Shown: positions 1 to 23,723 of the stretch, one piece after another
How positions within the stretch are numbered: position 1 is the stretch's first letter
How the letters are laid out: every line of letters starts with the position of its first letter
Source: a virus
Lineage: Duplodnaviria; Heunggongvirae; Uroviricota; Caudoviricetes
Reading direction: 5' to 3' (one strand)
Length of the DNA stretch: 23,723 bases
IMG/VR virus record: IMGVR_UViG_2606217111_000003
Made by a program: the position numbers and the translations under genes
The notes under the pieces: model-generated
Told to the model about the DNA's origin: nothing
Seen by the model: only the letters and a program-made list of their open reading frames with translations
The model's database searches: none

Positions 1-115
1 TTGCTATCCCTCAAAACAGGGGGACACAAAAGACACTATTACAAAAGAAAAAAGAAAAGATTATTCGTCAGAGAATTCTGGCGAATCCTCTGACCAGCCA
101 GAAAACGACCTTTCT
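1..115. other. Partial lambda-type replication origin inside gene O: iteron-like inverted repeat (about 7-24, tccctcaaaacaggggga) followed by an A-rich unwinding tract (about 25-60) and the gaattc region
   Basis: Inverted-repeat iteron motif and A-rich tract lie in frame within the O coding sequence, as in ori-lambda; recognised from memory of the lambda sequence. Confidence 0.6.
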
Positions 116-490
116 GTGGTGAAACCGGATGCTGCAATTCAGAGCGGCAGCAAGTGGGGGACAGCAGAAGACCTGACCGCCGCAGAATGGATGTTTGACA
201 TGGTGAAGACCATCGCGCCATCAGCCAGAAAACCGAATTTTGCAGGGTGGGCTAACGATATCCGCCTGATGCGTGAACGTGACGGACGTAACCATCGCGA
301 CATGTGTGTACTGTTCCGCTGGGCATGCCAGGACAACTTCTGGTCCGGTAACGTGCTGAGCCCGGCCAAACTCCGCGACAAGTGGACCCAGCTCGAAATC
401 AACCGTAACAAGCAACAGGCAGGTGTGACAGCCTGCAAACCAAAACTCGACCTGACAAACACTGACTGGATTTACGGGGTGGATTTATGA
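2..490 (+). CDS. O: Replication initiator protein O, C-terminal part (5' end outside window)
   Basis: Frame 2 is open from the window edge; C-terminus ...NVLSPAKLRDKWTQLEINRNKQQAGV...TDWIYGVDL matches lambda O as I recall it; stop overlaps the P start (ATGA). Confidence 0.9.
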   Translation, partial: CYPSKQGDTKDTITKEKRKDYSSENSGESSDQPENDLSVVKPDAAIQSGSKWGTAEDLTAAEWMFDMVKTIAPSARKPNFAGWANDIRLMRERDGRNHRDMCVLFRWACQDNFWSGNVLSPAKLRDKWTQLEINRNKQQAGVTACKPKLDLTNTDWIYGVDL

Positions 491-1188
491 AAAACATCGC
501 CGCACAGATGGTTAATTTTGACCGTGAGCAGATGCGTCGGATCGCCAACAACATGCCGGAACAGTACGACGAAAAGCCGCAGGTACAACAGGTAGCGCAG
601 ATCATCAATGGTGTGTTCAGCCAGTTACTGGCAACTTTCCCGGCGAGCCTGGCTAACCGGGACCAGAACGAACTGAACGAAATCCGCCGCCAGTGGGTGC
701 TGGCTTTCCGGGAAAACGGGATCACCACAATGGAACAGGTTAACGCAGGAATGCGCGTAGCCCGTCGGCAGAATCGACCATTTCTGCCATCACCCGGGCA
801 GTTTGTTGCATGGTGCCGGGAAGAAGCATCCGTTATCGCCGGACTGCCAAACGTCAGCGAGCTGGTTGATATGGTTTACGAGTATTGCCGGAAGCGAGGC
901 CTGTATCCGGATGCGGAGTCTTATCCGTGGAAATCAAACGCGCACTACTGGCTGGTTACCAACCTGTATCAGAACATGCGGGCCAATGCGCTTACTGATG
1001 CGGAATTACGCCGTAAGGCCGCAGATGAGCTTGTCCATATGACTGCGAGAATTAACCATGGTGAGGCGATCCCTGAACCAGTAAAACAACTTCCTGTCAT
1101 GGGCGGTAGACCTCTAAATCGTGCACAGGCTCTGGCGAAGATCGCAGAAATCAAAGCTAAGTTCGGACTGAAAGGAGCAAGTGTATGA
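487..1188 (+). CDS. P: Replication protein P (DnaB helicase loader)
   Basis: 233 aa, MKNIAAQMVNFDREQMRRIANNMPEQYDEK... is essentially lambda P; start overlaps O stop. Confidence 0.95.
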   Translation: MKNIAAQMVNFDREQMRRIANNMPEQYDEKPQVQQVAQIINGVFSQLLATFPASLANRDQNELNEIRRQWVLAFRENGITTMEQVNAGMRVARRQNRPFLPSPGQFVAWCREEASVIAGLPNVSELVDMVYEYCRKRGLYPDAESYPWKSNAHYWLVTNLYQNMRANALTDAELRRKAADELVHMTARINHGEAIPEPVKQLPVMGGRPLNRAQALAKIAEIKAKFGLKGASV

Positions 1189-1475
1189 CGGGCAAAGAGG
1201 CAATTATTCATTACCTGGGGACGCATAATAGCTTCTGTGCGCCGGACGTTGCCGCGCTAACAGGCGCAACAGTAACCAGCATAAATCAGGCCGCGGCTAA
1301 AATGGCACGGGCAGGTCTTCTGGTTATCGAAGGTAAGGTCTGGCGAACGGTGTATTACCGGTTTGCTACCAGGGAAGAACGGGAAGGAAAGATGAGCACG
1401 AACCTGATTTTTAAGGAGTGTCGCCAGAGTGCCGCGATGAAACGGGTATTGGCGGTATATGGAGTTAAAAGATGA
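1185..1475 (+). CDS. ren: Ren protein (Rex exclusion resistance)
   Basis: 96 aa, MTGKEAIIHYLGTHNSFCAPDVAALTG... matches lambda Ren; ATGA overlap with P. Confidence 0.9.
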   Translation: MTGKEAIIHYLGTHNSFCAPDVAALTGATVTSINQAAAKMARAGLLVIEGKVWRTVYYRFATREEREGKMSTNLIFKECRQSAAMKRVLAVYGVKR

Positions 1476-1500
1476 CCATCTACATCACTGAGCTAATAAC

Positions 1501-1532
1501 AGGCCTGCTGGTAATCGCAGGCCTTTTTATTT
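1501..1532 (+). terminator. Intrinsic terminator (lambda tR2-like): 8-bp perfect stem aggcctgc/gcaggcct, 8-nt loop, then ttttattt
   Basis: Perfect GC-rich inverted repeat followed by a T-run between ren and ninB, the position of lambda tR2. Confidence 0.7.
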
Positions 1533-1548
1533 GGGGGAGAGGGAAGTC

Positions 1549-1989
1549 ATGAAAAAACTAACCTTTGAAATTCGATCTCCAGCACATCAGCAAAACGCTA
1601 TTCACGCGGTACAGCAAATTCTTCCAGACCCAACCAAACCAATCGTAGTAACCATTCAGGAACGCAACCGCAGCTTAGACCAGAATCGAAAGCTTTGGGC
1701 TTGCCTTGGTGACGTCTCTCGTCAGGTTGAATGGCATGGTCGCTGGCTGGATGCAGAAAGCTGGAAGTGTGTGTTTACCGCAGCATTAAAGCAGCAGGAT
1801 GTTGTTCCTAACCTTGCCGGGAATGGCTTTGTGGTAATAGGCCAGTCAACCAGCAGGATGCGTGTAAGCGAATTTGCGGAGCTATTAGAGCTTATACAGG
1901 CATTCGGTACAGAGCGTGGCGTTAAGTGGTCGGACGAAGCGCGACTGGCTCTCGAATGGAAAGCGCGATGGGGAGACAGGGCGGCATGA
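1549..1989 (+). CDS. ninB: NinB (Orf-family recombination mediator)
   Basis: [28 protein letters not shown]... (146 aa) matches lambda NinB; RBS gggagaggg upstream; the in-frame ATG at 1531 is a less likely start. Confidence 0.9.
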
Positions 1990-2168
1990 GACGACAGCGA
2001 CGAAGTATCACCGACATCATCTGCGAAAACTGCAAATACCTTCCAACGAAACGCTCCAGAAATAAACGCAAGCCAATCCCAAAAGAATCTGACGTAAAAA
2101 CCTTCAACTACACGGCTCACCTGTGGGATATCCGGTGGCTAAGACATCGTGCGAGGAATACAAGGTGA
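1986..2168 (+). CDS. ninE: NinE
   Basis: [60 protein letters not shown] matches lambda NinE; ATGA overlap with ninB stop. Confidence 0.85.
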
Positions 2169-2335
2169 TTGACCCAAATCGAAGTTACGAACAAGAAAGC
2201 GTCGAGCGGGCTTTAACGTGCGCTAATTGCGGTCAGAAGCTGCATGTGCTGGAAGTTCACGTGTGTGAGTACTGCTGTGCAGAGCTGATGAGCGATTCGA
2301 ATAGCTCGATGCACGAGGAAGAAGATGATGGCTAA
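2165..2335 (+). CDS. ninF: NinF (Cys-rich small protein)
   Basis: (V/M)[43 protein letters not shown]... matches lambda NinF; start taken as GTG at 2165 overlapping the ninE stop; in-frame ATG at 2123 is the alternative. Confidence 0.75.
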
Positions 2336-2939
2336 ACCAGCGCGAAGACGATGTAAAAACGATGAATGTCGGGAATGGTTTCACCCTGCATTCGCTAATC
2401 AGTGGTGGTGCTCTCCAGAGTGTGGAACCAAGATAGCACTCGAACGACGAAGTAAAGAACGCGAAAAAGCGGAAAAAGCAGCAGAGAAGAAACGACGACG
2501 AGAGGAGCAGAAACAGAAAGATAAACTTAAGATTAGAAAACTCGCCTTAAAGCCCCGCAGTTACTGGATTAAACAAGCCCAACAAGCCGTAAACGCCTTC
2601 ATCAGAGAAAGAGACCGCGACTTACCATGTATCTCTTGCGGAACGCTCACGTCTGCTCAGTGGGATGCCGGACATTACCGGACAACTGCTGCGGCACCTC
2701 AACTCCGATTTGATGAACGCAATATTCACAAGCAATGCGTGGTGTGCAACCAGCACAAAAGCGGAAATCTCGTTCCGTATCGCGTCGAACTGATTAGCCG
2801 CATCGGGCAGGAAGCAGTAGACGAAATCGAATCAAACCATAACCGCCATCGCTGGACTGTCGAAGAGTGCAGGGCCATCAAGGCGGAGTATCAGCAGAAA
2901 CTCAAAGACCTGCGAAACAGCAGAAGTGAGGCCGCATGA
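2325..2939 (+). CDS. ninG: NinG / Rap (Holliday-junction resolvase-like)
   Basis: 204 aa, [34 protein letters not shown]... matches lambda NinG. Confidence 0.9.
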
Positions 2940-2982
2940 CGTTCTCAGTAAAAACCATTCCAGATCACAAGGGAGAAGGCGC

Positions 2983-3471
2983 ATGGGCATAAGAGAACTA
3001 AACCTCACCAAAGAACAGCACGAGTGGCTGAATGGCTGGCTTGAACTGTGGGGCGCATGGGTTTATTCAGGTCGTCTGGAAAAGCGCATGAGCAGCGTAA
3101 TAGCTAAGTTCATGGAGAGCGTAGAGCCGGGAAGAGTTATGACAAGGCCAATGTGTAATGATGATGATGGAATGTTGATTTCTCAGGTCGTCGATTCCGT
3201 CATGTACATTGACAAGAAAGCCTTTGGCATCCTCCTCAGCTACTACGCCCACGGCTCTTCCAAGCACGCCATTGCATCTTACTATCATCGCGTCGCAAGA
3301 CCTCGCAAGATGTTATGCCGGGGCGGCGGGCGCATTCAAAAACCATCGCTCGCAACCTGTCGACGGGAAGTTGACGAAATCCTCAATGCCTCGTTGTTTA
3401 TGATTTACCCGGTTCTGGATAGTGCGTTTAAAAACCGGAAACGTGTAGAGAAAATTAAACATGTAGCATAG
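2983..3471 (+). CDS. Q: Late-gene antiterminator Q, non-lambda type (P22 gp23 / phage-21-or-82-like family)
   Basis: 162 aa from ATG 2983 with RBS gggagaagg; WLELWGAWVYSGR and Cys/His-rich core resemble the antitermination-Q family; sits between nin genes and the lysis cassette; not similar to lambda Q. Confidence 0.75.
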   Translation: MGIRELNLTKEQHEWLNGWLELWGAWVYSGRLEKRMSSVIAKFMESVEPGRVMTRPMCNDDDGMLISQVVDSVMYIDKKAFGILLSYYAHGSSKHAIASYYHRVARPRKMLCRGGGRIQKPSLATCRREVDEILNASLFMIYPVLDSAFKNRKRVEKIKHVA

Positions 3472-3477
3472 AACGTG

Positions 3478-3506
3478 TTGACATCATTGAGCAAATGAGC
3501 AACACT
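3478..3506 (+). promoter_or_regulatory. Candidate late promoter (PR'-like): ttgaca -35 with a weak -10 about 17 nt downstream
   Basis: Consensus ttgaca hexamer 7 nt after the Q stop; the -10 match is poor; position is right for the Q-modified late promoter. Confidence 0.3.
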
Positions 3507-3516
3507 ATTCGCATAA

Positions 3517-3559
3517 GCTGCCGTTAGTGACTCTTAAGTTGCAACGGTGGCTTTTTTTA
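3517..3559 (+). terminator. Candidate tR'-like intrinsic terminator (stem 3517-3525/3543-3551 with two G-U pairs, then ttttttta)
   Basis: Hairpin followed by a 7-T run just downstream of the candidate late promoter. Confidence 0.45.
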
Positions 3560-3562
3560 TTT

Positions 3563-3637
3563 GGGTCAGTCGTATAAAGGTCATTACGGAAGGCTGTTAA
3601 CCTTCTTATCGTGGTTCGAGTCCACGCTGTCCCGCCA
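3563..3637 (+). tRNA. tRNA-like gene, anticodon loop ctGTTaa (Asn-type), non-canonical (one U-U mismatch in acceptor stem, 3-bp D-stem); possibly a degenerate or phage-specific tRNA
   Basis: Hand-folded cloverleaf: acceptor gggtcag/ctgtccc, perfect anticodon stem gaagg/ccttc, T-arm cgtgg-ttcgagt-ccacg, 3' gCCA encoded. Confidence 0.5.
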
Positions 3638-3642
3638 AATAT

Positions 3643-3718
3643 GCTGGTTTAGCTCCAATGGTAGAGCGGTCGCCTTGTAAGCGAATGGGTAGCGGTTCAA
3701 GTCCGTTAACCAGCACCA
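3643..3718 (+). tRNA. tRNA gene, anticodon TGT (Thr-type)
   Basis: Hand-folded cloverleaf: perfect acceptor gctggtt/aaccagc, D-arm gctc-caatggta-gagc, anticodon loop ctTGTaa, T-arm agcgg-ttcaagt-ccgtt, discriminator A and CCA encoded. Confidence 0.65.
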
Positions 3719-3836
3719 TAACTGAGCCGTAGCCACTGGATGTCCTGAATTCATCAGTGATAGTTATGCTGCGGTCTTCTTTTTCTCCCTTCCCAATATA
3801 AGAACTACGCAATCCGTTACTGGCGGAGGCGTTGCT

Positions 3837-4052
3837 ATGAAATCAATGGACAAAATCTCAACTGGCATTGCCTACGGAACATCCGCTGGTAGTGCGGGAT
3901 ACTGGTTTTTGCAGTGGTTGGATCAGGTCAGTCCATCACAGTGGGCTGCGATTGGGGTGCTTGGAAGCCTTGTGTTGGGCTTTCTCACCTATCTGACAAA
4001 TCTGTACTTCAAAATCAGAGAAGACAGAAGAAAGGCTGCGAGAGGTGAATAA
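3837..4052 (+). CDS. S: Pinholin S (phage-21 S21 type) with dual start (Met1 antiholin, Met4 holin)
   Basis: 71 aa, [71 protein letters not shown]; two TM segments; RBS ggcggagg. Confidence 0.9.
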
Positions 4053-4549
4053 TGCCTCCATCATTACGAAAAGCCGTTGCTGCGGCTATTGGTGGCGGGG
4101 CTATTGCTATAGCATCTGTGTTAATCACTGGCCCAAGTGGTAACGATGGTCTGGAAGGCGTCAGCTACATACCATATAAAGATATCGTTGGTGTATGGAC
4201 TGTATGTTACGGGCATACCGGAAAAGACATTATGCTCGGTAAAACGTATACCGAAGCAGAATGCAAAGCCCTCCTGAATAAAGACCTTGCCACTGTCGCC
4301 AGACAAATTAACCCGTACATCAAAGTCGATATACCGGAAACAACGCGCGGCGCTCTTTACTCGTTCGTTTACAACGTTGGTGCTGGAAATTTCAGAACAT
4401 CGACGCTTCTTCGCAAAATAAACCAGGGCGATATCAAAGGCGCATGTGATCAGCTACGGCGCTGGACATACGCTGGCGGTAAGCAATGGAAAGGGCTGAT
4501 GACTCGCCGTGAGATTGAGCGTGAAGTCTGTTTGTGGGGGCAACAATGA
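4052..4549 (+). CDS. R: SAR endolysin (phage-21 R21-type lysozyme with N-terminal signal-anchor-release domain)
   Basis: N-terminal Gly/Ala-rich weakly hydrophobic segment [20 protein letters not shown] followed by a lysozyme-like domain; start overlaps the S stop. Confidence 0.9.
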
Positions 4550-4983
4550 GTAGAGTAACCGTGATTATCTCCGCTCTGGTTATCTGCATCATCGTCTGCC
4601 TGTCATGGGCTGTTAATCATTACCGTGATAACGCCATGACCTACAAAGAACAGCGCGATAAAGCCACATCCATCATCGCTGATATGCAGAAGCGTCAACG
4701 TGATGTAGCAGAACTCGACGCAAGATATACAAAGGAACTTGCTGATGCTAACGCGACTATCGAAAGTCTCCGTGCTGATGTTTCTGCTGGGCGTAAGCGC
4801 CTGCAAGTCGCCGCCACCTGTGCAAAGTCAACGACCGGAGCCAGCAGCATGGGCGATGGAGAAAGCCCAAGACTTACAGCAGATGCTGAACTCAATTATT
4901 ACCGTCTCCGAAGTGGAATCGACAGGATAACCGCGCAGGTTAACTACTTGCAGGAATACATCAGGACGCAATGCCTTCGATGA
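4546..4983 (+). CDS. Rz: Rz i-spanin
   Basis: [30 protein letters not shown]... N-terminal TM then coiled-coil, lambda Rz-like; ATGA overlap with R. Confidence 0.85.
4739..4930 (+). CDS. Rz1: Rz1 o-spanin (outer-membrane lipoprotein) embedded in the +1 frame of Rz
   Basis: Signal peptide plus lipobox LLGVSAC, Pro-rich mature part, fully nested in Rz. Confidence 0.8.
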
Positions 4984-5425
4984 TAGCGATAATTTTACTC
5001 ATCATCCTTCACATCTGGCTCTGTAGACAGGGTGGTGATCACTTCTGGAGTGAATCCAGATTAAACATCTCATTGCTGATGCTTGAAGTTGAGCATCTGG
5101 CGCGCGGTAAGGGGCTGCGTTGAGATAAGAGCCAGTTCATTACAAAGCCTATCTACGGGTGGGCTTGATAATGAAACCGGAATTTATTCTGGGCAACCAG
5201 TTACGGCAGTACAGCGAAACAACCCAAGCCAGTAAGTGGGGAAATAACACTGGCAGCCACTGAAAGATGAACCTCCAGCCTTATGGCAAAAAAGATTCTT
5301 TGTGGTGGCGGACTGATGGAAAGACATCGGTTATTGCAGAGACCATTCAATGAGTGGTCTCGACAATGGCTTATATCCTGCTAAGAGTGATTAACTGGGT
5401 GGCAAAAGTTCACCACCAACATCAA

Positions 5426-5857
5426 TTAGATTAAATTATTTCGATAAGCAGAATCGATTAGAGCGTTCATAAAGAGATACTCAACATCTTCGGTATAGTC
5501 GATGTCTATTGGAGCTGTTGAGTCAAGCGCCCCAAAATGCATGCAATTGTTCCAATCAAGAAAAATTTTATGAAACTCCTGTTTTTTTCCATCTCGCGAT
5601 GTGTAAAAAGTAATAACCCCAATTAATGAGCCTTCGTGAAGTGAAAGCTTACTTTCTGTAAAACACTTAAAGCGTAGCTGTGGAATTGAAACCTCAAGCT
5701 CTCCATCATTTAGCTCTATGGAAATTTGCTTATTAAGGTCTCGTTTGTTATTCCATGCGGTGTTAACACGTTCTAATAAATCATTCGTATTTTGCTGTAA
5801 TAACTCACCTTTCCTAGAAAGTAACTGTGACAATCCGATAAACGTTAATGAGCTCAT
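5426..5857 (-). CDS. Hypothetical protein (143 aa), AT-rich antisense gene between lysis cassette and terminase; function unknown
   Basis: Only sizeable ORF on the minus strand not nested in a + gene; clearly AT-richer than flanks; aaggtg Shine-Dalgarno before ATG 5857 (longer form from 5884 would overlap terS); same position and orientation as lambda bor but no sequence resemblance. Confidence 0.6.
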   Translation of the reverse strand: MSSLTFIGLSQLLSRKGELLQQNTNDLLERVNTAWNNKRDLNKQISIELNDGELEVSIPQLRFKCFTESKLSLHEGSLIGVITFYTSRDGKKQEFHKIFLDWNNCMHFGALDSTAPIDIDYTEDVEYLFMNALIDSAYRNNLI

Positions 5858-5877
5858 AAATTCACCTTTGAGAAAAA

Positions 5878-6429
5878 ATGGCACTCACAGACAAGCAAGA
5901 GATGTTCTGTCGCGAGTACCTCATCGATTTAAACGCCACGCAAGCGGCTATTCGGGCGGGGTACAGCGCAAAAACAGCCAACCGTACCGCATCCGAAAAC
6001 CTGTCAAAACCTGACATCAAGTTAAGAATCGCCGAACTGAAAGCGCAACGCAATGATCTTGTTGGTATTAATGCAGAATATGTACTTAATCGCCTTATTG
6101 AAATCGACCAGATGGATGTGCTTGACATTCTCCTGCAAAACGGTGAGCTAAAACCCATTAAAGACTGGCCTAAGGTATGGCGCACAACGTTATCAGGAAT
6201 GGATGTCGTGGAGATGGCATCCGCAGATAGCGCCGCACTTCTGAAGAAAATCAAATGGCCTGATAAGGTTAAAAACCTTGAGTTGCTCGGGCGTCATGTT
6301 TCTGTTCAGGCGTTTAAAGACAATGTCAAAAATGAAGTGACTGGTGCTGACGGAGGACCAGTCAGAACAGAAATTACCAACTTAACGCCGGAGCAGGTTG
6401 CAGAAGCGTATAGAAAAATGATGGGCTAA
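5878..6429 (+). CDS. Terminase small subunit
   Basis: 183 aa, N-terminus [34 protein letters not shown] typical of small terminase HTH domains; directly precedes the large terminase. Confidence 0.85.
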
Positions 6430-6431
6430 GT

Positions 6432-8054
6432 ATGCCGTTACCATTCCCCTTCGATTTTAAAAATCCTGATTACCAGATGGTTTTTGAATGGCGGATGGAA
6501 CGCTTACAGCGCATTCGCCAGAACCCTGAAATATTGCCAGCACTAAAACAGTTTTACCGAACCAATCCGGCTCAGTTCATCATCGACTGGGGCATGACAA
6601 CGGACCCGCGTAATATTGATTATGGCCTGCCGGTGACCATTCCGTTTTTACTCTTCCCTAAGCAGGAGGAGTGGATCCACTGGATTATGGAACGCTGGAG
6701 CAATCGGGAGAATGGTATTACCGAAAAATCCCGTGAAATGGGGCTCAGTTGGACCGCGATCGGACTGGCATGCTCGCTTTGTCTCTTCAACAAAGAAATG
6801 GTTATCGGTTTTGGCTCCCGTAAAGAGGAATACGTCGACAGCACTGGTGACCCGAAAGCATTGTTCTGGAAGGCGCGCAAGTTCGTGGAAACGCTACCTG
6901 TAGAGTTTCGCGGTTCGTGGAGTGAGAAGAAGCACGCGCCATATATGCGTGTTGAGTTTCCTGAAACTGGTGCCGTTATCAAAGGCGAGGCTGGCGATAA
7001 TATTGGTCGTGGTGACCGTACCACGCTTTATCTGGTTGATGAGGCTGCATTCCTTCAGCGTCCTCTGCTGATTGATGCGGCGTTGTCACAAACGACGCGT
7101 TGCCGTATCGACCTGAGTTCAGTTAACGGCATGGCTAACCCGTTCGCTCAGAAGCGTCATGGCGGGAAGATACCGGTATTCACATTCCACTGGCGGGATG
7201 ATCCTCGCAAGGATGAAGAGTGGTATCGCAGGGAATGCGAGAAAATCGATAATCCGGTGGTGGTGGCACAGGAACTTGATCTGAACTACAGCGCATCAGC
7301 GGAAGGCGTCCTGATTCCATCCGAATGGGTACAGGCTGCCGTTGATGCGCATATCAGACTGGGTATCCAGCCAACAGGCAAACGACTTGGCGCGATGGAT
7401 GTCGCTGATGAAGGCAGGGACAAAAATGCCTTTTCCACCCGTCATGGCTTCCTCCTGGAAAATGTGCGGGAATGGTCCGGTGTGGGCAGCGACATTTATC
7501 AGTCCGTCGAGAAGGTTTTCGGCTTTTGCGAACAGGACAACCTCGAAGAGTTTCGCTTTGACGAGGACGGGCTGGGCGCTGGCGTTCGCGGCGATGCACG
7601 CGCTATCAACGAACTGCGTAACGCTGCGCGTCGACCGTCAATACTTGCCACACCGTTTCGAGGTAGTGGCGCGGTATTTGATCCGGATGATGAAGCTGTT
7701 CGCGGGGACAACGGGCAAGCCGCACGTCTGAACAAGGACTTCTTCGCTAACGCCAAAGCCCAGAGCTGGTGGCGGTTACGTAAACTTTTTCAGAATACCT
7801 GGCGCGCCGTGGTTGAAGGTATGGCTTACAACCCGGACGAAATCATCTCAATCAGCAGTAGCATGGCACTCAAAGATAAACTCATCATCGAGCTTTCGCA
7901 GCCGACCTATTCCATTAATGGTGTGGGAAAAATAGTTATTGATAAACAGCCTGATGGAACCCGATCGCCAAACCTTGCCGACTCGGTGATGATCAACTAT
8001 GCCCCAATGAATTCAGCCCTGAACATCTGGGAGCTGCTAGGGAGACAGGCCTGA
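6432..8054 (+). CDS. Terminase large subunit
   Basis: 540 aa; Walker-B-like LYLVDEAAF; size and position between terS and portal. Confidence 0.85.
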
Positions 8055-9520
8055 TGGCACGAAACAAACAAGCCCTGCGGCGAACTGCGCAGGCCACAGC
8101 TGATGGTTATGAGAATTTTATTGCCCGCGTAGGGATGCAGACAACTAACCAGCACTCAGCATCCACCTACCGGGCTAATTTCACCAGTCGTAACCGCATG
8201 CTGGTGGAATGGTCCTATCGTTCGTCCTGGATCATCGGCGAAGCGGTCGATGCTATCCCGGATGATATGACCCGCAAAGGCATTCGCATCACTTCGGAAA
8301 TTGATGCAAAAGATCGCGGCATTCTCGAATCACAACTGGATGAGTTGCAAATCTGGGATGCGCTGAATGACGTGCTGAAATGGTCGCGCCTCTACGGCGG
8401 CGCGGTGGGTTTCATCATGATTGAGGGGCAGGCACCAATGACCCCGCTGCGACCCGAAACCATCGGTAAGGGCAAGTTTAAGGGGATTCTCCCGCTCGAC
8501 CGCTGGATGATTGACCCGGTACTGACCCGCCGCATTAAAGATATGGGGCCGGACCTGGGTAAACCTGAGTTTTACGATGTGGTGACCACAGCAACGGGAA
8601 TTCCTGCCTGGCGCATTCATCACAGTCGACTGATTCGCTTTGATGGCGTCACGCTGCCATTTCAGCAGAAGATGACCGAGAACGAATGGGGAATGTCGGT
8701 TGTAGAGCGTATCTGGGATCGTCTTACCGCGTTCGACAGCGCTACTGTCGGCGCGGCGCAGCTGGTCTACAAAGCGCATTTGCGTACCTACAGCGTGGAG
8801 AAGCTACGCGAGCTTATCGCACTTGGTGGTCCTGCGTATGAAGCGTTGCTGAAGAATATTGACCTGATTCGACAGTTCCAGAGCAATGAAGGCATGACTC
8901 TCATGGACTCGCGGGATAAGTTTGAAACCCATCAGTACAGCTTCAGTGGTCTGGATGACATCCTTTCACAGTTTGCAGAACAGATTAGTGGCGCTGTTGG
9001 TATCCCACTGGTGCGGTTGTTCGGACAGTCCCCGAAGGGATTTTCTACCGGCGATGCAGACCTTGCCAACTATTACGACCGGGTAAGCTCGTTGCAGGAG
9101 AGGCGTTTACGTCTTCCGGTGCGGCGGATACTGGACATCATGCATCGTTCGGAGCTTGGCAAGCCGCTGCCGGACGATTTCACGTTTGAGTTTAACCCGC
9201 TCTGGCAAATGTCTGATGTCGATCGCTCAACGGTGGCGTTAAACACTACCAACGCAATCAGTACAGCGCTGGGTGATGGTCTGATGACACTGAAAGCCGC
9301 TATGACTGATTTGCGAGAAAATTCTGACGTAACCGGCATCGGGGCATCCATTACCGACGAGGACATAGAGAATGCCGAAGACGAAGCGCCGCCCGGCATC
9401 GGCGAACCTGATGACGAACCGCAGGAACCGTCAGGCGGAAATCCGGTATCGAACCAGCCTACGCAGGATAGCGCGGGCGGTAGGGGACATCGTAAATGGT
9501 CACTACGATGGTTCAAATGA
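8054..9520 (+). CDS. Portal protein
   Basis: 488 aa directly after the terminase with ATGA coupling; acidic C-terminal tail. Confidence 0.8.
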   Translation: MARNKQALRRTAQATADGYENFIARVGMQTTNQHSASTYRANFTSRNRMLVEWSYRSSWIIGEAVDAIPDDMTRKGIRITSEIDAKDRGILESQLDELQIWDALNDVLKWSRLYGGAVGFIMIEGQAPMTPLRPETIGKGKFKGILPLDRWMIDPVLTRRIKDMGPDLGKPEFYDVVTTATGIPAWRIHHSRLIRFDGVTLPFQQKMTENEWGMSVVERIWDRLTAFDSATVGAAQLVYKAHLRTYSVEKLRELIALGGPAYEALLKNIDLIRQFQSNEGMTLMDSRDKFETHQYSFSGLDDILSQFAEQISGAVGIPLVRLFGQSPKGFSTGDADLANYYDRVSSLQERRLRLPVRRILDIMHRSELGKPLPDDFTFEFNPLWQMSDVDRSTVALNTTNAISTALGDGLMTLKAAMTDLRENSDVTGIGASITDEDIENAEDEAPPGIGEPDDEPQEPSGGNPVSNQPTQDSAGGRGHRKWSLRWFK

Positions 9521-10145
9521 CAGTATCACGGAAATTATTGAGGCGCTGGAACGCTACAGTGAAATCATCACCCCCTGGGCGACAAAGGTCGCGGAAAACT
9601 TTACCGCCGATATTGTGCGCAAGAATGATGAGCAGTGGCGTAAACACAGCAAAACCATCAGCCGTGAGCTACGCAATCTGGTAAACAGTGCCCCGCCAGG
9701 GCAGGTGATGAAATCCATCGTTGCTGAACAGGTTAAGTACATTAAATCGCTACCCCTCGAGGCGGCTGACAGGGTGTACGACATCCAGAATCGGGCGATT
9801 GAAGCTGTTGTGACCGGTGGGAGAGCGGAACATTTTGCTAAAGAAATAGCCGCATCGGGTGATATAGCAAAGTCCAGAGCTGACCTGATTGCCCGTACTG
9901 AACTTGGACGTGCAACCGGCGCGCTGGATCAGGCGCGTGCGCTGGCAATTGGTTCGAATGGTTATATCTGGCGTACAGCCGAAGATGGTGACGTCAGGCA
10001 TTCTCATCGGGAAATGGAAGGTAAATTTGTCGAATGGGGCAAACCTCCAACGCTTGATGGCATGACCGGTCACGCTGGCGAGCTCCCGAATTGTCGCTGT
10101 TATAAAGAAATCGTTTTTCCCACCTCCCATTCTTATCCCGCCTGA
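9372..10145 (+). CDS. Head morphogenesis protein (Mu F / SPP1 gp7-like minor capsid protein); start uncertain (9372 or 9411)
   Basis: C-terminal HSHREMEG...GELPNCRC motif and size typical of MuF-like proteins; 5' end overlaps the portal 3' end by more than 100 nt. Confidence 0.7.
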   Translation: MPKTKRRPASANLMTNRRNRQAEIRYRTSLRRIARAVGDIVNGHYDGSNDSITEIIEALERYSEIITPWATKVAENFTADIVRKNDEQWRKHSKTISRELRNLVNSAPPGQVMKSIVAEQVKYIKSLPLEAADRVYDIQNRAIEAVVTGGRAEHFAKEIAASGDIAKSRADLIARTELGRATGALDQARALAIGSNGYIWRTAEDGDVRHSHREMEGKFVEWGKPPTLDGMTGHAGELPNCRCYKEIVFPTSHSYPA

Positions 10146-10159
10146 ATCGCAGGTAACAC

Positions 10160-11380
10160 ATGAAATATTTTTTCAATACCCGGCTGGGGGAAACCCGCTA
10201 TCAGCTGGCTGACGGCTCGTTGCTGTGCAAAGACGTGCCGATAGGACGAACAGGTAAGCAGCTCTATGGTGCTGATGACCTGCCAAAACTGAAACCCGAT
10301 AAGTTCGGTGAAATAGTCGTCACGCGTTCTCCTGAGCAGGTATTCCATCCCGCCACGCTTGCCTCATTCGAAGGAATGAGTATCACGGTGTTGCATCCCG
10401 AGGATGAAAACGGGGATGTGCGGCTGGTGAATCCAGAGAACTGGAAAGAGCTCGCGGTCGGGCATCTTCAGAATGTCCGGCGCGGGACGGGTGTGCAGTC
10501 TGATTTGATGCTGGCTGACCTTATCGTCAAAGACGAAAACGCCATTCAGCTGATCGAAGATGGCCTGCGCGAAGTGTCGTGTGGCTATGACGCGGAATAT
10601 AAGCAGACTGAGCCGGGTAAGGCTGAGCAGGTTGATATTACCGGAAACCATGTGGCTCTTGTCCCTAAAGGCAGAGCCGGAAATCGTTGTGCAATTGGAG
10701 ACAGAGACACAATGGCAAATCAAAAGAAAAGCTGGTGGACCCGCATGCGCACGGCCATCAAAACGGGTGACGCTGACACCATGAACGAACTGGTGGAGTC
10801 GGCTCCCGCATCGGTTACAGGAGATGAGGGGGATTTGCCGCAGGGCGTTAATCTCAACATCAACCTGTCCCCGCAGCAACCGCTACCGGACAAAGCACCA
10901 GAGATGGGCGGAGGTCCAACGGGCGACAGTGATGATGACCTCAAAACATTACTGAAAGCCCTGCTGGCTAAGCTGGAAGGAAATGCGACGGGCGATAACG
11001 ACAATAAGCCTGACGATAATCCGACCGGTGACGGCGAGGACGATGAAGAGGAAACCACGATTACTGGTGACTCAGCCTGGCGTGCCGAAGTTATCGTTCC
11101 GGGTATTGATCTGAGCCGTAAGATGAAACCGACCGCGTTCAAACGTGAGGTTCTGGCTTCTGCTGACAAAACGCTGGTTCGCCAGATAGTCGGTGATGCG
11201 GATATCCGCAAATTGCCGAAACAATCAGTCGACATGGCGTTTAATGCCGTGTCTGAGATTGCCAAAGGGCGAAACACCCGCGCCACCACCGGCGATGCAC
11301 AGCGCCCAAATATGGGCATGACCAGTATCGCTTCCCTGAACAAACAAAACGCTGAATTCTGGGCAAACCGTAAAGGGTAA
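10160..11380 (+). CDS. Head scaffolding protein (possibly protease-scaffold fusion)
   Basis: 406 aa; highly acidic, low-complexity C-terminal half (DSDDD..., GDGEDDEEE); position between MuF-like gene and capsid gene. Confidence 0.55.
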   Translation: MKYFFNTRLGETRYQLADGSLLCKDVPIGRTGKQLYGADDLPKLKPDKFGEIVVTRSPEQVFHPATLASFEGMSITVLHPEDENGDVRLVNPENWKELAVGHLQNVRRGTGVQSDLMLADLIVKDENAIQLIEDGLREVSCGYDAEYKQTEPGKAEQVDITGNHVALVPKGRAGNRCAIGDRDTMANQKKSWWTRMRTAIKTGDADTMNELVESAPASVTGDEGDLPQGVNLNINLSPQQPLPDKAPEMGGGPTGDSDDDLKTLLKALLAKLEGNATGDNDNKPDDNPTGDGEDDEEETTITGDSAWRAEVIVPGIDLSRKMKPTAFKREVLASADKTLVRQIVGDADIRKLPKQSVDMAFNAVSEIAKGRNTRATTGDAQRPNMGMTSIASLNKQNAEFWANRKG

Positions 11381-11383
11381 AAA

Positions 11384-11890
11384 ATGAATAATGTATTTCT
11401 GTACCGGATGCCTGTTGGCATTGCCGGGGCTGTCTCTCGCCCGCAGGACTTAACCGTCGAACCGGTGGTCCTTAAATCCGATAACGCCTTTGCTGCCTAT
11501 GGGCTGGCTGGTAAATACGATGATGACGGTTTTTTCGTGCCGCTGGCAGATGGTGATACCGCAGACAAGGTGAAGGGGATCTACGTGCGCCCTTATCCGA
11601 CCACGTCGCAGCCGGACATGGTTCGCCAGGTGGGAACAGGCAAGAACTTCCCGGGCGACGCAATGAAGCGTGGCTACGTGACCGTTAATCTCGGTTCTGA
11701 TTTTGATGCCAGCACCATCAAAAAAGGCGACCCGGTATACGTTGTCGTCTCCACTGATGAATCCATCAAAGTGCCGCTGGGTGGATTCATGGCCACGTCA
11801 GTCAGTGGCAAAAACGTGGTGCTGACCAACGCTGAATTCACAGGTGCCGGTGATGCTAACGGCAATGCAGAAATTTCCTGGAAGATTTAA
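11384..11890 (+). CDS. Head protein (possible decoration/accessory capsid protein)
   Basis: 168 aa, tightly packed immediately upstream of the major capsid gene. Confidence 0.5.
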   Translation: MNNVFLYRMPVGIAGAVSRPQDLTVEPVVLKSDNAFAAYGLAGKYDDDGFFVPLADGDTADKVKGIYVRPYPTTSQPDMVRQVGTGKNFPGDAMKRGYVTVNLGSDFDASTIKKGDPVYVVVSTDESIKVPLGGFMATSVSGKNVVLTNAEFTGAGDANGNAEISWKI

Positions 11891-11901
11891 GGAACAGACG
11901 A

Positions 11902-12843
11902 ATGATTACTTTTGATCAGGCAACCGTTGACAGCTCTGGTGCCTTTCTCATCGGGGAGCTGGAGCGACTCGACCAGACGCTGAACCTGCCACTGGTGGGG
12001 TACACCTGGACCCGCGATATCCAACTGCGTGAAGATGTCTCCATCGCAGATGACATTTCCAGCTGGACGAATACCAGCTTCGCCGCTGCGGGTACTGGTG
12101 CAAATCCGAATGGCAAAAACTGGGTAGGCAAAGACTCAACCGCTATTGCTGGCGTGAACGTGGATATCGGCAAATCTGGTAACCCGCTGAACCTGTGGGG
12201 GATGGAACTTGGCTGGACGGTCATAGAATTGCAGGCTGCTCAGCAGGTCGGCCGCCCGATTGATACGCAGAAGTATGACGGTATGCAACTGAAATGGCAG
12301 ATGGATAACGATGAACAGGTATATGTTGGCGATTCCGCATTAAACCTGAAAGGCCTTGTTACCCTGGACGGCGTGCCTGTCAACAACGCTGCCAAAACGT
12401 GGGCAACCTCAACACCGGACGAAATCCGCGCAAGCATTAACCAGGTACTGTCTGATGCGTGGGCCGCTTCCGGTTACTCTGTGGTTCCGCGTGATTTGCT
12501 GATCCCGCCTGAGCAGTTTGCTCTGTTGTCCAGCATCATCGTTTCATCTGCGGGTAACCAGTCCCTGTTGACGTACCTTCAGACCAACACCATCAGCTAT
12601 CACCAGAACGGTATTCCGCTGAATATCCGCGCGGTTAAATGGCTGAAAGGCCGTGGTGTGGGGAATAAGGATCGCATGGTTGCGTACACCAACGATAAAA
12701 AATACGTCCGCTACCCGCTGGTTCCGCTTCAGAGCGTGCCGGTGCAGTATCGCGGTCTGTATCAGATCGTCACTTACTACGGCAAGCTGGGTGCAGTCGA
12801 GCCAGTGTACAAAGAAACCATTTCGTACGTTGATGGCATTTAA
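11902..12843 (+). CDS. Major capsid protein
   Basis: 313 aa; position after scaffold; followed by a strong stem-loop, as often seen after highly expressed capsid genes. Confidence 0.7.
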   Translation: MITFDQATVDSSGAFLIGELERLDQTLNLPLVGYTWTRDIQLREDVSIADDISSWTNTSFAAAGTGANPNGKNWVGKDSTAIAGVNVDIGKSGNPLNLWGMELGWTVIELQAAQQVGRPIDTQKYDGMQLKWQMDNDEQVYVGDSALNLKGLVTLDGVPVNNAAKTWATSTPDEIRASINQVLSDAWAASGYSVVPRDLLIPPEQFALLSSIIVSSAGNQSLLTYLQTNTISYHQNGIPLNIRAVKWLKGRGVGNKDRMVAYTNDKKYVRYPLVPLQSVPVQYRGLYQIVTYYGKLGAVEPVYKETISYVDGI

Positions 12844-12850
12844 CAGCCAC

Positions 12851-12871
12851 ATGGCCCCCTGGCGGGGCCAT
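12851..12871 (+). promoter_or_regulatory. Perfect 8-bp stem-loop (atggcccc-ctggc-ggggccat) after the capsid gene; no U-tract, so more likely an mRNA-stability or attenuator hairpin than a full terminator
   Basis: Perfect inverted repeat seen directly in the sequence 8 nt after the capsid stop. Confidence 0.45.
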
Positions 12872-12884
12872 TAAGGATGACCCG

Positions 12885-13106
12885 ATGGCAAAAAATAATG
12901 CAGTAATACACGTACATACCCCGTTTGTGCTCACGCTTCCCGACGGTTCACGGCGCGAGTTTGTTAAAGGCCGTCATGCTGTGGAGGAAGACGTTGCCAC
13001 GCACTGGTTCACTCGTGCGCACGCGGAAGTATCCGTTGGCAAAGCCACAGACGCGCGTAACGAGGTAAAAAATGCCAAAGAATCAAAGTCTGCCAGCGGT
13101 AAGTGA
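12885..13106 (+). CDS. Small hypothetical head/neck protein
   Basis: 73-aa ORF with start after the capsid hairpin, same strand, overlapping the next gene. Confidence 0.4.
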
Positions 13107-13479
13107 TTTTCGCCGCGACTTCCCGCAGTTTGCTGACCCTGCCAAATATCCCGAAGCGCAAATCCAGTTTCGTCTGAATCTGGCCGATGAACTGCTGAGC
13201 GAAAACGTCACCGGCAAAAAGTTGTTTCCGTACTTTGCCGGGTTGTTCGTTGCGCACTACATGACGCTCTGGGCGGCAGACAGCCGGGCGATGCTGGCTG
13301 GTGGTTCGGGCGGTTCAACCAATGGTGTTCAGTCCTCAAAGTCCGTGGATAAGGTAAGCGTCAGTTATGACACCAGCGCGACGCTGAATCCTGATGCAGG
13401 TTTCTGGAATAACACCCGATATGGCGCTGAATTTTATCAGTTGATCACGATGTTCGGTGCAGGCGGTCGCCAGCTATGA
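13072..13479 (+). CDS. Head-tail connector / head completion protein (putative)
   Basis: 135 aa, translationally coupled within the head-to-tail gene block. Confidence 0.5.
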
Positions 13480-14030
13480 GTTTCAAAAGCGGTGTAACAA
13501 CGAGGGTGGATAACGCTAAGGCCATTCTGGATGCGCTCAGGTCGTTAACCAAAAAAGATGTGCTGGTCGGCATCCCTTCGGAAGACAGCGAGCGGGATGA
13601 TGTTCCGTTTGGTAATGCGGGCATCGGTTACCTCAACGAATACGGCTCACCAGAGCAGAACATCCCGCCACGACCTCACCTGATCCCCGGCGTTAAATCG
13701 GTAGAGGAACAGACGTTGCCGCAGCTCAAAACAGCGGCGCAGGCTGCGCTTGATGGAAATGCGGCGGGGGCGGAAAGAGCGCTCAACCGCGCCGGAACGC
13801 TGGCCGCTAATGGCGTCAGGCGTTACATGACTATTACCGGCTTTACACCGCTTGCTGATAGCACCGTTGAAGCCCGCGCGCGTCGAGGGCGTAAAGGGGC
13901 GAAAGCGGAACTTGCCCGGCGTGCTGCTGGCGAATCTCCCGGAACCGATCTGGCGAAACCATTAATTGACACCGGGCAATATCGCAGAGCTATTACCCAT
14001 GTAGTGAGGGATAAAGATGCCGACTCTTGA
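13476..14030 (+). CDS. Head-tail joining / neck protein (putative)
   Basis: 184 aa, ATGA coupling to the upstream gene. Confidence 0.5.
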
Positions 14031-14406
14031 TGTAACAGATGTGCTTTTTGACCCCGATTTTTGCGACTTCAATTTGTGGGTAACACGCCGAGTGCAAACG
14101 GTGGATGAGGACGGGATCGGCAGCGACAGCGAAGTTAAAAAGCAGTTTGCCGGAGTCGTAACTGTTGATCGCTCTCTGGAAAACCGCCGTATGCAGGCAG
14201 GGCAGGTAATCAGCGGTGCAATTCTGATTGTGACGACTGAGCGACTGACGCAGGGACAGACTGGCCGTGATGCCGATATCGTGACGTATCAGGGCCGTGA
14301 TTATCGTGTGACCTTCGTCGACCCGTATACAGCTTATGGTGCCGGATTCGTTCAGGCGCATTGTGAGTTGCTGCCGTTTGATGGGGGAATTCCGGTTGAG
14401 CAATAA
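14017..14406 (+). CDS. Tail completion / neck protein (putative)
   Basis: 129 aa, overlapping upstream and downstream genes in the structural block. Confidence 0.5.
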   Translation: MPTLDVTDVLFDPDFCDFNLWVTRRVQTVDEDGIGSDSEVKKQFAGVVTVDRSLENRRMQAGQVISGAILIVTTERLTQGQTGRDADIVTYQGRDYRVTFVDPYTAYGAGFVQAHCELLPFDGGIPVEQ

Positions 14407-14944
14407 CACCAGTACAGAGCGCGGATGGCTGATACCAACCAGTGGCGATCCGGATTATGACGAAGCGCTCGACAGGCTGTTAAGCCAGTGGATGCGTAAC
14501 GTTTCCGGTCTGTCTGCCGGGATGGTTCGCCCGCGCTGGCAGAAAGAGCAGCCGCCACTGCTACCGGCTGAAACGAACTGGTGTGCGTTTGGGGTTATCG
14601 GATGGTCAGGTGATGACAGTCCGGCATTCACCAGACAGACCGATGATGGCTCTAAGCTCTGGCGGCATGAAACGATTGAGTGTATGGCTTCGTTTTATGG
14701 TCCGGCGGGGATGGTGTATGCGTCCCGGTTTCGTGACGGTATATCTGTACCGCAGAACAATGCAGCACTGAATGCGCTGGGGCTGTCTCTTGGCGATTAC
14801 ACAGGTCTGACCCCCTTCCCTGAACTTATTAATCAGCAATGGGTCCGCCGCTACGATATGACGGTGCGCCTGCGCCGGAAGGTTGTGCGCGAGTACGGTA
14901 TTAAATCGCTGGTGGAAGCACCAGTCATCTTTTTCGGAGATTAA
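14381..14944 (+). CDS. Tail-associated protein (putative sheath terminator/stabiliser); start uncertain (14336, 14381 or TTG 14396)
   Basis: ORF immediately upstream of the sheath gene; no clean RBS. Confidence 0.5.
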   Translation: MGEFRLSNNTSTERGWLIPTSGDPDYDEALDRLLSQWMRNVSGLSAGMVRPRWQKEQPPLLPAETNWCAFGVIGWSGDDSPAFTRQTDDGSKLWRHETIECMASFYGPAGMVYASRFRDGISVPQNNAALNALGLSLGDYTGLTPFPELINQQWVRRYDMTVRLRRKVVREYGIKSLVEAPVIFFGD

Positions 14945-14947
14945 GCT

Positions 14948-16093
14948 ATGGCACAGGGCTTGCCTGTATCAAACGTTGTTAATGTTGATGTGATCATGTC
15001 GCCGCGTGCAGCATCAGGGCGAAATTTTGGTGCATTACTCATTCTCGGCCCGTCCACAATCATTCCGGTAAGTGAGCGCATTCGCCGTTATTCTGCCGCG
15101 GAAGATATTGGAAAAGATTTTGGCGTGGAATCACCAGAATATAAGGCTGCGCAGGTGTTTTTCTCACAATCACCGAAACCTCAGGAGGTTTTTGTTGGTC
15201 GTTGGGTGAAAACGAAGGGTGACAGCGAACAGGCCACGCCTGAGACGCTGGAGCAGGCTGTGAATGCCATGCTCGATTATACTTCATGGTATGGGCTGGG
15301 GATTGCAGACGATGAAGATATTCCGGATGCAGACTGGCTGAAAGTGGCTGCGGCGATCGAATCCTCTTCTGTAAGCCGTATTCTGGCGATTACGACAAGC
15401 GATGATAAATGCCTGCAGACTGCATCCAGCGATGATTTGGCATCAAAACTGAAAACCGCCGGATATTCACGCAGTTTTATTCAGTATTCATCGGGTAATA
15501 AATACGCTGCGTTATCTGCATTTGGCCGGGTATTCACGGTTAATTTCAATGGCAGTAATACCGCGATTACGCTCAAGTTTAAGCAGGAGCCGGGTGTCGG
15601 GTATGAAACACTGACAGTCAGCCAGGCATCGGCACTTGATGCAAAAAACTGCAATGTATTCGTGTACTACCAGAATGATACGGCTATCCTCCAGCAGGGA
15701 GTGATGGCTAACGGCGATTTCTTTGATGAACGCCACGGCCTGGACTGGTTACAGAATTATGTGCAGACCAACCTCTATAACCTGCTTTATACCAGCACCA
15801 CGAAAGTTCCCCAGACTGAAGCCGGTATTACCCGACTGTTATCAAATGTTGAAAAATCACTGGATCAGGCCGTTCAGAATGGACTGATTGCTCCGGGCGT
15901 ATGGAACGGGGGCGACCTTGGTCAGTTGTCATCAGGTGACACACTGCCCAAAGGTTATTACGTATACGCCCAGCCGCTGGATGAACAGGCACAATCAGAA
16001 CGTGAAGCCCGTAAGGCTCCGGTGATTCAGGCTGCAATAAAACTTGCAGGCGCGGTTCATTACGCTGACGTACAGATTAATGTTGTTCGCTAA
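14948..16093 (+). CDS. Tail sheath protein (contractile tail)
   Basis: 381 aa directly followed by a 146-aa tube-sized gene, a chaperone with frameshift and the tape measure: the canonical sheath-tube-chaperone-TMP order. Confidence 0.65.
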
Positions 16094-16103
16094 GGGGAAG
16101 TGA

Positions 16104-16544
16104 ATGTCTACCTATTCTTTTATGGATGTCACTGCGACGCTGACCGGCCCGACCGGTTCGATTGACCTCGGGTACGGTTCTGCAAGTTCTGAAGAGGGGA
16201 TTGTGGTTGCGATGGGCGGTCCTAAAAACACCATGACCATCGGTGCTGATGGTGAAGTGATGCACAGCCTCCATGCAGATAAAAGCGGGACGATTACCGT
16301 TAACCTTCTGAAGACATCACCGACAAATAAAAAATTGTCGCTGGCGTATAACGCACAGAGCCAGTCTTCTGCCACATGGGGGAATAACGTTATCGTGATC
16401 CGCAACAAGGTCAGCGGCGACATCATCACGGCACGCAGTGTTGCGTTCCAGAAACAACCGGATAATGCCAACGCTAAAACCGGTAATACGATGCCGTGGG
16501 TGTTTGACTGCGGCAAGATTGACCAGGTTCTCGGGGAGTTTTAA
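16104..16544 (+). CDS. Tail tube protein
   Basis: 146 aa, between sheath and tail assembly chaperone; RBS ggggaag. Confidence 0.65.
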   Translation: MSTYSFMDVTATLTGPTGSIDLGYGSASSEEGIVVAMGGPKNTMTIGADGEVMHSLHADKSGTITVNLLKTSPTNKKLSLAYNAQSQSSATWGNNVIVIRNKVSGDIITARSVAFQKQPDNANAKTGNTMPWVFDCGKIDQVLGEF

Positions 16545-16547
16545 TAC

Positions 16548-17000
16548 ATGGAGTTCGAAATCAAAGGCGTGAAATATCGCGTGGCAAAACTCAGCGTTTT
16601 TGACCAACTGAAAGTGACCCGCAAACTTCTGCCGGTGCTGGCAGGAATGATGTCAGATTTCGGGAGCATTCGCTCCCGTTTGCCTGCTGATGGCAAAATC
16701 GACACCGTGAAATTCGAGCAGTTAAAACCGGTGTTTGAAACCATGCTCCCGCGTATCGCTGAGGAACTGTCTTCCCTGACCGAAGATGACACCAGTGCGA
16801 TTATTCATCCCTGTCTTGCGGTGGTATCGCGGCGTCATATGGACGGATGGGTTCCGGTATTTACCCAGGGCGAACTGATGTTTGATGATATTGACTTGCT
16901 GGTCATGCTGCAGCTGGTGGCGCGGGTGGTCGCCGATTCGCTGGGAAATTTTTTGCCTACACCCCTTACCAGCACGACGCAGAGCCTGCAACAGGGCTGA
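16548..17000 (+). CDS. Tail assembly chaperone (G-like, 0-frame product)
   Basis: 150 aa directly upstream of the tape measure gene; contains a slippery site near its 3' end with an open -1 frame extension. Confidence 0.7.
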   Translation: MEFEIKGVKYRVAKLSVFDQLKVTRKLLPVLAGMMSDFGSIRSRLPADGKIDTVKFEQLKPVFETMLPRIAEELSSLTEDDTSAIIHPCLAVVSRRHMDGWVPVFTQGELMFDDIDLLVMLQLVARVVADSLGNFLPTPLTSTTQSLQQG

Positions 17001-17188
17001 CGTTTAACAGCCTGCCGGACGGGCTGTCCTACCTTCTCAATCCGGTTGACGCCGGGTTAATTCCTTATACAGCACTTAAAGATGGCTCTGTCGATTTGTA
17101 CGATATTGCTCTTTTGAATGACCATCTGGCGGTAAAAGCGGATAACCAGCGGCGCATTGAGAAATGGAGAGAGGATAATGAACGCTGA
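16946..17188 (+). other. Programmed -1 ribosomal frameshift site (a_aat_ttt / t_ttt_ttg) and 81-codon -1 frame extension (GT-like chaperone fusion)
   Basis: Heptamer A AAT TTT is phased with the chaperone frame at 16946-16952; the -1 frame is open from there to TGA 17186-17188 and overlaps the tape measure start. Confidence 0.6.
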
Positions 17189-19166
17189 AACTATTAAAGA
17201 TTTCCTCGTCTCGCTTGGCTTCAGTGTGGATGATGCAGGAGCGAAAAAGTTCGGTTCTGTCCTCGCCGGTACAACTGCAAATGTCATCAAAATGGGGCTG
17301 GCCGTTGAAGGAGCCGCGCTGTCCGTGGTGGCCTTCACGGCTAAGATCGCCTCCGGTCTGGATAATCTTTACTGGGCGTCACAGCGCACTGGAGCGACAG
17401 TCCAGGGAATTCAGTCTATTGGCTATGCGGTTTCGCAGGTTGGCGGCAGCGTGGACGCTGCGCGATCTTCTCTGGAAAGCCTCTCCCGGTTTATTCGTAA
17501 TAATCCCGGTGCAGAGGGATTTCTGAATCGCCTGGGGGTACAGACACGGGATGCCAGCGGTAACATGCGTGACATGGCCGCTATTTTTACAGGTGTAGGC
17601 CAGAAGCTCAGCGGCATGCCGTATTACCGGGCTAACCAGTATGCGCAGATGCTGGGCATTGACGAAAATACCCTTATGGCGATGCGTCGGGGTGTGGGTG
17701 GTTTCTCCGGGCAGTACAGCGCAATGGCGAAAGCTATCGGCTTCAATGCTGACGAGGCGGCCAGAAGCTCCAACAAATTTATGACCTCCCTGCGTGAGTT
17801 TAGCGCGATGGCAGGCATGGCCCGTGACAAAATCGGCTCTAATCTTGCGGGTGGGCTTGCGGGTTCGCTGGACCCCCTGCGCCGCCATATCCTGGACAAC
17901 TTCCCTCGTATCGAGCTGACCCTGACGAAAGCCATAAAAGGCATTCTGGCGCTCGGGGATATTATCGGGCGGCTGTTCTTCAGACTGATTGAAGGAACAT
18001 CAGGTCTCATCACCTGGTGGCAATCGCTGGATAAGCAAACGCGGCAGTTGATCTCGCTGTTTGGCGCACTGACGATTGCGCTGCGCATTCTGAACAGTAC
18101 GTTCTGGATGTCGCCGATTGGCCTTATTACTGCGCTGGCGGCGGGGATTGCCCTTCTGTGGGAGGACTATCAGACCTGGAAGGAAGGCGGCGACAGCCTG
18201 ATTGACTGGGGCAAGTGGAAACCGGAGGTCGATGCCGCGTTGAAGATGGTTCGTGACCTTAAAACAACCGTTAACGACCTGGCGAAAGCGCTGGCGAAAC
18301 TGCTCAATATTGACCCCAAATCATGGTCCCTGAAGTGGGATTTCAGCAACTTCATCGACCAGATGGGCGAATTCAGCAAAATGCTGAACATGATCGCCGA
18401 CCTGCTCAACGCTATCAAAGATGGCCGCTGGGCTGATGCCGTCAGCATCAGCAAACAGATACTTAATCAGGGCAGCGAAAATCCGTCAGCGATGCCGATG
18501 GTTACAGACAGCGCTAACAGTACTGCCGACTGGATTAAAGAGCACTGGGGATTCGATCCTCGCAGCGTGGGCCGGACGGTACGCGGCTGGTTTGGTGATG
18601 ATGAGCCGGAACAATATGCACAGGCTACGAAACGAGGAGAACGGAATAACAATCCGGGAAACCTTAATTTTGCTGGTCAGGCAGGGGCTTCTCTTGAACG
18701 CCCGGGCGGGCGATTTGCCAGATTTGAAACTGCTTTTGATGGATTACGGGCTCTTGCTCGTCAGTTAATGCTGTACGCCGGACGGGGAATAAACAGTGTG
18801 GAGAAAATTATCTCTACCTGGGCACCTGCGTCTGATAATAACAACACAACTGCGTATATCAGGGCTGTATCGCAACGACTGGGAGTGGATCCCCGGGCTG
18901 CCCTGAATATGAGCGATCCGCAAACCATGTCAGCATTGATGAGCAGCATTATCCAGCATGAAAATGGAAGAAATATCTATTCCCGAGAGCTGATTAATAA
19001 GGCTGCCGTGGCAGGAATTAGTGGCAAAGTGACAGAGGTTAACCAGCAAAATACCTACCACATTTACGGTGGCGGAGATCCGCACGCTGTCGGTAATGAG
19101 GTTGCACGTCGGCAACAGTCTGCAAATGCTCAGGTCATGCGAAGTAATCAGGTGAGGGTGGGTTAG
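17178..19166 (+). CDS. Tail tape measure protein
   Basis: 662 aa from ATG 17178 (RBS ggagagagg; in-frame ATG 17157 is the alternative); Ala/Gly-rich helical N-terminus with internal hydrophobic segments; follows the chaperone pair. Confidence 0.85.
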   Translation: MNAETIKDFLVSLGFSVDDAGAKKFGSVLAGTTANVIKMGLAVEGAALSVVAFTAKIASGLDNLYWASQRTGATVQGIQSIGYAVSQVGGSVDAARSSLESLSRFIRNNPGAEGFLNRLGVQTRDASGNMRDMAAIFTGVGQKLSGMPYYRANQYAQMLGIDENTLMAMRRGVGGFSGQYSAMAKAIGFNADEAARSSNKFMTSLREFSAMAGMARDKIGSNLAGGLAGSLDPLRRHILDNFPRIELTLTKAIKGILALGDIIGRLFFRLIEGTSGLITWWQSLDKQTRQLISLFGALTIALRILNSTFWMSPIGLITALAAGIALLWEDYQTWKEGGDSLIDWGKWKPEVDAALKMVRDLKTTVNDLAKALAKLLNIDPKSWSLKWDFSNFIDQMGEFSKMLNMIADLLNAIKDGRWADAVSISKQILNQGSENPSAMPMVTDSANSTADWIKEHWGFDPRSVGRTVRGWFGDDEPEQYAQATKRGERNNNPGNLNFAGQAGASLERPGGRFARFETAFDGLRALARQLMLYAGRGINSVEKIISTWAPASDNNNTTAYIRAVSQRLGVDPRAALNMSDPQTMSALMSSIIQHENGRNIYSRELINKAAVAGISGKVTEVNQQNTYHIYGGGDPHAVGNEVARRQQSANAQVMRSNQVRVG

Positions 19167-19753
19167 TGGATATTCTCTCTACACTTTTTCATCAGCAGAG
19201 CAGAAAAATAGGAATGATTGTTCCCAGTGTTGTTATTTCAGAGAAGCATACAGATATGCTTGAAATAACAGAGCATCCGGTAGAGGTCGGGGCTGCTGTC
19301 GCTGATCATGCCTATAAAAAACCGTCAGAAGTGGTGATGGAGGTTGGTTTCGCCGGTGGCGGCGCATTGCTGGATTTTGCCAGTAACCTGACGGCTACCA
19401 GCCTGCTCGGCCTGAGTCCTCAGCAGACGTATCAGGAGCTACTGGATCTGCAGGAAAGCCGTATCCCCTTCGATGTGGTAACCGGTAAACGGCTGTACAG
19501 CAACATGTTGATCCGGGCGCTGGAAGTGACGACGGACAAGACAACCGAAAACGTCCTGTCCGCCGTCCTCACCCTGAGGGAGGTCCTTATCTCCCGGACA
19601 CAGCAGATCACCGTCGCTGATAAAACCAACATGAAGGAAGGGGCCAGCACGTCGGCGGTACAGAACAGCGGCAACAAAACCACAAAGCCTCCAGATACTT
19701 CACTGCTGAAAAGCATCACGGGTAACGTGGTGTCATTACTGGGAGGCGGATAA
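19166..19753 (+). CDS. Post-tape-measure tail protein (function unassigned)
   Basis: 195 aa, ATGA overlap with tape measure stop; structural-module GC content. Confidence 0.6.
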   Translation: MDILSTLFHQQSRKIGMIVPSVVISEKHTDMLEITEHPVEVGAAVADHAYKKPSEVVMEVGFAGGGALLDFASNLTATSLLGLSPQQTYQELLDLQESRIPFDVVTGKRLYSNMLIRALEVTTDKTTENVLSAVLTLREVLISRTQQITVADKTNMKEGASTSAVQNSGNKTTKPPDTSLLKSITGNVVSLLGGG

Positions 19754-20055
19754 TGACAATTCAGGAAATTCCGCTGACAGCGGACAACCAGCAGTTCAGC
19801 ATCGTCCTGGGTGGTGTCACCTGGCGGATTAGCATCATATGGCGCGATCCTTACTGGATTATGGACCTGCAGAACGACAGAGGGGAGCCGGTAATCTCCG
19901 GTATACCTCTCGTCACTGGCGCTGACCTGCTGGCGCAGTACGCCTGTATGGGACTTGGTTTTAAGCTGTTGGTGGTCTGCGATGACAACACACAGGATTA
20001 TCCCACGAAAACTGACCTGGGCGGGCGCAGTCATTTACTGGTATCAACGGAGTAA
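19753..20055 (+). CDS. Post-tape-measure tail protein (function unassigned)
   Basis: 100 aa, ATGA overlap with the upstream gene. Confidence 0.55.
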   Translation: MTIQEIPLTADNQQFSIVLGGVTWRISIIWRDPYWIMDLQNDRGEPVISGIPLVTGADLLAQYACMGLGFKLLVVCDDNTQDYPTKTDLGGRSHLLVSTE

Positions 20056-20057
20056 GC

Positions 20058-21125
20058 ATGACACAGAACTGGATGAGACATTTCGAGCTGCAGCTTGTGG
20101 ACGGGAACGGTCAGGGAATTGAGCTAAGTGATTTCAAAGTCACCTTTACGATCGACTGGTTCAACATCAGCAGCGCGTCCCGGGTAGGGACTATCAAAAT
20201 TTATAACCTCTCGGCAGATACTGTGAACCGAATTACCGGGCAGGAGTTTTCGAAAGTGCGTCTGATTGCGGGTTACGACGGTATCGCGCCGGAGGTGTCG
20301 GCAAGCGATGTCGGGACCGTGCGGGAGGTTGATGCGGCGGACGTGGGCCAGAGTGATGGCCGCAACTACGGACTGATTTTCAGCGGTGAAATTCGCTACT
20401 CGGTCACAGGAAAAGACAGCCCGGTTGATTCCTACGTCCTGATTCAGGCAGCCGATACAGATCTGGCTTTTGCCACCAGTATAACCTCACAGACGCTGGC
20501 TGCCGGTTACACGGTCGCTGATGTGAACCGTGCGCTGATGAAAGACTTCGAAGCCAAAGGTGCGACCGAAGGCCTGACGCCTGAAATGCCTGCTACTGTA
20601 TTCCCCCGGGGGCGGGTACTCTTTGGCATGACGCGGCATCTTATGGATAATGTAGCCGGGCAATGTGGCGCAACATGGCAATTCGTGGATGGTCAACGCC
20701 AGATGGTGGCGAATAATGAATATGTTCACGAAGCGATTGTGCTCAACAGCGCTACCGGGCTTATTGGCATGCCGCAGCAGACTATCGGTAACGGCGTAAA
20801 CGTCCGCGCGCTTATTAATCCGAACATCCGGGTTAACGGGCTCATTCAACTGGATCAGGCTTCAGTGTATCGTACCGCGTTGTCGAACAACGATATCGCG
20901 ATGGCCGGTGGGCAGATCACCGACCAGAACACGGACGGAAATATTACGCTAAGCGGCACCACATCGCAGCCTGCCAGCATCGCAACGGATGGCGTTTATA
21001 TTGTGCGTGGGATTATGTACACTGGCGACACAAGGGGGCAGGCGTGGTACATGGATATGATGTGTGAAGCACGTGGCGCGGCTGATCTACTTTCGTCCTC
21101 AGCGCAGCAAAGGATTTATTCATGA
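20058..21125 (+). CDS. Tail/baseplate-associated protein (hub-like candidate)
   Basis: 355 aa, 2-nt gap from the upstream gene; last high-GC structural gene before the AT-rich island. Confidence 0.55.
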   Translation: MTQNWMRHFELQLVDGNGQGIELSDFKVTFTIDWFNISSASRVGTIKIYNLSADTVNRITGQEFSKVRLIAGYDGIAPEVSASDVGTVREVDAADVGQSDGRNYGLIFSGEIRYSVTGKDSPVDSYVLIQAADTDLAFATSITSQTLAAGYTVADVNRALMKDFEAKGATEGLTPEMPATVFPRGRVLFGMTRHLMDNVAGQCGATWQFVDGQRQMVANNEYVHEAIVLNSATGLIGMPQQTIGNGVNVRALINPNIRVNGLIQLDQASVYRTALSNNDIAMAGGQITDQNTDGNITLSGTTSQPASIATDGVYIVRGIMYTGDTRGQAWYMDMMCEARGAADLLSSSAQQRIYS

Positions 21126-21469
21126 AGCGTATGAAGTTAGTTTTGACAATTTCGTTATTATTTTCTTGTTCAGCAGCTTTTGCTGATTTGCAATGCGGCG
21201 GATATCTACTTCATGCAGCTGATAACGGTTGGACAAAAATCAACGGTGAGCAGGTAACATCACAGAAGATTACGTTTCTTGGTAAGAAAGATGACTGGGA
21301 CAACGTTAAAACTAACATGGGCCTGATGCCTTCTCGCGATGGCAACAATTACGGCTTTGAGTTTGTGAAGCGTAACGGAAAAGCTTTCCTGAACGTCCAG
21401 CTTCTGCAGAACAGCATGGATGCGCCTAAAATCATCGGATCATTCCCTTGTAAAAAGGCGTTACGCTAA
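21122..21469 (+). CDS. Small secreted protein (115 aa) with N-terminal signal peptide, two Cys in the mature part; function unknown
   Basis: MKRMKLVLTISLLFSCSAAFA then polar mature domain; AT-rich; ATGA overlap with the last tail gene. Confidence 0.6.
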   Translation: MKRMKLVLTISLLFSCSAAFADLQCGGYLLHAADNGWTKINGEQVTSQKITFLGKKDDWDNVKTNMGLMPSRDGNNYGFEFVKRNGKAFLNVQLLQNSMDAPKIIGSFPCKKALR

Positions 21470-21506
21470 AGTTTGATGTCAATCTTCCGAGATGAGCGCT
21501 TTAAGG

Positions 21507-21535
21507 TTGACGAGATATTGTTCAAAGTTCACAAT
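21507..21535 (+). promoter_or_regulatory. Candidate sigma-70 promoter (ttgacg, 17-nt spacer, cacaat) upstream of the 257-aa gene
   Basis: Hexamers read directly from sequence, about 30 nt upstream of the ORF start; modest -10 match. Confidence 0.35.
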
Positions 21536-21564
21536 CACAATCCCTTTAGTAAGAGAAATAATCC

Positions 21565-22338
21565 ATGGCGGCAGGCATCCCATTAGAAAAAGCGCAAAAA
21601 TATATTGAACAATTCAATGCGCTTCTATTGGATAGGGAAAGTTTAGATCCCTTCACTGAAAAGAAAATTCGAGAGGAACTTTCTGTCTCTCCAACGCCTG
21701 CTACCAACATTGCACTATCTTATCTGGATGCAATAACCGGAAAGATTGAAAGCGCGTTACGTTATCTCAGGATAAGCCTAGAAGTAAACGATGTAACGTT
21801 GGCAATGCACTATCATCACATTTTAATTAATACATTTAGCTATAATGAACTCAAGGATGTCTATGTCCCGCTGGCAAAGAAGTATCGGACAAAACTCTTT
21901 AGTCACAACGCATACAGTTGGGCGTACCGTTGCGGCGAGCGTGAACAGTTAAAATTTTATATGGAAGAGCACATTAAGCTTCTTTCTGAATCAGAAGGCA
22001 GGAGTAATGCTATGAAGCACAAAGAAGAACTCCTTGCAGAAATGGATAATTTCTATAGCGCCACACAGTGCTCGAAGGAACAGTTCCAGACCTTAGCATC
22101 CATAATCTGGGGCTTGCTAAGTGAATACAAGGCTACGACAGGTTTCGTTCAGCTTAGTGGAAGCGGTTGCTATGTTGTTGATATTAAAAATCTTGAGCCT
22201 AAAACTATTGCCAAAATGAACTTCGACTTGGCTGATAGAGTCTGCGCTGAATCTAAACTGGATGATTGTTCCCTGTTAGCTAGATTTACCTCTCCGCGTC
22301 AGTTGCATACGGGGGTGAGCTACCATGTCGGTAACTAG
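21565..22338 (+). CDS. Hypothetical protein (257 aa), AT-rich island gene; function unknown
   Basis: Long uninterrupted ORF in AT-rich DNA; 14-nt overlap with the downstream 93-aa ORF suggests an operon; no motif I can assign. Confidence 0.6.
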   Translation: MAAGIPLEKAQKYIEQFNALLLDRESLDPFTEKKIREELSVSPTPATNIALSYLDAITGKIESALRYLRISLEVNDVTLAMHYHHILINTFSYNELKDVYVPLAKKYRTKLFSHNAYSWAYRCGEREQLKFYMEEHIKLLSESEGRSNAMKHKEELLAEMDNFYSATQCSKEQFQTLASIIWGLLSEYKATTGFVQLSGSGCYVVDIKNLEPKTIAKMNFDLADRVCAESKLDDCSLLARFTSPRQLHTGVSYHVGN

Positions 22339-22606
22339 CAATCAGATTCTCGATACCGCTCGATTATGTCTGTCTGAAAATATTGAGAGTGGATTTCGAA
22401 GCGCTATCTCAAGGGCGTATTACAGTATGTTACATGAGTCTATTAGCTCACTTACTGCCATACCGCATTTTACCCATGAGCATCACAAAAATACTGTGGG
22501 TTATATGTCAACGCCCTCAGAGTGCAAATCAGAGCCATACCCGACAAATACACTGAAATCCCTAGCTTTCGTACTTCGCCAGTGGCGGGATGCTAGAAAT
22601 GAATAG
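22325..22606 (+). CDS. Hypothetical protein, 3'-truncated by IS2 (93 aa as encoded; stop codon TAG is the first three bases of the IS2 left inverted repeat); contains an R-x6-H segment (SRAYYSMLH)
   Basis: ORF overlaps the 257-aa gene and runs without a stop into the IS2 end at 22604. Confidence 0.5.
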   Translation: MSVTSNQILDTARLCLSENIESGFRSAISRAYYSMLHESISSLTAIPHFTHEHHKNTVGYMSTPSECKSEPYPTNTLKSLAFVLRQWRDARNE

Positions 22607-22817
22607 ACTGGCCCCCTGAATCTCCAGACAACCAATATCACTTAAATAAGTGATAGTCTTAATACTAGTTTTTAGACTAGTCATTGGAGAACAGATGATT
22701 GATGTCTTAGTAGACTGGCCCCCTGAATCTCCAGACAACCAATATCACTTAAATAAGTGATAGTCTTAATACTAGTTTTTAGACTAGTCATTGGAGAACA
22801 GATGATTGATGTCTTAG
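22604..22817 (+). repeat. Perfect tandem direct repeat, 2 x 107 bp, each unit the IS2 left inverted repeat plus leader and first 16 nt of insC
   Basis: Units 22604-22710 and 22711-22817 are identical base for base; canonical IS2 carries this segment once. Confidence 0.9.
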
Positions 22818-23167
22818 GGCCGGAGAAACGCAGACGGCGTACCACACAGGAAAAGATCGCAATTGTTCAGCAGAGCTTTGAACCGGGGATGACGGTCTCC
22901 CTCGTTGCCCGGCAACATGGTGTAGCAGCCAGCCAGTTATTTCTCTGGCGTAAGCAATACCAGGAAGGAAGTCTTACTGCTGTCGCCGCCGGAGAACAGG
23001 TTGTTCCTGCCTCTGAACTTGCTGCCGCCATGAAGCAGATTAAAGAGCTCCAGCGCCTGCTCGGCAAGAAAACGATGGAAAATGAACTCCTCAAAGAAGC
23101 CGTTGAATATGGACGGGCAAAAAAGTGGATAGCGCACGCGCCCTTATTGCCCGGGGATGGGGAGTAA
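22802..23167 (+). CDS. insC: IS2 transposase OrfA (InsC, HTH DNA-binding protein)
   Basis: 121 aa, [56 protein letters not shown]... matches IS2 InsC. Confidence 0.95.
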
Positions 23168-23723
23168 GCTTAGTCAGCCGTTGTCTCCGGGTGTCGCGTG
23201 CGCAGTTGCACGTCATTCTCAGACGAACCGATGACTGGATGGATGGCCGCCGCAGTCGTCACACTGATGATACGGATGTGCTTCTCCGTATACACCATGT
23301 TATCGGAGAGCTGCCCACGTATGGTTATCGTCGGGTATGGGCGCTGCTTCGCAGACAGGCAGAACTTGATGGTATGCCTGCGATCAATGCCAAACGTGTT
23401 TACCGGATCATGCGCCAGAATGCGCTGTTGCTTGAGCGAAAACCTGCTGTACCGCCATCGAAACGGGCACATACAGGCAGAGTGGCTGTGAAAGAAAGTA
23501 ATCAGCGATGGTGCTCTGACGGGTTCGAGTTCCGCTGTGATAACGGAGAAAAACTGCGAGTCACGTTCGCGCTGGACTGCTGTGACCGTGAGGCACTGCA
23601 CTGGGCGGTCACTACGGGCGGCTTCAACAGTGAAACAGTACAGGACGTCATGCTGGGAGCGGTGGAACGCCGCTTCGGCAACGAGCTTCCGGCGTCTCCA
23701 GTAGAGTGGCTGACGGATAATGG
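23125..23723 (+). CDS. insD: IS2 transposase OrfB (InsD, DDE catalytic domain), partial; expressed as an OrfAB fusion by -1 frameshift at aaaaaag (23119-23125)
   Basis: From GTG 23125 in the -1 frame: [43 protein letters not shown]...; runs to the window edge. Confidence 0.9.

Follow-up and report, generated by a model that had tools for sequence, protein, structure and literature searches.

Organization of the locus

The stretch of DNA analysed here, 23,723 nucleotides from a tailed phage (Caudoviricetes) and referred to below as the window, carries several genes in the same orientation before an insertion sequence at its right end. The baseplate hub gene (20058-21125, + strand) encodes 355 amino acids, has a weak Pfam match to E217_GP41, and makes up the region's conserved left flank. 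It is followed on the + strand by a gene for a 115-amino-acid protein (21122-21469), by an intact gene for a 257-amino-acid protein, here called gene A (21565-22338), and by gene B (22325-22606), which overlaps gene A by 14 nt and is truncated to 93 codons. The left end of IS2 with its orfA and orfB (22604-23723, + strand; HTH_Tnp_1 match) runs off the end of the window, and its first three bases form the TAG stop codon of B. The window ORF list gives the three + strand ORFs between the hub gene and IS2 the same coordinates as a preliminary description of this DNA.

That description also reported a shift to AT-rich sequence after the tail gene, which is borne out by measurement. Sliding GC is 0.40-0.45 over 21000-22800, compared with 0.53-0.57 over 17200-20800. 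The 115-residue protein gene, gene A, and truncated gene B have GC contents of 0.425, 0.420, and 0.433, against 0.522±0.023 in 23 + strand ORFs from elsewhere in the window (z = -4.2, -4.4, and -3.9, respectively). GC3 is lower too, at 0.40-0.47 against 0.557±0.052 for the same 23 ORFs. An Rfam search of 20500-23723 matched nothing, and Pfam, NCBIfam, and PADLOC searches with the three window proteins gave nothing useful. The PHROG families matched by window proteins are all of no known function.

The 115-residue protein and the baseplate hub

The TGA stop codon of the hub gene overlaps the ATG of the 115-residue protein gene (ATGA at 21122-21125), and the second gene, to judge from this junction, is translationally coupled to and in tandem with the first. 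In RefSeq relatives the hub gene is preceded by Dit-like and plug genes, in the order Dit-like, plug, hub. The N-terminus of the 115-residue protein, MKRMKLVLTISLLFSCSAAFA followed by DL, resembles a Sec signal peptide with a cleavage site between AFA and D, in keeping with the earlier view of the protein as secreted, and the product is predicted to be a small exported (periplasmic) protein. It has two conserved cysteines and matches phrog_3443, a family of unknown function, at 1e-53. We considered a lipoprotein and rejected it, as the LFSC motif is not conserved in other alleles. The NCBIfam name "STY1065/STY2022", attached in RefSeq to one 115-residue allele, was not reproduced by an NCBIfam search.

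Homologues of this gene were found in 20 phage records, with the hub gene adjoining in every one. Of the approximately 253 E. coli genomes in which the gene and the hub occur together, only 27 have the A-B pair, and an identical A-B pair was found combined with different 115-residue alleles. The 115-residue protein gene is a conserved gene of SEN34/Brunovirus-like temperate myoviruses and is not part of a replaceable cassette. The single three-gene island proposed earlier is better described as two units, since this gene is conserved with the hub whether or not the A-B pair is present.

A replaceable cassette between the hub and spike genes

The borders of the second unit were defined by comparing a 100% identical intact locus (L001, in which position 6457 corresponds to window position 21456) with loci carrying other cargo. 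Homology ends at L001 6457 and restarts at L001 7737-7749. The cassette begins about 13 nt ahead of the stop codon of the 115-residue protein gene and, when intact, is about 1.28 kb long, ending at a terminator hairpin immediately ahead of the spike gene; the right breakpoint falls inside this hairpin, AAACCCGC-TTCG-GCGGGTTT, which is followed by a T run. The surviving left part in the window spans 21457-22603 on the + strand. An intact cassette is present in E. coli 357900 (NZ_CP038859, roughly 2776.4-2778.5 kb), corresponding to L001 6458-7760. The gene order in intact loci is hub, 115-residue protein, A, B, terminator, spike, sheath initiator, and baseplate J, with wedge and fibre genes also downstream. 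The statement that no baseplate or tail-fibre genes follow is therefore incorrect for intact loci, which have them immediately downstream; they are absent from the window because IS2 inserted.

Between flanks that are approximately 89-99% identical, the same slot holds at least five alternative cargos, among them a divergent A'/B' pair, a DUF2335 gene, and SEN34_21 or Mulock_021. Only A and B form the replaceable, mobile cassette, and they move as a unit.

Phage morons are accessory transcription units of the Hendrix type in late operons, examples being bor and lom of lambda and cor of phi80 and N15. The A-B pair has a GC content with z≈-4 relative to the surrounding operon and shows presence/absence polymorphism among close relatives. 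Its foreign composition, which had been suggested previously, is evident in both GC and GC3, each below that of the 23 other window ORFs. Like morons, and like the prophage defence hotspots of P2 and P4 (PMC9122126), the pair combines this composition with presence or absence in a fixed slot flanked by conserved structural genes; a hairpin that may act as a terminator stands at the right edge, and a promoter candidate precedes gene A. The literature covered does not list the hub-spike slot of SEN34/Brunovirus-like myoviruses as a hotspot, a defensive role for its cargo is putative, and none of that cargo matched PADLOC.

The candidate promoter, TTGACG-17-CACAAT (21507-21535, + strand), lies upstream of gene A, matches 9 of 12 consensus positions, and was located on the identical locus L001 at 6508-6536. 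A scan of L001 found two such sites, compared with 3.6±2.0 expected from shuffled sequence, so position is the sole argument for a promoter here; the match to the consensus on which gene A had been credited with its own promoter is at chance level. The strong hairpin and T run directly after B in intact loci are partly common to loci with other cargo, and the hairpin at the right edge may therefore belong to the flank.

Linkage of genes A and B

Intact loci without IS2 were found, and the two genes are conserved together in them. B follows A in 37 of 37 IMG/VR viral loci when the search starts from A, and A precedes B in 64 of the 66 evaluable viral loci when it starts from B. At the junction the genes are at most 1 nt apart and overlap by as much as 20 nt, an overlap being usual. 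The genes are co-directional, adjacent or overlapping, and inherited together, as in two-gene toxin-antitoxin (TA) systems, and this co-occurrence favors the initial suggestion of an overlapping accessory pair of the TA or abortive-infection type, predicted to be co-transcribed. In the most distant B-like loci (L131 and L132) an upstream ORF of similar size is present, in which likeness to the A family is undetectable. A search with alignment A1 among species-representative genomes returned only four loci.

Both ORFs stay open in more than 100 loci, with A at 253-261 residues down to 18% identity and B at 123-131 residues down to 28%. Among diverse pairs the identities are 18-55% for A and 28-69% for B, A diverging faster. 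PGAP annotates nothing over the 131-residue B ORF in four E. coli records in RefSeq, and the window copies are without a Pfam match, as would be expected of chance reading frames in an AT-rich spacer. That reading has a negligible probability and, on comparison of the sequences, is already refuted by the conservation data: lengths and motifs are conserved in more than 100 loci, A is modeled with a pLDDT of 91.5 (AF2), and B has significant HEPN matches.

The gene B product is a HEPN protein

Intact B is a 131-residue ORF in L001 and L002, and the window ORF is its first 93 codons. Neither the truncated window form nor the intact form has a Pfam or NCBIfam match on its own. A profile built from 23 B homologues matched the PDB entries 9xbd (5.8e-7), 9xbc (2.4e-6), and 2hsb (AF0298, UPF0332; 5e-4), and P0221, a homologue with 47% identity to B, matched Pfam PF05168 with 28.8 bits (cut-off 22). 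AF0298 and 9xbd resemble B in length (approximately 125-131 residues), and their N-terminal SRAYY..FH helix segment and C-terminal R-N-x-x-D-Y-D segment align with B residue for residue. B aligns over its full length with solved HEPN chains, a family whose four-helix up-and-down bundle pairs into dimers that create the active cleft. By these profile matches and motifs, intact B is a member of the HEPN-T/UPF0332 (PF05168) family.

The signatures SR[AG]YYxxxH and RxxADY are present in nine of nine diverse pairs, and homologues with as little as 28% identity retain the polar residues E21, R25, S29, R30, Y32, Y33, H37, H54, Y60, E70, R91, D95, and Y96. The canonical HEPN motif Rx4-6H was not found in these nine pairs; the corresponding segment is R91-N-E-A-D95-Y96, with no histidine. 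In the HEPN-T clade D replaces the canonical H and a conserved histidine occurs elsewhere (PMC3710099, Table 1), a pattern that B fits with its conserved H37 and H54. Membership in the clade therefore stands, and RNase activity is not assured. HEPN domains without Rx4-6H have been proposed to be non-catalytic binders (PMC3710099), and B, given the absence of the motif, could be one of them.

The gene A product

In the model of protein A, predicted with high confidence, a TPR-like helical array (approximately residues 7-139) is followed by a long helix (146-167) and then by a small α/β domain (171-242); the tail (247-257) is disordered yet conserved. The consensus of the conserved C-terminal end is ARFxSPRxLHTGVSY. 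The array consists of tandem helix-turn-helix repeats, as in the TPR repeats of Pfam clan CL0020. Profile searches and structure prediction have thus yielded HEPN matches for B and a TPR-like fold for A, and the earlier statement that neither protein was assignable fails for B and for the N-terminal two-thirds of A; what is left of it concerns the remainder of A. A Foldseek search of BFVD picked up two phage proteins of equal size, both uncharacterised, and gave no functional lead.

No residue of A is invariant across 41 diverse members, and no polar residue is conserved across the wider family. With its TPR fold, its lack of invariant residues, and its faster divergence than B, A looks non-catalytic, and its predicted role is that of a non-enzymatic partner, either inhibitor or sensor, of the HEPN protein.

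The HEPN-T/UPF0332 clade is usually paired with minimal nucleotidyltransferases (MNTs), whereas the partner of B is a 257-residue TPR-like protein. In the type VII HEPN-MNT systems (HepT/MntA; HI0073/HI0074; PDB 8xeh) an upstream partner neutralises a small HEPN toxin, and A-B is likewise a two-gene system with A upstream. The fold of the small α/β domain of A is weakly similar to that of MNT antitoxins, and A-B might be a derived type VII system in which this domain acts as a minimal nucleotidyltransferase that AMPylates the invariant Tyr96 of B, next to the R..AD motif, with the TPR array as an add-on regulator. This is improbable. The nucleotidyltransferase motif G[GS]x9-13DxD is absent from A, which has instead a TPR array of 140 residues, so neutralisation by AMPylation is unlikely; HepT belongs to the DUF86 type and has a canonical Rx4H, whereas the motif of B is non-canonical.

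Restriction to tail-gene modules

Every one of the more than 100 A-B loci examined sits within a tail-gene module, and the B-family HEPN proteins occur only in tail modules of Enterobacterales and Aeromonas prophages. Besides the hub-spike slot, the pair occurs between the tail chaperone and tape measure genes of a siphovirus-type Klebsiella prophage, where the 115-residue protein gene is missing, and in two further tail-module contexts. Placement in tail modules only could point to a tail-linked role rather than defence. A and B might instead work for the phage itself, as a TPR-HEPN complex without toxicity, whether in late-gene regulation, as a tail or baseplate chaperone, or in counter-defence, with the HEPN domain as a non-catalytic binder of RNA or nucleotides; TPR proteins are often chaperones, and the missing Rx4-6H of B would also fit. 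Several observations make such a complex quite unlikely. In prophages with hub and spike genes 92-99% identical the pair is missing or its slot is taken by unrelated cargo, so the pair is dispensable for tail assembly, and the same pair accompanies myovirus and siphovirus tails that have no tail proteins in common. The approximately 13 invariant charged or polar residues of B are typical of an active site, and the foreign composition of the pair also argues against a complex of this kind.

The IS2 insertion

IS2 begins at 22604, after codon 93 of B and within the R-x2-A-D-Y motif, and its insertion removes A94, D95, Y96, and the C-terminal helix. As these three residues are invariant and the last helix is lost with them, the module would be dead and A orphaned. 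The copy of A-B in the window is very probably inactive, as the preliminary description had proposed on the ground that IS2 truncates the last gene.

The first 107 bp of IS2 form a tandem duplication (22604-22710 and 22711-22817). A contig (L029) that is 100% identical across the IS2 junction stops after 112 nt of IS2; its final bases continue straight into IS2 at the point where the window begins the second 107-bp copy. None of the complete E. coli genomes searched has this IS2 junction. An 80-nt query spanning the tandem junction was uninformative, since all its matches were composites of two pieces from ordinary IS2 copies.

Gene A of the window is 100% wild type while B is truncated, which is the expected pattern if B is the harmful partner and is a hint in that direction. 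A plain addiction TA pair, acting by post-segregational killing, would account equally well for the loss of B to IS2 while A stays intact; B would be the toxin and A a labile protein antitoxin, and the pair would stabilise the prophage or its tail region with no anti-phage role. The obligate overlapping arrangement, the HEPN toxin family, and the fast-evolving partner are also as expected of such a pair. We nevertheless consider it unlikely. A TPR protein of 257 residues is large for an antitoxin, and A is without the DNA-binding domain that is typical of type II antitoxins and would serve autoregulation. The slot, furthermore, swaps diverse cargo among near-identical prophages, the usual pattern of superinfection or defence morons.

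Comparison with known defence systems

No match was found in PADLOC-DB v2.0.0 for the 115-residue protein, A, truncated or intact B, or the divergent pair, and PADLOC searches over 41 A-family members gave only three isolated matches, with E≥0.001. The accessions of the A-B pair were not found in the DefensePredictor supplements, and in the literature searched we found no mention of them (the RefSeq accessions) or of 9xbd. Two DefensePredictor candidates were rejected: DS-28, which combines a HEPN protein with a 252-residue protein, shows no relationship by BLASTP, and the HEP3 protein shows no similarity.

For a temperate phage that carries a functional HEPN moron there is a precedent in Tha/Ith of S. 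aureus prophages, a proven defence in which a HEPN effector is checked by a cognate phage protein (PMC11087260). Tha/Ith defends lysogens and responds to the tail proteins of an incoming phage (PMC11087260). Its likeness to A-B is one of description, and there are differences: Tha has 301 residues, a canonical RNSIMH motif, and a place in the lysogeny module, and Ith is small and encoded antisense to Tha, with no TPR partner.

HEPN domains linked to TPR or SLR repeat proteins are known from the LA2681 family and from AbiU2 with a Sel1-repeat gene (PMC3710099, Table 1). These resemble A-B, again by description, in that the HEPN gene shares an operon with a repeat-protein gene or is fused to it. 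Unlike B they keep the canonical Rx4-6H and belong to other HEPN clades, and none was experimentally characterised according to PMC3710099. The parallel suggests that repeat proteins may be recurrent regulators or sensors of HEPN effectors.

Proposed function

We favor the interpretation that A-B is a moron-type, TA-like module for abortive infection or superinfection exclusion, carried in the hub-spike slot of the baseplate operon and expressed from the prophage, and we give this a probability of roughly 0.55. B would be the effector, a HEPN ribonuclease or RNA-binding toxin that is probably dimeric. Translation of B would be coupled to that of A through the gene overlap, and A would bind B and keep it in check, its TPR array providing a protein-recognition surface. 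Infection by another phage, or loss of A, would then unleash B and arrest the cell.

More tentatively, the pair may be a new abortive-infection system in the full sense, in which A, as a TPR-like sensor, recognises a protein of the superinfecting phage, conceivably one from its tail or baseplate given that the cassette is always found within tail modules, and releases B, with a non-canonical active site made up of R-x2-A-D-Y, His37, and His54, and in which the hub-spike slot is a defence hotspot not recognised before; this stronger proposal is possible but rather doubtful.

HEPN effectors recur in TA, abortive-infection, and CRISPR-associated systems, and the MNT-associated HEPN-T/UPF0332 proteins without the catalytic histidine are poorly understood. 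A-B is a compact and strictly linked module of about 1.2 kb that has a TPR-like protein in place of the usual MNT partner. Its carriers are temperate phages of E. coli, Klebsiella, Yersinia, Pantoea, and related genera. Should it be defensive, it would represent a new sensor-effector pairing, give a handle on the working of non-canonical HEPN domains, and mark a new moron or hotspot slot to mine for more cargo. The window copy, disrupted by IS2, is unfit as a reference sequence. On the side of annotation, the HEPN gene has been left unannotated by RefSeq in the E. coli genomes examined.

Genomic setting and extent of the cassette

The region contains three ORFs on the + strand, at 21122-21469 (115 aa), 21565-22338 (257 aa; gene A) and 22325-22606 (93 aa; gene B), the last two overlapping by 14 nt. 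Sliding-window GC falls from 0.53-0.57 at 17.2-20.8 kb to 0.40-0.45 at 21.0-22.8 kb, and the ORFs have GC contents of 0.425, 0.420 and 0.433, respectively, compared with a mean of 0.522±0.023 for the 23 other + strand ORFs of the window (z ~ -4). Their GC3 is likewise low. ORF coordinates, sliding GC and per-gene GC thus confirm the AT-rich three-ORF stretch that the preliminary description had estimated by eye.

In a megablast search with window 21000-22620 against 5,426 complete E. coli genomes, 27 genomes matched the query in full as far as base 22603, and ~226 more matched only its first ~457 nt, comprising the hub gene end and the 115-aa gene. Of the intact homologous loci without IS2 that the preliminary description had proposed seeking, two served as references: L001 (100% identity) and L002 (93.7%). 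Their gene order is Dit-like protein, plug, hub (355 aa), 115-aa gene, 257-aa gene, an unannotated 131-aa ORF, membrane-puncturing spike, sheath initiator, baseplate J, wedge, fibre and fibre-assembly genes, and a Pin-type invertase. Because of this order, we assign the region to the baseplate operon of a SEN34/Brunovirus-like temperate myovirus. The earlier statement that no baseplate or tail-fibre genes follow does not hold for the intact loci, where spike, sheath initiator, baseplate J, wedge and fibre genes all lie downstream; the window lacks them because of the IS2 insertion. In L002 (E. coli RIVM_C029670), the tape-measure/lytic transglycosylase gene (2182-4167) is annotated as two pseudogene fragments; despite an intact TPR-HEPN pair, this prophage is probably defective.

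Pairwise BLASTN of L001 with two E. coli prophages carrying other cargo located the cassette edges. On the left, homology ends at L001 6457 (window 21456), 13 nt short of the stop codon that closes the 115-aa gene; on the right it returns at L001 7737-7749, within a strong hairpin, AAACCCGC-TTCG-GCGGGTTT, that is followed by a T run just upstream of the spike gene. The points at which homology stops and resumes indicate a replaceable cassette of ~1.28 kb, made up of the 257-aa and 131-aa genes. The "three-gene island" of the preliminary description therefore stands in part: genes A and B form an accessory cassette, and the 115-aa gene belongs with the hub gene, outside the cassette edges.

At least five alternative cargos occupy the slot between the 115-aa and spike genes, including two very divergent TPR-HEPN pairs. 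L009 carries a very divergent version of the same A/B pair (4612-5762) and L010 a DUF2335 membrane protein (4799-5371), while phages SEN34 (L019, 3864-4280) and Mulock (L020, 3836-4282) carry the unrelated single genes SEN34_21 (138 aa) and Mulock_021 (148 aa). None of the alternative cargos had a PADLOC match. The slot may be a cargo hotspot in SEN34/Brunovirus-like prophages.

The ATG of the 115-aa gene overlaps the hub TGA (ATGA), and its homologues adjoin the hub gene in 20 phage records; identical 257/131 pairs are found with differing alleles of it. The protein is conserved across phages of E. coli, Klebsiella, Salmonella, Yersinia and Citrobacter, and has a Sec-type signal peptide, cleaved at AFA|D (AMA|A in a different allele), together with a pair of conserved cysteines. 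Its sole PHROG match is phrog_3443, of unknown function. On this sequence evidence we treat it as a conserved, predicted exported phage protein separate from the cassette. Its gene sits mid-operon among the baseplate genes, translationally coupled to the hub gene; by analogy, the protein could be a superinfection-exclusion-type factor.

Gene B, a HEPN-family protein

Intact gene B encodes 131 aa in L001 and L002. A single-sequence search of PDB chains matched it end to end with the HEPN domain-containing protein entries 9xbd and 9xbc (E 0.002-0.007). A profile of 23 homologues lowered E to 5.8e-7 and also matched AF0298/2hsb (UPF0332) at 5e-4; the HEPN census (PMC3710099, Table 1) lists 2hsb as one reference structure for the HEPN-T (PF05168) clade. 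P0221, a relative with 47% identity, scores above the Pfam HEPN gathering threshold, and several sources label homologues "HEPN domain-containing" or "UPF0332 family". The matches to 9xbd, 2hsb and P0221 thus place in HEPN-T/UPF0332 a protein that had earlier been left without a known family.

The 23-sequence alignment shows no variation at residues E21, R25, S29, R30, Y32, Y33, H37, H54, Y60, E70, R91, A94, D95 and Y96, and SR[AG]YYxxxH and RxxADY are kept in all nine diverse pairs compared, down to 28% identity. The canonical Rx4-6H motif is absent from gene B; the profile matches and a documented motif variant place it in the HEPN-T/UPF0332 clade.

In none of the four E. coli records inspected (L001 7326-7721; L002 7311-7706; L026 and L027, about 2821-3216) does RefSeq (PGAP) annotate the 131-aa ORF, and its table has an empty gap of ~440 nt between the 257-aa and spike genes. 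The annotation of Klebsiella phage ST405-OXA48phi1.3 (L018) splits this ORF into two small CDS, 7819-7950 and 7947-8162.

Gene A, a TPR-like partner

A cluster of 136 sequences matches the gene A protein at 100% identity. Close relatives form only ~40 clusters at the 90% identity level, from Enterobacterales and Aeromonas, and an exhaustive profile search gave 120 representatives (50% identity), almost all between 245 and 270 aa long. Pfam TPR models matched 5-6 of 41 diverse family members. The structure prediction suggested in the preliminary description yielded a confident AlphaFold2 model (pLDDT 91.5, pTM 0.85) in which eight short helices span residues 7-139 and a long one residues 146-167; an α/β domain follows (helix 171-187; strands 192-197 and 202-207; helix 212-228; strand 238-242), and the tail (247-257) is disordered.

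Because of the TPR matches, the absence of a nucleotidyltransferase motif and the lack of any invariant residue across the wide family, we conclude that gene A probably encodes a non-enzymatic binding protein. The α/β domain may descend from an MNT antitoxin that has degenerated, although this is only suggestive. The missing motif also separates the pair from HEPN-MNT modules, of which a nucleotidyltransferase motif is the defining feature, and the rival reading as an AMPylating type VII-like system is very improbable.

Linkage and mobility of the pair

The conserved pairing that the preliminary description suggested checking was found from both sides. All 37 IMG/VR loci with a gene A relative have a gene B relative starting within ~20 nt of the gene A end, and a gene A-family ORF ends at the gene B start in 64 of 66 evaluable loci. 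The junction varies from a 1-nt gap to a 20-nt overlap. Gene A diverges faster, with 18-55% identity to the E. coli pair against 28-69% for gene B. The two exceptions, L131 (1333-2660) and L132 (2180-3400), hold the most distant gene B relatives (28-29% identity), preceded by overlapping ORFs of 270-310 codons that have no detectable similarity to the gene A family (hhalign E 0.22). The partner there may be a replacement, or else a gene A relative that has diverged past recognition.

SEN34-like myoviruses of E. coli, Rahnella, Yersinia and Pantoea carry the pair in their hub-spike slot. In siphovirus-type Klebsiella prophages, ST405-OXA48phi1.3 among them, it separates the tail chaperone gene from the tape-measure gene and is not accompanied by the 115-aa gene. 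In Dickeya it comes after the spike genes and adjoins antirepressor, Arc and Fic genes, and in a metagenomic phage its neighbours are Arc and antirepressor genes. Given these contexts, the pair is an autonomous cassette of two genes that travels among unrelated phages and always inserts in tail-gene modules.

In ST405-OXA48phi1.3, the other strand carries a gene for a TIR-domain protein (L018 14348-14768) a few kb downstream, beyond the tape-measure and distal tail genes; it is possibly another defence gene of the same phage. In the Dickeya prophage L025 (5462-9726), Bro-N/antirepressor, Arc/HicB-like and Fic genes come after the pair, giving an accessory cluster with further toxin-antitoxin-like components.

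Proposed function

We favour, at a probability of roughly 0.55, a defence module of effector and inhibitor/sensor. Gene B would be the effector, an RNase or RNA-binding toxin, probably dimeric as is typical for HEPN domains; gene A would sequester it, its TPR surface sensing a trigger. Release of gene B would then arrest the infected cell, giving abortive infection or superinfection exclusion. The observations behind this proposal are the obligately linked, translationally coupled pair, the conserved HEPN-T polar constellation, the fast-evolving TPR-like partner without catalytic signature, the foreign composition, the presence/absence polymorphism at a fixed slot and the IS2 knock-out of gene B. 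Tha/Ith offers a precedent for a prophage HEPN effector with a cognate inhibitor (PMC11087260), and the HEPN census (PMC3710099) also records HEPN genes that share operons with genes for TPR or Sel1 proteins. Tight coupling could equally be that of a pure addiction module, which we consider unlikely beside the defence proposal.

Against defence stand the missing canonical catalytic His, the absence of a PADLOC v2 match for the pair, and the promoter earlier credited to gene A, a candidate that lacks statistical support. A non-toxic complex with a phage-internal role would accommodate the missing His; with the HEPN-T constellation retained, we think it quite unlikely. PHROG matches of the pair are only to families of unknown function, the HEPN two-gene system DefensePredictor DS-28 is unrelated, and no literature naming these proteins was found. 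We see the pair as a phage moron in which a probable HEPN effector, of a known kind, has a TPR-like protein as its new partner. The pair is a clean, testable candidate with tight genomic evidence, its significance limited by the commonness of HEPN-based modules, the small family and the dead window copy.

The IS2 insertion

IS2 starts at 22604 and, through its terminal TAG, provides the 93-aa ORF with a stop codon. The cut falls after E93, so that gene B loses A94, D95, Y96 and the C-terminal helix; the window copy is therefore almost certainly non-functional, as had been supposed. The window thus holds a natural IS2 knock-out in which gene B is disrupted and gene A intact. The IS2 junction was found in none of the complete E. 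coli genomes of the collection. IMG/VR contig L029 is 100% identical to window 16565-22710, junction included, and stops after 112 nt of IS2. The window itself has a perfect tandem repeat (22604-22710 and 22711-22817) of the initial 107 bp of IS2, from the left inverted repeat up to the orfA start. Because the final bases of L029 read straight on into IS2 where the window begins its second copy, the repeat suggests two overlapping contig ends joined without merging, not biology.

What the first reader, a model, noticed from the sequence alone, without database searches (positions are those of the whole stretch)
22325..22606. 93-aa ORF carries an R-x6-H segment in a predicted helix, weakly reminiscent of HEPN-type RNase motifs
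The segment SRAYYSMLHESISSL places Arg and His six residues apart, within the R-x(4-6)-H spacing of HEPN active sites. The protein is small and overlaps an upstream partner gene, as in HEPN-containing two-gene modules. This is weak evidence, since a single short motif can occur by chance and the protein is truncated.
Basis: inference. Interest (0 to 1): 0.45.

Follow-up and report, generated by a model that had tools for sequence, protein, structure and literature searches.

The report
IS2-broken prophage HEPN toxin-like gene
The small ORF is a real gene of the HEPN ribonuclease-fold family, the downstream half of a two-gene prophage cargo module that resembles a toxin-antitoxin or phage-defence pair.

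Summary
ORF 22325-22606 encodes SRAYYSMLHESISSL with R30-x6-H37 in a helix, overlaps the upstream gene by 14 nt, and is truncated. IS2 sits after codon 93 and supplies the stop codon. The motif itself carries no information: 62% of shuffles of the peptide contain R-x(4-6)-H.

It belongs to the AF0298-like "HEPN-T" branch. That branch lacks Rx4-6H and keeps R91-x3-D95-Y96 plus a histidine (H54) in the helix-2/3 insert. These align with the proven catalytic H64/R122 of the retron-Kva2 HEPN RNase. H37 is lost in two of four sub-branches.

The partner is a 257-aa TPR-like protein, not a nucleotidyltransferase. The pair moves as one unit among phage accessory-gene (cargo) slots, including a P2-type defence hotspot.

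My reading is an uncharacterised toxin-antitoxin or abortive-infection module, inactivated here. Interest is modest.

The parts
21565..22338 (+). Upstream partner gene, 257 aa, intact. It has an N-terminal TPR-like helical solenoid (helices 7-139), a long helical hairpin (146-187) and a small C-terminal alpha/beta domain. I take it as the candidate antitoxin or sensor.
22325..22603 (+). First 93 codons of a 131-codon AF0298-like HEPN-T gene. This part covers core helices 1-2, the insert carrying H54, and most of helix-3 up to R91-N92-E93. D95, Y96 and helix-4 are missing.
22409..22453 (+). It is the SRAYYxxYH signature of helix-2, a subfamily hallmark and not the canonical motif position.
22484..22486 (+). 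[quoted passage not shown] It aligns with catalytic H64 of the retron-Kva2 HEPN.
   Evidence: At least 90% conserved in A4. Kept in 66 of 72 genomic loci across four partner classes. Alignment; literature.
22595..22603 (+). Codons R91-N92-E93, the start of the family's invariant R-x3-D-Y motif at the canonical HEPN motif position. The motif is cut here by the IS2 insertion.
   Evidence: R91, D95 and Y96 are invariant. R91 aligns with catalytic R122 of the Kva2 HEPN. Junction read.
22325..22338 (+). 14-nt overlap between the partner's 3' end and the HEPN start, which suggests translational coupling.
   Evidence: Sequence. In the 19 genomic loci of the same partner class the upstream ORF ends within about -17 to +13 nt of the HEPN start.
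22604..23723 (+). IS2, running off the window end, with its terminal 107 nt duplicated in tandem (22604-22710 and 22711-22817). The IS3-family orfA (HTH_Tnp_1) runs about 22801-23167. This is the disrupting element and not part of the module.
   Evidence: Thousands of copies exist in E. coli genomes. The IS2/HEPN junction is absent from all 5,426 complete E. coli genomes.

Best explanation
The ORF is the 5' 71% of a gene for a small single-domain HEPN protein of the AF0298-like 'HEPN-T' (PF05168/UPF0332) branch. It forms a translationally coupled two-gene cassette with an upstream 257-aa TPR-like protein. The cassette is accessory cargo of temperate phages. Here it sits in a variable slot between the baseplate-hub region and the spike gene of a prophage.

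Most likely mechanism (inferred). The HEPN protein dimerises and acts as an RNase toxin or effector. [quoted passage not shown] The partner binds it through its conserved C-terminal alpha/beta domain and keeps it silent. The variable TPR part could couple release to a trigger such as infection by another phage, giving abortive infection or superinfection exclusion.

R30 and H37 lie in helix-2. They are a subfamily signature and at most auxiliary.

In this window an IS2 insertion after codon 93 removes D95, Y96 and helix-4, so the effector is almost certainly dead while the partner gene stays intact.

Shown: the fold, family membership, residue conservation, gene pairing, mobility of the pair, and the truncation. 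Inferred: RNase activity, which residues are catalytic, the toxin/antitoxin roles, and the defence function.
For: Fold and family:
- phmmer hits PDB 9xbd/9xbc 'HEPN domain-containing protein'.
- A 67-member profile hits 9xbd at 5.4e-15 and 2hsb 'UPF0332 protein AF0298' at 4.7e-9.
- 50 of 67 relatives hit Pfam PF05168.

Active site:
- R25, R30, Y32, Y33, R91, D95 and Y96 are invariant; H37 and H54 are kept in at least 90%.
- Across four partner classes H54, R91, D95 and Y96 persist, while H37 does not.
- PMC3710099 describes this configuration for AF0298-like HEPN-T: the motif His is absent, the Arg is kept, and an alternative His comes from the helix-2/3 insert.
- In the retron-Kva2 HEPN, which also lacks Rx4-6H, H64 and R122 are required for toxicity and defence. 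[quoted passage not shown] In the profile alignment H64 falls on H54 and R122 (IVRGIVDY) falls on R91.

Module:
- The 14-nt overlap.
- The partner family co-occurs with the HEPN in Enterobacterales, Aeromonas and several beta- and gamma-proteobacteria.
- Sister HEPNs sit downstream of a classical MNT nucleotidyltransferase (PF01909) or other partners.

Mobility and cargo status:
- The same pair is found in a myovirus-type baseplate slot.
- It is found in a lambda-like tail module and ahead of the tape-measure gene of a Klebsiella phage.
- In a P2-like Vibrio phage it lies between the portal gene and gpA. That is the P2 old/tin defence hotspot (PMC9122126).
- Only 27 of 353 E. coli prophages with these flanks carry the pair. 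Others carry different cargo there, for example a YafO-family toxin pair.
- A hairpin terminator follows the intact gene.

Inactivation. All 27 other E. coli copies are uninterrupted.
Against: - No experiment exists for this family. PADLOC, Pfam and NCBIfam models do not recognise either protein, and both PHROG families are 'unknown function'.
- The link to the Kva2 HEPN is weak: whole-sequence E 0.0099, and the second aligned stretch is not significant on its own.
- The canonical catalytic His is absent, so the protein could be non-catalytic.
- I could not obtain model coordinates, so I did not check whether H54 and R91 (or R30 and H37) lie close together.
- The promoter-like sites upstream of the partner are no more frequent than in shuffled sequence.
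- Position inside a tail-gene cluster would also fit a phage-structural or assembly role.
- No trigger or target is known.
Confidence: 0.6

Rival explanations
1. One reading: a canonical HEPN RNase whose catalytic dyad is the R30-x6-H37 pair in the SRAYYSMLH segment.
For: R30 and H37 are invariant in the close family and widely kept in the 67-member set. H37 is kept in 18 of 19 loci with the TPR-type partner and in 8 of 8 Roseateles-type loci. In a helix, i and i+7 lie on the same face. PMC3710099 notes that helix-2 residues can lie next to the active site.
Against: The canonical motif lies at the end of helix-3, not in helix-2. H37 is C/N/I/W in 31 of 34 loci of the largest partner class, Y in 11 of 11 MNT-partnered loci, Y in 9xbd and L in the Kva2 HEPN. 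R30 is T in AF0298. R-x(4-6)-H occurs in 62% of shuffles of the peptide. In the related retron HEPN the validated catalytic residues map to H54 and R91 instead.
Confidence: 0.07
2. A non-catalytic HEPN-fold protein that binds RNA, nucleotides or protein and serves the phage itself together with the TPR protein. Possible roles are regulator, assembly factor or chaperone of the tail/baseplate, rather than toxin or defence.
For: The canonical His is missing. The pair sits inside tail or baseplate clusters in three different phage backbones. TPR proteins are typical scaffolds. PMC3710099 lists inactive HEPN domains used as binding modules.
Against: The pair is present in only 27 of 353 otherwise similar E. 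coli prophages, and the same slot holds unrelated cargo including a YafO toxin pair. In the Vibrio phage the pair lies outside the structural genes, in the P2 old/tin hotspot. A set of polar residues (R25, R30, H54, R91, D95, Y96) is strictly conserved across very divergent relatives that have unrelated partners, which points to chemistry rather than a phage-specific contact. Sister HEPNs pair with MNT as in toxin-antitoxin systems.
Confidence: 0.15
3. An offensive or counter-defence module: the phage uses the HEPN RNase during its own lytic cycle (host shut-off or destruction of a host defence RNA), and the TPR protein acts as a timing inhibitor.
For: The pair is co-oriented with, and embedded in, late structural operons, so it would be transcribed late in the lytic cycle. 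The prophage also carries its own tRNA-Asn and tRNA-Thr genes.
Against: Nothing specific supports it. A terminator follows the pair and there are weak promoter-like sites of its own. The hotspot context, next to other toxin-antitoxin-like cargo, favours lysogen-expressed accessory genes. The pair is dispensable in most relatives.
Confidence: 0.1

Closest known systems
AF0298-like HEPN-T proteins (Pfam PF05168, UniProt UPF0332; structures 2hsb and 9xbd/9xbc)
   Different: The E. coli protein itself falls below Pfam's detection (no hit at E <= 10). Classical members are paired with MNT nucleotidyltransferases, mostly in archaea and thermophiles. This subfamily has E21, R25 and R30 conserved as well, and sits in phages of proteobacteria with a TPR-like partner.
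HEPN-MNT toxin-antitoxin systems (HepT/MntA of Shewanella SO_3166/3165; Aphanizomenon HEPN-MNT)
   Different: The partner here has no nucleotidyltransferase fold or conserved catalytic residues, so neutralisation by AMPylation is not expected. The RX4HXY motif is replaced by R-x3-D-Y, and the HEPN belongs to the HEPN-T clade rather than the DUF86/HepT clade.
Type IX retron (Retron-Kva2) HEPN effector
   Same: It lacks Rx4-6H. It has a His on the third helix and an Arg in an R-x3-D-Y context on the fourth (H64, R122). These align with H54 and R91 here. They were shown to be essential for toxicity and defence, forming a trans active site in the dimer, and the RNase cleaves rRNA and tRNA. It also has the xRxYYaxF helix-2 signature.
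   Different: The sequence link is marginal (E 0.0099). The retron effector is 174 aa and is controlled by an RT-msDNA-WH complex. No reverse transcriptase, ncRNA or winged-helix partner is present here.
Lactococcal AbiV
   Same: [quoted passage not shown] From my own knowledge, it is an abortive-infection protein (Haaber et al. 2008-2010).
   Different: No PADLOC AbiV-model hit at E <= 1. AbiV is a longer, single-gene system with no TPR partner.

Membership tests
HEPN superfamily, AF0298-like HEPN-T branch (PF05168/UPF0332) | [quoted passage not shown] | tested here: met
HEPN superfamily, AF0298-like HEPN-T branch (PF05168/UPF0332) | Significant sequence or profile similarity to family members | tested here: met
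   The single sequence has no Pfam hit but hits 9xbd at E 0.002. The family profile hits 9xbd at 5.4e-15 and 2hsb at 4.7e-9. 50 of 67 relatives match PF05168, best 9.4e-9.
HEPN superfamily, AF0298-like HEPN-T branch (PF05168/UPF0332) | Canonical Rx4-6H at the end of helix-3 | tested here: not met
   That position reads R91-N-E-A-D95-Y96 with no His. This is the known exception that defines the AF0298-like subgroup, so it does not exclude membership of that subgroup.
HEPN superfamily, AF0298-like HEPN-T branch (PF05168/UPF0332) | Arg of the motif retained, plus an alternative conserved His in the helix-2/3 insert | tested here: met
   R91 is invariant. H54 is kept in at least 90% of 67 relatives and in 66 of 72 genomic loci.
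HEPN superfamily, AF0298-like HEPN-T branch (PF05168/UPF0332) | Ribonuclease activity | not testable with these tools
   No biochemical data exist for this family. The only support is the analogy to the retron-Kva2 HEPN.
HEPN-MNT type II/VII toxin-antitoxin | Upstream partner is a minimal nucleotidyltransferase (GSx10DxD, PF01909/PF18765) | tested here: not met
   No Pfam hit. The model is a TPR-like solenoid plus a small alpha/beta domain. No invariant residues in 20 homologues. The MNT partner occurs only in the Pseudanabaena sister group.
HEPN-MNT type II/VII toxin-antitoxin | HEPN gene downstream of, and tightly coupled to, the partner gene | tested here: met
   14-nt overlap. The arrangement is conserved in 75 of 76 loci that have a full ORF.
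Type IX retron effector module | Adjacent reverse transcriptase, ncRNA and winged-helix protein | tested here: not met
   The neighbours are baseplate and spike genes. Rfam finds only two tRNAs in the window.
Known anti-phage defence systems (PADLOC-DB v2) | Match to any model of a catalogued defence protein | tested here: not met
   No hit at E <= 1 for the HEPN protein, the partner or the 115-aa neighbour. DefensePredictor DS-28 is a different HEPN (canonical RNSVAH motif, opposite gene order).
Functional gene in this window | Complete reading frame, including the R-x3-D-Y motif and helix-4 | tested here: not met
   IS2 is inserted after codon 93 of 131.

The most novel reading that the evidence does not exclude
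The TPR-like partner plus AF0298-type HEPN pair is an uncatalogued phage-borne anti-phage (abortive-infection or superinfection-exclusion) system. The TPR protein would both silence the RNase, through a novel C-terminal HEPN-binding domain, and sense an incoming phage component. The RNase would use a non-canonical H54/R91 trans active site. The same HEPN chassis would be wired to at least four unrelated upstream controllers: the TPR type, the Roseateles type, a roughly 100-aa type from cyanobacteria, planctomycetes and archaea, and MNT.
Probability: 0.35. Interest if true: 0.55.

Novelty: new variant of a known kind. Interest (0 to 1): 0.35.

Why it matters
If the model is right, three things follow. 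It would add a compact, widespread HEPN module with a non-MNT controller to the phage-encoded defence and toxin-antitoxin repertoire. It would give a second, much simpler system than type IX retrons for studying the non-canonical His/Arg HEPN active site. It would also flag a cargo hotspot inside the baseplate operon of a common E. coli prophage family. On the practical side, the gene is missed by RefSeq annotation in most E. coli genomes that carry it. For this window specifically the biology is ordinary: an accessory toxin-like gene knocked out by an IS element.

Tried and rejected
- Pfam, NCBIfam and PADLOC scans of the full-length HEPN protein and its partner gave nothing.
I used the 89%-identical P0001 as first row instead.
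- The search for related loci with the 67-member alignment failed for lack of a conserved stretch. A 16-member subset worked.
- I tested whether the 257-aa ORF upstream of the most distant close-family member (L007) is homologous to the partner. BLASTP gave no significant match. The profile gave only E 4e-5 at 12 bits. I leave this open.
- I tested whether the roughly 100-aa partner class from cyanobacteria, planctomycetes and archaea is related to the TPR-type or Roseateles-type partners. hhalign probability was below 1%, so I rejected this.
- I tested whether the partner is a cryptic MNT. Fold and conservation rule it out.
- DefensePredictor DS-28 (HEPN plus a 252-aa protein from E. coli) turned out to be a different family with a canonical RNSVAH motif.
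- A DNA-level search of the phage collection found no match. The protein-level search found two phages.
- Literature searches for UPF0332 and for 9XBD found nothing relevant.
- Rfam found no structured RNA near the module.
- I could not retrieve model coordinates, so distances between conserved residues were not measured.

Full report
**1. What is at the coordinates**

The + strand ORF 22325..22606 (ATG, 93 aa) is present. Residues 29-43 read SRAYYSMLHESISSL, and R30 and H37 are separated by six residues. Its ATG lies 14 nt upstream of the stop codon (22336-22338) of a 257-aa ORF (21565..22338). A Shine-Dalgarno-like GGGGGTGAG sits at 22311-22319.

From 22604 onward the sequence is the end of IS2 (TAGACTGGCCCCC...). 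IS2's first three bases supply the stop codon. An IS3-family orfA (HTH_Tnp_1) follows. The first 107 nt of the IS are duplicated in perfect tandem.

Megablast finds the same DNA, uninterrupted, in 27 of 5,426 complete E. coli genomes. There the ORF is 131 aa (L001:4926-5321) and is followed by a hairpin terminator. No complete E. coli genome has the IS2/ORF junction.

**2. Is the motif more than chance?**

It is not. The peptide has 6 Arg and 5 His, and 62% of 20,000 shuffles contain an R-x(4-6)-H. The motif alone carries no information.

**3. What the protein is**

- The full-length protein has no Pfam, NCBIfam or PADLOC hit.
- phmmer against PDB sequences finds 9xbd/9xbc, 'HEPN domain-containing protein' (E 0.002).
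- The close family is small: 29 clusters at 90% identity, from Enterobacterales and Aeromonas. Some sources already label it 'HEPN domain-containing' or 'UPF0332'.
- A profile search of 1.84 billion representative proteins finds 3,170 relatives at E <= 1e-3. The 150 best that were listed are nearly all single-domain proteins of about 115-150 aa. They share the signature E..(Y/F)R(N/S)a.SRaYYa.YH ... H ... R..ADY.
- In a 67-member alignment R25, R30, Y32, Y33, R91, D95 and Y96 are invariant, and A12, E21, S29, H37 and H54 are kept in at least 90%.
- That profile hits 9xbd (5.4e-15), 2hsb 'UPF0332 protein AF0298' (4.7e-9) and, weakly, the retron-Kva2 HEPN (0.0099).
- 50 of the 67 relatives match Pfam PF05168 HEPN.
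- An AF2 model of the 89%-identical P0001 is confident (pLDDT 89.5, pTM 0.85). It shows helices 5-17, 21-43, two short helices at 51-62, then 74-95 and 105-130.

The protein is therefore a HEPN-fold protein of the AF0298-like branch.

**4. Where the active site should be**

Anantharaman et al. 2013 (PMC3710099) place Rx4-6H at the end of core helix-3. For the AF0298-like HEPN-T family and AbiV, they state three things. The His of the motif is typically absent and often replaced by D. The basic residue is retained. [quoted passage not shown]

This matches the present protein. Helix-3 (74-95) ends in R91-N-E-A-D95-Y96, and H54 lies in the insert.

The 2026 preprint on Retron-Kva2 (10.64898/2026.07.14.738597) reports a HEPN effector that lacks Rx4-6H. 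Its H64 (third helix) and R122 (fourth helix) are each required for toxicity and defence. [quoted passage not shown] In the HMMER alignment, H64 falls on the family's 'sH' (H54 here) and R122 (IVRGIVDY) falls on 'aRneADY' (R91 here). That alignment is statistically weak, so I treat it as corroboration and not proof.

**5.

Both residues sit in helix-2. I took 72 genomic loci of this HEPN subfamily and grouped them by the type of upstream partner.

| Partner class | Loci keeping H37 | Replacement |
|---|---|---|
| TPR-type | 18 of 19 | L in one locus |
| Roseateles-type | 8 of 8 | none |
| Largest class (cyanobacteria, planctomycetes, archaea) | 3 of 34 | C, N, I, W |
| MNT-partnered | 0 of 11 | Y |

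H54 is kept in 66 of the 72 loci, and R91, D95 and Y96 in all 72.

R30 is T in AF0298, and H37 is Y in 9xbd and L in the Kva2 HEPN. R25, S29, R30, Y32 and Y33 were part of the search pattern for these loci, so their constancy in that set is partly built in.

The R-x6-H pair is thus a helix-2 signature of a sub-branch. It may be auxiliary, but it is not the HEPN dyad. I could not measure three-dimensional distances because model coordinates are not exposed.

The IS2 insertion falls after R91-N92-E93, inside the real motif. It removes D95, Y96 and helix-4.

**6. The partner and the module**

The 257-aa upstream protein has no Pfam, NCBIfam or PADLOC hit and belongs to PHROG phrog_17809 (function unknown). 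The HEPN protein is phrog_5176. The partner's family has 40 clusters and the same taxonomic range as the HEPN family.

In 80 genomic loci of the HEPN subfamily, almost every one has a same-strand ORF ending within a few nucleotides of the HEPN start. These upstream ORFs fall into four classes.

| Partner class | Loci | Where found |
|---|---|---|
| TPR type | 19 (plus L059 by profile) | Enterobacterales, Methylocaldum, Azoarcus, Azonexus, Pararobbsia, Paraburkholderia, Acidovorax |
| Classical MNT (PF01909) | 11 | Pseudanabaena |
| About 100-aa core, unknown | 34 | Cyanobacteria, planctomycetes, Chloroflexi, an Archaeoglobales MAG |
| Roseateles class | 8 | Roseateles |

The C-terminal domain of the TPR-type partner is homologous to that of the Roseateles class (hhalign 92%, E 7e-7). 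The 100-aa class shows no detectable relation to either.

A constant downstream HEPN with exchangeable upstream controllers, one of which is the established antitoxin MNT, is the pattern of toxin-antitoxin or abortive-infection modules.

**7. Genomic setting**

The window is a prophage. It carries lambda P-like replication and NinG genes, tRNA-Asn and tRNA-Thr, lysozyme, portal, capsid, sheath, tape-measure/SLT and baseplate genes.

The pair lies between the baseplate-hub region and the spike gene. Of 353 E. coli genomes that have these flanks, only 27 carry the pair. Others carry a 190-aa ORF plus a YafO-family toxin, a DUF4282 protein, an HMG-box protein and other cargo. So this slot is a cargo hotspot.

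The same pair occurs in four other settings:
- The equivalent slot of Enterobacter prophages, at 53% HEPN identity.
- A lambda-like siphovirus tail module.
- Ahead of the tape-measure gene of Klebsiella phage ST405-OXA48phi1.3, where the record splits the open 131-aa frame into two small CDS.
- Between the portal gene and gpA of a P2-like Vibrio phage. Rousset et al. 2022 identify this locus as the P2 old/tin anti-phage hotspot (PMC9122126).

The pair therefore moves as a unit among phage accessory slots.

**8. Mechanism proposed**

Shown: the HEPN fold and AF0298-like membership, the conserved R91/D95/Y96/H54 set, the tight pairing with a non-enzymatic TPR-like partner, cargo status and mobility, and the IS2 truncation.

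Inferred: the HEPN dimer is an RNase with an H54/R91 active site. The partner neutralises it by binding through its C-terminal domain. The TPR part links release to a trigger, most plausibly infection by another phage.

The pattern seen here, a disrupted effector next to an intact upstream gene, is what one expects when a toxin-antitoxin-like module decays. With a single case this is only suggestive.

**9. Comparison with known systems and novelty**

The closest known relatives are AF0298/UPF0332 HEPN-T proteins (membership met), HEPN-MNT toxin-antitoxin systems (architecture met, partner not met), the type IX retron HEPN (active-site analogy, context not met) and AbiV (shared alternative His according to PMC3710099, no model hit).

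Neither protein is in PADLOC v2. DefensePredictor's DS-28 is unrelated.

The HEPN protein is a new member of a known branch. The pairing with a TPR-type controller in phage cargo slots is, as far as these libraries and searches show, an undescribed variant.

**10. Verdict**

The gene is real but inactivated in this window. Interest is modest (0.35). The most novel reading still open is an uncatalogued phage-borne defence module with a non-canonical HEPN active site; I give it about 0.35 probability.

Noticed in passing
window 22604-22817: The terminal 107 nt of the IS2 copy are duplicated in perfect tandem (22604-22710 and 22711-22817), so the element starts with two identical ends. I do not know whether this is an assembly artefact, an aberrant transposition product or an IS2 junction intermediate.
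   Followed up: partly
L001:4926-5321 (E. coli 357900) and 26 other complete E. coli genomes; L089:4001-4396 (Klebsiella phage ST405-OXA48phi1.3): RefSeq (PGAP) leaves the intact 131-aa HEPN gene unannotated in most E. coli genomes that carry it. Only the partner is listed under the match in 24 of 27, and feature tables I inspected directly (L001, L002) show no CDS there. In the Klebsiella phage record the open 131-aa frame is split into two short CDS.
   Followed up: yes
window about 21470-22606; L091, L092, L093: The slot between the roughly 113-aa gene after the baseplate hub and the spike gene is a cargo hotspot in this prophage family. 353 E. coli genomes share the flanks. The contents vary: the TPR+HEPN pair (27 genomes), a 190-aa ORF plus a YafO-family toxin, DUF4282, an HMG-box protein and others.
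   Followed up: partly
window 3563-3637 and 3643-3718 (+): The prophage carries tRNA-Asn(GTT) and tRNA-Thr(TGT) genes between the NinG-like gene and the lysis genes.
   Followed up: no
window 21122-21469 (+): A 115-aa ORF lies directly upstream of the module (STY1065/STY2022 family, phrog_3443, function unknown). It begins with a signal-peptide and lipobox-like sequence, MKRMKLVLTISLLFSC, and is kept in relatives that carry different cargo. It may be a phage lipoprotein.
   Followed up: no
L023, L025, L028, L034, L035, L046, L060, L070 (Roseateles and Mitsuaria): A second partner family of about 205-274 aa lies upstream of the same HEPN subfamily. It shares only the C-terminal domain of about 95 aa with the TPR-type partner (hhalign prob 92%). 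This suggests a modular HEPN-binding domain fused to different N-terminal parts.
   Followed up: partly
PDB 9xbd versus 9xbc: The two deposited chains of the closest solved HEPN differ by Y to F in the R-x3-D-Y motif. This position equals Y96 here and is also the canonical His position. It suggests the depositors were probing this tyrosine. I found no paper.
   Followed up: partly

Follow-up and report, generated by a model that had tools for sequence, protein, structure and literature searches.

The 93-codon open reading frame near the end of the analysed DNA is, very likely, what remains of a 131-codon prophage gene for a HEPN-domain protein: the insertion sequence IS2 has landed between codons 93 and 94, duplicated the target ATGAA and brought in an in-frame TAG, and the structural module of the prophage is, judging by a sister assembly, not cut short. 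The DNA, hereafter called the window, is the whole stretch of 23,723 nt. In the proposed course of events, IS2 would have transposed between codons 93 and 94 and duplicated ATGAA; as the element starts with TAG, in frame with the gene, translation would stop immediately and yield a 93-aa fragment. If the insertion is simple, ATGAAGCTGACTATGATCTG and the spike gene should come after the IS2 right end (...GGAAATATAGGGGCAAATCCA). The coordinates of all features are collected in Table 1.

Table 1. Features at the IS2-interrupted locus (window coordinates unless another sequence is named)
Feature	Position	Strand	Remarks
TPR-like (257–260 aa) + HEPN gene pair	window 21565–22603; L001 6066–7221; L010–L016 about 5232–6396		
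Partner gene, 257 aa	21565–22338	+	TPR-like helical repeats (residues ~7–187) and small alpha/beta C-terminal domain
HEPN gene (AF0298-like, HEPN-T type), codons 1–93 of 131	22325–22603	+	part 5′ of IS2
Truncated ORF, 93 aa	22325–22606	+	stop is TAG 22604–22606
ATGAA, 5-bp target site	22599–22603		left copy of target-site duplication
TAG, IS2 bases 1–3	22604–22606	+	in-frame stop of truncated gene
First IS2 copy, nt 1–107	22604–22710	+	IRL, promoter region and first 5 orfA codons; 0 mismatches to DH1
42-bp left inverted repeat (IRL)	22604–22645		IRL length from PMC3299598
Second IS2 copy, nt 1–1013	22711–23723	+	runs off window end; 13 differences vs DH1 (K-12), natural allele
IS2 orfA, 121 aa	22802–23167	+	intact
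A6G slippery site (23119–23125) and orfB −1 frame	23119–23723	+	open to window end

At the left junction the window reads ...CGG GAT GCT AGA AAT GAA / TAG ACT GGC CCC CTG AAT CTC C..., where the slash marks the last base of the prophage gene. The reference IS2 was the copy of E. coli DH1 (L006 1505–2835, 1331 bp), which is flanked by a 5-bp duplication of GTTAG. Its left end, TAGACTGGCCCC..., is matched by the window from 22604 onwards with no mismatch over nt 1–107. As this DNA is the IS2 left end, the stop codon of the 93-aa ORF is supplied by IS2, and the claim of the earlier note that the TAG is the first three bases of the element is confirmed by both the sequence at 22604 and the DH1 match. 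The range 22599–22713 given in that note holds the 5-bp target and a partial IS2 left end (nt 1–107), and a second IS2 left end begins at 22711. The same left junction was also observed in three independent assemblies (L003–L005) and in the IMG/VR contig L008 (IMGVR_UViG_2585427779_000001), whose 9032 nt 5′ of IS2 show no mismatch to the window. Outside the window it was recovered from this single IMG/VR contig and from Logan and ENA short-read contigs, which end within IS2 after 30 and 55 nt of the element, and from no others; the GTDB representative genomes and JGI metagenomes gave no match.

The native form of the gene is preserved in IS2-free prophages. In E. coli F11 (L001 6826–7221) and KOr019 (L002 6826–7221) the allele encodes 131 aa from the same ATG start. 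Codons 1–93 of the F11 allele encode the same residues as the window, and the KOr019 protein differs there by one amino acid (I28F). Both alleles agree with the window up to 22603 and then continue with GCTGACTATGAT... (translated ADYDLTNVTVSKEMGQDAIEAAELYFERWEQLKSARVS) for 38 further codons, so that the protein past codon 93 is ADYDLTNVTVSKEMGQDAIEAAELYFERWEQLKSAR(V/A)S. The locus is present in 27 of the 5,426 complete E. coli genomes; in all 27 the match to the window ends exactly at 22603, and in none of them does IS2 occupy this site. A protein search gave a homologue length of 131–132 aa in 23 of 28 clusters, and PHROG 5176, a profile of 132 positions, was matched end to end. Beyond residue 93, A94, D95, Y96, A115, F119, W122, K126, A130 and S131 are at least 90% conserved. 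The full-length protein occurs on at least 1000 contigs, and the 93-aa form on a few short-read contigs (four in one look-up and seven in another; Logan/ENA). Comparison with IS2-free homologous prophages, which had been proposed as a check, hence identifies the 93-aa ORF as a shortened form of the 131-aa gene, and the suggestion that the native gene ran on beyond the IS2 site is correct.

The right side of the element lies beyond the window, which ends at IS2 nt 1013. The right junction was therefore read from a sister assembly, that is, from another isolate than the left junction, by using a query composed of the IS2 right end, 0–10 nt and GCTGACTATGATCTG.... One contig was found in IMG/VR (L009, IMGVR_UViG_2585427725_000002) and none in the JGI metagenomes. 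Its minus strand reads ...CTGGAAATATAGGGGCAAATCCA / ATGAA / GCTGACTATGATCTGACGAATG..., or in short ...GGGGCAAATCCA/ATGAA/GCTGACTATG..., and the order is IS2 right end, ATGAA (the same five bases as window 22599–22603), the last 38 codons of the gene, the terminator hairpin and the spike gene. When the left flank of the window and the right flank of L009 were joined minus one ATGAA, the resulting 503 nt were identical to the uninterrupted site of F11. Since the empty site is rebuilt exactly, the event is, judged from these sequences, a simple insertion of IS2 that duplicated 5 bp of its target and is present in a small lineage. The duplication is thus shown across two assemblies, with the left side in IMG 2585427779 and the right side in IMG 2585427725, both of the same numeric isolate batch. 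Accordingly, the two things that the earlier note had expected past the IS2 right end, namely a duplicate of 22599–22603 and the missing 3′ coding sequence, are both found in L009.

IS2, a member of the IS3 family, transposes by a copy-out/paste-in pathway via a minicircle; its left terminus is a 42-bp IRL (PMC3299598). The full-length element has 1331 bp with a 41-bp IRR, the right end being seen here in the sister contig L009 only. The part of the window from 22711 to its end differs from DH1 IS2 nt 1–1013 by 13 mismatches (98.7% identity), which span window positions 23047–23703 (nt 337–993), and 11 of the 13 cluster in nt 777–993. The IS2 that adjoins the right junction in L009 shares only A606C with these 13 differences, and the window differs from it at 11 positions (nt 777–993). 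Many other E. coli genomes carry the window allele (99.9% identity over 724 nt). Both orfA and orfB read away from the IRL, and the translation of 23125–23721 contains no stop codon; RefSeq treats the DH1 copy as a single CDS that includes a programmed frameshift. The ATG at 22695 in the first IS2 copy opens a chimeric ORF of 21 codons. Thus, the element has the left end (nt 1–107), the intact orfA, the A6G site, the open orfB frame and the 5-bp target duplication in common with E. coli K-12 IS2, and is distinguished from it by the 13 substitutions and by the first 107 nt, which are present twice in tandem. Inactivation of operon genes such as gal and lac by IS2 is a classic observation. As in those cases, a gene is broken and a short target duplication is formed; nothing essential is different except that the site is new. 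Both the element and its effect are familiar, and we regard this as an ordinary gene knock-out.

As for the prophage itself, the window represents a lambdoid-type arm with genes for a P-like helicase loader, NinB, NinG, Q, endolysin, Rz, terminase, portal and protease, followed by a capsid gene and a contractile tail of the E217/PhiTE-like type according to Pfam labels. Past the tape measure gene come genes for a Dit-like protein (195 aa), a plug (100 aa), a hub (355 aa, PHROG 196), a secreted protein of 115 aa, the 257-aa protein and the HEPN protein. In the IS2-free relatives (F11, KOr019 and L007) the HEPN gene is followed by those for the spike, sheath initiator, baseplate J, wedge, fibre and assembly protein. 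Past IS2, L009 contains ORFs of 250, 117, 399, 226, 271 and 200 aa, which correspond to the spike, sheath initiator, baseplate J, wedge, fibre and fibre-assembly proteins. The same order was observed in Enterobacter (L010–L013, HEPN protein 53% identical) and in Rahnella-type prophages (L014–L016, 69%). In the relatives examined, the TPR-like and HEPN genes always lie between the baseplate hub and spike genes, and this slot is kept across prophages of Escherichia, Enterobacter, Klebsiella, Rahnella and others, a myovirus-tailed Enterobacterales family.

As the baseplate and fibre genes are natively 3′ of the IS2 site, their lack before IS2 says nothing about a defect. It had been argued that, with only three genes past the tape measure, the tail module ends early, which together with the cut gene would point to a defective prophage or to an IS2-mediated rearrangement; an early end is not supported by the gene order, and a rearrangement finds no support in a locus with native gene order and a sister contig that is contiguous past IS2. 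Going by the sister assembly, the structural module is not cut short, and the remaining baseplate and fibre genes are located past IS2. Hence, on present evidence the prophage should not be called tail-defective.

Four other explanations of parts of this picture were weighed, two of which concern the gene and its surroundings. For the 93-aa ORF to be a natural full-length gene, with IS2 having landed just past its end, one can point to the in-frame stop codon and nothing more. Such a natural gene end is refuted by the IS2-free alleles that read on in frame, by the homologue lengths of 131–132 aa and by the conservation of residues up to the C-terminus, and the model also shows that the fifth helix would be lost; we give this reading practically no credence. 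An IS2-mediated deletion or recombination that joined originally non-adjacent DNA, leaving a defective prophage without the remainder of the gene and the baseplate genes, is improbable as well. It draws on the fact that the window stops inside IS2 with its right flank beyond view, on the duplicated left end and the other IS2 allele than in L009, which indicate that the locus is not identical to that of the sister assemblies, and on two IS2 copies at one site being substrates for deletion. However, the gene order up to IS2 is native, the prophage 5′ of IS2 is identical to L008 over 9 kb, and the sister assembly displays the same site with a perfect 5-bp duplication and a contiguous downstream module.

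The other two concern the tandem repeat, for which a single simple insertion does not account. Positions 1–107 of IS2 occur twice as an exact tandem (22604–22710 and 22711–22817), in a register that is fixed by the differing bases 22603 and 22710 on one side and 22818 and 22604 on the other. It is the sole tandem repeat in the window, and its second copy carries the intact orfA and the open orfB frame. A 120-nt BLAST query across the tandem junction was uninformative, as both halves were placed together on one and the same IS2 end; a 25+25-nt query (nt 83–107 followed by nt 1–25), which can be seeded only by a true junction, was used instead. With this query the junction was found neither in the 5,426 complete E. 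coli genomes (~20,000–21,000 IS2 places) nor in 72,556 plasmids, IMG/VR or the GTDB representative genomes. Exact protein look-ups of two minus-strand ORFs spanning the junction likewise returned no match, and the IS2 of L008 runs on normally past nt 107 (...CTTAGGGCCG). Two readings of the repeat are left, namely a nested IS2 and an assembly overlap that was not trimmed. In the nested case, a second IS2 with the allele seen from 22711 would have inserted into the first one after nt 107, and the repeat would be real. This arrangement predicts the 5′ part of the gene, IS2a (nt 1–107), IS2b (nt 1–1331), IS2a (nt 103–1331), ATGAA and the 3′ part of the gene, or a recombined or deleted derivative thereof, and CTTAGGGCCGGAGAAACG would come after the IS2 right end (...GGAAATATAGGGGCAAATCCA). 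It is consistent with a duplication that starts exactly at IS2 nt 1 in an unshiftable register, with an IS2 body past the junction that is another natural allele than the one at the right flank of L009, and with the lack of any other tandem in the window, including the ~4.1–4.6 kb region where short-read assemblies break. The promoter region of IS2 is described as intrinsically curved and the element is said to prefer curved targets (PMC3299598), which also speaks for nesting. Against it stand the absence of the junction from the E. coli genomes, plasmids, IMG/VR and GTDB representatives searched, the absence from IMG/VR of the predicted inner right junction CCA-CTTAG-GGCCGG, the straight reading of L008 past nt 107 and the suspicious length of exactly 107; taken together, we put a nested IS2 somewhat below an even chance. 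A preference of IS2 for targets ending in ...TTAG was rejected as support, because the 148 TAG-ended left flanks in ~21,000 places are not above the 1/64 expectation. For an assembly artefact, in which a unique contig reaching K=107 bases into the repeat was joined untrimmed to an IS2 contig starting at nt 1, we consider the chances to be about even. An untrimmed join of this kind gives IS2 nt 1–K followed by IS2 from nt 1 with 100% identity, just as seen, and short-read contigs do end exactly k bases into IS2 (55 nt in the SPAdes-type ENA scaffold L004 and 30 nt in the k=31 Logan contig L003). The number 107 is odd and among the k values used in SPAdes/Unicycler runs. The structure is also unique among all collections searched, and L008 shows the normal continuation of IS2. 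On the other hand, there is no second overlap of this kind in the window, mainstream pipelines trim such overlaps, and the window bridges the repeat at ~4.1–4.6 kb where the short-read assemblies had broken off, a sign that it was assembled better. The 107-bp duplication of the left end is thus a possible artefact that calls for caution before it is interpreted.

Simple IS2 insertion remains the preferred explanation for the interrupted gene. When compared with PDB, the family profile of its full-length product matched the HEPN domain-containing structures 9xbd (E=3e-6) and 9xbc (E=1e-5) as well as AF0298 (2hsb, E=2e-3), and the segment DARNEADYDL aligns to DLRNRSDYDL of 9xbd. An AlphaFold2 model of a relative 89% identical in sequence (pLDDT 91.9) consists of five helices (5–17, 21–42, 53–62, 74–96 and 105–130). 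The best Foldseek match of the model was 2hsb (prob 1.0, TM 0.56–0.58); HEPN-MNT, sacsin HEPN and HepT structures came next with weak E-values (E about 1). For the 131-aa protein there was no Pfam family at E<=1, and it lies below the gathering score of PF05168. The 257-aa protein had no significant Pfam model either, and NCBIfam gave none for the 131-aa or the 257-aa protein. PADLOC 2023 gave zero families at E<=1 for the 115-, 257- and 131-aa proteins, and no publication was retrieved by a literature search that combined HEPN with UPF0332. Some databases already label relatives as "HEPN domain-containing" or "UPF0332 family".

In the homologue alignment R88, R91, N92, H53 and H54 are invariant. 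H53 and H54 lie at the start of the short helix 53–62, between the long helices, and E93, A94, D95 and Y96, at the end of helix 74–96, are at least 90% conserved. Members of the AF0298-like HEPN-T clade are described by Anantharaman et al. 2013 (PMC3710099) as having Asp at the His position of the Rx4-6H motif, together with an alternative conserved His in the region between helices 2 and 3. The present family displays the helical-bundle fold in the model, R-N with Asp in place of His, and the alternative conserved His. As this motif rule fits R91-N92, D95-Y96 and H53-H54, the interrupted gene is assigned, on profile, motif and model, to a small HEPN-domain protein of the AF0298-like HEPN-T type. 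The protein resembles AF0298 (2hsb; UPF0332) and 9xbd/9xbc in its helical-bundle fold, the R-N-x-x-D-Y motif, the Asp in place of the canonical His and the H53/H54 pair N-terminal to the motif; it is different in that it falls below the PF05168 threshold, has no MNT partner and is encoded inside a phage baseplate cluster. The IS2 cut between E93 and A94 falls inside the motif (R91-N-E/A-D95-Y96) at the end of the fourth helix, and according to the model the last helix (105–130) is lost. Because the motif is split and this helix is missing, the 93-aa product is very probably inactive. The 93-aa ORF should hence be annotated as a pseudogene, namely as the fragment of a 131-aa HEPN gene that IS2 has interrupted.

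Annotation of the intact gene is inconsistent. The 131-aa HEPN ORF bears no annotation in the RefSeq record of F11 (NZ_CP076123.1, L001 6826–7221) and is uncalled in GCA_022630355.1 (L007 6761–7156), whereas a near-identical ORF is annotated in KOr019 as WP_042108964.1. In addition, one 90%-identity cluster (136 members, representative P0029) contains the 131-aa HEPN protein together with its 93-aa fragment and also the 257-aa partner, which is unrelated to them. This mixed cluster has the look of a clustering artefact and may stem from gene calls that were fused over the 14-nt overlap of the two genes.

The HEPN gene is the second of the two overlapping genes. The model of the 257-aa protein (pLDDT 91.8) is composed of about nine helices of TPR-like repeats and a small alpha/beta domain. 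No nucleotidyltransferase match was obtained for this protein. It was thus rejected as an MNT antitoxin, and since the partner is no nucleotidyltransferase, the pair is not a HEPN-MNT module. The likeness to the HEPN/MNT type II (type VII) toxin-antitoxin systems (HepT/MntA, SO_3166/SO_3165) consists of the two overlapping genes, the second position of HEPN and the HEPN-MNT structures among the weak fold matches (E about 1); in contrast to those systems, the place of an MNT adenylyltransferase is taken by a 257-aa TPR-like protein upstream. Members of the two families are found together in the same genomes, where their locus tags are adjacent, and no INPHARED phage record contains the 257-aa/131-aa pair. 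Exact matches of the 257-aa protein were found on IS2-free contigs only. A strong terminator-like hairpin is situated 3′ of the pair in F11 (L001 7239–7258), and promoter-like sites upstream of the two genes do not exceed the frequency in shuffled sequence. The pair occupies the same position in every relative examined, in contrast to a sporadic moron.

The prophage HEPN proteins HepS (of Gifsy-1) and Tha are abortive-infection RNases that are triggered by tail proteins (PMC13043305). The protein studied here is likewise a small HEPN protein on a temperate phage of Enterobacteriaceae. HepS, however, acts solo, has a canonical RX4-6H motif and is encoded in another prophage region. By analogy, an RNase-type defence or abortive-infection/exclusion effector controlled by the TPR partner would be the most likely role, a proposal that we make with moderate to low confidence. 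A more far-reaching view, which we hold to be rather doubtful, is that the TPR-like/HEPN pair may form an uncharacterised abortive-infection/exclusion module of prophages, in which the TPR partner would restrain or activate an RNase effector, possibly with sensing of virion or tail proteins in the way of HepS/Tha; IS2 would then have produced a natural knock-out of the effector and, separately, the 107-bp repeat might be a genuine IS2-into-IS2 insertion. In any case, the pair is a conserved and unnamed TPR+HEPN unit in a baseplate cluster and a reasonable candidate for a prophage defence module, and the rare IS2-disrupted lineage provides a ready natural mutant for testing it.

Some minor observations were made in the neighbourhood of the pair and elsewhere in the prophage. 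The slot just before the TPR gene is variable in L010–L016 (about 4750–5130), where it mostly holds a small ORF of 102–116 aa, with one of 294 aa in L015. In the window this slot (21122–21469) encodes a 115-aa protein with a signal-peptide-like N-terminus (MKRMKLVLTISLLFSCSAAFA), which belongs to PHROG 3443, a family with no function assigned in PHROG. Short-read assemblies of the same prophage (18,589 nt in IMG/VR and 18,026 nt in Logan) start at about window position 4127–4640, inside endolysin/Rz, which implies that the lysis region is repeated elsewhere in those genomes, probably in another lambdoid prophage. Finally, since relatives of the tape measure protein (17157–19166) show a Pfam SLT match, this protein appears to carry a predicted peptidoglycan-cleaving domain; the relative in KOr019 is annotated as "lytic transglycosylase".

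Follow-up and report, generated by a model that had tools for sequence, protein, structure and literature searches.

Does the left end of IS2 stand twice in perfect tandem in the genome of a prophage-bearing bacterium, or only in the sequence that was assembled from it? The question is raised by positions 22604–22817 of the window, by which we mean the whole stretch of DNA analysed here, 23,723 nt in length. Tandem Repeats Finder detects in it a perfect two-copy tandem repeat at 22604–22710 and 22711–22817 (period 107, 2.0 copies, 100% matches, no indels), and the two 107-nt copies are likewise identical by a separate repeat search and by direct string comparison. The pair is the sole direct repeat of at least 25 nt in the whole 23.7-kb window, and a perfect repeat of 107 nt is far beyond chance. 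The flanking bases fix its register: the first unit is preceded by A where the unit ends in G, and the second is followed by G where the unit starts with T. A shift of the register is thereby excluded, and the duplicated segment is IS2 bases 1 to 107, exact at both limits. Within these 107 positions each unit has the left end TAGACTGG..., followed by the leader and by the opening 16 nt of insC, ATGATTGATGTCTTAG. The canonical order runs from ...GATGTCTTAG into GG(C/A)CGGAG in seven reference IS2 copies and in an independent assembly of the same locus. Since canonical IS2 passes directly from position 107 to position 108, one unit in the window is surplus. The preliminary description of this locus had given the same coordinates, identity and unit content (left inverted repeat, leader and 16 nt of insC), all of which are correct by the repeat searches and the string comparison; it had also stated the canonical continuity at 107/108 and the presence of one extra unit, with which the seven reference copies and the assembly of the same locus agree.

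Unit 1 (22604–22710, plus strand) would be, under an artefact model, the terminal k = 107 overlap of a unique phage contig. It holds a left inverted repeat (IRL) of 42 bp at 22604–22645 and an OrfA operator, residues 39–48, at 22642–22651, both on the plus strand, together with the P_IRL region, the leader and, from 22695, the first 16 nt of insC. Unit 2 (22711–22817, plus strand) consists of IS2 positions 1–107 again, with its IRL at 22711–22752, and is joined to the rest of IS2. The 42-bp length of the IRL, the promoter P_IRL and the OrfA operator at residues 39–48 follow the published description of IS2 (PMC3299598). A promoter scan of the units, of a simple kind that does not model the weak extended −10 promoter P_IRL, predicted nothing. 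The junction between the units makes a chimeric ORF of 21 codons (22695–22760, plus strand), which uses the insC start codon and reads into the second IRL; it is present only if the duplication is real, and no function is implied.

The IS2 body that follows (22711–23723, plus strand) covers positions 1–1013 of the element and is ended by the window edge, leaving the right end out of view. It contains insC, or orfA (22802–23167, plus strand), encoding the 121-aa helix-turn-helix DNA-binding regulator of IS2 (Pfam HTH_Tnp_1, E=1.8e-19), and the N-terminal part of insD, or orfB (23125–23723, plus strand), which is cut by the window end and matches Pfam HTH_21 (E=5.9e-11) and the start of the rve DDE core (E=1.5e-11). 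Between the two lies the A6G window (AAAAAAG; 23119–23125, plus strand), identified by its sequence, whose role in programmed −1 frameshifting has been described (PMC3299598); RefSeq labels the reference IS2 copies with 'programmed frameshift'. Membership in IS2 is borne out by the left end, which reads TAGACTGGCCCCCTGAATCTCCAGACAACC... as in the seven reference copies, known polymorphic sites aside, and by orfA (HTH) and orfB (DDE/rve) joined through the A6G −1 window, with orfB ended by the window edge. Set against canonical IS2 of E. coli K-12, a member of the IS3 family, the window agrees in the left end, the leader, insC, the A6G window and the start of insD, and differs by one extra copy of positions 1–107 in front; the right end is outside the window.

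The body is 99.8% identical to many copies in complete genomes, being K-12-like at position 32 and of a variant type at 777–993. Positions 1–776 match K-12-type IS2 copies except for one synonymous change. The K-12-like base at IS2 position 32 is an A (window 22742), and a private synonymous G is present at IS2 position 337 (window 23047; GAA to GAG in insC). Among the 23,299 places at which complete E. coli genomes carry IS2, none matches the 1,013 nt exactly, and the best reaches 99.8%. Judged by its sequence, the body is a natural allele. We also considered a chimeric IS2 produced from a collapsed repeat, with a K-12-like 5' part and a variant 3' part; natural alleles at 99.8% are common, and the mosaic pattern is at most weak evidence for such a chimera.

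Insertion site and the same locus in other assemblies

The backbone of the window is an E. coli prophage, in which a lambdoid O/P replication and lysis module is followed by terminase, head, tail and baseplate genes. The prophage part (1–22603) is a hybrid of this lambdoid replication/lysis module with a myovirus-type structural module (Pfam E217_gp27, E217_gp31_N, Phage_Tube_PhiTE and Pam3_gp18), and the nearest phage records, Escherichia phage vB_EcoM-689R2 and Salmonella phage SEN34, give partial matches only. The first 20 kb of the window reach at most 97.9% identity to any complete E. coli genome. The 2.6 kb to the left of IS2 are 100% identical to prophage remnants in several complete genomes without IS2 at this site, and the empty site in NZ_CP080146 reads ...GCTAGAAATGAA|GCTGACTATG. 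In strain PK8276, from which the latter sequence derives (positions 1–4060 of our locus L001), the identical baseplate segment stands directly after an integrase/early-gene block at tRNA-Thr, near proA. PK8276 lacks the 20 kb in which the window carries its lysis, terminase, head and tail genes, and its prophage is therefore a deleted or mosaic remnant.

IS2 cuts short a phage ORF (22325–22606, plus strand), reducing it from 131 aa in its intact form to 93 aa, with a TAG stop codon supplied by IS2 bases 1–3. The intact 131-aa ORF, found in the uninterrupted prophage (L001, 6326–6721), matches phrog_5176, a family of unknown function, at E=9e-40, and a Pfam search with it returned no family. 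RefSeq leaves this ORF unannotated in NZ_CP080146, where a gap between coding sequences extends over locus positions 6340–6780. The left copy of a 5-bp target-site duplication, ATGAA, is located at 22599–22603 (plus strand). Its right copy lies outside the window; a scan for the right-hand side of the insertion retrieved it in L023, a contig from a sibling IMG genome, whose right junction reads ...GGGGCAAATCCA ATGAA GCTGACTATG. The 41-bp right inverted repeat and the completed 5-bp target duplication are thus found in the sibling contig, not in the window, and the 400 downstream positions of L023 show no mismatch to the empty-site prophage. An exact look-up of the truncated ORF recovered the same insertion in short-read assemblies of Logan sample ERR14002508, of seven other samples and of an ENA metagenome (ERZ28565915), all it led to being contigs that break off at the edge of IS2. 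The insertion of IS2 into the small phage ORF is real, ordinary and shared, and carries the 5-bp ATGAA duplication.

The shared insertion allows the duplication to be compared between assemblies. IMG/VR contig L022, recovered by a scan for the junction of flank and IS2, is identical to window positions 13572–22710 (100%, 9,139 nt, 0 mismatches) and carries the same insertion, but its sequence, ...GATGTCTTAG|GGCCG, joins position 107 directly to 108 and lacks the duplication. A nested structure is therefore not reproduced within the same lineage, L022 being canonical. It is possible, despite the canonical L022, that the window records a private recent event in its own strain. Other short-read assemblies of the insertion stop close to the element's edge, the Logan contig (k=31) after IS2[1..30] and the ENA metaSPAdes scaffold (k=55) after IS2[1..55]. 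Sibling contig L023 contains IS2 positions 475–1331 of the K-12 type, whereas the IS2 of the window is of the variant type, with 11 differences at 777–993 and flanks that are 100% identical. Because it differs at 11 sites from the IS2 on the same flank in L023, the body in the window probably belongs to another IS2 copy.

Two further observations concern the assemblies as such. The mismatch of alleles at one site means that at least one draft contig has probably walked into a different IS2 copy, or else that nesting or gene conversion has taken place. At the other end of the prophage, the IMG/VR and Logan contigs start at approximately 4127 and 4608 (window positions), among the lysis genes, a multi-copy region of E. 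coli; the assembly behind the window spanned this lysis-region repeat, which broke the other two.

A probable untrimmed overlap at a contig join

The duplication is probably not a feature of the genome, and is best read as a k = 107 overlap left untrimmed at the join of two contigs. An assembly artefact had been named in the preliminary description as an alternative to nesting; it is now the likelier of the two, as the unit length and both boundaries fit an untrimmed overlap of this size. In a de Bruijn graph of the SPAdes type built with k = 107, the unique phage contig would end with the first 107 bases of IS2, at the vertex where the IS2 copies converge, and the IS2 repeat contig would start with the identical 107 bases. 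If the two pieces were then abutted with the overlap kept, during scaffolding, path export, reference ordering or finishing, a perfect tandem of IS2[1..107] would result. The true locus would in that case be a single ordinary IS2 in the small phage ORF with its ATGAA duplication, for which an insert of 1,336 bp is predicted. The repeat, its exact boundaries, the canonical form of the same locus elsewhere and the contigs that stop k bases into IS2 are all observed; the source assembly at k = 107 and the untrimmed joining are what we infer, and the value of k is taken from the repeat itself only.

The boundary between the units, 22710/22711, coincides with the predicted end of a unique k = 107 edge and the predicted start of the IS2 repeat edge. 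The repeat starts at the boundary between unique and multi-copy DNA and its copies are 100% identical, as an artefact of this kind would have them, and 107 is odd, as de Bruijn k values are. The spacing formula of Unicycler, as we take it to be, yields the series 27, 47, 63, 77, 89, 99, 107, 115, 121 and 127, on which 107 lies. A literature search found no published list of Unicycler k values. The assembler is described as using ten k values that span 20–95% of the read length with a maximum of 127, and SPAdes contigs as carrying overlapping ends that need removal (PMC5481147). The k-length overlaps known from contigs of SPAdes-type graphs, such as untrimmed circular contigs, share with the present case a perfect repeat of odd length that starts from a repeat boundary and is absent from an independent assembly, and in other assemblies the contigs of the locus break off k or k−1 bases into IS2. 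The present case differs in that the repeat is internal to the contig and not at the two ends of a circular one, and it needs a non-standard joining step.

The ends of the window bear on how it was assembled. Both lie in the middle of genes in repeat-prone DNA, the lambdoid O/P genes and IS2 insD, the former occurring in 3,233 genomes with up to five copies each. This suggests that the window is a whole short-read contig. Such a contig nevertheless extends 1,120 nt into a multi-copy insertion sequence, which implies that a joining or extension step acted exactly at the duplication. The variant IS2 allele to the right of the junction fits IS2 sequence appended from elsewhere.

Other observations count against the untrimmed overlap. 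Mainstream assemblers, Unicycler included, trim such overlaps, and the junction is absent from complete E. coli genomes even though many of these are Unicycler-built. The 23.7-kb window contains no Ns and no second 107-nt duplication. Recovery of k from the window ends is suggestive at most. The left end misfits a k = 107 edge, the nearest sampled variant being at base 109, not 108. The right end at IS2 position 1013 equals 906+107, and site 906 is polymorphic, a fit that coincidence would give approximately 5% of the time; it further needs a co-resident 906C allele with identical downstream sequence, which exists and is rare. Three observations, namely the lack of database matches, a sister contig in canonical form and the difference between the alleles, would be expected just as much if a nested insertion had occurred very recently and privately.

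Possible real duplications of the left end

We consider it possible, though doubtful on balance, that the structure is real, i.e. that the window shows a natural IS2 whose two tandem left ends are spaced by 107 bp, in a nested form or in one collapsed to 1,438 bp. The nested form, which the preliminary description had put forward as a second IS2 inserted at position 107 of a resident copy, is mechanistically sound, but it finds no support outside the window, L022 being canonical and the junction absent from the searched collections. We judge it unlikely that the resident copy did receive, between its positions 107 and 108, a second IS2 of another allele with the same orientation. An IS2 minicircle from elsewhere in the genome would have integrated there, duplicating CTTAG (positions 103–107), a route to which we give the same low credence. 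The full structure would consist of IS2[1-107], an inner IS2[1-1331] and IS2[103-1331], approximately 2.67 kb in all (an insert of 2,672 bp), of which the window would hold the first 1,120 nt. The inner right repeat would then lead into CTTAG + GGCCGGAG, so that the IRR is followed by CTTAGGGCCGGAG, whereas a non-nested element would have its IRR followed by ATGAAGCTGACTATG, i.e. ATGAA + GCTGACTATG. Beyond the end of the window, which falls at inner position 1013, would lie all three hallmarks: the right end of the inner copy, the repeated CTTAG and the continuation of the outer copy.

Several properties of the locus are those that nesting would produce. The first base of the duplication is the terminal base of IS2, as at a junction made by transposase, and the body allele differs from that of the IS2 at this locus in the sibling, as expected of an inner copy that came from another locus. 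The 5-bp target duplications seen for IS2 are varied (GTTAG, AAGTG, CCAAC, GTGAA, AAAAA, ACGAT, AGCCC and ATGAA), and GTTAG resembles CTTAG. IS2 is reported to prefer targets close to intrinsically curved DNA, and a maximum of curvature lies in the element's own P_IRL region, at approximately position 60 (PMC3299598). The rarity of the structure would be explained by its instability, if homologous recombination occurs between the long direct repeats. With known nested insertion sequences the locus shares a complete left end preceded by internal sequence of an insertion sequence, joined exactly at the terminus; the defining features of such nesting, which would here be the inner right end, the CTTAG duplication and the resumed outer copy, fall outside the window, and no other example of the junction was found.

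The k-like length is the main point against nesting: insertion would have to fall on the one of 1,331 possible positions that gives an odd and widely used k value, for which the prior is a few percent at most. Against it stands also the sister contig L022, 100% identical and without the duplication. We searched for the 107|1 junction with a query whose part to the left of the junction was kept to 27 nt, less than the megablast word size, which prevents a normal IS2 from matching both halves. The exact junction was found at none of the 20,603 IS2 left-end places in 5,426 complete E. coli genomes and at none of the 5,746 such places in plasmids; it is thus missing from the approximately 26,000 IS2 left ends in finished replicons. 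Three contig collections were equally negative, the 36-nt junction sequence GATGATTGATGTCTTAGTAGACTGGCCCCCTGAATC having no exact match in IMG/VR viral contigs, in 185,579 species-representative (GTDB) genomes or in JGI metagenome contigs. A collection of gene positions has no record of the ORFs (36, 54 and 58 aa) that run across the junction. The right junction predicted by the nested model, ATATAGGGGCAAATCCA|CTTAG|GGCCGG, has no match in viral contigs, and our literature search returned no described case of IS2 within IS2.

Nor is position 107 a hotspot of insertion. The sequence of approximately 20 nt upstream of the IS2 left end was matched at about 92% in 188 records, and these matches are chance similarity; the three that were inspected lie in host DNA with no relation to IS2, namely in a prophage HTH gene, upstream of yejO and in the tauA region. 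One further locus, L015, in which IS2 lies beside a fragment of another IS3-family element, is not a case of IS2 within IS2.

It is very improbable that the window shows a real IS2 derivative of 1,438 bp in which the left end is doubled in tandem and a second full copy is lacking. Such a derivative would have arisen, with the same slight probability, by recombinational collapse of a nested structure or by duplication in place through replication slippage or unequal exchange, and it predicts an insert of 1,443 bp from flank to flank. It agrees with everything visible in the window, and is the very product expected of recombination between the 1.2-kb direct repeats of the nested form. Its lack of database matches, the canonical form of L022 and the coincidence with a k value weigh against it as they do against nesting. 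A duplication in place finds no microhomology at the endpoints, requires slippage to begin at IS2 base 1 by coincidence and does not predict a body allele that differs from the resident copy in the sibling assembly. Given the lack of microhomology and an IS2 body that is not the resident allele, simple duplication in place is less likely than nested insertion.

The structure is not a transposition intermediate: the junction of an IS2 minicircle or (IS2)2 dimer (IRR, a spacer of 1–2 bp, IRL) resembles it in that an IS2 left end is abutted to IS2 sequence, but here internal position 107 takes the place of the right inverted repeat, and no junction of the Pjunc promoter type is formed (PMC3299598).

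Consequences under each reading

If the duplication is the untrimmed overlap that we favour, its lesson is practical: where a perfect tandem repeat has an odd, k-like length and starts exactly at the end of a multi-copy element, it ought to be taken for a graph overlap that was not trimmed, and annotated neither as a rearranged insertion sequence nor as a new small ORF. A real structure would give the element two donor-inactive recipient IRLs, two weak P_IRL promoters and two OrfA operators (residues 39–48 of each unit), and the 21-codon ORF at 22695–22760 would stand upstream of the true insC. By the published transposition pathway (PMC3299598), step I could link the right end to either of the two left ends. 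Use of the inner left end would regenerate normal IS2 minicircles, and use of the outer one would propagate the 1,438-bp derivative. Effects on transposase expression and end usage, which the preliminary description had raised, apply only if the structure is real. The locus would then offer a natural test of left-end choice in figure-of-eight formation, and of whether a doubled weak promoter and operator alter transposase expression. Neither reading opens a long-standing question; a real duplication would be a rare and unsurprising nested or rearranged copy of a much-studied insertion sequence, of modest interest for end choice and promoter control in the IS3 family.
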